A stretch of 63,336 bases of DNA, filler included, from Circinaria calcarea (lineage: Eukaryota): NCBI GenBank assembly GCA_051942165.1. It is 11 parts of 11 records of this genome, joined end to end, with 100 filler letters (N's around TTAATTAATTAA, not from the genome) between each part and the next. Parts side by side here need not be neighbours in the genome. Positions count along the whole stretch, not along the records: positions 1 to 5,687 come from JAVECS010001822.1; 10 more parts are not named here. One strand, written 5' to 3'. A program made the position numbers and the translations under genes. Every line of letters begins with the position of its first letter. The stretch's first letter is position 1. The notes beneath the pieces were generated by a model, which worked only from the letters and a program-made list of their open reading frames with translations, searched no databases and was not told the DNA's origin. Below, in pieces: positions 1-63,336 of the stretch.

Positions 1-644
1 CTTTAGCCCGGGGAGGAGGGGGGGGGTGGTAAATTGGTGAATTTGGGAAGAAATGGAGAATGGGAGAATGGAAGAATGGGAGATATGAAAAAAAACAAAA
101 ACATGGAGGTATGGTATGGTAGGGTAGGGGGACAAAAGGCAGGGAAAGCCCAAAATACGGGGGTTTAATAAAAGACTTGCTTTGGTTTGGGTTTTTCATT
201 TCATTTCATGGAATATAATATTTCTGCTATTCTGCATGTGATGTGTGATGAACTGTAACTAACTGTACCTGTACAGATTAAATTGGGGTTGGGGGAGAAT
301 TCTTGTCTTGTCTTGTCGTTTTACTAGTAGAACCCTGAGAGAGAGGAAAATTAGATTTGTGTTTGAAAAGGGGCCTCCATTTACTGTAGAGGGCGAAGCT
401 CGTGTTGGAGTAGGGATACAAGACATGTGGGGTATTGGAAATAAAAGGGGCATCTTTATGGCCCCCTTTTTCCCTACCTTCACGATAGTCTAACATGGGA
501 ATGAAAATGGTTTTCTAAAAAAGGCTGCTCAGCCAATAGACGACGAGCGAAAAAGCTATACTTTTGGGTATATGTCAAACAATAATTTCCCGGCCCCTCC
601 GTTTCCTATAACGCCCTGCTTGGGTCGTTTCAATACCGCTTGCC

Positions 645-1709
645 TCATCTGCCCATGTTCATTGCCTGTGTCAAGGCCAACCGCTTGCTGAAAGGACTTA
701 GACTTCTCTCCCTTCTAACAGGACGAGCAGCGATAGGAGGGTGTTGGACGGCGATGCCATCTCTGGCTCCACGTCCTCGATCTCTGAAATTACTTCCATA
801 TCTATCATTGTCGTTGGAATAGCGGCTCGAATTATTCCGTACCAGACGAGGGTGCCCGCCGTTCCGATCGTGATTGGACTGTGGAGCGGGCGTCATAGAG
901 TTGCGATTACGTGCCACTCGACTTCGGTCCCTACTGTGACTCCCGGATCGCGGGCGTCTGCTACCCCTGTTGTCACCGTACTCGCGCTCTCTACCACGGA
1001 TGTCCGGGCTGATTGAAGATCTCCGCCGGCGTTGGTTCCGGTAATCGTCTTTGAATCGCGATTTTCTTCTGCGCTGAGTGGAGGAGTCAGAGGAGTATGA
1101 TTCGGCGGAGGAAGAAAAGCTTCTTCGGCGCTTGCGAATGTCGCGTTCACTAGGACCTTGCGTTTGCATGCTGGGTTGAGAAGTGTAGTAGGCGGAAGGA
1201 GAATGGGCTTTCGAGCGCTTTGGCGATGGCGAGCGCGAGAGGTTTGTGGAGATTGTGGAGACTGATGTTGATGAATAAGATGATCGAGACCGTTTACGTG
1301 ATCCGTAATGGGAACTTTCCCGTTCTGCAGCACGCTTTCGCCCGCGTTCTTCTTGCTTCTTGGCTAGTTGCTCATCTGCAATGCCCTTTCTATCGAACGG
1401 AAAATCAGAAAAGAAAGTTCAGGCCCAAGGGAAGAAATCACGGACTTGCGGATGAGGTCGTTGGGTATGTCGCTTGTCAGCTTTGGTACAAGCTTCGGAT
1501 TTGCCAGTTGTTGGGTCCGGGACGGTCTGGTGGCATATGGCCTTTCTTGCGTCGTTGTCTTGCATTCGTAGCTGTAGTGCCGTAAATAAATGTCAGTAAG
1601 ATGTCAGGCAGGTGACAACATTCTACATATCTCGTTTCAGGCATTTTTGACATAGAGTCTGAGGTGAAGCCTTAGAAGGTCCAGAGAAGGCACCTCGTGT
1701 GCGGATCAT
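645..1709 (-). CDS. Zinc-knuckle (zf-CCHC_3 / ZCCHC10-like) protein with Arg/Ser-rich C-terminus; exons 1709-1631, 1581-1446, 1389-645 (319 aa)
   Basis: Spliced product MIRTRGAFSGPSKASPQTLCQKCLKRGHYSYECKTTTQERPYATRPSRTQQLANPKL contains an exact C-x2-C-x4-H-x4-C knuckle and joins in frame to ORF 645..1169 (RS-rich, ends RSLSPFSKRLALTQAMNMGR). Intron 1 (1582-1630) is AT-AC, intron 2 (1390-1445) is GT-AG. Exons total 960 nt, divisible by 3. Confidence 0.85.
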
Positions 1710-2428
1710 TCCTCGATTTGGGTGATTGAAGCTCTGTGGACTGATGGATCTTTCAAGACCATAAAGGGAGGAAAGTACTGTGATTGATTACTACAAGACC
1801 GGACTCAATTGTCATCGGTGCTCAAATAGAAGCCAATAATGCGTCAGATGCTTTTAGGCGTCAATCGATGTGATAAAAGCGTCGTATTTCGTATTTTGAT
1901 TATTCTTAGACCCCCCCCGGGCAGCCTTAGGACGCTAATGGCACTAATGACGTTAGTGGAGGACGGCGCACTCAATCCCGGGCGACGTCCATGGAAGTTT
2001 GAGTTGCTCACTGAGAAAAGCGACTGCCGACAGCAACCTTTCATGGGAGTGAGAGGCCTTACAATCTTCAGGAAGCTGATTTGAGTGTACTCGAGACTCT
2101 GGTCAAGAACAACAAAAGAGCTTGCGTTGTGGAGGTCTGAGATGAACCCGGTGCCACTCTACTCAGCATACAAGACAGATACTACCGGAGCCTGATTCAG
2201 CATTACCGAAAGAAGGCGCTCGATTCGCATGGCGAGCTTCCACAATGTCAGAGGATCGTCTCTCAACACTGCTAGATTCATTTGATATGACTTCTCCTTG
2301 ATTGACTTCTTGCTTTCTACATAGCCAACTTTTACACTCCTTTTATCAGGTCTCTGTGGCCGATTTTACACTTGGTTGAGGTGTCGTGTGTGTTAGTGGG
2401 AGCAAGCCAGAGCGTCTTTGGATTTATC

Positions 2429-5038
2429 ATGGCGTCTCGAAATCCTCATGGAGCTGGGCCCAAGCTATCCTTTGCAAGTGTATGTATTGCACCTCATCGA
2501 GTCTTCCCTGACCGAAAGACTGACAGGTATAGGTCGCGGCAATGGCCCCTTTGGCCGTTCCGAATCAGCTTGCTGCTGTCACTGGAAACAAGAATCCTAA
2601 ATCTATCAAGTCTTCTTCTGGGGCTATCACCAGAGGAGTTTCGACGCATAGTCCATCAGCTTTGCCGCTTGACCGCGAATCACCCATAGCCGTACCCCGT
2701 TTAGACGTCAGAGAGTCGTCTGTTGGCATGATTCCGGAGCAGGAGATTATTGGCGCACTTCGATCAGGACTGAGGCTCGACGACGAGAAAACACACCTCT
2801 CCTACTCGTCCACGAAAGCTGCGAGTCTCGACGGCAAGAGTGTTGCATCAGGCACTACTTTTGCAATGGATGAAAAGGAGTCTCTTCGGCCAGATGACAG
2901 CGCCAGCGTAAAAGCTAGTGAAGAAGACGAGACTTACTCTGGCCCCGCATCCGGCGCTCCAAGCTCACGAGTGGGCTCAGAAGCTGGAGGCAAGGCTTTC
3001 CGAGACCAATTCAACGAGATATCTGAGCGGATAGGCCCTGGCGGTAGTCGAGGTCTACCACCAAGTCGCCGCGTCATTCCCGGCATCGCAGAAGAAGGCC
3101 CTCAAGGGACTGCAACCAATACGCTTCCCATCATCCCGACACCGACGAGTATGCCTCGACAAGAGCTACCGCTGGTTACCGGCACCCCGTTTGCGTATGA
3201 TTACCAACAACCTGATGAGAAACTCATCGAAGCACTGGAAACTCCCAAGGATCGATTATTTCTTCTACAGCTCGAGCAGCAAGTAATTTCATTCATCAAA
3301 GACTCCCAGTACGTCATCTACCCAAATTCTCATACAACCTACTGAAATCTGCTTCTAGGGAGCCCATATTAGATTTACCCCCGTGCAACTCATTTTGCCG
3401 GCTACTAGCACATAGGCTAGGTGACTATTACGCATTGACACATTTCGTCGACAACGCTGTGAGCGCTGTTCGACTTTACAGAACACCATATTGCCGGTTG
3501 TATGAAAGCCCATAATTAATCCGTCCCTTAACGGCTGCTAATTGGCTTGTAGGCCAACGCCTCTAGGTACTTTTTCCAAACCTCTAGGTAATTCGGATGG
3601 TCCTTTGTCTACCCAACCCTCTGTTAAGATTATGCGTCGGGCTGAACTCGGGATTGATGGTCAAAATGGTGGATCGGGAGCTAATACGAATGCAAGCTCA
3701 ATGGCTGCGTCCAAGGCAGGCTCGGAGACAGGAGATGATAGTCAGCGAGGGACTGGAATGGTCTCTCCTACTGATTCGGCGAATGCGAAAGATAAATCTG
3801 CCATGACTCGAGAGGAAAGAGAAGCTAAATATAAAGAAACGCGAGACCGTATCTTTAAAGGGTTTGAAGACACCGAGAGTCCGGAAATCGTGACTGGAAA
3901 CGATACGCCTAACGAAGTCTCTCGCACGAGTTCAACTACGGGGAAAAAGAAAAAAAAGCCTAAACACAACGACGATGGCTTTGAAGCAAGGTCGCAATTT
4001 AACGCCTACTACCCCCCAGTTCCGTATTCTGGGCCTACGTACGACCAGGCAGCTAACCCTTCAACCTTCTTCAGTCCATACATGCCACAACCAAACAATC
4101 AGCCAATGCATACTGCTCTGCCGCAAAGCTACAACCAATCATTTCAACCCGCACAACATTCACAAGCGTATCAGATGCAGACCCATCATGCTTCTATGAC
4201 CAACGGAAATGTTCCATATGCACAACATAGCACTGGACCACCTCTTATGCCATACATTCAGCAGATGCCTGGGCAATACTATCAGTCTTTGCCGCAAAAC
4301 CAGATGGCTGAAGCATCCTCAGCAATATCGTCACCGGCGCTGAGTAATAGTACTCACTTGTCTCGGCCACAGTCACAGATGTCTGATCAAAATTGGTCCC
4401 CAAGTAATTACTCCAGCCAGTATCAAATGTTTGGTGGTCCGCAGCCGGCTTATCAGCAGCAAAATCAATCGATGATGCAGGCGAACACACCCACAACTGG
4501 CATGCCAGTCATGACATATCCGTTTGGACAATTACCTTTCCAACCGGCAATGCAAGGTGGAAGGTCACAGCATCCGTTGCCTGGCAGTTACAATCGGCAA
4601 GTCTTCAACCCTCAAACACAAGCTTTTGTGCCTAGTAATGGTTTCGGTCCTCAACCAGTTGGTTATGTCAACAGATCCGGTTACCTGCAAGGAAATGCGC
4701 CCAGAGCAAACAACCAGGCTGGGAACGGGGTCCCGTTTGGTCAACAGCAAAATACCCATTTTCAAACGCCTCAGACACCCCAACCGGGGCAATTTATTAC
4801 TCCTTACATCAGTCCCCCCTATACCGCTCGGAAGAGTACAGGGCAGACACCACGATCGCAGTCACCTGGTCAAAGTACTTTATCGAAATGGGGTACTCCA
4901 GCAACTCTTCCACCTAAGCCACCTCCTCCAGAAGCACCTAGTGCGTCAAGCATTTCAACTATGCAGAATATGACCAGTGGACAAGGCATGCCAACTTTTC
5001 AGAACGGGACCTATTCAGCACCAGGTAACACTATCTGA
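2429..5038 (+). CDS. R3H + SUZ domain RNA-binding protein (Encore/ARPP21/Rbs1-like) with Gln/Pro-rich tail; 3 introns
   Basis: ATG 2429 (MASRNPHGAGPKLSFAS); intron 2480-2532 joins ORF 2542. The exon near 3359-3499 gives EPILDLPPCNSFCRLLAHRLGDYYALTH (R3H motif RLLAH). Next exon has SUZ-like MTREEREAKYKETRDRIF and a low-complexity Q/P/Y tail. Confidence 0.85.
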
Positions 5039-5687
5039 CGCTTAGATAAAGGTACAGATGTCAAAGGCTCGTTCAGGGAGGGTTTAATGTATGTTAGCAC
5101 CGATCGAGTACCGGGCATCATGGAAAAAGGCGTTGTTCGATACCCCTGATGTCGTTTATGGAGACGGTCGTTAACGTAATGAATGATCTCGAATGCATCT
5201 TGAGTCGTTTCAAAGGCCTTGTCACCGATAATTACCAAATCTTAAATCCATCATGAGGATAGAATCATGAAATGACGGCTCTTCTCTTTTAATAGCATAG
5301 ATTACTCAGTTTCTTTTCCAAATCGCATCCTTGAGTTACCTCGTATAAACCATTCTTAACCATGAGGGAAATCTAGGTCATGCATACCATGGGTTCCTCC
5401 TTTATTGGCATGGAGTGGGTAAACAACAGGAGAACTTCCTTGGTATTTCCCAGACGCCATGATCCAGGGACGAAATGTTCACGCTCCCAAAGATCCCAGG
5501 CTGTACACATCCGAACGGGGATGGCGGTATACCCATAGGGTCTTTTAGCTAGACCCGCCAGAGACGGCATCGGTGGCCGAAGGCTTGATGTTGTCACAAT
5601 CGATGCAACGATGAGGAAGCATCTCCAATTACTAATTCCTGAAACCTCATGCCCTCCTCTCCCCCTCCTTCCACTCCCTCGCCCTCC

Positions 5688-5787
5688 NNNNNNNNNNNNN
5701 NNNNNNNNNNNNNNNNNNNNNNNNNNNNNNNTTAATTAATTAANNNNNNNNNNNNNNNNNNNNNNNNNNNNNNNNNNNNNNNNNNNN
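5688..5787. other. Artificial contig linker (44N-TTAATTAATTAA-44N)
   Basis: Identical 100-bp spacer with stop codons in all six frames. Confidence 0.98.
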
Positions 5788-6184
5788 TTTAGAAAACGAA
5801 AGAAGGGCTTGCACTGATAGCTGGGTGGATGGGGACCCGGGGGGGGAAGGCCAATGAGAGAGAGGATGGAGAGGAGAGGGATATCGTTTCCTCGGTATCA
5901 AGCAGGTTTAACCTTGAAAGAACGGAAGCTGCTGATGTAAGACAGAACGCCAAGATGCTAGCATTGAAAGCTGTGGATACCGAAGTTGGTATTTTCACTT
6001 TCAGATTCGGCATGGCGGTCCTTGACCTTTTGGAGATTGATGGCCGCGGATTCATAGACCAGCCGTGTGATGTGAATATTTCCTTCGTTGGGAATGGGAG
6101 GTATCAACGATGGGGATAATTCGTATATGATAGAATTAGGAATAAGGGTGTCTGTGGTATAGCGGCACTTTTGGTATAATACAC

Positions 6185-7343
6185 CTAACATCTCCCGTAT
6201 ACATCGCAATAACACTGATGCATAGGCGGGCAGCTGTGCCAAATTATCAGTTTGTCCTATTTGTCCAAAAGATCGCAAACGGTACTTACTACACCGCACT
6301 TTGACCATATATTATATGCCACATGTACTCGAAAATCCGCCCGCTAACATAATCCGTCGCGTTCGTCTGCATCAACCAATCCAGATATCGCTGGTAGTCC
6401 GCCCTGGGCCGGGCAAGGACCTGCTTTCGAGATACGGCAAACTGCGAGCAACATGCCACACCCACTATGTGCGGGACTGGGAGATCCGGGCCCATCATGG
6501 CGTTCCACGCTTCTCCGTACAATTGTTCGGGATCACCGTCCGGCTTAGGTGGATCCCTGAAGGGTTGAACCTCATCGGGACAGCCAATGGCGGGATTGCA
6601 TCGTAGGTTAACATAGCCATGCTCTCGAACAGTATCAAGACGCAAACTGTTGATCGAAGCGACGTTGTCGTGGTTCGCGGCATCGGTATGCCATGCTTGT
6701 GGATAGCCATCCCGGTGACTGTGAAGGAAGACGATGATATCGGGAAGATCATCGTAATTTTCAATAACGTAGGTAAGGTATACGTTGGCTTCTCGGCCCT
6801 TATTCCGTGAGGTGTGATTAGTGGCGCTGGTGTTATCAACAGTGTAGATTGCTCTTTGCCATCTACATACCATCAGTCCTTACCAGGCCGAATCCGGTCA
6901 TTTGGGGTTTACTCAGGCAGGTTGTTCTCTACCCATGAAGTGTCTTCAGCTTCTAACCTGGCCATGACAACAACCTTGCTAGGAGGTGTTGGACTTGGCT
7001 GCACAGAGCTTGTCTCTGTTGACATTGGACCTACGCTTTGTACCGGGGCTATCGACGTTGTAATGGTGACTCTGGCGAAAGTAGACGCTTCATTTCGGGA
7101 TTCAGGGACTCTGACTGATGTGGGAACTGTTAGCGGTTTGTTGAACAAGTAACCCGACAATGGTAAGGACATTGACGGGGAGGGAGCCTTTGATTTCTCT
7201 GCAGCTGACTGAGGCATACCTCCATGAGGGGATCGTGACCATGAATATGATGTCCACAACTTGTCGATATCATAGTACCTTGTGTACACCCAGCCTGCAA
7301 TGAAAAGAGAGAAAGCAATGAAATAACGAAAAGAAAACCTCAT
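6185..7343 (-). CDS. DUF3431 family protein with N-terminal membrane anchor; 2 introns
   Basis: KGREANVYLTYVIENYDDLPDIIVFLHSHRDGYPQAWHTD, GYVNLRC, ACCSQFAVSR and SGRIFEYMWHIIYG motifs. Last exon CPPMHQCYCDVYGRC* ends at 6185. Start could be 7343 or 7397. Confidence 0.85.
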
Positions 7344-9118
7344 GACATTCTGGTCATCCAAAAAGAACTTACGAGAATACATAAAGAAAGACAACATGCC
7401 AGTTCTACCTCAGAAAACATCTAGCACATTAATGAGATAACATTCCGCTTCTAACTCTTTAAAGGAAGGCAACATTCCAGTCTTACCTCACCAGGAGTAG
7501 ATGGAAACCAAACCACAGTCGAATAGAGAATACATAAGAATGGGATCAGTCCTGTTACTCAATGTCGCACAAAACATCAAAGTAAGGGACTAAAACCCTT
7601 TACCTAGTAACTAGTTAACCACGTTTTATAGCAGGATCGGCGCGGAGCCTTCGTTCCCTAAACAAATGACATACTTTCATGCCATGGGTAAGTTGAGGCG
7701 GATCAATAACAGCATCAATAGCGAAATCGTGAATCAGTTTTCAGTCGCCGCACCAATCTGGTGGGATGTATAACAAATCGAATAGTTTGATCCTTGCCCC
7801 CTTGATTGGCTTTGCCTTGGCCGCTACCTCATCACCAGCCAAAGCCCAGACCCTTGCTCTAGAGTAAGCGAAGAAAGCATCCACAGTAGTTTCTCTCATC
7901 TGATGCAGTATACCAAGTACTCCGTACCTGTTGTTGCTTTGATTAGTGAGGGGTAGCGACTGGTGGTGCTTCGTCTGCTTTTTAGCTGGAGTATGAAAAC
8001 TGTATTGTAAGAAAGGAGTGTCTTTGTAGTTCGTAGGGGATAGCGACGGCTTGCCAATTTGAAAGGTATACAAGAAAGCTATCATGAAATGCGATATTAC
8101 GAAGGCTTTGATATACTAATGATATAGCAATGTGAGTAGGCAGCAATCAAAGAGTAAGACCGACAAGCTGCAACATGATTTCTACGTGGCTAAAGAATTT
8201 ATGACGTAGATTAAGGAAACGGAATTAAGGATAAAATTAACACAAACTTTACCGTCGCTAGGTGATAATGGAGTCTCGTAGGTAACAAATTGGGTTCTGT
8301 TGTGAAATGGAAATAATATCGGTAGCAGCGCATATATCAATGCACTTACTTAAATAATTATAACATGTTCCTTCCTTTGCCCACCTCTCGGAACCTGAAA
8401 CAAATAATGAGAGCTTGCCGCTGAGAAGAAGCCTCTCACAGACCTAACCTGCCTTGATATCCAAGAGACATATGTTGTGTGACCCAGTACTGCATGAGTA
8501 TATTCCATAATCGATGGCATGGATTCTCGCTTTTGAACGGTTTCAATGGCGTCGTGTTTCTCACTGTTAGAAGCAGAGAGGATTAAAGCCATAAAGTAAT
8601 AGACTTTGAAGTAATGACGGATTTCAAGAAATAACATCAGCACATAATAAGGAAGAGGAAAACGAAAAGCGGCAGCGAATCTGGCACAATGTTTGGAAGC
8701 TAGAATTAGCTACCAAACAGCATCAAGGTAACCATCTGCCCGCCAAATCCTGGCGTCATAAAAACGTGCAGCAGGTGAGCGAATGTTCTCAGGCATTGAC
8801 AGTACAGTCTTCGCGCAAGGTATCTATTGAATAAGTTACCAGAGCTTTTAGTCTCATCTACCTGGTGTTGTAGGCAGGATAATCAAGTCTTCCGTCCCTA
8901 GGATCACCCCTTCCCCCAACCTTCTTTGATGCTGCTGATAAGGGTGGTTCATCACAAGGAATCCCAAGCCTTTCCCAAGGCCGCGGTAAATCAAATTAGC
9001 TTGATCGCCTTATCCAATACACACATGACAACGCATAGCCCAGGTCAATCAAATAGATTCCATGATGTTATTGCGTATAATATAAGTGTTTCACTGTAAA
9101 TCAAAGAAGCTCTCGATT

Positions 9119-10018
9119 CTAATTCGCCGGGACCTCATGAATACGATCTTTGTACTCGTTTGGTGCCTCTTGAATAGCATTGCTGTAGTTCTTGCCGTAG
9201 GTATTGTGATATCCAGAAGCCCCATCCGTGAATCTAGATTGATGGAGCTGCGAAAGAGCAGCTTTCTCCGCCTGAGTTGCTCTCTGAAGCCGTTTTCGCA
9301 TACTGTAGATGGCGATTAGTGCGCCAATCAAAGCTAGGCCCAAAGGAACACCTATTCCTACTCCTACGGCAACGGTTGGTGTATTATTTCTTGGTTGAGA
9401 GGATGAGGTAGCCGTGATAGTAATTAACGAGGTCACCGTGCTGGTTGCTCCTGTGGAGAGGGTGCCAGTGGCAGAGGCGGTAATTGTTGTGGTCGAACTG
9501 TTTCGGTAGTCTGCCAGTAATCCCAGTTGTAGCTGGAATGTGTTTGACTGGTCGTCGCAGGATGTTTGATCGAGTCCACAGTAGAATCGTTTCGAGCCAC
9601 CAGGGCACTGTTTGATATCTTGCCAACCACCGTCTGAGAGGAGTTAGCCTCGGTGCGTACTGAGCTTGGAGTAGAGTCTAGATACCTTGCCCACAGATAT
9701 TGGTTGCACACTCGGAAGACTGCCATGAAGCATCTGTACAGCTCTAAGGAGCCCTATTAGTGACTGAGCGTAGGTCTTTATTCGAATACTTACCCCCCGA
9801 TGCAAGGCATTTATATTAGCAACGTAACACAGCTTGTTCGACAAACATGTATCCGTAACACCACAGCATGTACTCTCGGAGGAATTTGGATCGCATGGCG
9901 TGTCTCCAGGTACTACCTCCCTATTAGGATAATAGCATAGCTTTGCAGCGAATGCCGGCGAAGCTAATAGAATGAAGGCTAGAAAAGAAACACTGGAGAG
10001 TTGAATATATAACTCCAT
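9119..10018 (-). CDS. Type I membrane protein: signal peptide, Cys-rich extracellular domain, Ser/Thr stalk, single TM helix (Mid2/sensor-like layout); 2 introns
   Basis: MELYIQLSSVSFLAFILLASPAFA signal; CYYPN..DTPC..STCC..CLSNKLC..RG|SCTDASWQSSEC; T-rich stalk; TM VAVGVGIGVPLGLALIGALIAIY followed by RKR. Confidence 0.75.
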
Positions 10019-11466
10019 CTAATCAAGCTGTGACGATGGTGCAATAGGGTTCGATATAGAGGATGCTCGAGTTGTTACAGCTGATGTCGAAAGCGGAGAA
10101 ATAAAGGGAAGGTAACGAAGAGAGAGAGACGACGCTTAGAAAACAGAGAAAGCTCGAAAGGGCGGCTGGGTCACGTACCATGCAACTCGAGATTGTAATA
10201 GCATCGCAGGAGACAACATAATTAGATGCGCAGGAGCAAAGTAATTGGAGGCCTACGCTCAGGCGGTGACTTGCTGTGCCCCATGCTTGCATCCCAACTC
10301 ATTTCCATTTGTACCTATTTTGGTGGCGTTTGGCCCAATTTGCGGTAAGTTCGACCTCTTCTATTTTGGCGCTTTTTGGGGGGGGCCTCGATTGGTATTT
10401 CCTTTAATCGTTCATTCTAGACCATGGACGCGGGGGATGAGTTGCTATCAGACTTGTGCTGAATTTCCCAGAAAAGTAATTAATAGAGCAACTCCGATCT
10501 CAACAGCGCGTATGGGTCCTGGAATGGTAGACTGCATAACAGTCTTGGCGTACCTTATGGCGTAAGGCGGCCAATAAGCTCCAGCACATACGCGCGACCA
10601 GTCGCTTCCGGAAACAACCCCCCTACCTTAGATAACTCCTGAAAATGCAGGGGTCCGGAGTAGCTTTACATCTTCGAAACCGGTTAAGTGCACTCTATAC
10701 GCCGTACGGGGAGATGTACTGGAGTTCCGGGGAAGAAACGGAGAAATGGCCTCTTTGGGTTTACTCCGTATGCAGACTCCAAAGTGTGAGGGAACGATCA
10801 ATGAAATTAAAGGCTACTTGTGGACTAACTGCTTGCGTGTATTGTACGGGTGGTGGAGGAGAGGTGAATACTGAATGCTAGGACGGTGTTTACGGTTGAG
10901 AGAGAAATGGACAGCGGGGTTTGTAAAGTAGGCATCAAGTATGACATGTGTCTTGTATATATACTGCGTAATACTATCTAAACGTTTCATTCGTCACCAT
11001 GGCGTGGCGAGGCCAAATACCATGCAATCTTTGCGCCTTCCGTTCTATATATTAGACTGGTGGATGTTATGGAGTAGTCGGTACGTCTTGCTAATAGGAA
11101 GGTCGGAATGATCGGGCGGTAAGTAAAAGTAGACCCCTATTCCCTTAAAGCCATGCATTTTCAACTTCTGTTTCCTCGTTCCGAGAGCCATCATCATGCT
11201 CCCGCAGCTGATGAATCATCCTTACGTAGCACATCGCGTTTTTTGACTCTGGATGCTATCCCTCGGCTCCCTTTTAGTCTGGAAATTGGTCGTGGTAATC
11301 AGTTTCTCCAGCCAGCAACTTGTCGATGTTCAGCTTCGTGCTCCACCTGATATTCAACGTCTTCCCTTCTTTGAGCTCAGGAACGCCAGGGTTGATGTCA
11401 CTTCCCTTGCCTGCCCCTCCTGCAAACCGATGGGCCTGGAAGTATGTTGGATTGGCGCTGACGCAC

Positions 11467-11566
11467 NNNNNNNNNNNNNNNNNNNNNNNNNNNNNNNNNN
11501 NNNNNNNNNNTTAATTAATTAANNNNNNNNNNNNNNNNNNNNNNNNNNNNNNNNNNNNNNNNNNNN
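11467..11566. other. Artificial contig linker
   Basis: 44N-TTAATTAATTAA-44N. Confidence 0.98.
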
Positions 11567-11621
11567 GTACCACACTCATTATGTACCCGAACACCACGTC
11601 AATGCTCGTCTTGTTAGAAGA

Positions 11622-12307
11622 GTGGCTATCTCTAGCCTAGTCTGTGCTGCCAATCTGTCCTGGCATTATGTCTGCAGACTTCTGTCTCCCTTTCGAAGCA
11701 TCACACATATATATATACGAATACGTCCCATGTTTGTACTATCGGGCAACCAGTATCGGATCAACCGCAAGGAGTCCCGAAATATCGATGTCAATATGCG
11801 TGTGAAAAGGTTGATAGCATGTCCAAAACCCGAATCGATTCTCGAAGCCGAAAGTCAGCTCAACGGCACTCCGTATCGTCCGGCTTCCGAGTTCCAGTAT
11901 TCAGATATGCCAGGTCCGCGGAAATGGATGGACGCGTTACAGAATCGGTCTTTAGATAGAGAGCAAGGAGTCGACGGCGAGAACTTTATTCCCTGGAGCG
12001 AGGATGAATGGGGACCTATATCCGTGGAGCGATGGTTTATACAGCCAAAGCCAGATAAGTTTTACGATTGGATATTGATCTGCCGGGGAATCTGATCGTA
12101 CTGACCGCTCTAACTTCAAAGTCCGAGCAGTTGCTCCATCGGTTTGGCTGTGGCCTAAGGGCGCTAGTGTTGTGTACGGGTGTCGAGGAGGTTCTGCAAA
12201 AAACCGCATGCTTACGAACGCTTGGTTGGATGGATCAAGCAAGTGCATTGATTCAACTGGCAGGAAGATTGAGGAAGTGCACAGAACAATGGGTGGCAAA
12301 TTGCTAA
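11622..12307 (+). pseudogene. Possible gene fragment or pseudogene of unknown family (two overlapping ORFs in different frames)
   Basis: ORFs 11622..12095 and 12068..12307 overlap and look protein-like, but no motif was recognised. Located at a contig start. Confidence 0.25.
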
Positions 12308-14197
12308 TGCCTGAAGCTCGGGTGCTTATAGCCTTTGTCTATCTCTTTCCATGTTGCCGTAGCCCACCACAGGTGTCAATCTTGCATCAGTCTTTTCATA
12401 TTTACCTCCAGTTTCACTGAGCAGCATTTCACATGGCATAATTTGAATTTAGTTTTCCGGTCACAGATTGTTCACATACAAGTGCCCAGCTATCCCTCCT
12501 TCCTTTGTCGCTATAGCCTAGCCCTTTGCTCTAACTCGCAGCCTACAAATTTGCTGCCGTTCCGTGCTTCCAAGGCAATGGGATCCAGTTCTGATTTTTG
12601 TACAGCTTGTTTGGTCTTCCAAAAATCCGAGTTCAAGTGAAGAGCCCAACCAAAGCCTCAGGGGCCTCGACGCTTCCAAACAACTTTATGGCTAGTAGTA
12701 TGAATGTCTACAGTTTGGCGAGCAATACGAGTATTACTGTTTGCATTAAATTCCACTGCCACTAAACTATTCTGCAAAACCGCCCACCGGCTCCTCCCTC
12801 AAGCTCCTGGGTAACTGAGACTGAGCAGCCCATTCGCCTTCTAATACACCCGCTGGCTAATATCTCCATCAACTACTTCCTTCTTTCAAGCCTTTATGGA
12901 AACCTCATCCTCGACCTTTTCTACCCGGTTTTCTAGCAAAGACACTGGTGCACTCTTCTCACCGTCCGGCCTACCCCACCGCGCCCGTGTTGATTGGCAA
13001 CGATCTTGGTGTCCTTGATGTTTCATTGTCTTGGCACATGTTATGCTTGGGAAGGGGTGGTATTAGGCGGAGCGTTCAGGAGAAAACTGAGGGTTGCCAG
13101 AATAGGGTCGACGTTCTCGGGAATCTTCCGGGTGCTTTTCATGTAGGATATCACGGTATCACATGCAACTCTCGACACCGGTCTACCAAAGTCGTTTCCC
13201 CAAAGTAAGCCAGTTGAATGGAAGCACTGCCACCGACCCCCGTTCCTCTTTATCCGTAGATGAAGTCGATTGAAACCCCTGTCGCCAATTGCTTTTTCTA
13301 CTTTTATCTGGTGCGGGGTTGGTACATAATTCCGTAGGGGATGATCGTGGCGGCGGCCATTTTATAATGCACCCCACCTCGACCCTTTCCCCCAGGCAGC
13401 AAGGGGCACGAATAGAATACCCGTTCACCATTGGGGGTTGTGGCCAGTTCAATGTGCCGGATCGCCCGGCCTCGACTAACCATTTCGTGCAGGACGCGCC
13501 ATTCGAGTGCCATTGCTAGTATTCGGTTTGGTAGTTCTAGAACGATATCGGAGTTGGTCGAGAGGGGATGATGGCGAATGATGACATGGAACTTTCCGGC
13601 TGGAGTTTTATTGGGTGTGCGGTGGAGTGATTATGTGATGGGTGAACGGCGGTGGGGGACAGTTAGTTGGTTCCTGCTGCCTCGGATGGGAGTCAGCCAC
13701 CCATTGAATAGATATTTCTCGGAGTAATCGAGGGACCCGTATTCATCTTCATGTCATTGGCTGATTGTGCCTCTTTGAATCAGACGGTCGGACGGTTTAA
13801 CGTGGGGAGAAATGGCCCCGATAAGCAGTAGAGGAGAGCGCCAAGCTTTTGCCCTTTCCCTTTACCTTTACCTTTTCTCCCACACGCTCAGCTTATGGTA
13901 GTGACTAAATTCAGCGGCAGTTGGACTAAGCTAAGCAGGTCGCTCCACTAAATTAGTACCGCATCGGCAACTTTTGATATTCCTACTTCGTCCCCTGCGT
14001 CCCTTCGACAACATCACCCTTTGCTCCCACCAGGCAACAACAGAATACCGTTGGCCGGGCTTATCACGACAGCCTGCCATCACTTTTACCCTCCCACTTC
14101 CGACAGCTGCTGGCATAGCCACCCGTTGCACGTGAGGCCAGATTTGGCGTCGTCGGATCGTGCTGGCTGCCGTCGAGCCATCAGCATCGGCGGCTTC

Positions 14198-17100
14198 ATG
14201 CCACGAGGAGCGAAGAAGAACGCAAACCAGCATAACAACCGCCATGAAAACGGGATCGTCGCTCCCGGTAAGAGAATCACCAAGCAAAAGTCGAATGGGC
14301 ATTTGAACGCGAGCCCCGATGGGCGGACTAGGGAAACCACCCCTCTGCCCTCCCCCTCTGCTCTACCGCCAGCGTTGGCGCCGGATACCGCTATCAATGG
14401 ATCATCTACACCGGCAAAAGAACCTTCCAACGGCGACCTACGGCCAAAATACATGCCGCCCCATTTGCGAAAGAAGGTGGGAGAACATGAGTCAGAGACA
14501 TCCGAGGACCTGTTGGACGGAACGGAACTGCATCACAATGGGACTCATTCGATTAATCAAATGCAAGAGCAGCATCATCGCAGGATCGACGTCAACGCCG
14601 CCAAGAACCCAGCTGTACACGATAGCAGTGCGATGCACCTAGCTCTCACGATCCTCAAGTCATGCCCTCTGCGAGACACGCTCGCAATACTCATGGTTCT
14701 TCTGACGCTGCCTCCGACGTTCCTGACGCTGACAAATGCTCTTTTCGCCATTCTAACCTTCGTGCCGCCCTCGGGCTCTTTTTCAACTCTGCCGTCCCTT
14801 ACCGACATTACCCAGGGCTCTTCGGGTGCCCCGTCGTTTATCACCACCTGTATAACAGACATTCTCGGCATCTTATTGTGGCTCGTCATCTTCTCACCAG
14901 TACAAGCGCTTGCACTCGACCTCACTCAAGCGGTGGTTGCAACAACACTTGGAGGGGGTTATTCGAGCAGGACCGGGGGATCCGATAGTACCTTGCTGTG
15001 CATGTCGATCGTGGCCGCTACACATTTATCCCGCTACAAGGAGCCGGTTCTCCGGGTGGCTCAGCATACTTGGATAGGGAAATGGCTACCGATGCTTGAG
15101 GCTACGAATAAGGGTCCAATATCTTCGTCGGATGTTTTCACTTCGGGATGGTCGGTCGCTCGCGGAATTAAGATTTTCATTGCTCTCCACATTCTCATAC
15201 AAGGTCTTTGTCGTATGGTCCGACGATGGTACTTCAAGAGGGAATACGCGCAAGCTTCTTCAAGCAGTAAAAAAACGGATCCGGAAGCTGTCGCAGGTGC
15301 CCAGTCACTTTCAGAAAACTCGCCTTACATCGATCAAAGCAGCGCGATATCCATTTTATCTCCGGAAGTGACTTCGAAGGCTTCCCTACAAAGCCTGCGA
15401 TCAGCGCAAGATAAAGTTTCAAGCGGCAAAAAGAAGAGAAAGCAAGGGAGCTATGTTAGGAGCCAGCAACCATTATGGGCCGCCTTCGCCGCCACCAAAG
15501 TTACAGTGATACGGGAATACGAGCATTCCCAGGCAACTTCCGAAGCCGTAGGATCAAATGCAACCGATGCCAAGAATCTTGGCAGTGCTCCTTTTGCCAT
15601 TGAAGAAGACCGTATGTGGATTACCGTTGTACGACCTACCAGTTTCTATTTCGATACCAGTACATTTCACTACAGGGAGGTCACGGATGCTTTTGGAGAT
15701 GGCGAAGAGGGACTGGAAGACAGGGGTATCGATCGATCAAAGCCGTTCTATGTGCGCATCAATGGTGCCGACTGGCTTTCAACAAACATCCAAGTGGTTC
15801 CTAGCAGCGAGGATAAGTCGGATGACGGTCAGCAATGGACCGGTGAGGTGTACGGTCTCTCTCCCGCCTATACCTATAAGTGTAGTTTTGTCCGATGTGA
15901 GGATGATGTGGTGATACATTCTGCTGTTATCTCCACACCGTCCTCACCTATCACCGAACAAGGTACCTCCTCTTAGTGGTGTGAGAATGGCACATTGCAC
16001 TGACACTGCCGTTAGCATCCTCTTCTTTGACACCCCCTCAGCACCAGAATCTTCGCCCTTCATCCCCTGCCTCGCCGTTGACAACTCTCAAGACTTCTAT
16101 TGCAGCTTACGAAGCTAGTATAAACGACTCATCTGCTCAACAGCGAAGGCTTCGTAAAGACAACAAAGCTTCGTTGGCTGCTATCAAAAAGGACCTGGAT
16201 ATTCTTCAGGACAGATTAAATCGCATCAGCGCCATGGATAAAAATTTGCAGACACGTCAACTGCAGCAGAGTCAACACATGCGGCAAGCCGATGAGGCTA
16301 TCCTTTCGATTACTGATGAGCTGGAAACCATTGGCAAATATCCCGAGGAAGACTCGAGCGAGTGGCTGGAAAAGAAGTCGGTATGGGAAGTTCAAAAAGC
16401 CGAGCATCAAGCTATTCGAGAGAGCCTGTCGCAGCTAAAAGAGAAGCATCGCCGAGAAACGTCCATCATCGAATCAGAAGCCCTTTCGGCGCAACAAAAG
16501 CGGGAACGTCTGCAGCACCGAACCGCCAAGCTCAACGGCCAGCATGAGCGACTTCAGTCCTCCACTGCTGAAGGTCTCCATGAAAAGGAACGTCACAACA
16601 GTGAGCAGCACGCCAAGATCTCGGAGCGCTACAACCTCGAACTCCACTACAAGGAACAACTTGCCCATCTCGCCCGTGCCATTCAGGATTCCCAATATCG
16701 CTTCCGTCAAGCTTGGCAGCAAAGTGAGGTGCTCGCGACCGCCTTTGAACAACAGCAACTCATGACATCTCATTCCTCACTGACTAGCAGTCGTCCCATC
16801 ACCCCCGAAGGCGACCTCCCCGGCACCCTGCCTCATTCCGCCTCTAGCGCAGCTTTCCGCTTCCCCAATTTCGGCTCCCCGGACTCGCATCATCATCCTC
16901 TTTTTTCCAACGGAAACGCCCTCGCTTCCGCTTCTTCCTCTGCCGCCACTCCCCACCGTTACGAGAACCGTAGTATCAGTGATACCCGCCACGATGCCTC
17001 CTATCGCGCTCGCTCGACATCGATGCTTAGCGGGAATAGCGTCTACACGGACTTTTCAGATCAAGATCCGGCGCCGCCGATGCCGACGCGAGGCGCGGTT

Positions 17101-17237
17101 GAGGAAATGAGGCAGCATAGCGGCAGCAGTGGGAGTGTAGGGAGTAAACAGGGGAGTAGCAGCCCAATGAGTCCGGCCGGTGGTGTTCTGGGCGGGGGAT
17201 GGGGTTCTGGAGGTGCTTCGATGTGGAAGGGGAAGGG
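14198..17237 (+). CDS. acrB: Ubiquitination network signalling protein AcrB homolog (TM segments plus C-terminal coiled coil); truncated by the gap; intron 15963-16015
   Basis: MPRGAKK..NNRHENG..PGKRITKQKSNGHLN, KSCPLRDTLAILMVLLTLPP, VRSQQPLWAAFAATK and FYVRINGADW match my recollection of Aspergillus AcrB. A GT-AG intron joins ORFs 14021 and 16027 in frame. Confidence 0.8.
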
Positions 17238-17337
17238 NNNNNNNNNNNNNNNNNNNNNNNNNNNNNNNNNNNNNNNNNNNNTTAATTAATTAANNNNNNN
17301 NNNNNNNNNNNNNNNNNNNNNNNNNNNNNNNNNNNNN
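17238..17337. other. Artificial contig linker
   Basis: 44N-TTAATTAATTAA-44N. Confidence 0.98.
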
Positions 17338-18518
17338 GAAAACGGTTCCGTTCATAGGAGTTATGGCAAAGGGAGCATCTAGGAGTTCCAGGGATTTTTG
17401 CAACCTCCGAAGCCTCCATAACAGAGTAACAGCGAAATAGCCAAAAGGACCAAAAATGCACTTAGGCTTGTCATGGTCTCCCGAAACCCGAATGACTCAC
17501 CCCACACCACTTAATCCCCAATCCCCCTTCCCAGCCACTAGTTCTCAGCCGGACGGCACCCACCTCCGCGCCTAAAAATAACACCAACTTCTTCAACCAC
17601 AGTCCACACACGCCCGGAATTCCAGCCCCTTCTGCCCCTTCTGCCCCTTCTGCCCACTTCTGAGAATTTCCATGATAATCCAGCGCGGGGAGGGGGAGTG
17701 GCTAGAAACTAATACTGTAAATTAGTGTGATACGGGAAAGAAAAATACTTGGCCCGAGAAAGCGGGGGTCCGGTCCGGTTCGGTTTCTCTTTTTCTCGTT
17801 TTTTTTGTGGAAATTGGCCAAGAAGAAGGGAAAAGGAAAAAGAAGAGAAAAACAGAGAGGAGAGAGGATGCAAACACCGACTTTGAACAGAGACGCGTCC
17901 AGGGGAATCCGCATAACGAGGGGGGAGGGGGAAAGGGAAGGCTCCGGGGAAGGAAAGAATGGTACCGAAACCCCTCTGGGGTTAGGGCTGTGAAAGTCAC
18001 ATGTCTGGAGGGAGATTGATTAGGGGAGTGGGTAGAGGTTCTCGGTAGGGACTCGGTAGGGTAGTTGTCTGCGACTAGGAAAGCCATCCAGGCTGGAATA
18101 TGATGCGCATGTCCTAATTTGCACGGTGCCTCAGGACTCGCGAAATATGTAGCTGAATTTTCCGCTGGTTTGCCAAAGGTAGCACTAAGATTGAGAAAAA
18201 GATACAAATGACATGGTCTCCAGTTGATTGGATCCCTGCTAATACTCAGTGAATATTGTCGGCAACTCGCAAACTCCCTCACCGTAATCATGGTTTGAAT
18301 GTGCTGCCCGGTGAGAATTCCAAAAGTCCCAACCTTTGCCAACTTCCCGCTCATTATTTGAAGCTTGAATACTTCCGCGTAAGTTAGGCGACCTTTGGGA
18401 AAACACGCCCACTTGGAGGGAAAATCAATAATGTGACGTCGCACTCCGATACAAGGTTCCCTCTTCCTAGCGTTTTCCCGTTGTAAGGCTCGAGTTCGTT
18501 GGCTGGACCTGTCCAAGA

Positions 18519-19737
18519 TTATTTTTGCTGAGATATGGTAATATTTGCGTGCGGAGGTAGGGCGTTGAATCCAGATAGTTCTCTCTTCACTCGCCCCCGA
18601 GCATGTGGAGCTCTGTAATATGCTCTGCCCCCTTTGCCTGGTCGTAGTGGAGTTTGAATGCACTTATTCATCAGTGTATTCACTGCAGTGCGGATTTGCT
18701 CCCAGTTTAGTACAAGGCTGATACTGGCAGAGATGGCGAGAACACATGTGTCTGTCAAGAGAGGAGTTAGTGCCTGTGATGTTGGTGTAAGAACTTGGAC
18801 CTGATGCCTACTTGAGCGTAAGTACTTTGTGGAACCCGGTGCTACTGCAACCGTATCAGACATGGCGCCAAGTTGCTGCCACTCAATTTTCGAGCAATCA
18901 GCCGTGGTAGGGCTTCCGAGGTTCGTATCGCATTCATAGGCCATCTGGTTGATTTCGGGATTGGAGACCTTTGGGAATATCTGCCACCAAGCACCTTGGC
19001 CGGCTTTAGACATGCCTACTCCACAGAGATCCCACAAATGCGCTGCAGCTGTGTAGAGATCTGGGGAGTTCATCGTGTTGATCACCGTACCTAGCGCACC
19101 CGCAACATATCGAGAAATCAGGAACGGAATCGCTGGATCGGTGTCGCCGGGTTTTCCCACCGGGGTACCCGGCGTTCTTGGACCGCTCACGGTGACTGTG
19201 GTGAATGCGGTGGACGGTGCTGTATTATTGCTGTGCCTTAGCGGAAGTAAATAGGTTCGGCTTCGGCGACTAGGATATCTTACGAAAGTGGGACCCCAGA
19301 CTGGGATCTGCTTGATTCTCGATTACGAAATCGAGGAGGTGGTTGAACCCAATTGTAACAAATCCTCCTAAGCCATGTTGACCTCCGACACATTGCCCAA
19401 TCACCCAATCAGCCGCGGAACGAATTGCATTTGGAGCAATCGTGATCGCAGAAGTCCGAGTAGGTCCTGCTGCCTCAACCGAGATGTGGCAATCACCTGG
19501 GTTCGGATTGGTCTTGATGCCTTGGTGCTCAATTCATGGACATGACTCACCGTATTCTAGGGAGATCGGGAAGCTGACCGGATGCCCTTCGTGAACTAAC
19601 GAGAAGGCAACCGGCCTGGAGCCACCTGGAAGATTAGCCGCTGTTGCCCGGCATGCAGCTAAACTTAGACGTGTCCCATAGGCTTCACTGCAGAGAAAGA
19701 AGTCAGGAGGGACTGGTTCGGTATAGCGGAGGGACAT
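18519..19737 (-). CDS. Hypothetical protein with two tandem 4-Cys domains; 3 probable introns
   Basis: GT-AG introns join MSLRYTEP..FFLCSEAYG..AACR..LEYG|DCHISVEAAG..QCVGG..GGFVT..|PPSTAFTTVTVSGP.. to ORF 18519..19190. That ORF also contains an in-frame intron at about 18752-18811. Confidence 0.65.
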
Positions 19738-20489
19738 TGTCGTAGCAAGTTAGGCGTGAGATGGGTTAATGTGTAACCTTCCAGGACTTCTTGGAATCAT
19801 ATACCTGACCAGACTGTGTAAACGCGATAGCAGCATAGCGGGCAGCTTATTGTCCTCCAGATGCGTTATCTGAAACCAATTCGGTTTCTTTGGCGCATGT
19901 CGTGTCTCAAGTCTGATGGATGGCATTTGTTTTGTACCATGAAGAAGCGCATCTCGTCTGCTAAGATGGACAACTGAAGAACCTGTATAACATGATCGAG
20001 GAAAAGGGCTTACCAGGTCGACTATAGAAGATATACCTTAAGTTTCCAATCTAGCCAAGCGGGAGCACTTGACACATTGACAACGCCATAATAGGAGCCA
20101 CCAGGCCGCCGAGACAGTTGTACCTGGTGAAAGCTGCACTGATGTCTCCGAAGTTGGTTAATACCCTACTGAAGGGCATCTCTTTTGCTGTAGATAGTCG
20201 TGTTGTCATCGTGACAGGTACAGGAATCAAATCATTCAACGGGGTACAATAGTAGCTCCAATGATACTTGTCGAGCATCATCCTTTGCAGTGCAGTGAGT
20301 ATGCGCCCAATCTGAAGATCAGATGGAGCACGAGAGGTTCCCGCCAAAGTACGGAGCTTCACCCGCTGTCAGGGAGTTATGTCGGAGTTTACAGCCCTGT
20401 CGACTAGCGAGGCACGCTAGAAGGTTTCAATCATCTTCAGCATAACCGGACTAATCTCTGAAGGAGTACAGCTATATCGAGCATTCAAC

Positions 20490-22579
20490 ATGAAGCGGAA
20501 GCTCAACGAAGACGACGTGCCGACTCCAGTGGTGCTAGCTACACCGGAGAATAAGACCAGTCGGACCTTTGAAGAATTGGGCCTGGACTCCCGCATTTTG
20601 CAAGCCATAGCCAAAGAAGGATTTCTACAGCCCACGCCTGTTCAGGCGCAATCGGTGCCATTGGCATTGGAAGGAAAAGACATCCTCGGTCAGTCCTATC
20701 TTATATCAACCCGGTAAACTGACGGCGTAGCTAAGAGTCGCAGCTCGCGCAAGCACTGGATCCGGGAAGACCGCGGCGTATGTGCTCCCAATCCTGGATG
20801 CTATCCTGCGTCGGAAAGCGGTAAATTACTCCCAGGGGTTTAATCAATAATATTCTGACCTGAACGGACAGGTCGAGCCTCTTGTCAAGGCAACCACGGC
20901 CCTCGTTCTTGTTCCCACCCGTGAGCTCGCCGAACAGGTCTCAAGAGCGATCAAAACATTCTCTGCATACTGCACGAAGGACATTCAAACCCTGAATCTG
21001 ACACAGAAGACATCAGATGCAGTGCAACGTGCCCTGCTGGCCGATTCACCAGACATTGTCGTGGCCACGCCAGCTCGCGCCTCTCTGAAACTGAGTGCCT
21101 CGGCCCTATCGGTAGAGAATTTGGCGCATTTGGTTATCGATGAGGCAGATCTGGTGTTGTCATATGGGTATGAGGAAGATCTGCAAAATGTCGCAAAGGT
21201 GATACCGCAAGGGGTGCAGACATTCTTAATGAGTGCTACCTTGACGACAGAAGTGGAGACCCTGAAAGGGCTTTTCTGCAGGGACCCTATTATTCTCGAA
21301 TTGGAAGAAGCCGCAGGAGACGATGCTGGGGTGAGCCAATATGTAGTCAGGTACGTTTAAGAGCAGGATACACATAGAGTTGTCGTGTAAATGCTGATCT
21401 CATGGCAAACTTAGATGCGCGGAGGACGAGAAATTCCTATTAGTCTATGTGATATTCAAGTTGAAGCTCATCAAGGGGAAGTGTATTGTCTTTGTCGGCG
21501 ATATCGATAGGTGCTACAGACTGAAGCTGTTCCTTGAGCAATTTGGTACGAAAAGCTGTGTACTAAATTCCGAGCTACCTGTGAATTCGCGAATCCATGT
21601 GGTCGAGGAGTTCAATAAGAATGTCTACGATATTATCATAGCTACGGATGAACAAGAGATATCAGGGACTGCTGAGAGCAGCAGCTCTAAGAAAACCAAG
21701 GTCAGAAAGACGGATTCTAAATCACTCAATGGTGAGAATGCCGTTGTCGAAGATGGTGTTACCAATAGTGGGCTACCTACGGAGGAAGTGGATGACAAAG
21801 TTGGCAAGTCGCAGCTCGAAGCAGAGAGTCAATCAAATGAACCCATCAAGAAGAAGCGCCGCATTGCGAAGAAAGATAAAGAATACGGAATCTCCCGTGG
21901 TATCGACTTCCAAAATGTTGCCTGCATCTTAAATTTCGACCTACCTACCACCTCAAAAGCTTACACTCACCGCATTGGACGTACCGCCCGCGCAGGAAAA
22001 ACAGGAATGGCCCTCTCTTTTGTGATTCCCGCCGATCTTTATCACAAACATAAGCCTACCTCCTTTCCCACCGCCCAACACGATGAAAAGGTCTTGGCCA
22101 GAATCATGAAACAACAAGCCCAATCCGGCAAAGACGTCAAACCTTATCACTTTGACATGAAACAAGTCGATGCTTTTCGTTACCGCATGACCGATGCCTT
22201 ACGCGCCGTTACCCGCCTCGCCATCCGCGAAGCCCGCACGCGCGAGCTCAGGCAAGAACTCGTCAAATCCGAAAAGCTAAAACGACACTTTGAAGAAAAT
22301 CCCGACGATCTTCGTCATCTCAGGCACGACGGAGAGTTGAGGGCTGCGAGGGTGCAGCCGCATTTGAAACATGTACCGGACTATCTGATGCCGAGCAATG
22401 GGAATCAGGGGATTGGGGGAAAAGATGTCGGATTTGTTGGGATGGGCAAAGTGAGCGAAAATCGCATCAGGAAGGCACGAGCGCAGAAAAGAGCTGGAGG
22501 AAAGGGGCGAAAGCTAGCGGCGAGAAAGGGAGATCCTTTGAAGACGTTCAATGCTAAAGGGAGGCGCTCAGGTGCATGA
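20490..22579 (+). CDS. DBP9: DEAD-box ATP-dependent RNA helicase Dbp9 (DDX56); 3 introns
   Basis: MKRKL start, Q motif, [52 protein letters not shown], and the Dbp9-specific HLKHVPDYL and KGDPLKTF. Confidence 0.95.
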
Positions 22580-22936
22580 TTGCAAGACATGGCATAGCGC
22601 TCCGAATTTCAAGCATGAATAATTTTGACTGGGAGCAAAAAAGCAGAGAATGTGTGAACTGAACGAGCAAGTTACTCTTGGAGCCGGCATCATGGATATA
22701 AACGGATTCACACCGAGATGCCACTAACGGTTGAAGTCTCAGCACAGGGGTCTCCCCCACCCCCCTCTTTTTTTCCCCGTCTCCAGCATGAAAGCCATCA
22801 ACTTTGCTCTCTCTCTCTCGGAGGGAGACCTATCCCCTATCAATCCCTACAGATCGAACCCCTCCCCTTTGTAAAATCCCCTAGAGAATTATCAACATCT
22901 CACCGCCCACCATTCCATTTTCCTCGGATAGCCAAG

Positions 22937-23006
22937 CAAATAGATCCCCTCCCCTCACAACTTACGGAACCCAAGCCGTAAGTTGTGAGGGGAGGGGATC
23001 TATTTG
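22937..23006. repeat. Perfect 31-bp inverted repeat with 8-nt loop ending exactly at the contig end
   Basis: CAAATAGATCCCCTCCCCTCACAACTTACGG (22937-22967), loop AACCCAAG, exact reverse complement (22976-23006). Confidence 0.9.
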
Positions 23007-23106
23007 NNNNNNNNNNNNNNNNNNNNNNNNNNNNNNNNNNNNNNNNNNNNTTAATTAATTAANNNNNNNNNNNNNNNNNNNNNNNNNNNNNNNNNNNNNN
23101 NNNNNN
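23007..23106. other. Artificial contig linker
   Basis: 44N-TTAATTAATTAA-44N. Confidence 0.98.
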
Positions 23107-25869
23107 CCGACCGTAAATGCCCCACTAACAACAGGCCTAGAAACCCCCTTAGCTCGGGGCTTCACCACAAACTTAGGGGTCCTTTTTACGCGAGCGACTA
23201 TGGTGGGTAAATCGGTAACGTCCGAACTTTTTTGTCACCCGCGTGCCGGTTCTGCAGCGTAGGGGGAAGCGTGATTGATTACTTTCGGACCGGATCATGT
23301 ATTTCCCTAGCGCATCCTCAGACTCCTCTCGAGTGAACTCTAATTTCAGTCGCCGGCCTACCATAAGGTATCACGGTATGTGGACGCGAGAGACGGCCCA
23401 TGCCTTTCCAGATACTCCGTACGCCACCCTTCTTTCGAGCTGATGGCGGACAGAATAATAGGTGGTTTAGCCGATCGAGGTCGATCGTTCGCCCCCGCTC
23501 GCAGAGGAATCAGGCGGTAGCTTAGTGAGGAGAGGTCCGAGCACCATGTTGGATTGCCATCATCGGTCTGATTCGATGGGATTTGGCTACAGCCGATAGT
23601 TTTGCGGAGAAACAGCGTGGGGAACGCCGTCTGACAGCGGGCAGGTACATGGTAAACCCCTCTCCTATGCACTCCTTCGTGCGACACGTATGGAATTGGC
23701 TTGGGTGGTCAATCCTCTTGCCACTGGGTTGATTGGTAGCAGCAGCATGCTCAACCGCATGATCCCGGTGGCTTCAAATGCGGACCATTCCAGTTTGGTC
23801 ATCAGGGTCTGGGCAAACCATCGCTGTCCGCCACCATCCCACCCTCGTAACTGCATGTAGCTAGAGGGAGAGCGCCCCTTGAGTCGCGGAAGGCGCTGCA
23901 TGCGATGGAAAATTCAGGAATTGGCCAATCGACGAGTGCGAGAGGTGCGCCCGTGGAAGAGGGCAGTCCCAGTGCCTCGCAGCTCAATCGTCAGGAATCA
24001 AAGCCGCTTTGCCTTTCCAGCCAAGCTTTCTCTCCGCTCCTAATGTGTGAAATTGATTTGACCGGTTCCCTGTCAGTGATCGCCCTCGTCCCGCAATACA
24101 GTAGTTTCGAGTATATGGAACCAACTGCTCAATCTCCAGAATACCACCGTCGGGGGGTTGAGGGTCCAACCCAGCCTATGGAGTAGTGTACTCTGTACGG
24201 AGGGCGAAATGGGACAAATCCATAAAGTGCGACGATGATCGAAAAGCAGGGAAAAGCTTCGATTAGCTTTCACCAGAGCCATCAGGCGATCGCTGATGCG
24301 TCTTTTTGTTGTGCGACCGTGGAATCACTGCCGGACGTTTGCTCAGAGGCCCAACGAAAAATCCGAGGGACCGAAGTGCGTGGTGCTTCGGAATTCCCTT
24401 CGCAGAGCCTTTGTGCTTGCTGATTGGTCAAGGCGGAATGTTCCAGGCAATCCCTCACCCTCACCCTCACCCTCATACACCGGCCGTACCTTGACTCTAT
24501 GGCTTTTCTCGGAGATATTCTCTGAAGCGGCGCCAATATAATCTCGTAAGCTGCATTTGCCCCCTGGGGCCTGCCGGCTGGAATACCGACGCTCGAATGG
24601 GAAAATTTGGAAATTATACCAAAGGAGGGTGGAGGATTGTGCTGGCATCTGCGGAATTGCCTCATCGTGTTACTTAGCCAGGTCGCACCCGTCGCCTGCT
24701 TCTCCAGTTTCCCTTCTCCACCATGATTGATGGGAGTCTGGGCAGAGGCGGTGGGCGGGCCAATCAGCAGGGCAGTGTGCCTCGTGCCTTGCATAGAGCC
24801 AATCCAGGCAACCTTGGCCGATTCCGCTCAAGGCATTCGTCGTAGTCGTTGTCGTCGTCGTGGTGAAACCACTCAGCATGTGCCCAGCAGCAGAACGTTG
24901 GTCTGCTCCAACGTTTTCTTCCCAGATGGCTCCACGACGCGAAGCCGCTCCAGAACCGACTCCCCGATAAATACAATCATGTACGGAGTAGGTATGCCCT
25001 CGGGAACTATGTTCGTTCCATCGCGATGCACTGCTTCCCACTTGACACTTGCCCTAGACTGCATCGAGTCGTCCTTGTAACAGAATCGTTTGGCCCTTGG
25101 GAACTTGGGAATGCCGCCGTAGCCCTGGCACAAATAATGGAGAAAACACGAAAGAGAACGCCATACTTCCACATTTTGCCCCAACCCAATGCCACTACGG
25201 AGTGCCTTACCATACCCCACGTCTCTCCTCCCCTTAGTCTTGCGAGCAGACGGGTCGACGAGGAATTTAATGCGATCACGCAAGGCCAAGTAATCGACAT
25301 ACATAATAACACACTACGGTATCCTAACGATCCTTGTTGATTTGACCTGCAGGCTTCGTAAGTCCGACTCCCTCCCTTATTGTACTCCGTAGCCTACTGC
25401 AGAATGGAGAGAGGGAGAGGGAGAGGGAGAGGGGAAAGGTCATTATCCACAGGAATTAGCCCGCCATCGCTTCCCCTGCGCTTCCATCTGGGCTGCAACC
25501 TGTCCCAGAATCGTTTGGCCTGCAACACCAGATGGTGCGGCACACCTCATGCCCTCAATGGTCATTCGTCCAGCAGGATGGGAGATGCATGTAGCCTGCA
25601 TGACAATTTCTAAATTATACAAAGCTCCCCCTCCCTCACCACCTCTACACCATCCAGACTTCAACCCTTCCTCCTTCCACCACCGGCCCTTGAGGAGAAT
25701 GAACCTTCAGCATCGTAGGTTTGCAATTCTCTTGGGCAGTCGTCTATACCATCATCATCATCGTTCATACCGGTAGCCTGGAGGGACTATCTGAGTCATC
25801 AGACCATTTGATCCCGTCAACACATCCTTCATCAAGGCAGCCATTACAGCCACAACCCTTTCGATCCCA

Positions 25870-25875
25870 TATAAA
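25870..25875 (+). promoter_or_regulatory. Candidate TATA box of the Ecl1-family gene
   Basis: TATAAA about 145 nt upstream of ATG 26019, followed by a pyrimidine-rich leader. Confidence 0.45.
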
Positions 25876-26018
25876 GTCCCGTTCCCCTACTCTTTCGATA
25901 CCTCACCATTACTTTCGTCTTGTTATTCGTCCATTGTCGAGTTCATCCTCGCTGCCTTACGTCTTCCAATACACCAAGCCCCGTCTCACCAACCGACGCT
26001 CCCAAAAGTCAAAGAGTC

Positions 26019-26513
26019 ATGGAGATGGATTGGTCGTTGGACTACTGCCTCGCATGCGATCGACAGACTGCGGGAGAAGCGTATTGCTCTCAGGTCTGCC
26101 GCCTCGCCGACCTTGACTCATCGTCCTGCGGTTCCGAACCTGCCTCGCCAACCACCGAGAACACACCTTTGACCTCTTGGAGCTCGAGCGGCAAGGTTCC
26201 ACACGCCGGCTTCCATCTCCCTCCTGCCTTTGACTTTTCCGCCTACCGTTCTCATACACCGCTCTCAAGTGTCGCCATTCGCACTCCATCTGTGGATTCA
26301 CGTTTTACTCGCAATTCAAAGAACTGTGGAGCTTTCTCTGCATCATCCCCTCGAACCCTTACGCCATCGTCGTCTCAGACTTCCCTCACTTCGATGCACA
26401 GCATGTCGGCCTCGAACGAGTCCATCTCTACCCAGGCCAGGGATGAGCTTCGAGACTATACAAACTCCTTTGATCAGGTTAGAGATTGGAGGAGACGTAT
26501 GATAGCTTCGTAA
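26019..26513 (+). CDS. Ecl1/2/3-family (extender of chronological lifespan) zinc-binding protein, 164 aa
   Basis: MEMDWSLDYCLACDRQTAGEAYCSQVCRLADL (CxxC-x9-CSxxCRLAD), LPPAFDF, Ser-rich middle, ELRDYTNSFDQVRDWRRR. Confidence 0.85.
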   Translation: MEMDWSLDYCLACDRQTAGEAYCSQVCRLADLDSSSCGSEPASPTTENTPLTSWSSSGKVPHAGFHLPPAFDFSAYRSHTPLSSVAIRTPSVDSRFTRNSKNCGAFSASSPRTLTPSSSQTSLTSMHSMSASNESISTQARDELRDYTNSFDQVRDWRRRMIAS

Positions 26514-28773
26514 CGTCCGAGTCGTTGTTGATCGCATACATACCATGGAACTACCCGACGAGCTACGATGGCAACCGGCTTACAGACCGACTTCCATTTG
26601 GACTTTTTCGACCGTATCTCTCTTTTTTACATATTCATCATGTATCAAACACCTTTCCATCACACTACATTTTATTTGTATCACCAAAAGTACATTCAGG
26701 AGTCCCAGGCGCACATTACAAAATTTATCATGGGATTGGGACAACATTCAATGCATCACGGAGGTTTCTTTGCTTGAGCGTAAAGGGGTGGGCCAGGGCA
26801 CTTTACTCAAACTACACTTTGCATTGCGACGGCGATGATACCACATGGGCTGAGCGTTTGGGTGGGATCGAAGGCGAAGGCGAAGAATGGCAGCGGTGGA
26901 GTGACTAAGTGGTCTCGTCTTGAAAGTGGCGTCGCAGCACACGACTGACTGAGTAGTGAGCTGGGTGAGCAGGGTCAGGAGTTGTGTACAAGGGAGGCAT
27001 CCCAAGCGATGCTTTCGTCATCATCGTGAATCAATACCATATACCCCTTATCACACCGTACTTTACAGCCACATGATTACTATTGAAAATCATATACATC
27101 ATTAAAGTTGGAAGTCGTTATCTAAGGGAGAATATCCACCTAGCATAGCCCTTGAATCGAATGGGTGCAAACGGTCAAGGATTGGGGGGTTTTGGCCAAG
27201 TAAGCTGTCACAACCCGTAAAAAGCAAACTAGGTCCATGTGACCGGTTGCCGGCCTTAGGGCTGTCACAGGTACATCGGAGGCACCTCCGCAGAGACAGT
27301 AATTCCTTCGAACAAGACCCAAAATATCCATCTGATCACACCCGTATTTGGTAATCCCACCAAGTCCCACTCATTTCTCAACATAGTGCTTATTGCGTTA
27401 CGGGTACGGTGTAGCGACCGGTGCTATCTCCGGGTGGAAAAAACCATGTCAGGCCGGCCCCCCCCCCCCCAAAAAAAACCATGTATACGTACGTACGTAT
27501 TCGATGGTCTTGTGAGCGACCGACAAAGACCCTTTTAGACCCTTTCTTTTTGGAACCTGAAAATGTTTTGTTTTTAATATTAATAATCTCAAACATATTT
27601 TATTTATTTCGGTGTGGGATGTGCCATACGGAGATTCCCTCCGTTCATATTTATTACTTCCGTACTGCGTTAACGTCGTGTCCCTCCCCCCCCCCTTACC
27701 ATACCGAGGTTCTTTTAACCAAGTCCCATGGCATCCCCATCCCACAGCAGAGAAAAAAAATCCTTGCGCCGTATTGGCCCACCGGTAGTAATCGAGGGGG
27801 TCTTCCCAAATCGAATCGAGGCTACTCTACCGTCTAATCGGGCACTACTACGAATGGGTGAAATCCACGGGTCCGAAGAGGAAAACCAAATCTGATCTCA
27901 AATAGCCGCCCCCGTCCAAAAGTTAATCTCGGGACACATGGTCTAGTGTCCGGACTCAAGTCCCAGTCGAAGGCAAGGAAGTGTGAGATCATAGGCCCTA
28001 GGGATGTTTCTGAAGGGGAACTCATCGTGCGCAAAAGGCGCGGCTGCACTCTAGGAGAATAAAAAGATGAACTAGCAAGGTCTTTGGACTGTTGGAGAAC
28101 CTGGAAGCCGGGCGAACACATGGGTCGTAAGATTCGGTACTGCTCGTATTCGGGTCGGCCGGATTTTATACTTTGAACCTCAAGACTCCCAAGCGGCCCT
28201 GGAGCAAGAGAGGGCGGCTTACTGCCATGACGCTAGTCCGTCAAACTCTACTTACTGTCCCACCTCACGAAAGGAGGTCTATCGTACGGAGGATATCTAG
28301 TCCAATCATGATGACCAGCTAGTGGCCGCTGGCATCCACCCTCTCCGGGGGGACATTCTGCCACAATTCTCTTTTCTCTGTAGAGGTCGAACATCAGCAC
28401 GGCCCCTCGCCTTTCTGCTCCTTCAGCCTCGAGGATCTCGAGGGATCTCGATCGAGGACTAAGGACTAGCGTGAGATCTGGTGGAGGTCCGGGGTGTTAG
28501 CGACGATACGATCGATCCCGTTATATTGGGAAGGAGCGGCAGGGGGAAGAGGCTAGCGGGGCCTCTGAGGCTTCTGGGAATGAGACGGGGGGTTTTGGAG
28601 ATTCCGCTTTCGTTTTCGGTTTTCCCTGTGAGCAATGTCGTCAGGGCTTTCGAGGCGGGTGAGCAGAAGTCGTTGCCGAGAATAAGGGTATGGTACTGGA
28701 AGGGCCCTCACACAGAAATCATAGCTCGTCAAACAAAAGAAGGCTTCGAACGTAAGTTCCGGCTCCAAAGACT

Positions 28774-28873
28774 NNNNNNNNNNNNNNNNNNNNNNNNNNN
28801 NNNNNNNNNNNNNNNNNTTAATTAATTAANNNNNNNNNNNNNNNNNNNNNNNNNNNNNNNNNNNNNNNNNNNN
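28774..28873. other. Artificial contig linker
   Basis: 44N-TTAATTAATTAA-44N. Confidence 0.98.
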
Positions 28874-29172
28874 GATGGCAAAATAGAAGTTGTGCCATTT
28901 CGCAGAGGCGAGAAGACTTGGTCGTTATGTTGGATAGATGGTTAGGATTAGGATACCATTGTACACGCTTATCATCAGCTCGTATTCATAGCAGACATTC
29001 ATTTCATGAGAGGGATCTCATTCATTGATATGCATAGGTAAGAGTATGGCCCGAAAGTCATGCATATAGGGGGGGAAAACAACATTTCTAAGTCCCGCGC
29101 TCCTTCTTCGCTCGCTCTCACAACGTTTGTTGCACCCCTCGCCCTACCTAATGGTGTTGATGTCGATCCTTA

Positions 29173-31361
29173 TTGTTGGATTTTCTCGATGTCGCAGATC
29201 CTTTAATCCAATATCGACGATCTCTTTACGAAAGCAAGACCGCATATTTCACGCAAAGAACCTCGAGTAACAAGAAGAGATACGTCTATAACTTCAAAAA
29301 CCACTCGCTCCTCAACACTATGTTCAGGTTTGCTGATCGTTCAAAGGGAGATAGAGCCTAAATTCGATTGAAGTGCAGCGTCTGCTCTGAGTCGAATTAC
29401 TTCATTGACCGTACTCCTCGTTATGAGATAGCAACTGGAGTCTACCTGTCTCGCACTTTTAAGTACCTTTCCCGTTGCGCTTCCAAACGAGTTGTTCCCT
29501 TCGTCACCTTCGAAGCAAGCATACCATCCAGAAATTCATCAATGCAGCCGCAGCCTATAACAACGCTAAGAATCGCGAAATCGCAAAGAATATGACTTTC
29601 GCATCACGGACAGATCTGGAAGCTACAAATTCAGATCTGTTCGAGGCGTGGATCAGCGTCCAAGGATTCGAATGCCCCAGGAAAGACCGGAAAGAAGTCG
29701 TTGTCGACTGTGCTGACAGAATCCGACTATGGCTGGAATGCCGAAAATGTAGATGACGTCGAGCTACGGGGTCCGGCTAGACAGCCTCGAACCCGGGTAC
29801 ATAGCGTTACAGTAGGACCTGAAGAGGTTCGATATATGACAGACCTCGACGGACTTTCAATATACGGCCTGCGTAGATGGATCAAGTCCAAGGGTTGGAC
29901 AAGGCGTGTCGCTGGGATCAAATCAGCAAGATTGCTCGAACTCGCTCGAAGGATTTGGAACAATCCGGAGATCGTCCGCCATGAGGTTGCTCTCGCGCAG
30001 ATCTCGGTGAAATGCCAAGAGAGCATCTACGAACCTGGATTCGATCTCGAGGGTGGGCGCGGGAGACTCAGAAGATACGCAAATAGGGATTGCTTGACTT
30101 GGCTCGAAGGATCTGGGATAATGAAGTATCCTTTGATAACATCCCTCCCGCGCTCAACAAAGTTCAAAGCCGTAAAGATCTTGAAAAGCTGTCAAACCGC
30201 ACGATGTCTAAGTGGATCCGCTTCTATGGTTATGCAGTCGCCGCTTACGATACACTGCCAAAGGAACAGTTATTAAATCAGGCTTGCAAGGTCTGGATTC
30301 ATTTGAAAAGTACCATGGACTATAGCGTTGATAGAGCGGAAGACCTAAAATCAAAGCAAAGGGAACCCACTCGCGCCATCAAGGACTCCAAAATCCCCAA
30401 AAATTGTTCAGACCTCGTGAAGATGAATGCAAATGAGCTTCCCAAGTGGATAAGGTCTCAAGGAGTTATCATTCCCGGGCTTCAATGGACAAGGGAACTT
30501 CTCCTACCTCTGGCTGAGAAAGTATGGGCTGCTCTTAACGATGGCCAACCTCTGCCGAAAGATGTGCGGATGGTCCGGAAATCCCCTGAAAGCCGTCCCG
30601 GTATAATTCATATGCTTGGGAAAGACCTAAGGCTTTGGATCAAATCTCACAACGTACCCATGGGAGCGAAAGTGACGAAGATCGAACAGATTCGGTCTCT
30701 AGCTGAGCAGGTATGGGATGCCATACAGAACAGTACTTTGTTCGACCTAAGGAACAAGCGGAGCCACTTGAGACTGGACAAGGTGAAGGGGCCTCAGACT
30801 CGGGAGGACCTTGGGAAAATGAATGGGAGGGACCTAGAGTACTGGATTGCTTGCCAAAAAACTCGCCAAGGTTATACGCCGGGTGTTGAAAGGGTAGAGT
30901 CGAACAGGCATGAATATGAGTGTGCTATGAATGCGCAACACTGCAAAAAAGCACCATGGGCCAAAGCCCCTATATGTAGAGCCGCATGACGAAACCAGAA
31001 TCTTTCACCACTTCGCCACTCCCGCCACATGTGCCGTATTTCCGTTCTAGACCCCTGAAATCGCCTAATTTCAACACCGGGTAATGGTATAACAAGTAAG
31101 CGACTGGCTTTCGCTGAGACAATATGGGACGCTATAGAAGCCGGTACCCTAGACAGTTTGCCCAAGCGCAACTCAGCGCCACCAAATAAGGTCAAAGTGC
31201 CTACCGCCATAGAACACTTTAGACGAATGGGTGTGGCAGACATGATCCTTTGGATAAGGTCTCAAGGGGTGTTGGTTAAGGGGCGTGACGCAAAGAAGGA
31301 AAGAGCTATAGCTCTAGGCGAGAGGACGTGGGATGCCATCGAGAGCGACAACGCTGGATGA
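29173..31361 (+). pseudogene. Disrupted gene encoding 8 tandem ~40-aa SAP/HeH-like repeats (DLxxMxxxxLxxWI[RK]SxG...LAxxIW)
   Basis: Repeats are visible across ORFs 29475, 29701, 30090 and 31158. In-frame TAA 29359 and TAG 30084, about 3 frameshifts, and one insertion. Confidence 0.7.
30877..31081. mobile_element. 205-bp MITE-like insertion (Tc1/mariner type, TA target duplication)
   Basis: Ends CGCCGGGTGTTGAAA ... TTTCAACACCGGG, flanked by TA (30875-76 and 31082-83). Removing it plus one TA (207 nt) restores repeat 7 in frame. Confidence 0.6.
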
Positions 31362-34300
31362 GCTAAAAAGCGAGTATATTTTCCCGATACGGTCGAAAAT
31401 TCAAGGAGGTTGAGGCATTATCAGAGGAAGAGCTTTAAGGACAGATGAATCTTTGTAAACCCAAATAAGGTTCAGGTGATCCGCCTTGACTGTCAGATGA
31501 CAAATAAGCAATTGTTAGTCTAGGGTTCAGACTGTTACTAAATCCAAGCTCTAAAGTCTTTAAATATATTTCGAATAGGGATTAGCTCCTAAAGGAGGGA
31601 CCCTCCTTGTCAGGTGTTAGTATACTGCACAATGCTAGGAGTTACCAACGCTGGCTTCTGCGCAGGCGGGTTACTGCGCCAAGCCATATCACGTGCTGTA
31701 CGTGCGGTATGCTGTAGTGACTTCACGTTCTTCCACCACCCCCTACCTACCGACAGCGGAGCGCTGGCGCGCAGCCCTCTAACACAAAGTTTCGAAGCCA
31801 TGTGTTTCCGCACACATCGAAAAAACTGCATAGCGGTCCTTTTTCTTTTTTCTTTCCCTTACTAGGCGTTGAGATTAGAGGGGAAGCAGAGAAAATGGTA
31901 AAGCGTAAAAGAGAAAAAAAAATAGATTCACGATAAAGGGCAGTAGATATATATATGGATGGAGATGTTTCACAGTTTTATTATCCAAATCAGTAGAAAA
32001 TGAGGCAGCAAAGATAACAAGGGAAGACAGGAAAGGTCCACGCATGTTGGGGGCGGTACTGGTAAGCGGGGCCATATATATGGTAGAGCCTCTGCTTCTA
32101 AACTTCGAGCTTGGAAAAATACAAATACCTCGTTATTAACTAGGCAGCGCGCTAGATCAGTAGTAAGGCGAGCTGAAGGGAGCATTGAGGGAGCACCAAG
32201 GGAGCAAATAGATAAAACGGGCTCTTAGCGCGCGAGCAAAGCGGCGAGGGCTTCCCATCAGCCTAGAATTTATATATTACCTTCATTTCTTCGGGGGGAC
32301 TTATATAAACATACACATGGATCATCCATTCCTTCCGAGCATTTATCAAAAGATCAGCACTTGGGTTGATTTATCAAAACTTTTTCAATTCAACAATCCA
32401 AAAGGAGAGGATGGCGATCAAAAAGGTCCAGAACAGCGCGCCCCCCTTTTTTTTATATATGGTATGTAAGAATGACATTCTTCAACGAAAGAGAATTCCA
32501 AAATATCAACATGTATTCCTATAATAACAACATGTTGAACCTCGAAGTTTTCCGACGATGGGTCGTAAAAAAAAGAAGAAAAAATCCACCTCCCCGATAT
32601 AGACTCCAGTACCATTAGGCTGTCACTCGAGTTAGCTTCTGCGCCCCTTGTAGCAAACCGGGATCTAATCATATGACTGCTAGATTTATCCAGGACCGGA
32701 GCATCTTTCCCTACAAAAGTATAGCGGTAACCGTACCTTTTCTCTCCCGGTATGGTATGCAGCTACTCTACGAAGAAAACATAAGCTCTATTAGGCCCTT
32801 GACATGGCTTGATAGAAACCCACAAGAGCCCGGACGAGAAAGAATAAAAGGAAGGGGGGGCGGAAGAAGGGGAAATGAGAAATCATTTCAAAAAGTTCCT
32901 GAAGAAGTTCCGAATCAGTAGCTTAACAGGCCTGGTTAACAGGGCTGGCAATGGGCCAGATAGAATCTTGTGTTAATCCCCTACCATATACCGCCTTATC
33001 TACTACCCTATGGTATTTGGGAGGTGGGGCCCGGGGACACTTTGTATACGCGGGGGGACGTCTTAAGGTTCGAAAAAACGGGGGTCCTCTTTTCTCCCCG
33101 AGGTTTCGAGCCCCTTGGCCATGTTGACAACAACCCCATACCATAAACTCCCTTGAGGAGTGGGGTCTCTCGAAGTGTAAAAGGACAGTCCTACGCTAAC
33201 ACTTGTTTTATTTTGAAAGTTTCCGGATCCTGTCACACTACAGAGGGCGGGGGACAGCTCGGGCTAGGGTATACCAGGGGGTGGGGTATTCTACTGCACG
33301 GAACTGTTTTTTATGTAGGGAAAACGGGGATTAGGGTCAGTAAATAACCAATAATACGGCCCTCTGTGTATTCCTAGCCTGAGCTGTACGCCCTGCTGTA
33401 CGAGAACTTTGGTCAGAAGTCGTAGCCAATGGCGGCTAATGCGTGAGAGGCCTCTATCTATCATATGCGGATGAAGGACCGTAGATCTCCGAGGCGTCTT
33501 GATAGCAGTACGTAGTTTCTATCGACGACCGTTACGTATACCCTAGTTGAATGCTGTCCTGAACCCTATGAAGCCATGGCATGGCAAATGAGGGGGGCGG
33601 GCTGTCAAATTCTTACGAATCCACACAACTACATACACATCATGTATTCTGGATTGCTCTAGACTTGAAAATCCAAACAGCGTCTTGCAATCTGCTCGAG
33701 TAAAAGAACGGAACGGAGGTTATCCCGCTATCTTTGACAATGTTAGTAGTGCGGGAGATCGTCGAGGGTGGAGCATGAGTTTCGGGTAAGCGAGAAAACA
33801 AACCTCGGACTGGTTGAAGGGATTCGTGCGGTTCGACGGGCATTACTCCGTATCATTAGTTTCCTTTTTCCCTCCTCGTTAGTCTGCTTCGTCCTTGCTT
33901 TTTCCGCCCGTGGCTCAGCGCAACTCCTCCGATAAGTGGTTCCGTGCTAAACATGAAAGCGGTGGTCTGGGATTGTACCACCATCCATTCCAGTCGCAAG
34001 AGAGTTAGCCTACCTTTTGACACAGCCGCTGTGCACCCAAACATACTCCATACCTAAAAGCTTCAACGCCTGAATGTGTGGTGGCACACCTTCAGATAAC
34101 AGTTGTGTTTGCCTGAGATCGGTACATGTTAAACCAACGAACTTGAGACTAGACCCCTTTGGATTCTTACGTAAATGACACACATGTGCTGGATGAAATT
34201 ACAGCTCCGTAAAGGATATTTGTCGACGGGGATCTAAAAGCGAGCCCCACCAAGATAATAACCGCGGTAGTCCGAATTCAGCCCTTTTCCTGAGCGCCAC

Positions 34301-34540
34301 GTACCAGGTGGCGTAAACAGAGGAGATAGCTCCGGCGAGCAAACTCTTGCGAATTTTGTTTGACAGAAAAGCGTACGGGACATACTCCGTGAACGAAGAA
34401 GAAATGCTCAAATGCAGGGCCTGATATGCGGACCAGGATGGATCGACGTGTTCGCGTGAGATCGAGATTCTACGGATGTTAGTCCGGTTTTAGTCCGATT
34501 TAGACCCTTTCTTTTCTTTGATCACCAAAACCGGCCGCTT

Positions 34541-34640
34541 NNNNNNNNNNNNNNNNNNNNNNNNNNNNNNNNNNNNNNNNNNNNTTAATTAATTAANNNN
34601 NNNNNNNNNNNNNNNNNNNNNNNNNNNNNNNNNNNNNNNN
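34541..34640. other. Artificial contig linker
   Basis: 44N-TTAATTAATTAA-44N. Confidence 0.98.
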
Positions 34641-34773
34641 CGAACCCGAAGAAGAGGACTGCCCGGCACTGCTACTGTGGGTTTGGGGTAGGCGCTGGCG
34701 GCGTACAAGATTCTCATCAGCACCTATCCCGGTGGTTAATCCTTTCGCCGCTCGCGTCAATTGGCGCTTCTTG

Positions 34774-36312
34774 TCAAATTCTTCGAAACTCTCGTCTGGT
34801 TTCTGGAGGCTTTCATTCAGCTGTACGTTAGATTTGAAGGGGGGAAGGGGGGGGGGAAACTATACCCATGAACATGGCAGAATGTTGATGACATTATCGT
34901 CGATCTTGTAGATGATATTTCCGATGAAGTCGTTTGGATGCATTGAAGATGAATAATCAAGCCACTCGCCATTTCGGTCACTGAACCGGTCAACTTGGAT
35001 CTTGATAGGCTCTGTTGTGATGCCTAGAAGCTCCTGAACAATTTCGTTGAATCGTGTCTGGGTATCAAGCCCAGGGTCATTGCCAGTGGTCACAAATTTC
35101 CATTGGCGGGCGGAGAGAATGTCTCGTCCGTCTCGGACTACGATGTCATGCTGTAATCGAAGCATTAGTGACAAATCACATACAACTGGACAACGGGTAC
35201 CGTACGAAACGTCTGACAACGATGATTTCTTCCTCATGCTGAATAGATCTGAGTCTGGTTTCAAGTTTGGCATCGGCTCTTCTTGACCTAGTTTCCCTAA
35301 GCTCAAAAACATCTGACTCAGGTCGGGTTTCGTTCGCCTTTAGCTTCACAAGCACCAGCAGTACATCGCTGAATGCAAGAGGATAGAGTTGGTGGGCGAG
35401 CTCCCAGAAAGTGGCAGCGGTATACGGTGCTTGGAATAGGACGGCTGCTTCACGCGCCGGGCGGACGAGGTAACAGTGAGTCCCGGGGATTCCCAGGGGT
35501 TCCTTTGGCAACACGTCCACAGCTGAGCCCTTGCTGCTTTCCCCTTCACTAGCGGGTTTCCTGTGGGACTTGCCCTTGTGCTTAGCTTGCGAGTTTTTAC
35601 CGTCTGACAGCTCTTTTTGAAATGGTTTCTTATCCGTCCCTTTGGATTGGCCGCGATCGTCCTTGGCCGCCTCATCCATGTTGCTCTCCCAATAGCTACT
35701 GTCGTGGAACGACAAGTCCTCTACCTCATTCTCAGGCTGAATTATTTTTGGTACAGAGGATACTGCTTGTGATGGAACGGACTCAGGGTTGTTGTCCTTC
35801 AGTACTCCTTGAAATATCTTCTTACCCTTACCATGCCGGAACGGTGAGTATCCTAAACCACTCACCGATCCTTTAAGCCTTGGATCGCTAGGGACCAGTG
35901 GTTTCTTAAAGGTATTCCCAGACCCGTCTACAAGCCTGATGCCGATTTCATTTCCTTGGAGCTTTTGTCCAATATCTTCAACAACTGGCTTGTCTTTGTT
36001 TCTGATCAAGAATTGATCGAGAGGAAGCGTCTCAGTATCGCAGACATAATCTTCATATGTAAAGAGCCTGGCTAAACCGCCATCTTGTTCATCATCCATC
36101 ACGTAATCCATTGGCATCCCATCCACCAGGTCAAGATTCCCTTCGTCATCGCTCAAGACAATTTCTTTGCTTCCGCCGAATGGCTTCACCTTCTCATCAC
36201 CGAAATAGGTATCATCTATAAAGTCGGAAAAAATGCCAGCAGGTGCCTTGTAGTCCACTATAGGGTCCCAGGGTTTATATCCTGTTCCCACCCCTCCATT
36301 GTTGATGGTCAT
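34774..36312 (-). CDS. Hypothetical (orphan-like) protein; 2 probable introns
   Basis: The 378-aa ORF 35176..36312 splices (GTACGG..CTAAT..CAG) in frame to ORF 34860..35312. A further GT-AG intron gives a short last exon LNESLQKTRREFRRI*. No motif recognised. Confidence 0.55.
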
Positions 36313-36862
36313 TTTTTGCTGCTTGGGTAGGATAGGGTAGAGCCAGGTGCGAGCAGATATGACATGTGTTAATTATGACGAGAGGAGGACTAGAATTGTC
36401 AAAACATCGTTTCTGTTGATAACATGTAAGTGCAAAGCTATGTACAAGGTCGTAAAGAATGTCCATGAAGGCAGCTATACATGTCATAAAAAAATGGAGT
36501 AGGCGGTAGAACAAAGCAAGAGTATCACAGCCGTTTGCAGCTCGAAATCTTTAGTAAGAGACATAGCGAGCACAAAGATAGATGAATAAGAAAAAACCAT
36601 CTGGGGATTGACACCGACTTCCCCTATGTCTTACTGACAATGTTCAGGAAACCGATTTCGAAAGCAAAGCACTCCTGCTTGCCGCATTTAGTTAGGGTTG
36701 TGTGCTAAGTACCGCTCGAGGAATGCGCTAAATTCGGAAGAAAGAAGAAAGCGTACACTCCAGTGGCTCCACGGTCGCGGACATTGCAACATGCCAAAAC
36801 ATTCAACAGTTGCTTGTTGGCCTTCACGCTTTGCAAAGCAACGTCTTAACCTGGCGAAGTGA

Positions 36863-38504
36863 TTACTTGGACTCCCAAAACTTCCATATATGCGACACAA
36901 TCTCCTGTGATATTGTAATTGGAAGATCATGCCCAGCATCGCAAACCTCGAATCGCACGTTCTCGGGCCCTAAGGTTTCCTTGGCATCTTCCATCAACTC
37001 TTCCACGTTTATGATCGGGTCACTTCTTCCGCAGACTATGAGGACCTTATCGCTATGAGGCTTTTCGTCTAGGTTTCCGATGCAAGATTTCTGGGCAGCA
37101 AGTTGTCTGCTGATCCGTCTCCACTCCTCGTGCTGTGTGCTAATAGGACCGTAACGAATGCTGGACGTGTAGGACGAAATGAAACCTTGGTGATATTGAA
37201 GCTGCCAAGCCTACAGTGATAATAACGGTCAGCCTACTCTAGCGTCATAACGAGAGACAGCCATAAGGAAGAGATACTTACCACGGCTTTTGCAACAGTC
37301 ATTTCCGGCCGTCGTTTTGACAATACCGCAGCGCTGAAAGTATCCTTTCTAGGCGGTATCTCGCCAGCAACTGGTGCATCCGCATCCGCATCCTCTGACG
37401 TCGCCGGGGTTGAAGCTGTGTTTCCGCTCAATTTCCTCCTGGCCAGCCAACCCAGAATCCACTCCGGGAAGAGACCCGTCGAGTACAGTAGTTTATTGAA
37501 ACGATTGAAATGATGCGGTCGAATGAGACCTCCTGGCGCTATGAGGACCAGGGAATCAACAAGGTTTGGGAAGTAGGAAGTGAAGGATGCGGCGATGCCT
37601 CCACCAAAGGAGTATCCAATCAGGGAGAACCTTGTCCAAGGTATAGGCGAGGAAGTCACGGCCAGGAGTATGGCAGTTGTATACAGGCGTGTGTCATGTG
37701 GGAGAGAAAGCGGTGTATCACTCCAACCCCGGCCCCAAAGATCTAGGTTCAGGTTAATGCTGCTCTGGGGAAATGGTTACGTGTTGTCATTTGGGGCACC
37801 CAGAACAGCCAAAAGGATATAGGAATATTACAAAAAAGCGAGAAATGGACTAGTAAGCGATAGGTAGTATCAACAAAGTCAGAGATTCAGGGTGACGCCT
37901 GTGATACTCAAGTCTATAATGATTGTAATCTCATAAGTGTGGAGAATTCGAGGGTGAACCATAGAACCCCCAAACCCTCTCAACAAGATATTCTTCAGGT
38001 AAAGTAGTCCCTTAAAAAGTCGATGTAACATACCAAGGAGCATGACCCTACATCCCTTCTCCGCTAGCCCTTCTGCTAAACTGCCTGAATCGCCCCACCG
38101 AAAGTCAGCACCAACCCTAGCTCAGTCCTTCTCAATTTCGTTGCTTATCTTTATCCCATAAAGGTCCGAATGTCCCACTCACCAAGACTGACGCACATAG
38201 TACTAATGCCATGAACCAGTAAGACCTTCCTTCCCTCCGGCGGGCCCCATTCATAAACCCTCAGGCTGCCGTACGGGCTCTCCACGTCTCTCGCTCCGGG
38301 GAAGATATCTGGAGGATAGGGAAGGTTTTTGATTTCGGAGGCTGAAAGGGAGGGAAGAAGGGTCTTCAGAGGGGAAGGGATGTGATTTTGGGGTCTGATC
38401 GCGGGGGATGATGACGTGACTTTGTAAAGAAGATAGAGCGAGAGTGCCGAGAAGGACGAGATAAGCGCCGTGGTTATCAGGGGGCGGGAAAAGGCTGTGG
38501 GCAT
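36863..38504 (-). CDS. Alpha/beta hydrolase fold protein with N-terminal membrane anchor; 3 introns
   Basis: YEWGPPEGRKVLLVHGIST, DLWGRGWSDTP, nucleophile elbow GYSFGG, C-terminal DAGHDLP, stop at 36863. Confidence 0.9.
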
Positions 38505-38898
38505 TCTGGCGAACGGAGGATCAATGGGGAACGAATCCTACTCCTCTCTGATAATTATCGTGGTTGTCGGTGAGTTCAAGTTTGCGTCAGCTGTCTATGG
38601 GAATCTAGATCTCTTAGCTTACATGTTCCTCACTCGGTATGGTTTTCCGGTTCATACGAAAAATAGATATGAAATAAGCATTGCCGAATGCGACTAAGTA
38701 CCATAAGGAAAACGCGCGAGAAAACCCCCACGCGCTTGACTAAAAAGTTTGCAACCCCCTCTGGATTTGTGGGATCCCTCTAGTGTTGGTGGTCCCATAC
38801 CCGATCCTAGGCAGTAACTACGGTTGCGGGAAGTTTAGGGTCCTCCCTGCCCGCTCCTTCTAACTCCCTCCTTCTTATCCGCCACTACTGTCCCTTTA

Positions 38899-39025
38899 CA
38901 AGGGGCTCCGTTTTATGTCTCCGGACGCGCCCGCTAAAATAGCGGGGCATTTTCATAGGGGCAATTTCTAGTACACCGCTGAAATTTTGGTAGGCGCGTC
39001 CGGAGACTTAAAACGGAGCCCCTTG
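38899..39025. mobile_element. 127-bp MITE with 33-bp terminal inverted repeats and TA target-site duplication
   Basis: TA-CAAGGGGCTCCGTTTTATGTCTCCGGACGCGCC ... GGCGCGTCCGGAGACTTAAAACGGAGCCCCTTG-TA; TIRs match at 32 of 33 positions. Confidence 0.85.
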
Positions 39026-39297
39026 TACCAGCGCCAGATAAACCGGGAGCACGGCCTTATTCCGCGAGCGTTAGCGAGCGAGAATAATAATAGAGACTAA
39101 AAAATAAAATAGTGGCTTGGCATGCGGAAAGAAGTAGCTAGCGTAAATATCCGTCCCCTCTATGCCTTTTAATTGGTTAAGAAAGCGAGAATATTAGTTT
39201 CGCGTAATTACGTCACTCAGTTCGCTGCCACTCAGTTCGCTGGCACTTCAATATTATATTACCACTAAGTCCACTACTAAACTGCCACCCACTATTG

Positions 39298-39618
39298 TGC
39301 TGCCACTACTATGCTGCCACTACTATGCTGCCACTACTATGCTGCCATTACTGTACTGTGCTGCCACTATTATGCTGCCACTACTATGCTGCCATTACTG
39401 TACTATGCTGCCACTATTATGCTGCCACTACTATGCTGCCATTACTATACTATGCTGCCATTACTGTACTGTGCTGCCACTACTATGCTGCTATTACTGT
39501 GCTGCCACTACTATGCTGCCATTACTGTACTGTGCTGCCACTACTGTGCTGCCACTACTATGCTGCCATTACTGTGCTGCCACTACTATGCTGCCACTAC
39601 TGTGCTGCCATTACTATA
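39298..39618. repeat. Minisatellite of 14-bp TGCTGCCACTACTA units with 19-bp variants (TGCTGCCATTACTGTACTG), about 20 units
   Basis: Directly visible; it produces the spurious repetitive ORFs in all three plus frames. Confidence 0.95.
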
Positions 39619-40181
39619 CGGCTATTATTATACTAAAGTGTTACGTCCCTAAGCTTCTTAGGCAAAGGCAATGCTAGTCACTGGTATAAGGCAGGGACTC
39701 TGTGATATGCGCACGGGTTCTATACCAATCACTTGGCAAGTAAATAGTGACAATAGAAGTATATTGCTGCACTTGTAAGGTCTTGACCACACAGGTCAAA
39801 TACTACGGAAAGGACTGTGCTTATATATCCTTTCCCAGACAGGGGTCATAGTGGTGATCCCTATGATCCCACTGCTCCCTAGCCAGATCAACCGGATCAC
39901 TTGGATCACCAATGATCCCATTGATCCCATACGTTACACAAGGGATCACTCGGATCATCCTTCTGAATACCCTTGGTACGCGTAGTACTGGTCATGGCTG
40001 GTGGCGCCATTACATAAAGGGGGGTTCCGGGGGTCTCCCCCGAAAGAGAGCTTATTATTGCTTCTGTATTATATTTATTATATTAAATCACCAGATCAAT
40101 AGTAATATATAAATAATAAATAGAATATCTTAAATGGAATATATATAAATTATATTATATTATATTCGTTATGATATATAA

Positions 40182-40307
40182 TGTAAGGGCTCTACCCGAG
40201 AACCCTGTAAGGGCGCTGCAATCCTTGGGGCCTATTGAGGAATATGATAAGTCCCGATTGGTAATAGCACGGTTACATAGGGTGTAGTTGAACTGTTGCC
40301 CTAGGCT
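40182..40307 (+). mobile_element. Probable LTR terminus/termini (TGTAAGGGC...), cut by the gap
   Basis: 26 bp at 40180-40205 is the exact reverse complement of 52058-52083 on another contig. A second TGTAAGGGC follows immediately. Confidence 0.45.
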
Positions 40308-40407
40308 NNNNNNNNNNNNNNNNNNNNNNNNNNNNNNNNNNNNNNNNNNNNTTAATTAATTAANNNNNNNNNNNNNNNNNNNNNNNNNNNNNNNNNNNNN
40401 NNNNNNN
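40308..40407. other. Artificial contig linker
   Basis: 44N-TTAATTAATTAA-44N. Confidence 0.98.
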
Positions 40408-40690
40408 GTTGGGAGGAGGTCTGGTTTACGGTACGGTATTATTTTGAGTTTCGAGGGGATGGGGTGTTTGAGAGAAGGGATGATTTGAATAGATTGAATG
40501 GAACATGAGTATGTGGACATAGTGTAGAGTAAAAGGCCTAAAAGATGATAAATAGTGTGGGTATTCCCGAATACCGGGCTTCCTGCCGTCGCTTCCCCAT
40601 CTGTCCCAGAGTCTCCAAACGCCGTCTGAAGCCAACACCGACGCCTGAAATTTAAATAACACCCAGGGCACTCCGGTAAAAACCGCCACT

Positions 40691-42558
40691 CTAACACAAG
40701 AACTTGTACGCCTTTTTCCACCGCGGCCAATTCGCTTGCTCCGCTCGCTCTTCTGCAAGCAGCTCCGCCAAATTCATATCCCGCAGTCCCGTCTTCAAAT
40801 CCATGTCCCGGCATTTCATGAATGGGGTACTATGCCTGATCTTATACCATGTGTAGAATGCCAGTACGACCGGGGCCGCGAGGTAGGCTTGGAAGAAATT
40901 TGATGTGTTTTCGGCAGCTGTATTCTCCTGGAATCCTATAGGTGCGAACCCGGTCCAGAATTGTGCTAGAAGAATAATCCCGTTAATCGTAAGGCCGACC
41001 CAGGAACCAAAGACACCAGGCTGCGATCGGAAGGCTAGCTCATCAAGGCTATGGCCCTGCAAACGCCATGCTTTACGAAAGCGAATGTGAGCGAGACAAA
41101 TAGAACCCCATGTAAAGACAGAACTGAGACCACTAAGCGCCAGCAACCAATTGAAAACGGCAACCTGCGCGTGCGAGGCCGCGAGAAATGAGAGCAACCC
41201 AATCGTGGAAGCGAACAGGATGGCAACCAGGGGCCGGCCTCGCCTGTCGATGTATGCAAACATCTTCGGCGCTTGTTTTTGCTCGGCAAGAGCAGCAAGG
41301 GTGCGGGAAGAGCCAAAAACAGCGGAATTACCCACAGACAGTACCGATATCATGATAACGACGTTCATCACCGAATCCAGGGCGTAGATGCCGGCATTCG
41401 CAATGGCAATTACAAACGGTGAGGCGTGGGCGTTGGCGGTATTGTAACCTAAAAGCTTGGTTTCTGTATAGGGAACCAGTAAACCTACCAGGAGCAGGGA
41501 GATGTTATAGAATAAGGTTATGCGCCAGAATACCTGCTTTACCGCCGTCGGCAAGGACCTTCGTGGATTGGCCGTCTCGGCTGCAGCAAGACCGACAAGT
41601 TCGGTACCACCAAAGGCAAACGCGGCAGTTACAAAGACTGAGCACAATCCTTTAAAGCCGTTGTTGAACGGGCCGGGATCGTGCCAGTACTTTCCACCGA
41701 TATAAGTCCCGTTCGGTCCTCCCCCGATGTTCAGGATCACACCGAGGAGACTGGATGATGGTTAGCGACTTGAAGCGGGCGATATCAAAAGCCATGACTT
41801 ACATAAATCCCGTGACCGCAATCACCTTGATTATAGAGAAGACGAATTCCGCTTCGCCATATCCTTTCACCCCGAATAGATTTATAACGACAACCAACAC
41901 CAAAAATATAGCCACCCACGCGGCGTTTGAAGTAGTGGGTCCCCAGTAGTCTAAAGTTAGCGACGCAGCAACGATTTCGAGTGGAAGTACGGCCAGCCAT
42001 TGCAATGCATAATTCCAGCCCATGGCGAATCCCCATGCAGGATCCAGGAAGCGAGTCGAATAGGCCGAGAATGAACCAGCAACGGGAAACGCCACTGCGA
42101 GCTCGCCAAGAGCATGGCACGTACAGTATATCATTATGCCGATTAAAGAGAAGGCGATGAGTAGGGATGCGGGACCACCGTAGGCCAAGGCTCGTCCAGA
42201 CCCGACAAATAAACCCGTACCTAGGATACGTATCAGTACCTGCCCAGATGTGATATCCTTTCGAAGTCCTACCAATTGATCCACCGATAGCGATCATCTG
42301 AAGGTGCCTCCCCTGGAGTTTTCTCAACAGAGGCGAATCTGCGGTTGCCTGTGCAGCGGCCCCGGCGTCGAAAACCCTCGAGTTGGAACAGTTTGCACCC
42401 TTGGGGTTCACCCGACGATTCGGATCACGCTTGAAGCCATCCAGAGTTCTCCGGACGAAACTGGCCTTGGGCCGTCTGGGGTCACCCCACGCCGATAAAA
42501 ATTCTGGAGAGTTGAAGTTGGCGGAGAAGTCGATCGACTCGTTATCTTCTTTTTCCAT
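40691..42558 (-). CDS. Amino acid permease (APC superfamily, Gap1-like/YAT family); 2 introns
   Basis: LQGRHLQMIAIGGSI|GTGLFVGSG, GELAVAFPVAGSF, YGEAEFVFS, AFAFGGTELVGLAAAET, DRRGRP, AHIRFRKAW. Confidence 0.93.
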
Positions 42559-43756
42559 GTCTGCTGGAGTACCTGCGCAGGGATTCCCGGTACCGTAAGG
42601 TATCCAAGATAGGCAACGGCTTGCAATGATCCCACCGTCCTCGTACGAAGTGCGGAGGGGCCGATGGCTAGATGGAAGAGTCTAGCAATGAGCCCCAGGC
42701 TATGCGTAAGATGGAACTATATCGTCAACGAAGATGAGGCATGTAGCTAAGATGCTCTGCATGCGATGACGGACAGCGGTCGTCTTGGACGGTTCTGCTC
42801 CGTACTTTGGCTTCCTGGGCTCATCGGCGCGCATCGACTGGCGGATTCCGTGGATGCTGAGGACGATGCAGAGTTGAAGGATTCTTGCCGTGACGAGACG
42901 AGGGAAGAGGAGGATGGTGGCGACCGTGTAGAGTGAAGTGACAGCGATCGTGGCACGGGCAGCTGTTGGGTTGCAGCATTTCTGCTTCCTCGAGCCGGCT
43001 GAGCTAAGATGAGAGCGAGAACCACTACGTACAGCCAACAGGTGACTTTGACCGGCATCGAGCGGTGATTCGTCCTCAAAGGCCAACCTTTTAGTGTGTG
43101 GCGTCGTCCCAGGGGCCTTGGCTCGTTTGAAGAAAGCTTGTCTTGCGTCGGACATGGCACTTGCACGGGCGGCATGGAGGAAACGCCAAATCAAAAAATA
43201 GCGAATACGACATTGCCATGCCATCGCTTCCGTCCATTATTCCAATTTCCGTCCTACTCCCATGTTACTCGCTCATCAAGACAACATAGCTCCGGAAAGC
43301 TGGGATGCTCGGTGCTCATAGGATGACTCTACGTGCTTTATTTACAACCAGCCATTCCCATCTCAGGTAACCTTCCAACCCGGGCAAAGGAAACTCTACA
43401 TCCGGGACACGATGACACCTGGGCTCCCGACATAAAAGGGCAAAGGCCTACCAATGACATGTGTGTACTAGGTAAATATATGCGTAGTATATTGAGATGC
43501 AATTCAAGGAGTTAACTAGCCATCTTGACTTTCAACGGTGTAGGAACGCCACCGGCAACCTTCGCTACGGGGTATCCTCCAATATCAGAGCCATGCATGC
43601 CACTTGAGCACCATGCCGAGCAATACACCGAGTAACGGTTCTATTTAACCCACTCTATCCATGACCGAACGTCGTACCGCGTACGAGTGAAGCCGCCACA
43701 ACTAAACTGAACAGCAGGTGGAACGCTACGGTTGTCTCGTTGGTTCGCGGCAGATA

Positions 43757-45940
43757 CTACGGTCGTTTCTGTGATTCGCGGTCGATCAGCCTACCCGCAT
43801 ATACCAAGACCGAAAGAGGATCAATCGGAGGGCCTATGACGGGTTTCACGCCATCTTCTTCTTCTTCTTGCCGGAGGAGCGCTCGATGGCCTTGGCCATA
43901 AACCGGGAATGGCAGAGATTGCGAGTTCTTAGGGGATGGTCGATATGTCCGCTCTAGCGGCCGATGACTTCCCGTCTGACCAGCGTCACGCAACTCGCGA
44001 GATTGGCTCCGGTAGTGAGGGTGAAGTGGGATGGCGACGTCTTTTAGCGATAGGTTCATCAGGGACCGTCTTTCATGAGGGATATCTGTAAGAAACTTAT
44101 ATATCAGCAACGTAATCAGCTCCAAGACGAGAGTGTGTGTGATCCATACCTGTTGATAATGAAGAGGGATGCTGTGACGTTTGCGAAGATGATGGATTGA
44201 ACACTTGATTCGATTGTATCGGATTTGCCGAATAGAGATGCTCCTGGTTTTGGTCTGCAAATTGCGAGGTCAAGGCGCTTGTCAAGGGCGGAGCCAGTGG
44301 CAAAGGTAACGCTCTCTTTGACCTGATTTCCTCCACTGGGGTGATTGGTGTAATGGGTGATAATGACGTGCTAGGAGTTGAAAAGTTCGACGATCTAGAC
44401 GATACCGATGACTGGGACGCGTCGTGAGTGAGAAATGAAGCATGCGCACTCACTGATCTCCGTGCGTTGAATTGCGGACTTGCAGCGGGGCGTAATGCAG
44501 CAGTCTCTATTGCAAGAGGAGGAAGTTGCCCTTGCATCAGCAGTGTCTCCTTGTCCTCTAGTGGTATGATCCTTGGAAGCGATGGAACTCTCGGTGCAAC
44601 AGCCTCTCGATAAACGACTCCTTCCATTACTCCACTCGGTGGCGTCTCTGTGTCAATTCCTGGACTGGCTTCCAATACCAATGAGGCCGCTGGCGGCGTC
44701 GGTGTCAACGAACCAGGAGATGGTGAGTCAAGCACTGTGAGGGGTCCGCCGGTAATGGTGGGCAGTGGCATAGTGAGAGGAGAGGTCTGACTATCGATAG
44801 GTTTTTGATTTCCAGCATAGCTAAAGTACTCCAATTTTTGAGATTCGTATCCGACCAGACGCATCCCACTAGGTTGATGGCCTGGGTGACATCCTACACT
44901 CTCGCTACTTACTCGTTTTCGTTCAGTGTCTAATTTCGGACGTTTACCGTCTATGCAGTCTTAGCTTATTATTATTATTATTCTGACATTGATTCAGAGA
45001 GGTGATCAGATAAACCAGCCAAAGAGACACCTTACCTGCTTTAGACGGGGCGTTCTTGGTCTTGAAGTCCGCCAAGTAAAGGCTGTAATCTCGATATTCC
45101 GTTGTCTTCTTGTACTTTGATAGCTCCGAATTGTACTTTTCTTTTGCAAGAGATGCTTGAGAGTCGTAGAGCTCCTTTTCTTCCGCTACAAGGACTTGCC
45201 AACATTCTCCCACTCGCTTAGCAATTTCGGTAAAGGAAAGGTTTTGTGGCTTCAGATCCTCCCGAACCTCTACAGACAAGTTAGCAGGTTTGCTCCACCA
45301 AATAGATTTGTTGGTGGTTTACTATTTGAAAATATCACATATGCCGAGGGTGGTCGCTCAGGCGCATTCTCATCAGGCTAGGAAAGGTAAGCATGTATCC
45401 GCAATCAACAAGTACAATATAGGACTCACTTTAGGATGACGTCGATACTTTCTCTTTCTGCCATTACCACTAGACTTGTCACTTTCGCATTTCTTGGAAT
45501 CCGGAGTTTCCCCTCCCTCGAAAGGGTGGATGTCCTCGGATGATGTCCCTCGGATTGGGGATGCTATAGGGCGGTCAAAGCTTAGGCCCCGTGCATTCGC
45601 AATTTCACGTTGCAGTCTCTGGCAAAAGCGGTGTCAGTAGGGCAGAATATTTAGCACATGGCAATCCTCCTACAGCGCCTGTCTAGATGTGCTGGTGCTT
45701 GGCTGTTTGATTTTGTGAGAAATAGTGGCAGACATACCCTGCGGTGGCCGAGCTTCACATTCAAAGAATCCCTAAAATTGGACATTAGCATCTGTCCACC
45801 AGATTAATCACGAGGTGCTCATACAGGTCCGACTCTGTAATGTCTAGTACCGTTTCCCAGGTGTCAAACCCCTCATTGAGAAACGTGGGTAGGTATTGCG
45901 CGAGGCCTAGTCGAGAGAGGATGGGGTCCAATTGAGTCAT
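43757..45940 (-). CDS. SAM-domain + HMG-box transcription factor; 6 introns
   Basis: MTQLDPILSRLGLAQYLPTFLNEGFDTWETVLDITESDL|DSLNVKLGHRR|RLQREIA (SAM); KRKYRRHPK|PDENAPERPPSAYVIFSN|..LSFTEIAKRVGECWQ (HMG). Splices through ORFs 44097 and 43757 to DPLSVLVYAG. Confidence 0.85.
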
Positions 45941-46068
45941 CTACACTGCGGGCACCTGGAAATATGATGCACCTTAATCCACCAGACCGGGCAGTTTGAA
46001 GCAGGAGGATCGACGTGCCACGTTCCCCATGAGGTGGCGAGATAGCGTAGGTACGAGCAGCCAGGTAA

Positions 46069-46168
46069 NNNNNNNNNNNNNNNNNNNNNNNNNNNNNNNN
46101 NNNNNNNNNNNNTTAATTAATTAANNNNNNNNNNNNNNNNNNNNNNNNNNNNNNNNNNNNNNNNNNNN
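46069..46168. other. Artificial contig linker
   Basis: 44N-TTAATTAATTAA-44N. Confidence 0.98.
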
Positions 46169-46742
46169 GTATATGAAACACCGAGCGAGCACAAAGAGTT
46201 TGAAAGACCTTCCTTTGCGAGCTTGCTAGAGGGGAAAGCATTTTGATGTGTGAAGATTGAGATAAATTAATGAAATTTGCTTGGATGCCGGACATCCCTC
46301 AAATGCGACACGGGATTGTTTGGTTGGTACACTCTTATCCGGCGAGCGGGGGAATTTTTTTTTTGGGCAGCGTGCACTCAATATACATAAGATGATATAT
46401 ACCCCGGGGGACGACCTGCATTCCTCTTCTGGTTCGGCGCCGGGTTGGGAGGATAGGGGCCCAGGCAATCCGAAGGGCAATCGAACCTATGTACACTAAA
46501 AAACCATCTTATCCAAAATTGCTTGTACGTCAACAATACTGAAAGGCAAACCTATTCTCTGTAATGGCATCCCCTCGAGAAATGCCTCGTACCGGTTTTC
46601 AAGAGCCCAGGCGTATAGATGTTCTTTATATCTTGATTTCCCTTGATTGAATCCCAAGACCAAATACAGGGGTTAGCCCTCGCCTATCAGCGTGCGATGT
46701 TCGAGACTCGAGACTGAGCCAATCAAAGTAAATAGTCTCATC

Positions 46743-48102
46743 ATGCGCACTTCCCGCATTTCCCAAGAGACCTCCAAGATCGTCCAGGCTCTGTCGCCGT
46801 CCACGAAGCTGCTTTCACAGCGCCGTACCCGATCCTTTGCAGTCTCTCCAGCTCCCCCCGCCGCAAATGCCTCTTCCCCTATCACGACCGTAAAGCCGTC
46901 TGAAGGAAGTAGCGAGCACGATGCCGACTCCTCCTCCCTCTCCTCCGTCCCCTCGGACATCTCCTTTGACATTGAAGATCCTCCCCCGTCATTGCACCTA
47001 CCGTCCCCACACCCTACTCGAAAGCGAAAGCGGAAAGCAGGCACCGGCGGCCCTTCGACGACCACCATCACCAGCACTTCTACCAGCGTAACCACCCCTA
47101 CTTCGCCCCGGAAGCTCGGTATCAAAGACGAGGACGACGGGGACCGGAACGTGAAGAAAGCGCGTCGGCGGCCGGCGAAGAAGGTCGTCAACGAGGGCGG
47201 AGAGGTGGAGATTCACCCGCCGGCCCATTGGGAGGAAATCTACGATGCGGTGAGGGAAATGCGGAAGACGGCGCTGGCGCCGGTGGATACGATGGGCTGT
47301 GAGACGCTGGCAGAGGAGCATTTGACGCCCAAGGTATTCCGAAAAGCCCGCCGTTGCCCCTTAGCTACGGATGAGAACTGCATGGCTGAACAACACTTGC
47401 TAGGACAAACGCTTCCAAACTCTCATTGCCCTCATGCTCTCCTCCCAAACCAAAGACACCACCAACGCCCTCGCCATGCGTGCCCTGCAAACCGCTCTCC
47501 CTTCGCCGGGCCTTACCCTCGCCAGCATCCTCGCCGTCGACCCGGCCACCCTCAACCAGCTCATCTTCCCCGTCGGCTTTCACAATAACAAGACCCGCTA
47601 TATCAAAGCCACGGCGCTCATCCTACGCGACCGGTTCGCCGGCGATATCCCGGATACCATTGACGGCCTCATGAGCTTACCGGGCGTGGGGCCGAAGATG
47701 GCGTACCTGTGCTTGAGTGCAGCGTGGGGCCGCACCGAGGGCATCGGGGTAGATGTGCACGTGCATCGGATCACGAATCTGTGGGGATGGCATGCGACCA
47801 AGACGCCCGAGGAGACGAGAGCGGCTCTGCAGGCGTGGCTGCCGAGGGAGCGATGGCATGAGATTAATAAGCTGCTGGTCGGGTTCGGGCAGACAATTTG
47901 TTTGCCGGTCGGGAGGCGGTGCGGGGAGTGCACGTTGAGTGCGAAGGGGTTGTGTCCTAGTGCGGTGGTGGGGACGAAGAGGGCGGTGAAGCGGGTGAAG
48001 AGGGAGGAGGTTGTTGAGGAGGCTGGGAAGGTGCTGAAGGTGGAAGAGGAGGAGGTAGTGGTTGCGAAGGAGGAAGATGTTGTGGTGGAGGATATAAACT
48101 AA
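46743..48102 (+). CDS. NTH1: Endonuclease III homolog (DNA N-glycosylase/AP lyase, HhH-GPD with 4Fe-4S motif); intron 47334-47403
   Basis: MRTSRIS start, [37 protein letters not shown]-x6-C-x2-C-x7-C cluster. Confidence 0.93.
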
Positions 48103-48236
48103 GGGCACAATGTCCTGTACCCAGATTTCCCTATTCTACCCTTCCTGGACAAACGCCATGTCCCTACTCCACTTTTTTACATTCCTTACCTAGCCCGTTA
48201 TATAATACCTTGCCAAACCTCCCCAAGGCGAGGCGA

Positions 48237-49481
48237 TCAGTACAGTAACTTGAAGAACCAGAAATAGCCATAGACTAGGACTCGAAGGAAAAACAAAACG
48301 AAAGCATTGTTCTCATCAGCAAGAGCGTGAATGAGATAGCTTTCGATTGAGGTTCTCGGGGCCCCTTTGGTAAAGTACATGTCCTCCATCATGCACTTGG
48401 TAGTCGTCTGCACCTTGACTGCTCTTTGGAACATATCCTTCTCGAATGCCTCTACCTTCTCGGTCAAGGCATCCCTTCCACCTGCTTTTTCCGCTTCGAT
48501 AATCGCGAAGGCCAGCTTCATCGCATCGACCATGGCCAGGTTGACTCCCTCACCTGCGTAAGGTGTCATCAGATGCGCGGCATCTCCGATTAGCGTCACC
48601 CCCGGTCTGTTTTCCCATCGATTTCCAACGGGTAGCATGTATAGCGACCTTGAAACCATAGTGTCCTCGTCCACCGCCGGTATCAGCTTCAATAGTTGCG
48701 GCGCCCAATCCCGAAACTCTTTGGTGATCGCCGCCTTCTCAGCTTTGGCATCATGGACATTGTTTTCACGATTTTGGTTCCAACTTCCGTCTCTGACGCT
48801 CATAGCAGTCACGTACAGGCTACCGTCGCCTTTTTGCTGAGCCGTGATCGACTTGCTGTCCGAGAATGCAAATACCGACCCACGGTTTACCAGGTCATAT
48901 AATTCCGGATATCGCTCCTGGACGTTGGATACGAAACCCCACATGCCCCCAATGCCGGAGTAGTAAGGCTGTTCCTTGGACACCAAAGGTCGCACTTTAC
49001 TCCAAGCACCATCAGCTCCCACTATGAGATCGAACCCTTTCTCGAGGCCATGATCGAATTGAAGTGATAGATCGTCATTGACCTTTCGCAGGCGGTGATT
49101 CCATCGAATCATGTCGTCGGGTAAGGACTGCACTAGGATTCGACGTAATTGCTCGCGATCGATTTCTGGTCGCCCTCGAGAAGTTTCCGAGGTGGTCCCT
49201 TTCATGCTGATGTACTTTTTAAAGTTCTTGTCCGCAATCGTAAGAGCTTCGCCGTCAAAGCGAGCATACTTGAGAAACTCGTCGTAGAGCCCGGCTTTCT
49301 TCAAGACAGCGAGACCGGTATTATCGTGAAGATCTAGGGTACCCCCTTGGGTACGAAAGTCCAGTGATGATTCGCTTTCGAAGATGGTGACGGAAATGTC
49401 AGAATGGATGAGGAGTCGGGCCAGGGTACAGCCAGCAGGGCCGGCCCCAATTATGGCAATTTTTGGAGAGAGGAGAGCCAT
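48237..49481 (-). CDS. Class A FAD-dependent monooxygenase, TetX-like, intronless, 414 aa
   Basis: GAGPAG, QGGTLDLH, RPEIDR, DLIVGADGAWSKVR, LIGDAAHLMTPYAGEGVNLAM. Confidence 0.9.
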   Translation of the reverse strand: MALLSPKIAIIGAGPAGCTLARLLIHSDISVTIFESESSLDFRTQGGTLDLHDNTGLAVLKKAGLYDEFLKYARFDGEALTIADKNFKKYISMKGTTSETSRGRPEIDREQLRRILVQSLPDDMIRWNHRLRKVNDDLSLQFDHGLEKGFDLIVGADGAWSKVRPLVSKEQPYYSGIGGMWGFVSNVQERYPELYDLVNRGSVFAFSDSKSITAQQKGDGSLYVTAMSVRDGSWNQNRENNVHDAKAEKAAITKEFRDWAPQLLKLIPAVDEDTMVSRSLYMLPVGNRWENRPGVTLIGDAAHLMTPYAGEGVNLAMVDAMKLAFAIIEAEKAGGRDALTEKVEAFEKDMFQRAVKVQTTTKCMMEDMYFTKGAPRTSIESYLIHALADENNAFVLFFLRVLVYGYFWFFKLLY

Positions 49482-51100
49482 TTAGTAGTTCTGCGGGAAC
49501 TTATGGGTCGTATTGTTGATTTGCTCTGAACTTGGCTTTTGTAGAGTCTATACATCATGCCTTATTTAAATACGTTGACCTTGGACTGCTGTCAGCTTAA
49601 GTGACCCTATGGTAACTGACTTACTAACCCCGCTGAATAATGTGACAACTTGGGCGCCTGCAACCCGGATAAACAGGCAATTCCATTGTTTAATAATTGA
49701 TTTCGATTACCTTTTAAATCTAAAACTTGGAACCAAATCAAGTCTATCCTTCAGCCCTTAATTAATCACCAGAATATCTTCAATTTCAAACTAGGCTAGC
49801 TTACAGTCGCCTATCAAAACGTGATTGGCACCTCTTTTATTGGGGGTCGTCTATATGCCGGAGAGGACAATTTGTTTGCTCATACATCTTCGAAACCCCG
49901 ATTTTAGCATTCTCCGATACCGTACCAGTAAAGTAGATTGCATAGTGAACTCATAATTTATTCCATTTCATGTCAAACGAGAACCGGCAGTTGCAGTCCA
50001 CCCATTCTATTTAGAACTGGGATACGAATACAACTCTTCTTGATAGGGACTATATATATGAGAAGCGTCTCATTCTGATTAGTTCAAAAAAGACCCACTT
50101 CATCTCATTCCAACCGGACTTGCAATCGTATCTACTCCACGGAGCTTTGATAGCGTACATGCAGACGAAGCTCTTTTACTCTTTCCATATCCTCTCAACA
50201 GCGTGGAACTTCTTCCTCAAGGAGCCTAAAACGATTGTCGTGGTGAAATTGCAAATATGGTAGCGGAGATTAGTGCTAACGAATATAGACGACCGATTCC
50301 CATCGAAGGTTCGTCATGTAGCAGCAGAAGCATAGCTTATCGACCGCCCCTTTCAAGCGGCCCATAATATCACAATCTCTCTCCGATAAGCTCCATGTCT
50401 CTCCAGCAGACTTTATCATGCAAACGCAATCAAGTTGATGAAATCAGCGTGGGGCCCAAAGCAAATAATGTCAGAAGTTCAGAACAAACGACAATCGATC
50501 AACAAGAGAAGAAATCTCTCTTATATAAAAGATAAAGGAAGTAGTCTCACTTTGCTCTAAAAAAAATTCATGCCAAGGACAACAAGCAGGCATTTAGTAG
50601 CTAATACATATATGGGGTAACCTCCAGTATCAAAGTCTAGCTCCTTATCATCCACCGGTATATACTTATTTTTGAACAGAATAGTTAAATATACCATGCA
50701 CAGGATACTACCTTCCTTTACCTTACTCGTTATATGGGTATATCCCCTGAAAGGTAGCAAGTGGCATGGCAACAGCTCGAATGGAGGAGAGTTTGTCAGA
50801 GTAAATATATAAGATAACTTTTGGCTACCCTTCTTGCTGCTGAGGCTAGCCTCCAGGGCATATCATGTATCGATAGCCAACCTAACTGTTCGACATCGCC
50901 TATTGGTTATTAATACAGACTAGGCTACTAGCAAGTGTTGAACGCATATCTCAACACAACCCGTGTTTGACCCTAAAAATATATCGCTTAAAACACTGGC
51001 TTCCTGCACAACTACAAAACTCTTGATTTTTTTTCTCTTTCTTTCCTCAACCATCCCTCACTACACTTCAGCTTTCCATCCAAGAGTCACTCTTATCACA

Positions 51101-51827
51101 ATGGCACCACCTACTAAACGCCAACGCCTTCAAGAGCCTCAAGTGGATGACAGTTTGAAGGATCAGACAGTATGCATTGACCCACGCCTGCTCAACCCAA
51201 GCATGGCAGCCTCTACGAACACTCAGATTCCTGCACACCGGACCACTGAGCCCCATGCATCCCAGGCTGCTCAGCCGTCTGGACCAACCGCTGTTCGAGG
51301 GGGTATCGTTAAGACGAGAGCACCAGGATCGGGCAAGGAGAAGCTTGATGAAGTCGTCCGGGCGGGTATGATTGAAGAAGGCGACGAGCTCCGCTACTCG
51401 ATGGAGTATGGGATTGCAGGGAAAATTGATGCAAGCATCATAGTATGTCTCGTTATTCATGAGAAGCTCCATTATCCCACACGCAGCTTTTACTAACACG
51501 ATCATCTAGGTTACCAGCATCACACCTAGTTGCCGTCTGGATGTTGCCATCACCTCTACCGCCACCGAATCTGTGTCGCATCCTACTTCAGAAGGAGCTC
51601 TCGGCCAAGCGGCCACGCAGCTTCCACCAGTGATTCTTCAACGACTTCACTTCGAGATCCAGGGGCCGTCAGCCCTGCAATCTGCGATTCTCGAAGCGCA
51701 TGGCATCCCGGCCGTGATGCCAAAGGGGGCTCCGGTCTGGAAACGCTTCCAAGTCCACCGTAACGGCCAGGACATCGGCTCGTTGTGGGATCTGCGCGAG
51801 ACCCTCGCCGGGCTTCGTGCAGCCGGG
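51101..51827 (+). CDS. Small nuclear-like protein with RAMA-like domain; intron 51443-51509; runs into the gap
   Basis: MAPPTKRQR (NLS-like), LDEVVRAGMIEEGDELRY, GPSALQSAIL, WKRFQVHRNGQDIGSLWDLRE. Canonical intron GTATGT..CTAAC..TAG keeps the frame. Confidence 0.65.
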
Positions 51828-51927
51828 NNNNNNNNNNNNNNNNNNNNNNNNNNNNNNNNNNNNNNNNNNNNTTAATTAATTAANNNNNNNNNNNNNNNNN
51901 NNNNNNNNNNNNNNNNNNNNNNNNNNN
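51828..51927. other. Artificial contig linker
   Basis: 44N-TTAATTAATTAA-44N. Confidence 0.98.
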
Positions 51928-54167
51928 GCTTAATAAGTTCGTATAAACGTATGAATTATTATTAAAGAATTCTGGTGTAACGTTTCGCGAAGAAAATCTT
52001 TCTCGCTAAGCTAACACCTCGTGACCTCGGTGTATAGTTCACCCGTAGGGTTCGTAGGGGTTCTCGGGTAGAGCCCTTACATTTTCCTGCCTCCTGTGTT
52101 TTCTATTATTACCCCCGCCCCCCGCCCATATCCTCTAGCCCGTATATTAATCAGTTTATATATTAATCTATCTATATTCACCCCGTTCTATAAACTCCCA
52201 TCCAGATATTACTCGTTATGTCGAGTTTTATATTATTCCGCGGGTTTTTACTGGCCTATTTCGGCGCTGATTAGTCGTAGGCTCGACTATTTATAATAAG
52301 GGGTTGAAAATCGCGTATATTGCGCGATATCAAAATTTTAAATTTATTACCTAATTATGGGGGGTGTACAACTATGGTAATTGGGGTGTACGCCTAGGTA
52401 ATAGGGGTGTACATACAGTGGGACCCCCTTAAATGCGAGGGGTCTTGCATGCATTCCAAAAAGGGCTCGATACATCGTACCCTTTCATCAGCTTAAAAGC
52501 ACCCACACCACATGCAAATCAATGAAGCCACCAAATAAGCAGCCTGCAGAAGTGGCGTTTAGCTCGTTTTCTCCGGGCCCTGGTAAAATCTACCCCGAGA
52601 AGAACACGGGGGTGAGATTCAAAGGAAAGCTAAACGTGCACAAATATCTCTATATATTCAAGTCAGCTCTACGCCTCCTCTCGTAGCCCACGAAGATAGG
52701 TAGAGGACCTCTTAGTTCGAAGTGGGCAAGTGGCGGAATTGGTCATTGCCGTTTCGTGCCTCGAAGGTTCCCTTCGAGGGATGATGGTCTCAACCCATTG
52801 GTATGGTTTCACTGCTTTCTCTCTTGTAAAGCGATCATGGTACGATTGACTTCTGCAGTACAACCTCACCCTTGGCGAATGTCGACCTTCCCGTTAAATT
52901 AGTGCCATTTTAGTCCCTGCGGGCCCCCCTGAGAAATCAACCGGGATTAATGGCGCAATCCCTGGGGTAAGCTTACGTGCATACACCTTTAGGCTCCCGG
53001 AAATCTGACACATGGTTTGAACGGTGGATTTTTGGGAGGAGGCATAGTTGCCGAAGCTAGTGTCCGGAGCTAGTGTCCGGAGTAAGGCAAAGGTGTGATT
53101 TTCTAAATTTAATCTCTCGATATACAAGTACTGTAGCCAGCCAGCCCCCCCGCTACCTGCAGGTCTCTGTATTGTAATCAGGGGGTATGTGTGTGGTTTG
53201 GAAATTCGGGGGTTGATATTGTCACCAATTTACTCCGTTACGGGAGTAAGAGTGAGTATCTGGCCGGGAAAAGCTACCTGGTTCCGTCCTCTCTAAGCCA
53301 AAAAAACCCCTCCTGCCAAAGGGGGGATTACCATGTGCCCCTTCTATAAAGCGCCCCAACACACTAATACCCACCCCCCTTCCTTCTCCCCTCTCATCTC
53401 GTTTGATAAGCCGATTTGTGCTTCCAAATCCAGGGATTTTTTTTTCCTTTGAAATCAAACCCCGTGGGAAAACGCCCCAGGGGGGGGGGTACGGACAGTC
53501 ATTCTTTCTTCGTGGCTGCATGAGAAAAACCGCAGACGCGGAAAGTTTTTCCCTTTCTGTGATAAACGCTAGCCCTCCAAGAACGAGTTTCTCCCCTTTC
53601 CGATTGCGTTTCTGCACATCATGTGTAGGAAGGGAAGGGAGATTAGATAAGGTGGGTACTCTGTGTGCGTTACATTGCGGGAACCTCTTCCTCGGAATCC
53701 GGGACGTGGGAACGTATCTGCCTTGGAAACCCGGGATGGCGGCGTAAAGGAGGTAATGAAGCTCCACTCGCACAGGATTACTAACGATTAGTCTCCAACG
53801 GGGAAAACTAGAATAGGCTTAGTCTTTGAGCTCTGTGCTCCGATATTTCCAGATTACCTATCCGTTCTCGGTACGTTGGTATTTGCTGGCGTCCGGGAAA
53901 GGAGAATTCGGAGCTGTTTCCTAGAACGTCCCTATACACCGCTTTAATTAAGTATTTAGGTGATCCTGAACGAGCATTGTCGTAACCCCCTTTTTTTTCC
54001 CCTATCCCTTTTGTTGATAGCTGCCAAACGGCTGAAGGCGTGACCCTGGGGTTACCTAAGCGATATATCGCGGATTTGCCTACCGATTAGGCATGATTGG
54101 TCGATCGAACAGATGGCGCTCTTCCTGACCTGATAATTTTCTCGGCTTGTAGGGTGCTGGGAGAGAA

Positions 54168-56555
54168 TCAAAGCATGAGAGGAAGGAAGGCTGTTTTCAT
54201 CGTATTCGTAGACAAAGGAACTATGACGATAGAACCCGGTGCGCGCAAGTGGGTTAGACCTTCCTTTTTTAACCGAAAGGGAATAATCAGGGAATGGGAA
54301 ATCCGAGATTTCTGCCACTCGACTCTACAATGTACTGGTCTGCAAGTTTTCCTCCAGTTTTTTCTCCTTATCTTTGAGATTGGTAAGTATGCTATTCCAA
54401 TGATTAATAGAGTTTGCATTGAGTGCCGTTCGACCTTGTTTCTAAAAAAGAAGATTCCATTGAGTATAATATTTTTTATTGCGTCGCATCTTCTTCTATC
54501 CATTGATAAATACGCTATACGAGCTAATCGTTTTGATTGTGAACTGTTCGTATATCCGTTACGTTCAGGGTGTTCGAAGAGGTTACTTGACGAGTAAGTA
54601 TGTTGATCAAATGTATGATCGGTATATAAATGGCAAATACTGCCCTTCTCTGGCCAGGCATTTCTCGCACAGTCTCAAGCTGTTAACCTGAGTATCAAGT
54701 CAGAGCAACGCGGTGGAAGCGTGGTAACAATGCGTCCTGACTAGGCCTTCCTCTTCAGTGTACGATATATTAATGCCGTCGAGAAGCTTTCCAAGAGGTT
54801 GAACCGAATATCATCTGCTGCTCTGGCAAGTTGTTTTCCAGATTTGAGAAGGCTATAAAAATTATGCCAAGTGGTTAGCTTGGTCGTCTAGCACGCATAT
54901 GGCATTCGTGCTGGGAATTTCAGGCAAGCGGATCATCGGTAATTTCCCTGTCTCTATCAAAGTGCTGCAGAGTTCGGCGGTGCTGATGTCTCTAAAGACG
55001 GTGTTACCAGTTCGAATCATCGTGATGCCTTTATATATGGATGGCTTGATTGAGCACATCTCGCGAAATACCTATTTAAAAAATGCGGCGAGCTCCTTCG
55101 GCTGTAATGACCAAACTATGAGACGTCGACTCTCTCCAGACCCGAGTCAATAACAAGGACCACGTTCTTCACCGTCAATTTCAATTCGGAAATATTGGTT
55201 ACCAGGATGACTCGAGTGTGAGTCGGTGGTATGCGCGTATAGGAGGTAAAAACACTTCTTTAGCCTGTTAAATTATATTATTATAAAGCTGAAGAACCGC
55301 GAGACGCACCTGGTCTGTTACTATTCGGAGAGAACGGGTAAGCATGGAGATCTTTCCTCCCTGGGAAGGAATTTTAAAGTTATCCCCCCGAAGTTGCTCG
55401 TAATAATGTGTTTCATTGTATCTTTAATTGCCTTTAGGCTGTTCGATGCCGCCTTCTTCAGGTACTTTTGCTGGATGACATGTGGAAGGCAGCTGGCTAT
55501 ATGCTCTAGCACGGCCAACAACACTTAGTGCTGTGAGATCTCCATGGTCTTCAGCCGGTGTTAGGATGATCGGCTTGGCGAAGGAACCGTTGTAATTGCG
55601 GGGAAGGTGAGAGGAGTGATATAAAAAGACTCGACTCACGCCTGAAGCTGATGGGGTCTATCATATATACGATGATATCATGAGTCAGACTTCCAGCAAT
55701 TGGGGTACTCGAACTCCTGTACACTGATGACAACCTTGCTCCAAGGCAGAACTCCCTAAAACCCCTCGGGAAAGACTATATCGGCACAAGCTCGTGTGAT
55801 AGACGGTAGTCTCCATCCCACGCAGCGCGGCGCTACTGGTGCTTCACCTCGGAACGCCACCAAACTTCAGCAAGTGTAAATACCAATTCCAATGGTACTT
55901 GACCAGCACCACTGTTGTGGCGGTGGGAGGAGTGAGAAACACGGGGCGGCCTAGGCTCCGCTAAGACTGGGATTTCCAGCGCAAAGGCAAAATATTTTTA
56001 TACTCTCCAATAGGAAAGCCAGCGACCCTTGGTCTAAAAACGTAGAATTTTTTGCCGGCGGAAATTCTTAGATTTAACGTCTTCTTAGACGGCGTGAAAT
56101 TTGGTTGAAAAAAAAGAACTTTCGTTCGCGGACTAATCCACACAGTATTCATTAGAGTCATAAACTGCAGCCAAATGGTTCTTTTCAAGCGTACACCTAT
56201 AGAGATGAAAACCGCGGACGCTCCTGGAGATTGTAAGAACATGTAAAATTTGTCTCAACCGAATACGCTCAATTTAGTGATGAACTGAAATCGAGACTTC
56301 CATCCTAATTGGAGGACGCCAAGTCTGTTCCTAGAGTGTCTTTCCAACCATTGCTAGCGATTTGGCCAGAACCTCATCGACTTGGGTTCTTGTGACATCG
56401 ATCGGTAACGCCCTTGAAAGTTTTTCCGGAATTGTGGTAAAGCAAGTCGGTGGACTGTGTGCCCCCCTGCAATTTAATAGCTGTGGAGACTTCTACTCAT
56501 CCAGAATAATTTCCAATTTGTGCCCCGCGATCCTATCGAATTCTATAACGTGCAT
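54168..56555 (-). pseudogene. RIP-like decayed gene of unknown family (~2.4 kb)
   Basis: The frame from ATG 56555 to 55551 has 9 internal stops by my translation, all TAG/TAA. The frame 54860-54168 has only 2 internal stops in 231 codons. Confidence 0.45.
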
Positions 56556-57584
56556 AGTTCAATTTGCATAAAGTGGCCAAACAGGCACCCAGGACTAGAG
56601 CTATCATGAGGTAGTCTCAGATGAGCCGAGAGTCTAGGAGAGTTCAAAAGAATATTTATTCTGTGAAAGAAATAGGGTGCTCCGCTACGTCCCTAAGGTA
56701 TAGGCAAAAACACTGGGTAGAACGAGGCTTCGAGGTCCTAAATATAAAAGAATTGATTAGCTAATCCAGACGGAGATTTTGATCCTAATAAAAAATGACG
56801 ATGGGCATTAAATAGATTTAACCATGTTCCGGCTCTTATCGTGTTCAATGTCTGATGATCGTCCTTTATTGTTATATATTATGGGAGGATGGTCCGACGG
56901 TAGTTCCTAGCAGGCCTCTGGCACCAATGGTGAAGAGACCCTAAGTCCTCCTGCCTTGCAAGGCTGCGAAACGAAATCTAGAATTTTTTTGGCGACAGCC
57001 TGGGGAGCCTTCTTGATCAAATCCACCGAGTTATTCGTGGAATCACCACTTATCGTCCGATTAGGGCTATCGTGGCTAAAAAAAACAAGTTGAATCACCA
57101 GGTGTTGTCATAGTTGGCTATATTCGGCTATCTCATATTTATTCACACGCAGACCGTCACTTCCCTGGATTAGTATATAGACCGGACTTTGGAGTGGTAT
57201 AGTTCCTACTGTGCTCACAAGATCTCCTGTACTCGGGGGTTTCTAATATTTTGGAATTAGCGGGAGTGGTGAAGTGGCCGGATGTTGGAATTACTGAATA
57301 TATATCGCTTGTGGCACTTCAAAGGCTTGAGAATTATTATTCGCTTAAGGACGCCCATGTTTCCGACTCTAGCACTTATTGGCTCCAAGTAAATCGAGAA
57401 TCTGGGGCCGACCGGTAACGACGGTTTTTGGCACAATGGCCCCACATCTCCTAGACATGGACTACCATTTGAATCTGTATTTAGTGCGTTAGAGCCTGCC
57501 ATGAAAGGGGAAGGAACTCGTAATTACCTAAGGTCCCAAAAAGCCTTGTTTTATGATTCGTTTCATGCGATTACTCTAGAATCA

Positions 57585-57684
57585 NNNNNNNNNNNNNNNN
57601 NNNNNNNNNNNNNNNNNNNNNNNNNNNNTTAATTAATTAANNNNNNNNNNNNNNNNNNNNNNNNNNNNNNNNNNNNNNNNNNNN
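57585..57684. other. Artificial contig linker
   Basis: 44N-TTAATTAATTAA-44N. Confidence 0.98.
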
Positions 57685-58445
57685 TTCCTACTTGGAATAG
57701 GAAAATCATCGAGGAAGGGAAAGTTGAGAAAGACCGGTTTAAATATTTCACGTTTGACGGCAAGTTGAAGGGTATGTAATGGCGCGTCTGGTTTCTCAAG
57801 AGTCTAGGAAAGGTGGTTAGAGCAATACATCCGGTGATCCTTATTAGTCGCCAAAAGCGTACCCACCTCGAAATTTGTACACAGAAGAACCTGCGAGAGA
57901 TTGGCCAAAGTGTATCTTTGGAACAATGGCGGTACAACCACGCCTCCGCTTGCGCTGGCTTCACGCTCGGAGCGGAGGAGGCGTAGTAATGCTAATGCAT
58001 TCGAACGAATACAATCGGATTCGAAATTTAATTGCAAGCCAGGCTTCAGGATACTTTGATACAGCCGCCAGTTTGCTCCATGGGAACTGATAATGTTATC
58101 GCCTGTATACTCAGCAAGAACGCTGTTCGGAATCTTTTTCTGATTACCACACTTGGCGTAAGTGTCCTCGTCTTTGAACATTTCCGCAACGTAGTCTGGG
58201 CGCGTAATCAAGATGTTCCACCTTGCGCCGAAGAATATCTTCACCGCGCCATGCTCCGCTAAGGGCCTTTCCAGATATCGGCGGTAGGTCTCTGATTGAT
58301 CGACGGTTTTGAAGAAAGGTAAAAGTGACACATAAAATGGTATGGTGGGAAGCTGTTTCGGAAACCGTCTGGGCGGAAGGAGGCAGGAATAAGCAAAGAG
58401 CAATAATGCGACGAGTATTGCTCCGGCGAGACTGATCAAGCTCAT
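57685..58445 (-). CDS. DIT2: Cytochrome P450 Dit2-like (CYP56 family), N-terminal part only; intron 57804-57866
   Basis: TM anchor, FPKQLPTIPFYV, HGAVKIFFGARWNIL, YAKCGNQKKIP..YTGDNIISSHG, KREIFKPVFLNFPFLD; divergent from DIT1. The haem motif lies beyond the contig end. Confidence 0.85.
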
Positions 58446-59093
58446 TTTTTCACGGTTCGAGATCAATTCTCTAGATTAGTTCGAGAAGGATGATATAAAC
58501 CATGCACTCTTTTAGCAACAACATAAATATACAGAACAGACAGGACCGAAGGGCTGAATCGCTTTCGAAGCTTTGGGCTGATTCAACTTACCATGACCGC
58601 CTTCGAGCGGCCTGAAGATAAGGGAGAGTCAGAAGCTGACTATGCCAAGTCAGGACAGGAATACGAAGGAGCTCGTCTCAACTTTCCATGCACCGGGAGG
58701 CCGTGCGAAGGTTATTCTGCGTGTAGTCTAACTTCTTCGTAAGGATATCGCACTGCACGGCTGACATCAGTCTTGGCTTGCGGTGAAATGTACTCTTTGT
58801 TCCCCTCACATTTGGTGAATCCTTGCATTCGGACAGCTCTTTCAAGCCATCTGCGTCAATATGAGCGTAATCCCGACGCTATATGACGCCTATACGGTGC
58901 GGTTCCAACTGAACAGCTGAAGTGGAGGTTGTATAGGCGGTCAGGCTGAGCTTTAACAAATATATATAACGTACTCCCACATCATGAGTAACAAGGAATG
59001 GTGCAAACAAAGTCTTGAGCTCAGGAGCAGCGGTACCAGATTTAAAAATAATAAAGATATTCAATCCAATCATACCAGTAAAAGGAATACAAT

Positions 59094-61139
59094 ATGGAAT
59101 TTACCAACCAGGGCTCGTCAATATATCACCAGATTCATTCCGTATACGCCCGCAGCGATGACGGTCGTCTTCGGTATATCTCAGGAAGGCACGCAGAAGC
59201 AATAACCAAAATCTGGCCAAAGATTGTGCGGGACCTCAGAGATCTACAGTGTCCGCACGACGAGTTCCCAGTCGCCGAGCAAAGTCAAGACGAATGCGTC
59301 CTGCCTGCGGTCCAAACCTGGGAGCCATTGCCGAGCTTAGATGGAATAGCAGGGTCTTGGTCCAACGCATCATTGAGCACAAACCCCAAGGAACTGGCAG
59401 TACGGAAATTGATTCCAAGTGCTTTCGGCATCCAGGAACTTCGCCGTCAAGGTGAACAACAGATTGTTGGCATTGTGATGGACAGACCACAGAAATCTGG
59501 CGCAAAGGCCGACTTTTCTCGCTGGTTCATCCATTTCATACTCCACGAAACAAGGCTACAGCTGGCCGACATCACTCAAAACGATAGGTACAATCGTAAA
59601 ACCGTTGAAGACGTCCTGCAGATCTTCGAAAGTACACTGCGAAACATTGCCAGCCACGACGAATGGGAGAGCGGCGGCGGTCGAAATTATTTTAAGCAGC
59701 AGCTCGAATGGTTTATCAGTCGCAACGCGAAAATCGAATTTTGCTTACCTGCATTTCCTTGCAAGTCTTCTAACCCCTTGAAGGTAGCTGGCGTGGATCC
59801 GGACTTGGCCGAAGAGATGGCCTTGTCACGTCTTGACGAGTTTGTCAGAAAAGTCGAGTGTGTCTATGAGCCGGGGGCCAAGGTGTGGATAGTTTCGGAT
59901 GGTCATGTTTTCTCCGACTGCAGTAAGTAACAGCCAGTACGAACTAGAACATCATACGTCCTTGCTCCCCACGACGCTAATACAGTGATCGTTTGACTAG
60001 TCGGTGTTGAGGATAATATGGTCGATCGGTATAGTGAGGTCTTGACCGAATTAAACCGTGCTATTGTCCAGCGGCGTGATACAACAGAGGGGGTGCAGCT
60101 TTACTCTCTATACGATCTTTTTTTCGGCAATGAAGGGATCCGTAGTCTGTTCCGACACGACTTTGTACGTGGCTTCGACATATGCCATCCCCTTGGTTTG
60201 CCGGTCGCGGAAAAGCCCGAGCTTTGCCGAAAAGTCCTCATGGCAGGCTGCCATATCGAGAGCAATGCACTCAGGTCCCAAATCAAAGACCAAGACGCCT
60301 CCATTCTCGCACTGTACAGAGGCTTTTCAAGGTTCATGTTGCAGGACCTATCGGCCAATGAGAGGATGTCAGGACTCTCGAAGCACAAGTGCAAAAAGCT
60401 CGCGTCAGAGGTCGCGTTTGAGATGATATCTGTAAGCTTACACATGCTCCTAATAGTGCGGCTTCTCGAATGAGTGCCGTGAATGATATACACGCTAAGT
60501 CATGTGGGTAGAGAAATCAAGCGTACTCGAATTTGGTCGAGCTCCTTTTCCCATACCATATTAGGCTATCTATACACGCGTAAGCTTTGTGGCATCACAA
60601 TGGGGCGTTCTAGGTACTGACTAAGCTGCAGTCACAAGAACAGCGGACCCAAATTCGGGGTCAAGCTTATCTCAAGCGATTGTTGCCGAGCGGTAGAATC
60701 GTTGGAAGGTATAACGCAGCGAAACACCACTGACCTTCTGCATATTCCTACTCCCTGGCACAACACTCCGTGTAGAGTCCAGGACGACCCAATGGTTTAC
60801 ATCACGAAATCTGAAGTCATCCACAAGGGGATAGCTTCACGCGAGTTCGAGGGTGAGTGGATCCCTTCGAGGTATGGGCGTGGCGGATTCTTTTCTCTGC
60901 GCAGGAAGAGCCAGCCAGGTCCAGCACAGACGGAAGCCAAGGGAGCACGACCCATGCGTCCACAGGCGCCTCAAAGACGCCGGTCCTCCTTTAAGGATGT
61001 GCCTGACCGTAGAGAAGCGCTTCGCAACGAAGGGTACAGGGCTTGGTATTTGTATGAGTTTTACGATTTTGTTGGTGCCGCTCTGAACTGGATACTTTGG
61101 TCAGCACAGCCACAGCGGTTATGGCACCACACTAGTTGA
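59094..61139 (+). CDS. DIT1: Dit1/PvcA-family isocyanide synthase (pyoverdine/dityrosine biosynthesis protein); introns 59923-60000, 60432-60511, 60580-60631
   Basis: FCLPAFPCKSSN, YEPGAKVWIVSDGHVFSDC|IGV, LYRGFSRFMLQDL, RNQAYSNLVELLFPYHIRLSIHA|HKNSGPKFG, LHIPTPWHN. Confidence 0.92.
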
Positions 61140-62331
61140 GGTCTTGTGTGTACCATCTCAGGTTGGTCTGTCGTGTACTGGGTCATTGATTTTCATACGT
61201 TGCTGTTGATCGTCGATAACTGTTCAAGTGGAGGCTTATCATATGCGGTGCGAATGTCTGTCAGGGGCTGAATAAAACTTTGTAATATTATCTAGAAATT
61301 CAAGGGTGGAAATGGAATTCTCCACACGTAGTAGAACCAAGTTACACTGTGGGTCATGTGACGCGGTCCGCGAAAAGCGGGGACAGATATTTTGCTACAC
61401 CGTATGGTATGGTAACCGTGACAGCGAAAGAAAAAACGTCATCAATGCATTGGCCCGCAACAGGGTTCCCATACCATGCCTTGAAAACGGAGAATTTGCA
61501 AATATTATCCCCCGATCAGAGTGCATGAATAAAATAATACCACATGTTGCCAAACTACTCTATGCCCCGGCTCGCACTCACCCAGGGAGCGGCACGGGTC
61601 GTCGAAGCTTTCAAAGTTTCCCTGACCGATATCAAAATGGAATTGTATACATAATTCAATCACCGTAATGATGATCTGATGCCTTTTGTAGGCTACCGTA
61701 TGCGGATGAGTGTAAGGCAACTCCGTTCGAGCAAAACGCCAACGATGTTTTTTCTCACAGTCGATGCTGTTTTGATATCAATCAGGCTGATTACGAGGAG
61801 CGTAAAACTCGCAGGTGCAGCTCGCTCGTTGAGATGGGATATATGAGGAGATGCGCTGGCTGGGTGTGATCGTTTGGCCGGGAGAACGCGTACGGTGATG
61901 ATGAACCTCGCCCTGGATCTCCCATTGCTGGTTTTGGAAAGAGTTGGAGGTCTCCGATTTAGTCAACGATTTCTGCACCCGGGGGTGACTTTTGGTTAAA
62001 GATTTGATATGCACGGCACCCGGTACGTTAAGCATGATGTCATATGGGAAATAAACCTCACTCCTGAGCCTACGAGTTACTGGACTGGTGTTTAGTGCTT
62101 GTGGTATAACACTACACTATGATTGTCAGTGCAATCCACCGCCCCCGGACCATTGGTCTGCACTATCAGTTATCCGTCTAGTCCAGTCTGGACTGCTGGT
62201 AGTGTCACGTAGTTACTGATATACAGATTCTTCACAAATACTACTTTATCGCAGACTTGAGATATCAGTCTTAAAGTGCTAGAATGCGTCAGACTTTGCA
62301 AGCCGTCTTGAGTCAGCGATTTCCTATCCTA

Positions 62332-63336
62332 TCAAACTTCCTCTTTTTCCTTGGAACCCAAGTAAGGACCCAAAGATTTCGTCTTCATGACGTCCTCTCT
62401 CATACCTGGACTCGCCGCTCTCCGGCGGAAGAAGATCCTTTTCGCCCACTTCCAACACTCCACTCCAGCAAAAAACAGCATCGACTCCACGAACACAATC
62501 CCCCATTCCCAGCTGATCCCGGTATGTTTGAAGACAGCGTGATTGATGACTGGAATATATAACGTCGGAAAGATCGTTACGAAACCGGCCACAACACTCC
62601 AAAACAAGAATTTATTACGCCACACATCGTGCATCCACTGCGTGAGATACTTCTTGGAACCAGGCTGCATGCGGAAGAAAGAGCGGCGGAGGTCAATCAT
62701 TTCCCACGCGAGAAAGAGGGCAAACCAAGTCAGGCAGACGAATGTTGTAGCACGAGCACGAAAGACGTTATCACAACGCTCGGAGTAGGCGTCGTTGCAG
62801 TTGACGCCAAGATCACCTGTGCCGAAGCCAAAGAGGACGAGGAGAAATGCACAGAGGCAGAGGGCGGCCATCCACAGGCCATAAACGAGCATGTCAAACA
62901 TGACTTCGAGGGTAAAGACCCCACGTTTGAGCTAAGAACAATGTGAGCTAGACCTTGGCAGCAGAACAGAGGTGAGACATACGCTTTGTGGAGGACGCTG
63001 GAGAATATCGGGAGCGGCAACTTCCATACCTAAACCCATATCCGGGGCACCAGACGTGATCATTATCACCCAAAGGATCTCCACTGGGGCAAGCGGGAAT
63101 ACAGAAAGACCGGAACTGTCTTTGAATGCTAGACCAATGAGTAACGTGCATGCCTGGGCAATGTTTTCGGCCAAAAGATGGAGGATAAACTTTTGGATGT
63201 TATCGAACATGCGGCGACCTTCTTCGATAGCATTCAGAATCGAAGCAAAGTTGTCATCAGTCAACACAATTCCAGAAGCGTCTTTGGCAACATCCGACCC
63301 GGCTTGACCCATGGCGATACCGACATCTGCCCTCTT
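62332..63336 (-). CDS. ENA1: ENA-type (P2D) Na+/K+ efflux P-type ATPase, C-terminal portion; intron 62932-62982
   Basis: ADVGIAMGQAGSDVAKDASGIVLTDDNFASILNAIEEGRRMFDNIQKFILHLLAENIAQ, FRARATTF, LAWEMIDLRRSFF, FKHTGISWEW. Confidence 0.9.

Follow-up and report, generated by a model that had tools for sequence, protein, structure and literature searches.

A deeply conserved AT-AC intron, very likely removed by the major spliceosome, in a zinc-knuckle gene of Pezizomycotina

U12-type AT-AC introns carry the donor consensus /ATATCCTT and the branch consensus TCCTTAAC, and their branch site lies 10 to 12 nt from the 3' end. In the counts of Sheth et al. (2006, PMC1557818), AT-AC introns of the U2 type number 15 in human, 6 in mouse, and 3 in fly, and worm and Arabidopsis have none. 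Those of SCN4A and SCN5A have been shown to be U2 dependent, one in TAF2 is conserved from human to fly, and filamentous-fungal xylanase genes have been hypothesized to carry introns of this type, all according to the same paper. The donor consensus of the metazoan examples is /ATAAGT (Qin et al. 2016, PMC5029451), and AT-AC ends are rare in fungal annotations (Frey and Pucker 2020, PMC7072748). Neither Larue and Roy (2023, PMC10639083) nor Olthof et al. (2024, PMC11347168) find minor introns or minor snRNAs in Ascomycota.

Two further systems place an AT-AC junction in an organism whose only spliceosome is the major one. Engineered /AT-AC/ introns (Parker and Siliciano 1993, as cited in PMC5029451) have the same end-base pair as the intron described below, and in yeast and human a G-to-A change at the first intron base is rescued by a G-to-C change at the last (PMC1557818), which agrees with the statement in a preliminary description of our locus that A and C terminal bases can compensate for each other in U2 splicing. 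The engineered introns were made in the laboratory as double mutants and are spliced less efficiently, whereas the fungal intron is natural and has been kept across six classes. The nested AT-AC intron of Saccharomyces cerevisiae RPL30 is also found in a fungus without a minor spliceosome, but as described in PMC5029451 it accounts for 1 to 2% of transcripts, its 5' site is atypical, and it is noncoding in effect; the AT-AC junction of the knuckle gene, in contrast, is productive and conserved.

The closest earlier record comes from Fusarium graminearum. Among 28 genes with noncanonical sites, Zhao et al. (2013) listed a 52-nt AT-AC intron in FGSG_10073 that was seen by RNA-seq and superseded a predicted intron with an acceptor 3 nt upstream, and they gave RT-PCR confirmation primers for it (PMC3577648); the listing makes no remark about the gene, its zinc knuckle, the type of intron, or how far it is conserved. 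Translated, the reverse primer reads HGGRHQ, a six-residue string that is present in F. graminearum protein P0132 and in none of 238 other proteins compared. Given this translation and the matching size and place, the FGSG_10073 intron is very probably the same intron in the ortholog. In open-access text, we found no paper describing this fungal zinc-knuckle AT-AC intron, and the depth of its conservation appears to be undescribed in the papers searched. The rare kind was already known; what is new is a deeply conserved member of it, present uncommented in one published list.

The window analyzed here is a stretch of 63,336 nucleotides of Circinaria calcarea DNA, in which the preliminary description had pointed to an AT-AC intron on the minus strand. 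We consider it highly likely that positions 1630-1582 are a genuine AT-AC spliceosomal intron removed by the major (U2-dependent) spliceosome, an intron of the sort called "type II." The features of the locus are as follows.

1631..1709, minus strand: exon 1, with ATG at 1709-1707, 26 codons (MIRTRG...CQKCLKR), and the G (1631) of a split Gly codon
1582..1630, minus strand: AT-AC intron, 49 nt, phase 1, reading ATATGTAGAA...CTGACATTTATTTAC
1625..1630, minus strand: 5' splice site ATATGT, equal to GTATGT of the major type but for A at +1
1592..1596, minus strand: branch site CTGAC; its branch A is position 1593, 11 nt away from the 3' end
1582..1584, minus strand: 3' splice site TAC, from the sequence and the column counts across orthologous introns
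1446..1581, minus strand: exon 2, with GG of the Gly codon, HYSYEC...DLIR, and AA of a split Lys codon
1572..1626, minus strand: decoy canonical pair spanning 55 nt (GT at 1626-1625, AG at 1573-1572), which keeps the frame but deletes the His (CLKRDIYEC)
1390..1445, minus strand: intron 2, canonical GTCCGT...ATAG, 56 nt, phase 2; an RNA contig of a relative joins 1389 to 1446
645..1389, minus strand: exon 3, an Arg/Ser-rich tail running to ...RERSLSPFSKRLALTQAMNMGR, with stop TGA at 647-645

The frame of exon 1 opens with MIRTRGAFSGPSKASPQTLCQKCLKR at the ATG at 1709 (homologs begin MIRPRG...) and ends in ...TGC CTG AAA CGA G, the lone G being position 1631. Exon 2 begins GG CAC TAC AGC TAC GAA TGC at 1581 and encodes the knuckle His, the final Cys, and the conserved RPSRTQQL box, while exon 3 ends in a C-terminal box common to the homologs. 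Joined, the three exons form an open frame of 319 codons with the conserved N- and C-terminal boxes of the family. Retention of the AT-AC intron brings a stop codon into frame immediately (GAT ATG TAG). An additional CTGAC lies within the AT-AC intron at 1607-1603.

The C-x2-C-x4-H-x4-C knuckle is complete only after AT-AC splicing. Exon 2 alone matches the Pfam family zf-CCHC_3 (PF13917) with 42.7 bits against a cut-off of 27, and on that profile exon 1 residues 15 to 26 fall on positions 2 to 13 and the exon 2 peptide falls on positions 15 to 41. The profile thus leaves the two exons one residue short of each other, a gap that the split codon G|GG fills only when 49 nt are removed. The minus-strand sequence and the profile positions therefore agree with the earlier claim that excising this 49-nt AT...AC segment gives a perfect knuckle, and the claim that the junction is fixed in place stands as well, because the junction between 1631 and 1581 cannot slide: exon base -1 (G) does not match the final intron base (C), nor does intron base +1 (A) match the first base of exon 2 (G). 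From the branch site to the His codon the sequence contains no AG, and splicing to any canonical acceptor would therefore lose the His. PF13917 was found in 120 of 120 homologs among the matches listed, and the knuckle His and its preceding Gly do not vary across the family.

RNA evidence for the junction comes from a close relative. Two public sequencing runs contained related sequence (shares of 0.08 and 0.05 of sampled words), and both represent relatives of C. calcarea. An RNA contig of 356 nt (X2 record 6), with 31 differences over 353 aligned bases, i.e., about 91% identity to the window, joins 1581 to 1631 when aligned with positions 500-1900: 49 nt are skipped, the shorter side is 136 nt, and the placement is unambiguous. 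The junction is known by place, since the letters at the ends of the relative's intron lie beyond the variant places listed. A DNA contig of 1,235 nt (X1 record 1) runs continuously over 550-1720, with three extra bases inside the AT-AC intron. The two contigs share the same other letter at 24 of the 25 variant places listed and covered by both, and we take them to represent one lineage, about 91 to 92% identical to the window. The 1631/1581 junction for which the preliminary description had proposed a search in RNA was thus found exactly, in the RNA of a relative rather than of C. calcarea itself.

Metagenome contigs were scanned with the family alignment, which gave 339 confirmed stretches; the best 80 of these were analyzed, and in each the Cys-x2-Cys exon was located upstream of the His codon. 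Among these best 80 of 339 loci, 60 have an intron at this codon, with AT-AC ends in 55, AT-AA ends in 5, and GT-AG ends in none of the 60, and 19 have no intron there. The remaining locus (L046) is truncated upstream but ends ...CTGAC...GTAC ahead of GC-CAT. Conservation of AT...AC at this phase 1 position, the second check proposed for the intron, therefore holds for the AT end in 60 of 60 of these intron-bearing loci, and the 3' end varies only between AC and AA.

With the window included, the loci yielded 36 distinct intron sequences, which group into 32 clusters when an intron identity of 80% is required (29 AT-AC and 3 AT-AA); the clusters are not independent phylogenetic lineages. The donor hexamer is most often ATATGT (15 of 32 clusters), followed by ATAAGT (8), ATGAGT and ATAGGT (3 each), and ATAGGA, ATACGT, and ATATGA (1 each). 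By column, the 36 distinct introns have A at +1 and T at +2 in every case, A (32) or G (4) at +3, G at +5 in all 36, and T at +6 in 33; at the other end they have a pyrimidine at -3 in 35, A at -2 in 36, and C (33) or A (3) at -1. Branch sites read CTGAC, CTAAC, CTGAG, or CTGAT (the type given overall is CTRAY). AT-AC intron length ranges from 46 to 61 nt across the loci. Of the 34 distinct introns with a recognizable motif, 33 have the branch A 10 to 12 nt ahead of the 3' end; the mean distance is 10.8 nt (standard deviation, 0.87). A decoy AG occurs 10 nt downstream of the intron end in 28 of the 32 clusters.

Intron 2 of the same loci served as an internal control. Its 40 distinct sequences comprise 39 GT-AG introns and 1 GC-AG intron, with G as the first and last base in all 40, lengths of 48 to 146 nt, and the branch A 13.2 nt (standard deviation, 4.3) from the 3' end; for fungal introns in general, a Trichoderma RNA-seq study gives a branch-to-3' spacing of 16.5 ± 7 nt (PMC4324775). 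The two introns share the consensus at +3 to +6, so that their terminal bases, the first and the last, are all that sets them apart. The terminal-base signal of the AT-AC intron is far beyond chance.

The preliminary description had taken the donor to be the fungal GTATGT with A for G at the first base, the branch point to be of the U2 type, the acceptor to be TAC, and the U12 donor to be absent. Each of these readings is borne out by the orthologs: positions +3 to +6 are of the major type in the 36 distinct introns, the CTGAC at 1592..1596 belongs to the class of branch motifs found throughout, the final AC recurs as tabulated above, and neither ATATCC nor CCTTRAC occurs in any of the 36 (0/36 for both). 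Except at +1, the 5' site matches the consensus, which is the pattern by which Sheth et al. (2006) assign introns to the U2 type. A scan of the 63-kb window with Rfam gave no match.

The fungal intron resembles those of SCN4A, SCN5A, and TAF2 in combining AT-AC ends with an otherwise major-type 5' site, in its long conservation among orthologs, and in its great rarity, and the metazoan /ATAAGT is the second commonest hexamer in the fungal set. It differs from them in its fungal lineage without a minor spliceosome, its length of 46 to 61 nt, its CTRAY branch, its fixed 10- to 12-nt spacing, and the occurrence of AT-AA variants; moreover, U2 dependence has been shown for SCN4A and SCN5A, whereas here it is something that we infer.

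Not all members of the family have kept the intron. Of the 19 intronless loci, 5 retain intron 2 (L016, L017, L022, L077, and L078) and 14 lack both introns. Thirteen of the 14 double-loss loci have open frames of 311 to 449 codons with the family C-terminal box at the end, and in the 14th (L070) the frame of 264 codons runs off the end of the locus. Several of these 14 loci sit on contigs of 20 to 227 kb. Pleosporales are the largest intronless group; one of the loci (L072) matches an Alternaria burnsii protein with 100% identity across 110 residues. Since other Dothideomycetes keep the AT-AC signature, the intron was lost in Pleosporales. Judged from these sequences, the evolutionary course is whole loss, not conversion to GT-AG.

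The product is annotated in this family only as "zinc knuckle-domain-containing protein," although one source names P0410 "zinc finger CCHC-type containing 10." No related solved structure was found in the PDB. According to Schmidt et al. (2014, PMC3923134), spectra of human ZCCHC10 are found only in C-complex spliceosomes. By analogy with this human protein, and given the shared Pfam family, a role of the Arg/Ser-rich product in splicing would be plausible but weakly based.

In the second catalytic step of splicing, the first and last intron bases pair, and A...C can replace G...G but A...G and G...C cannot. We postulate that the intron is recognized by its ordinary fungal major-type signals, namely, ATATGT behind an exon ending in ...GAG, a CTGAC branch, and short size. 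It departs from a normal intron in A for G at +1 and C for G at the end and in nothing else. The A...C end pair would then take the place of G...G in the second step. Because AC cannot be selected as AG is, the 3' end would probably be set by the 10- to 12-nt distance from the branch A. Splicing restores the Gly codon and so completes the C-x2-C-x4-H-x4-C knuckle in a ZCCHC10-like protein that is Arg/Ser-rich and encoded by 319 codons. Defective single-change intermediates would explain why the AT-AC intron is kept, drifts to AT-AA, or is lost whole and never becomes GT-AG. We infer the U2 dependence, the end-pairing logic, and the distance rule from these patterns.

We also entertain, as an unlikely extension, that the intron is a relic of a U12-type AT-AC intron that was adopted by the major spliceosome when U11 and U12 were lost in Dikarya and has been locked since, any one-base move in the direction of GT-AG being blocked at the second catalytic step. 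It may in addition work as a slow second-step "gauge," housed in a gene whose product is a catalytic-stage protein associated with the spliceosome. The DNA-level orthologs that bear on the relic question come from leotiomyceta classes of Pezizomycotina only. ZCCHC10 was not found in the supplements of PMC11347168 or PMC10639083, which gives no evidence either way on U12 ancestry.

An alternative hypothesis is that this is a U2-type intron whose odd ends have been kept for a purpose, with a slow second step tuning the level of a spliceosome-associated protein. The detection of human ZCCHC10 only in catalytic C-complex spliceosomes (PMC3923134), the tight limits on length and spacing of the AT-AC intron, and the decoy AG 10 nt downstream in 28 of 32 clusters are all consistent with such tuning. 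However, the loss of the intron from Pleosporales, which kept the gene, means that the intron is dispensable, and a fitness valley between AT-AC and GT-AG explains the conservation equally well. We regard selection for a tuning function as quite improbable, and we retain an intron held in place by the pairing of its ends.

How gene predictors handle the junction bears on the remaining alternatives. We tallied 334 homolog models, leaving aside 96 proteins found later; one of the contributing sets was aimed at Sordariomycetes and has lengths of 121 to 387 residues. The x4 spacing is correct in 204 of the 334 models. Fifty read through the intron, another 72 lack the Cys-x2-Cys half (truncated models or fragments), and 8, comprising all models without the His motif, resume at xYEC via an AG in the Tyr-Ser codons. 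An intact knuckle is therefore absent at this intron in up to 130 of the 334 models, some of which may be fragments only, and the prediction that gene predictors would miscall the intron is confirmed; we attribute the failure to predictors that permit only GT-AG or GC-AG.

The read-through models record the intron ends in protein. For introns with a length divisible by three, reading through turns the split codon into G followed by the first two intron bases, and the codon ahead of the His into the last intron base followed by GN. Asp follows CLK[KR] in 50 of the 50 read-through models, so that the codon is G|AT or G|AC in each and G|GT in none, and Arg precedes the His in 49 of the 50, which implies that the last intron base is not G. 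Among the 72 models without the Cys-x2-Cys half, 67 have Arg before the His, and in 22 the other frame gives RYV (AGATATGT).

In two models, P0270 (CLKRDIYEC) and P0298 (CLKRDNYEC), a shifted GT is paired with the xYEC AG to give a product of the decoy type. Such models raise the question of whether the main form might be spliced at the decoy GT (1626-1625) and AG (1573-1572), removing 55 nt and yielding a protein without the knuckle His. The decoy pair is present, the frame is kept, the branch A lies at a workable 21 nt from the decoy AG, and predictors do choose it in the two models just named. On the other side, the RNA contig of the relative joins 1581 to 1631 and not the decoy ends, the decoy donor GTAGAA lacks G at +5, and the decoy product drops both the invariant His and the residue that the Pfam profile needs. 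We consider it very improbable that the decoy gives the main form; it may occur as a minor isoform, which contigs are unable to show.

Removal by the minor spliceosome is harder still to credit. The intron shares with U12-type AT-AC introns its terminal dinucleotides and a short branch-to-3' distance of 10 to 12 nt, but the ATATCCTT donor and the TCCTTAAC branch are found in 0 of 36 distinct sequences, with 0/36 likewise for the shorter forms ATATCC and CCTTRAC, and positions +3 to +6 vary as they do in major-type donors. The host lineage is also reported to be without the machinery: PMC10639083 and PMC11347168 report neither minor introns nor minor snRNAs from Ascomycota or Dikarya, in line with the earlier statement that Pezizomycotina are not known to keep the minor spliceosome. 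Artefact, whether as a double sequencing or assembly error in a GT-AG intron or as a decaying pseudogene, has the rarity of AT-AC introns in its favor and nothing further, and it is barely conceivable given AT ends in 60 of 60 intron-bearing loci from many separate assemblies (best 80 of 339), the protein-level signature in 50 read-through models, and a frame that stays open for 319 codons and carries the conserved boxes at both termini.

An AT-AC intron removed by the major spliceosome at this place offers a natural test case for the pairing rule between first and last intron bases, deeply conserved and free of confusion with the minor spliceosome, and several of the fungi concerned (Fusarium, Aspergillus, and Neurospora relatives) are easy to manipulate. 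An intron that is never GT-AG, sometimes AT-AA, and sometimes lost whole also gives a clean picture of a fitness valley between intron end-states. An annotation rule for this junction would repair the up to 130 of 334 family models that lack an intact knuckle, with the proviso that some may be fragments.

The faulty models that carry the signature are spread widely. In the models named here it spans six classes of Pezizomycotina: Lecanoromycetes (Loxospora), Candelariomycetes (Candelaria), Eurotiomycetes (Histoplasma, Emergomyces, and Cladophialophora), Dothideomycetes (Phyllosticta, Lasiodiplodia, Patellaria, and Lepidopterella), Leotiomycetes (Tricladium, Lachnellula, Cudoniella, and Clarireedia), and Sordariomycetes (Trichoderma, Anthostomella, and Daldinia). 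A search of representative proteins had no visible reach past close fungal relatives, its best 150 matches all being at least 66% identical to exon 2. Right and wrong models occur side by side in Histoplasma capsulatum, in Clarireedia jacksonii, and within the genus Phyllosticta, so that a correct model does not imply a GT-AG intron.

Gene predictors can build this gene with a canonical GT-AG pair, here called the decoy, that deletes the knuckle histidine:

Window 1572-1626, minus strand: GT-AG decoy region.

The decoy is always in frame because its donor lies 4 nt and its acceptor 10 nt downstream of the corresponding AT-AC ends. Eight homolog protein models lack the His motif (P0270, P0298, P0089, P0254, P0256, P0257, P0294, and P0330); all eight resume at xYEC, and the acceptor taken by the predictors in these models is the AG within the Tyr-Ser codons.

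This acceptor, TAYAG, lies 10 nt downstream of the intron end and is present in 28 of the 32 intron clusters. It is missing from the three AT-AA clusters, represented by metagenomic loci L049, L054/L071, and L079/L080, because the Ser of His-Tyr-Ser is encoded by TCN in all three. Among the 32 clusters, the only other one with a TCN Ser is L040, an AT-AC cluster. The co-occurrence of AT-AA ends and TCN Ser may reflect common ancestry instead of a functional link.

Pleosporales orthologs (L065-L075 and relatives) have lost both introns of the zinc-knuckle gene; the AT-AC signature is retained in Dothideomycetes other than Pleosporales. For F. graminearum, supplement file 4 of Zhao et al. 2013 (PMC3577648) catalogs a second AT-AC intron, of 347 nt, in FGSG_08743.

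Nineteen long frames of the window were scanned against Pfam with a cut-off of 1e-5, and nine of the 19 had no match at that threshold. The Rfam scan returned no families above threshold within the window. Long frames elsewhere (window 13952-59930) match ordinary fungal families, with the following Pfam matches:

Window 21398-22579: Helicase_C.
Window 25875-26513: Ecl1.
Window 30087-30989: Ish1.
Window 40691-41761: amino-acid permease.
Window 47404-48102: HhH-GPD.
Window 48237-49481: FAD_binding_3.
Window 59082-59930: DIT1_PvcA.

The divergent neighbor of the zinc-knuckle gene (window 2533-5038, plus strand) encodes a SUZ domain (PF12752, 9e-11) and tails rich in Gln/Pro, and at least one intron interrupts its coding sequence near 3345-3542. 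On the other side, window 1-330, the 3' flank of the minus-strand zinc-knuckle gene, contains low-complexity C/T-rich runs and the short repeats ccattct and accatacc.
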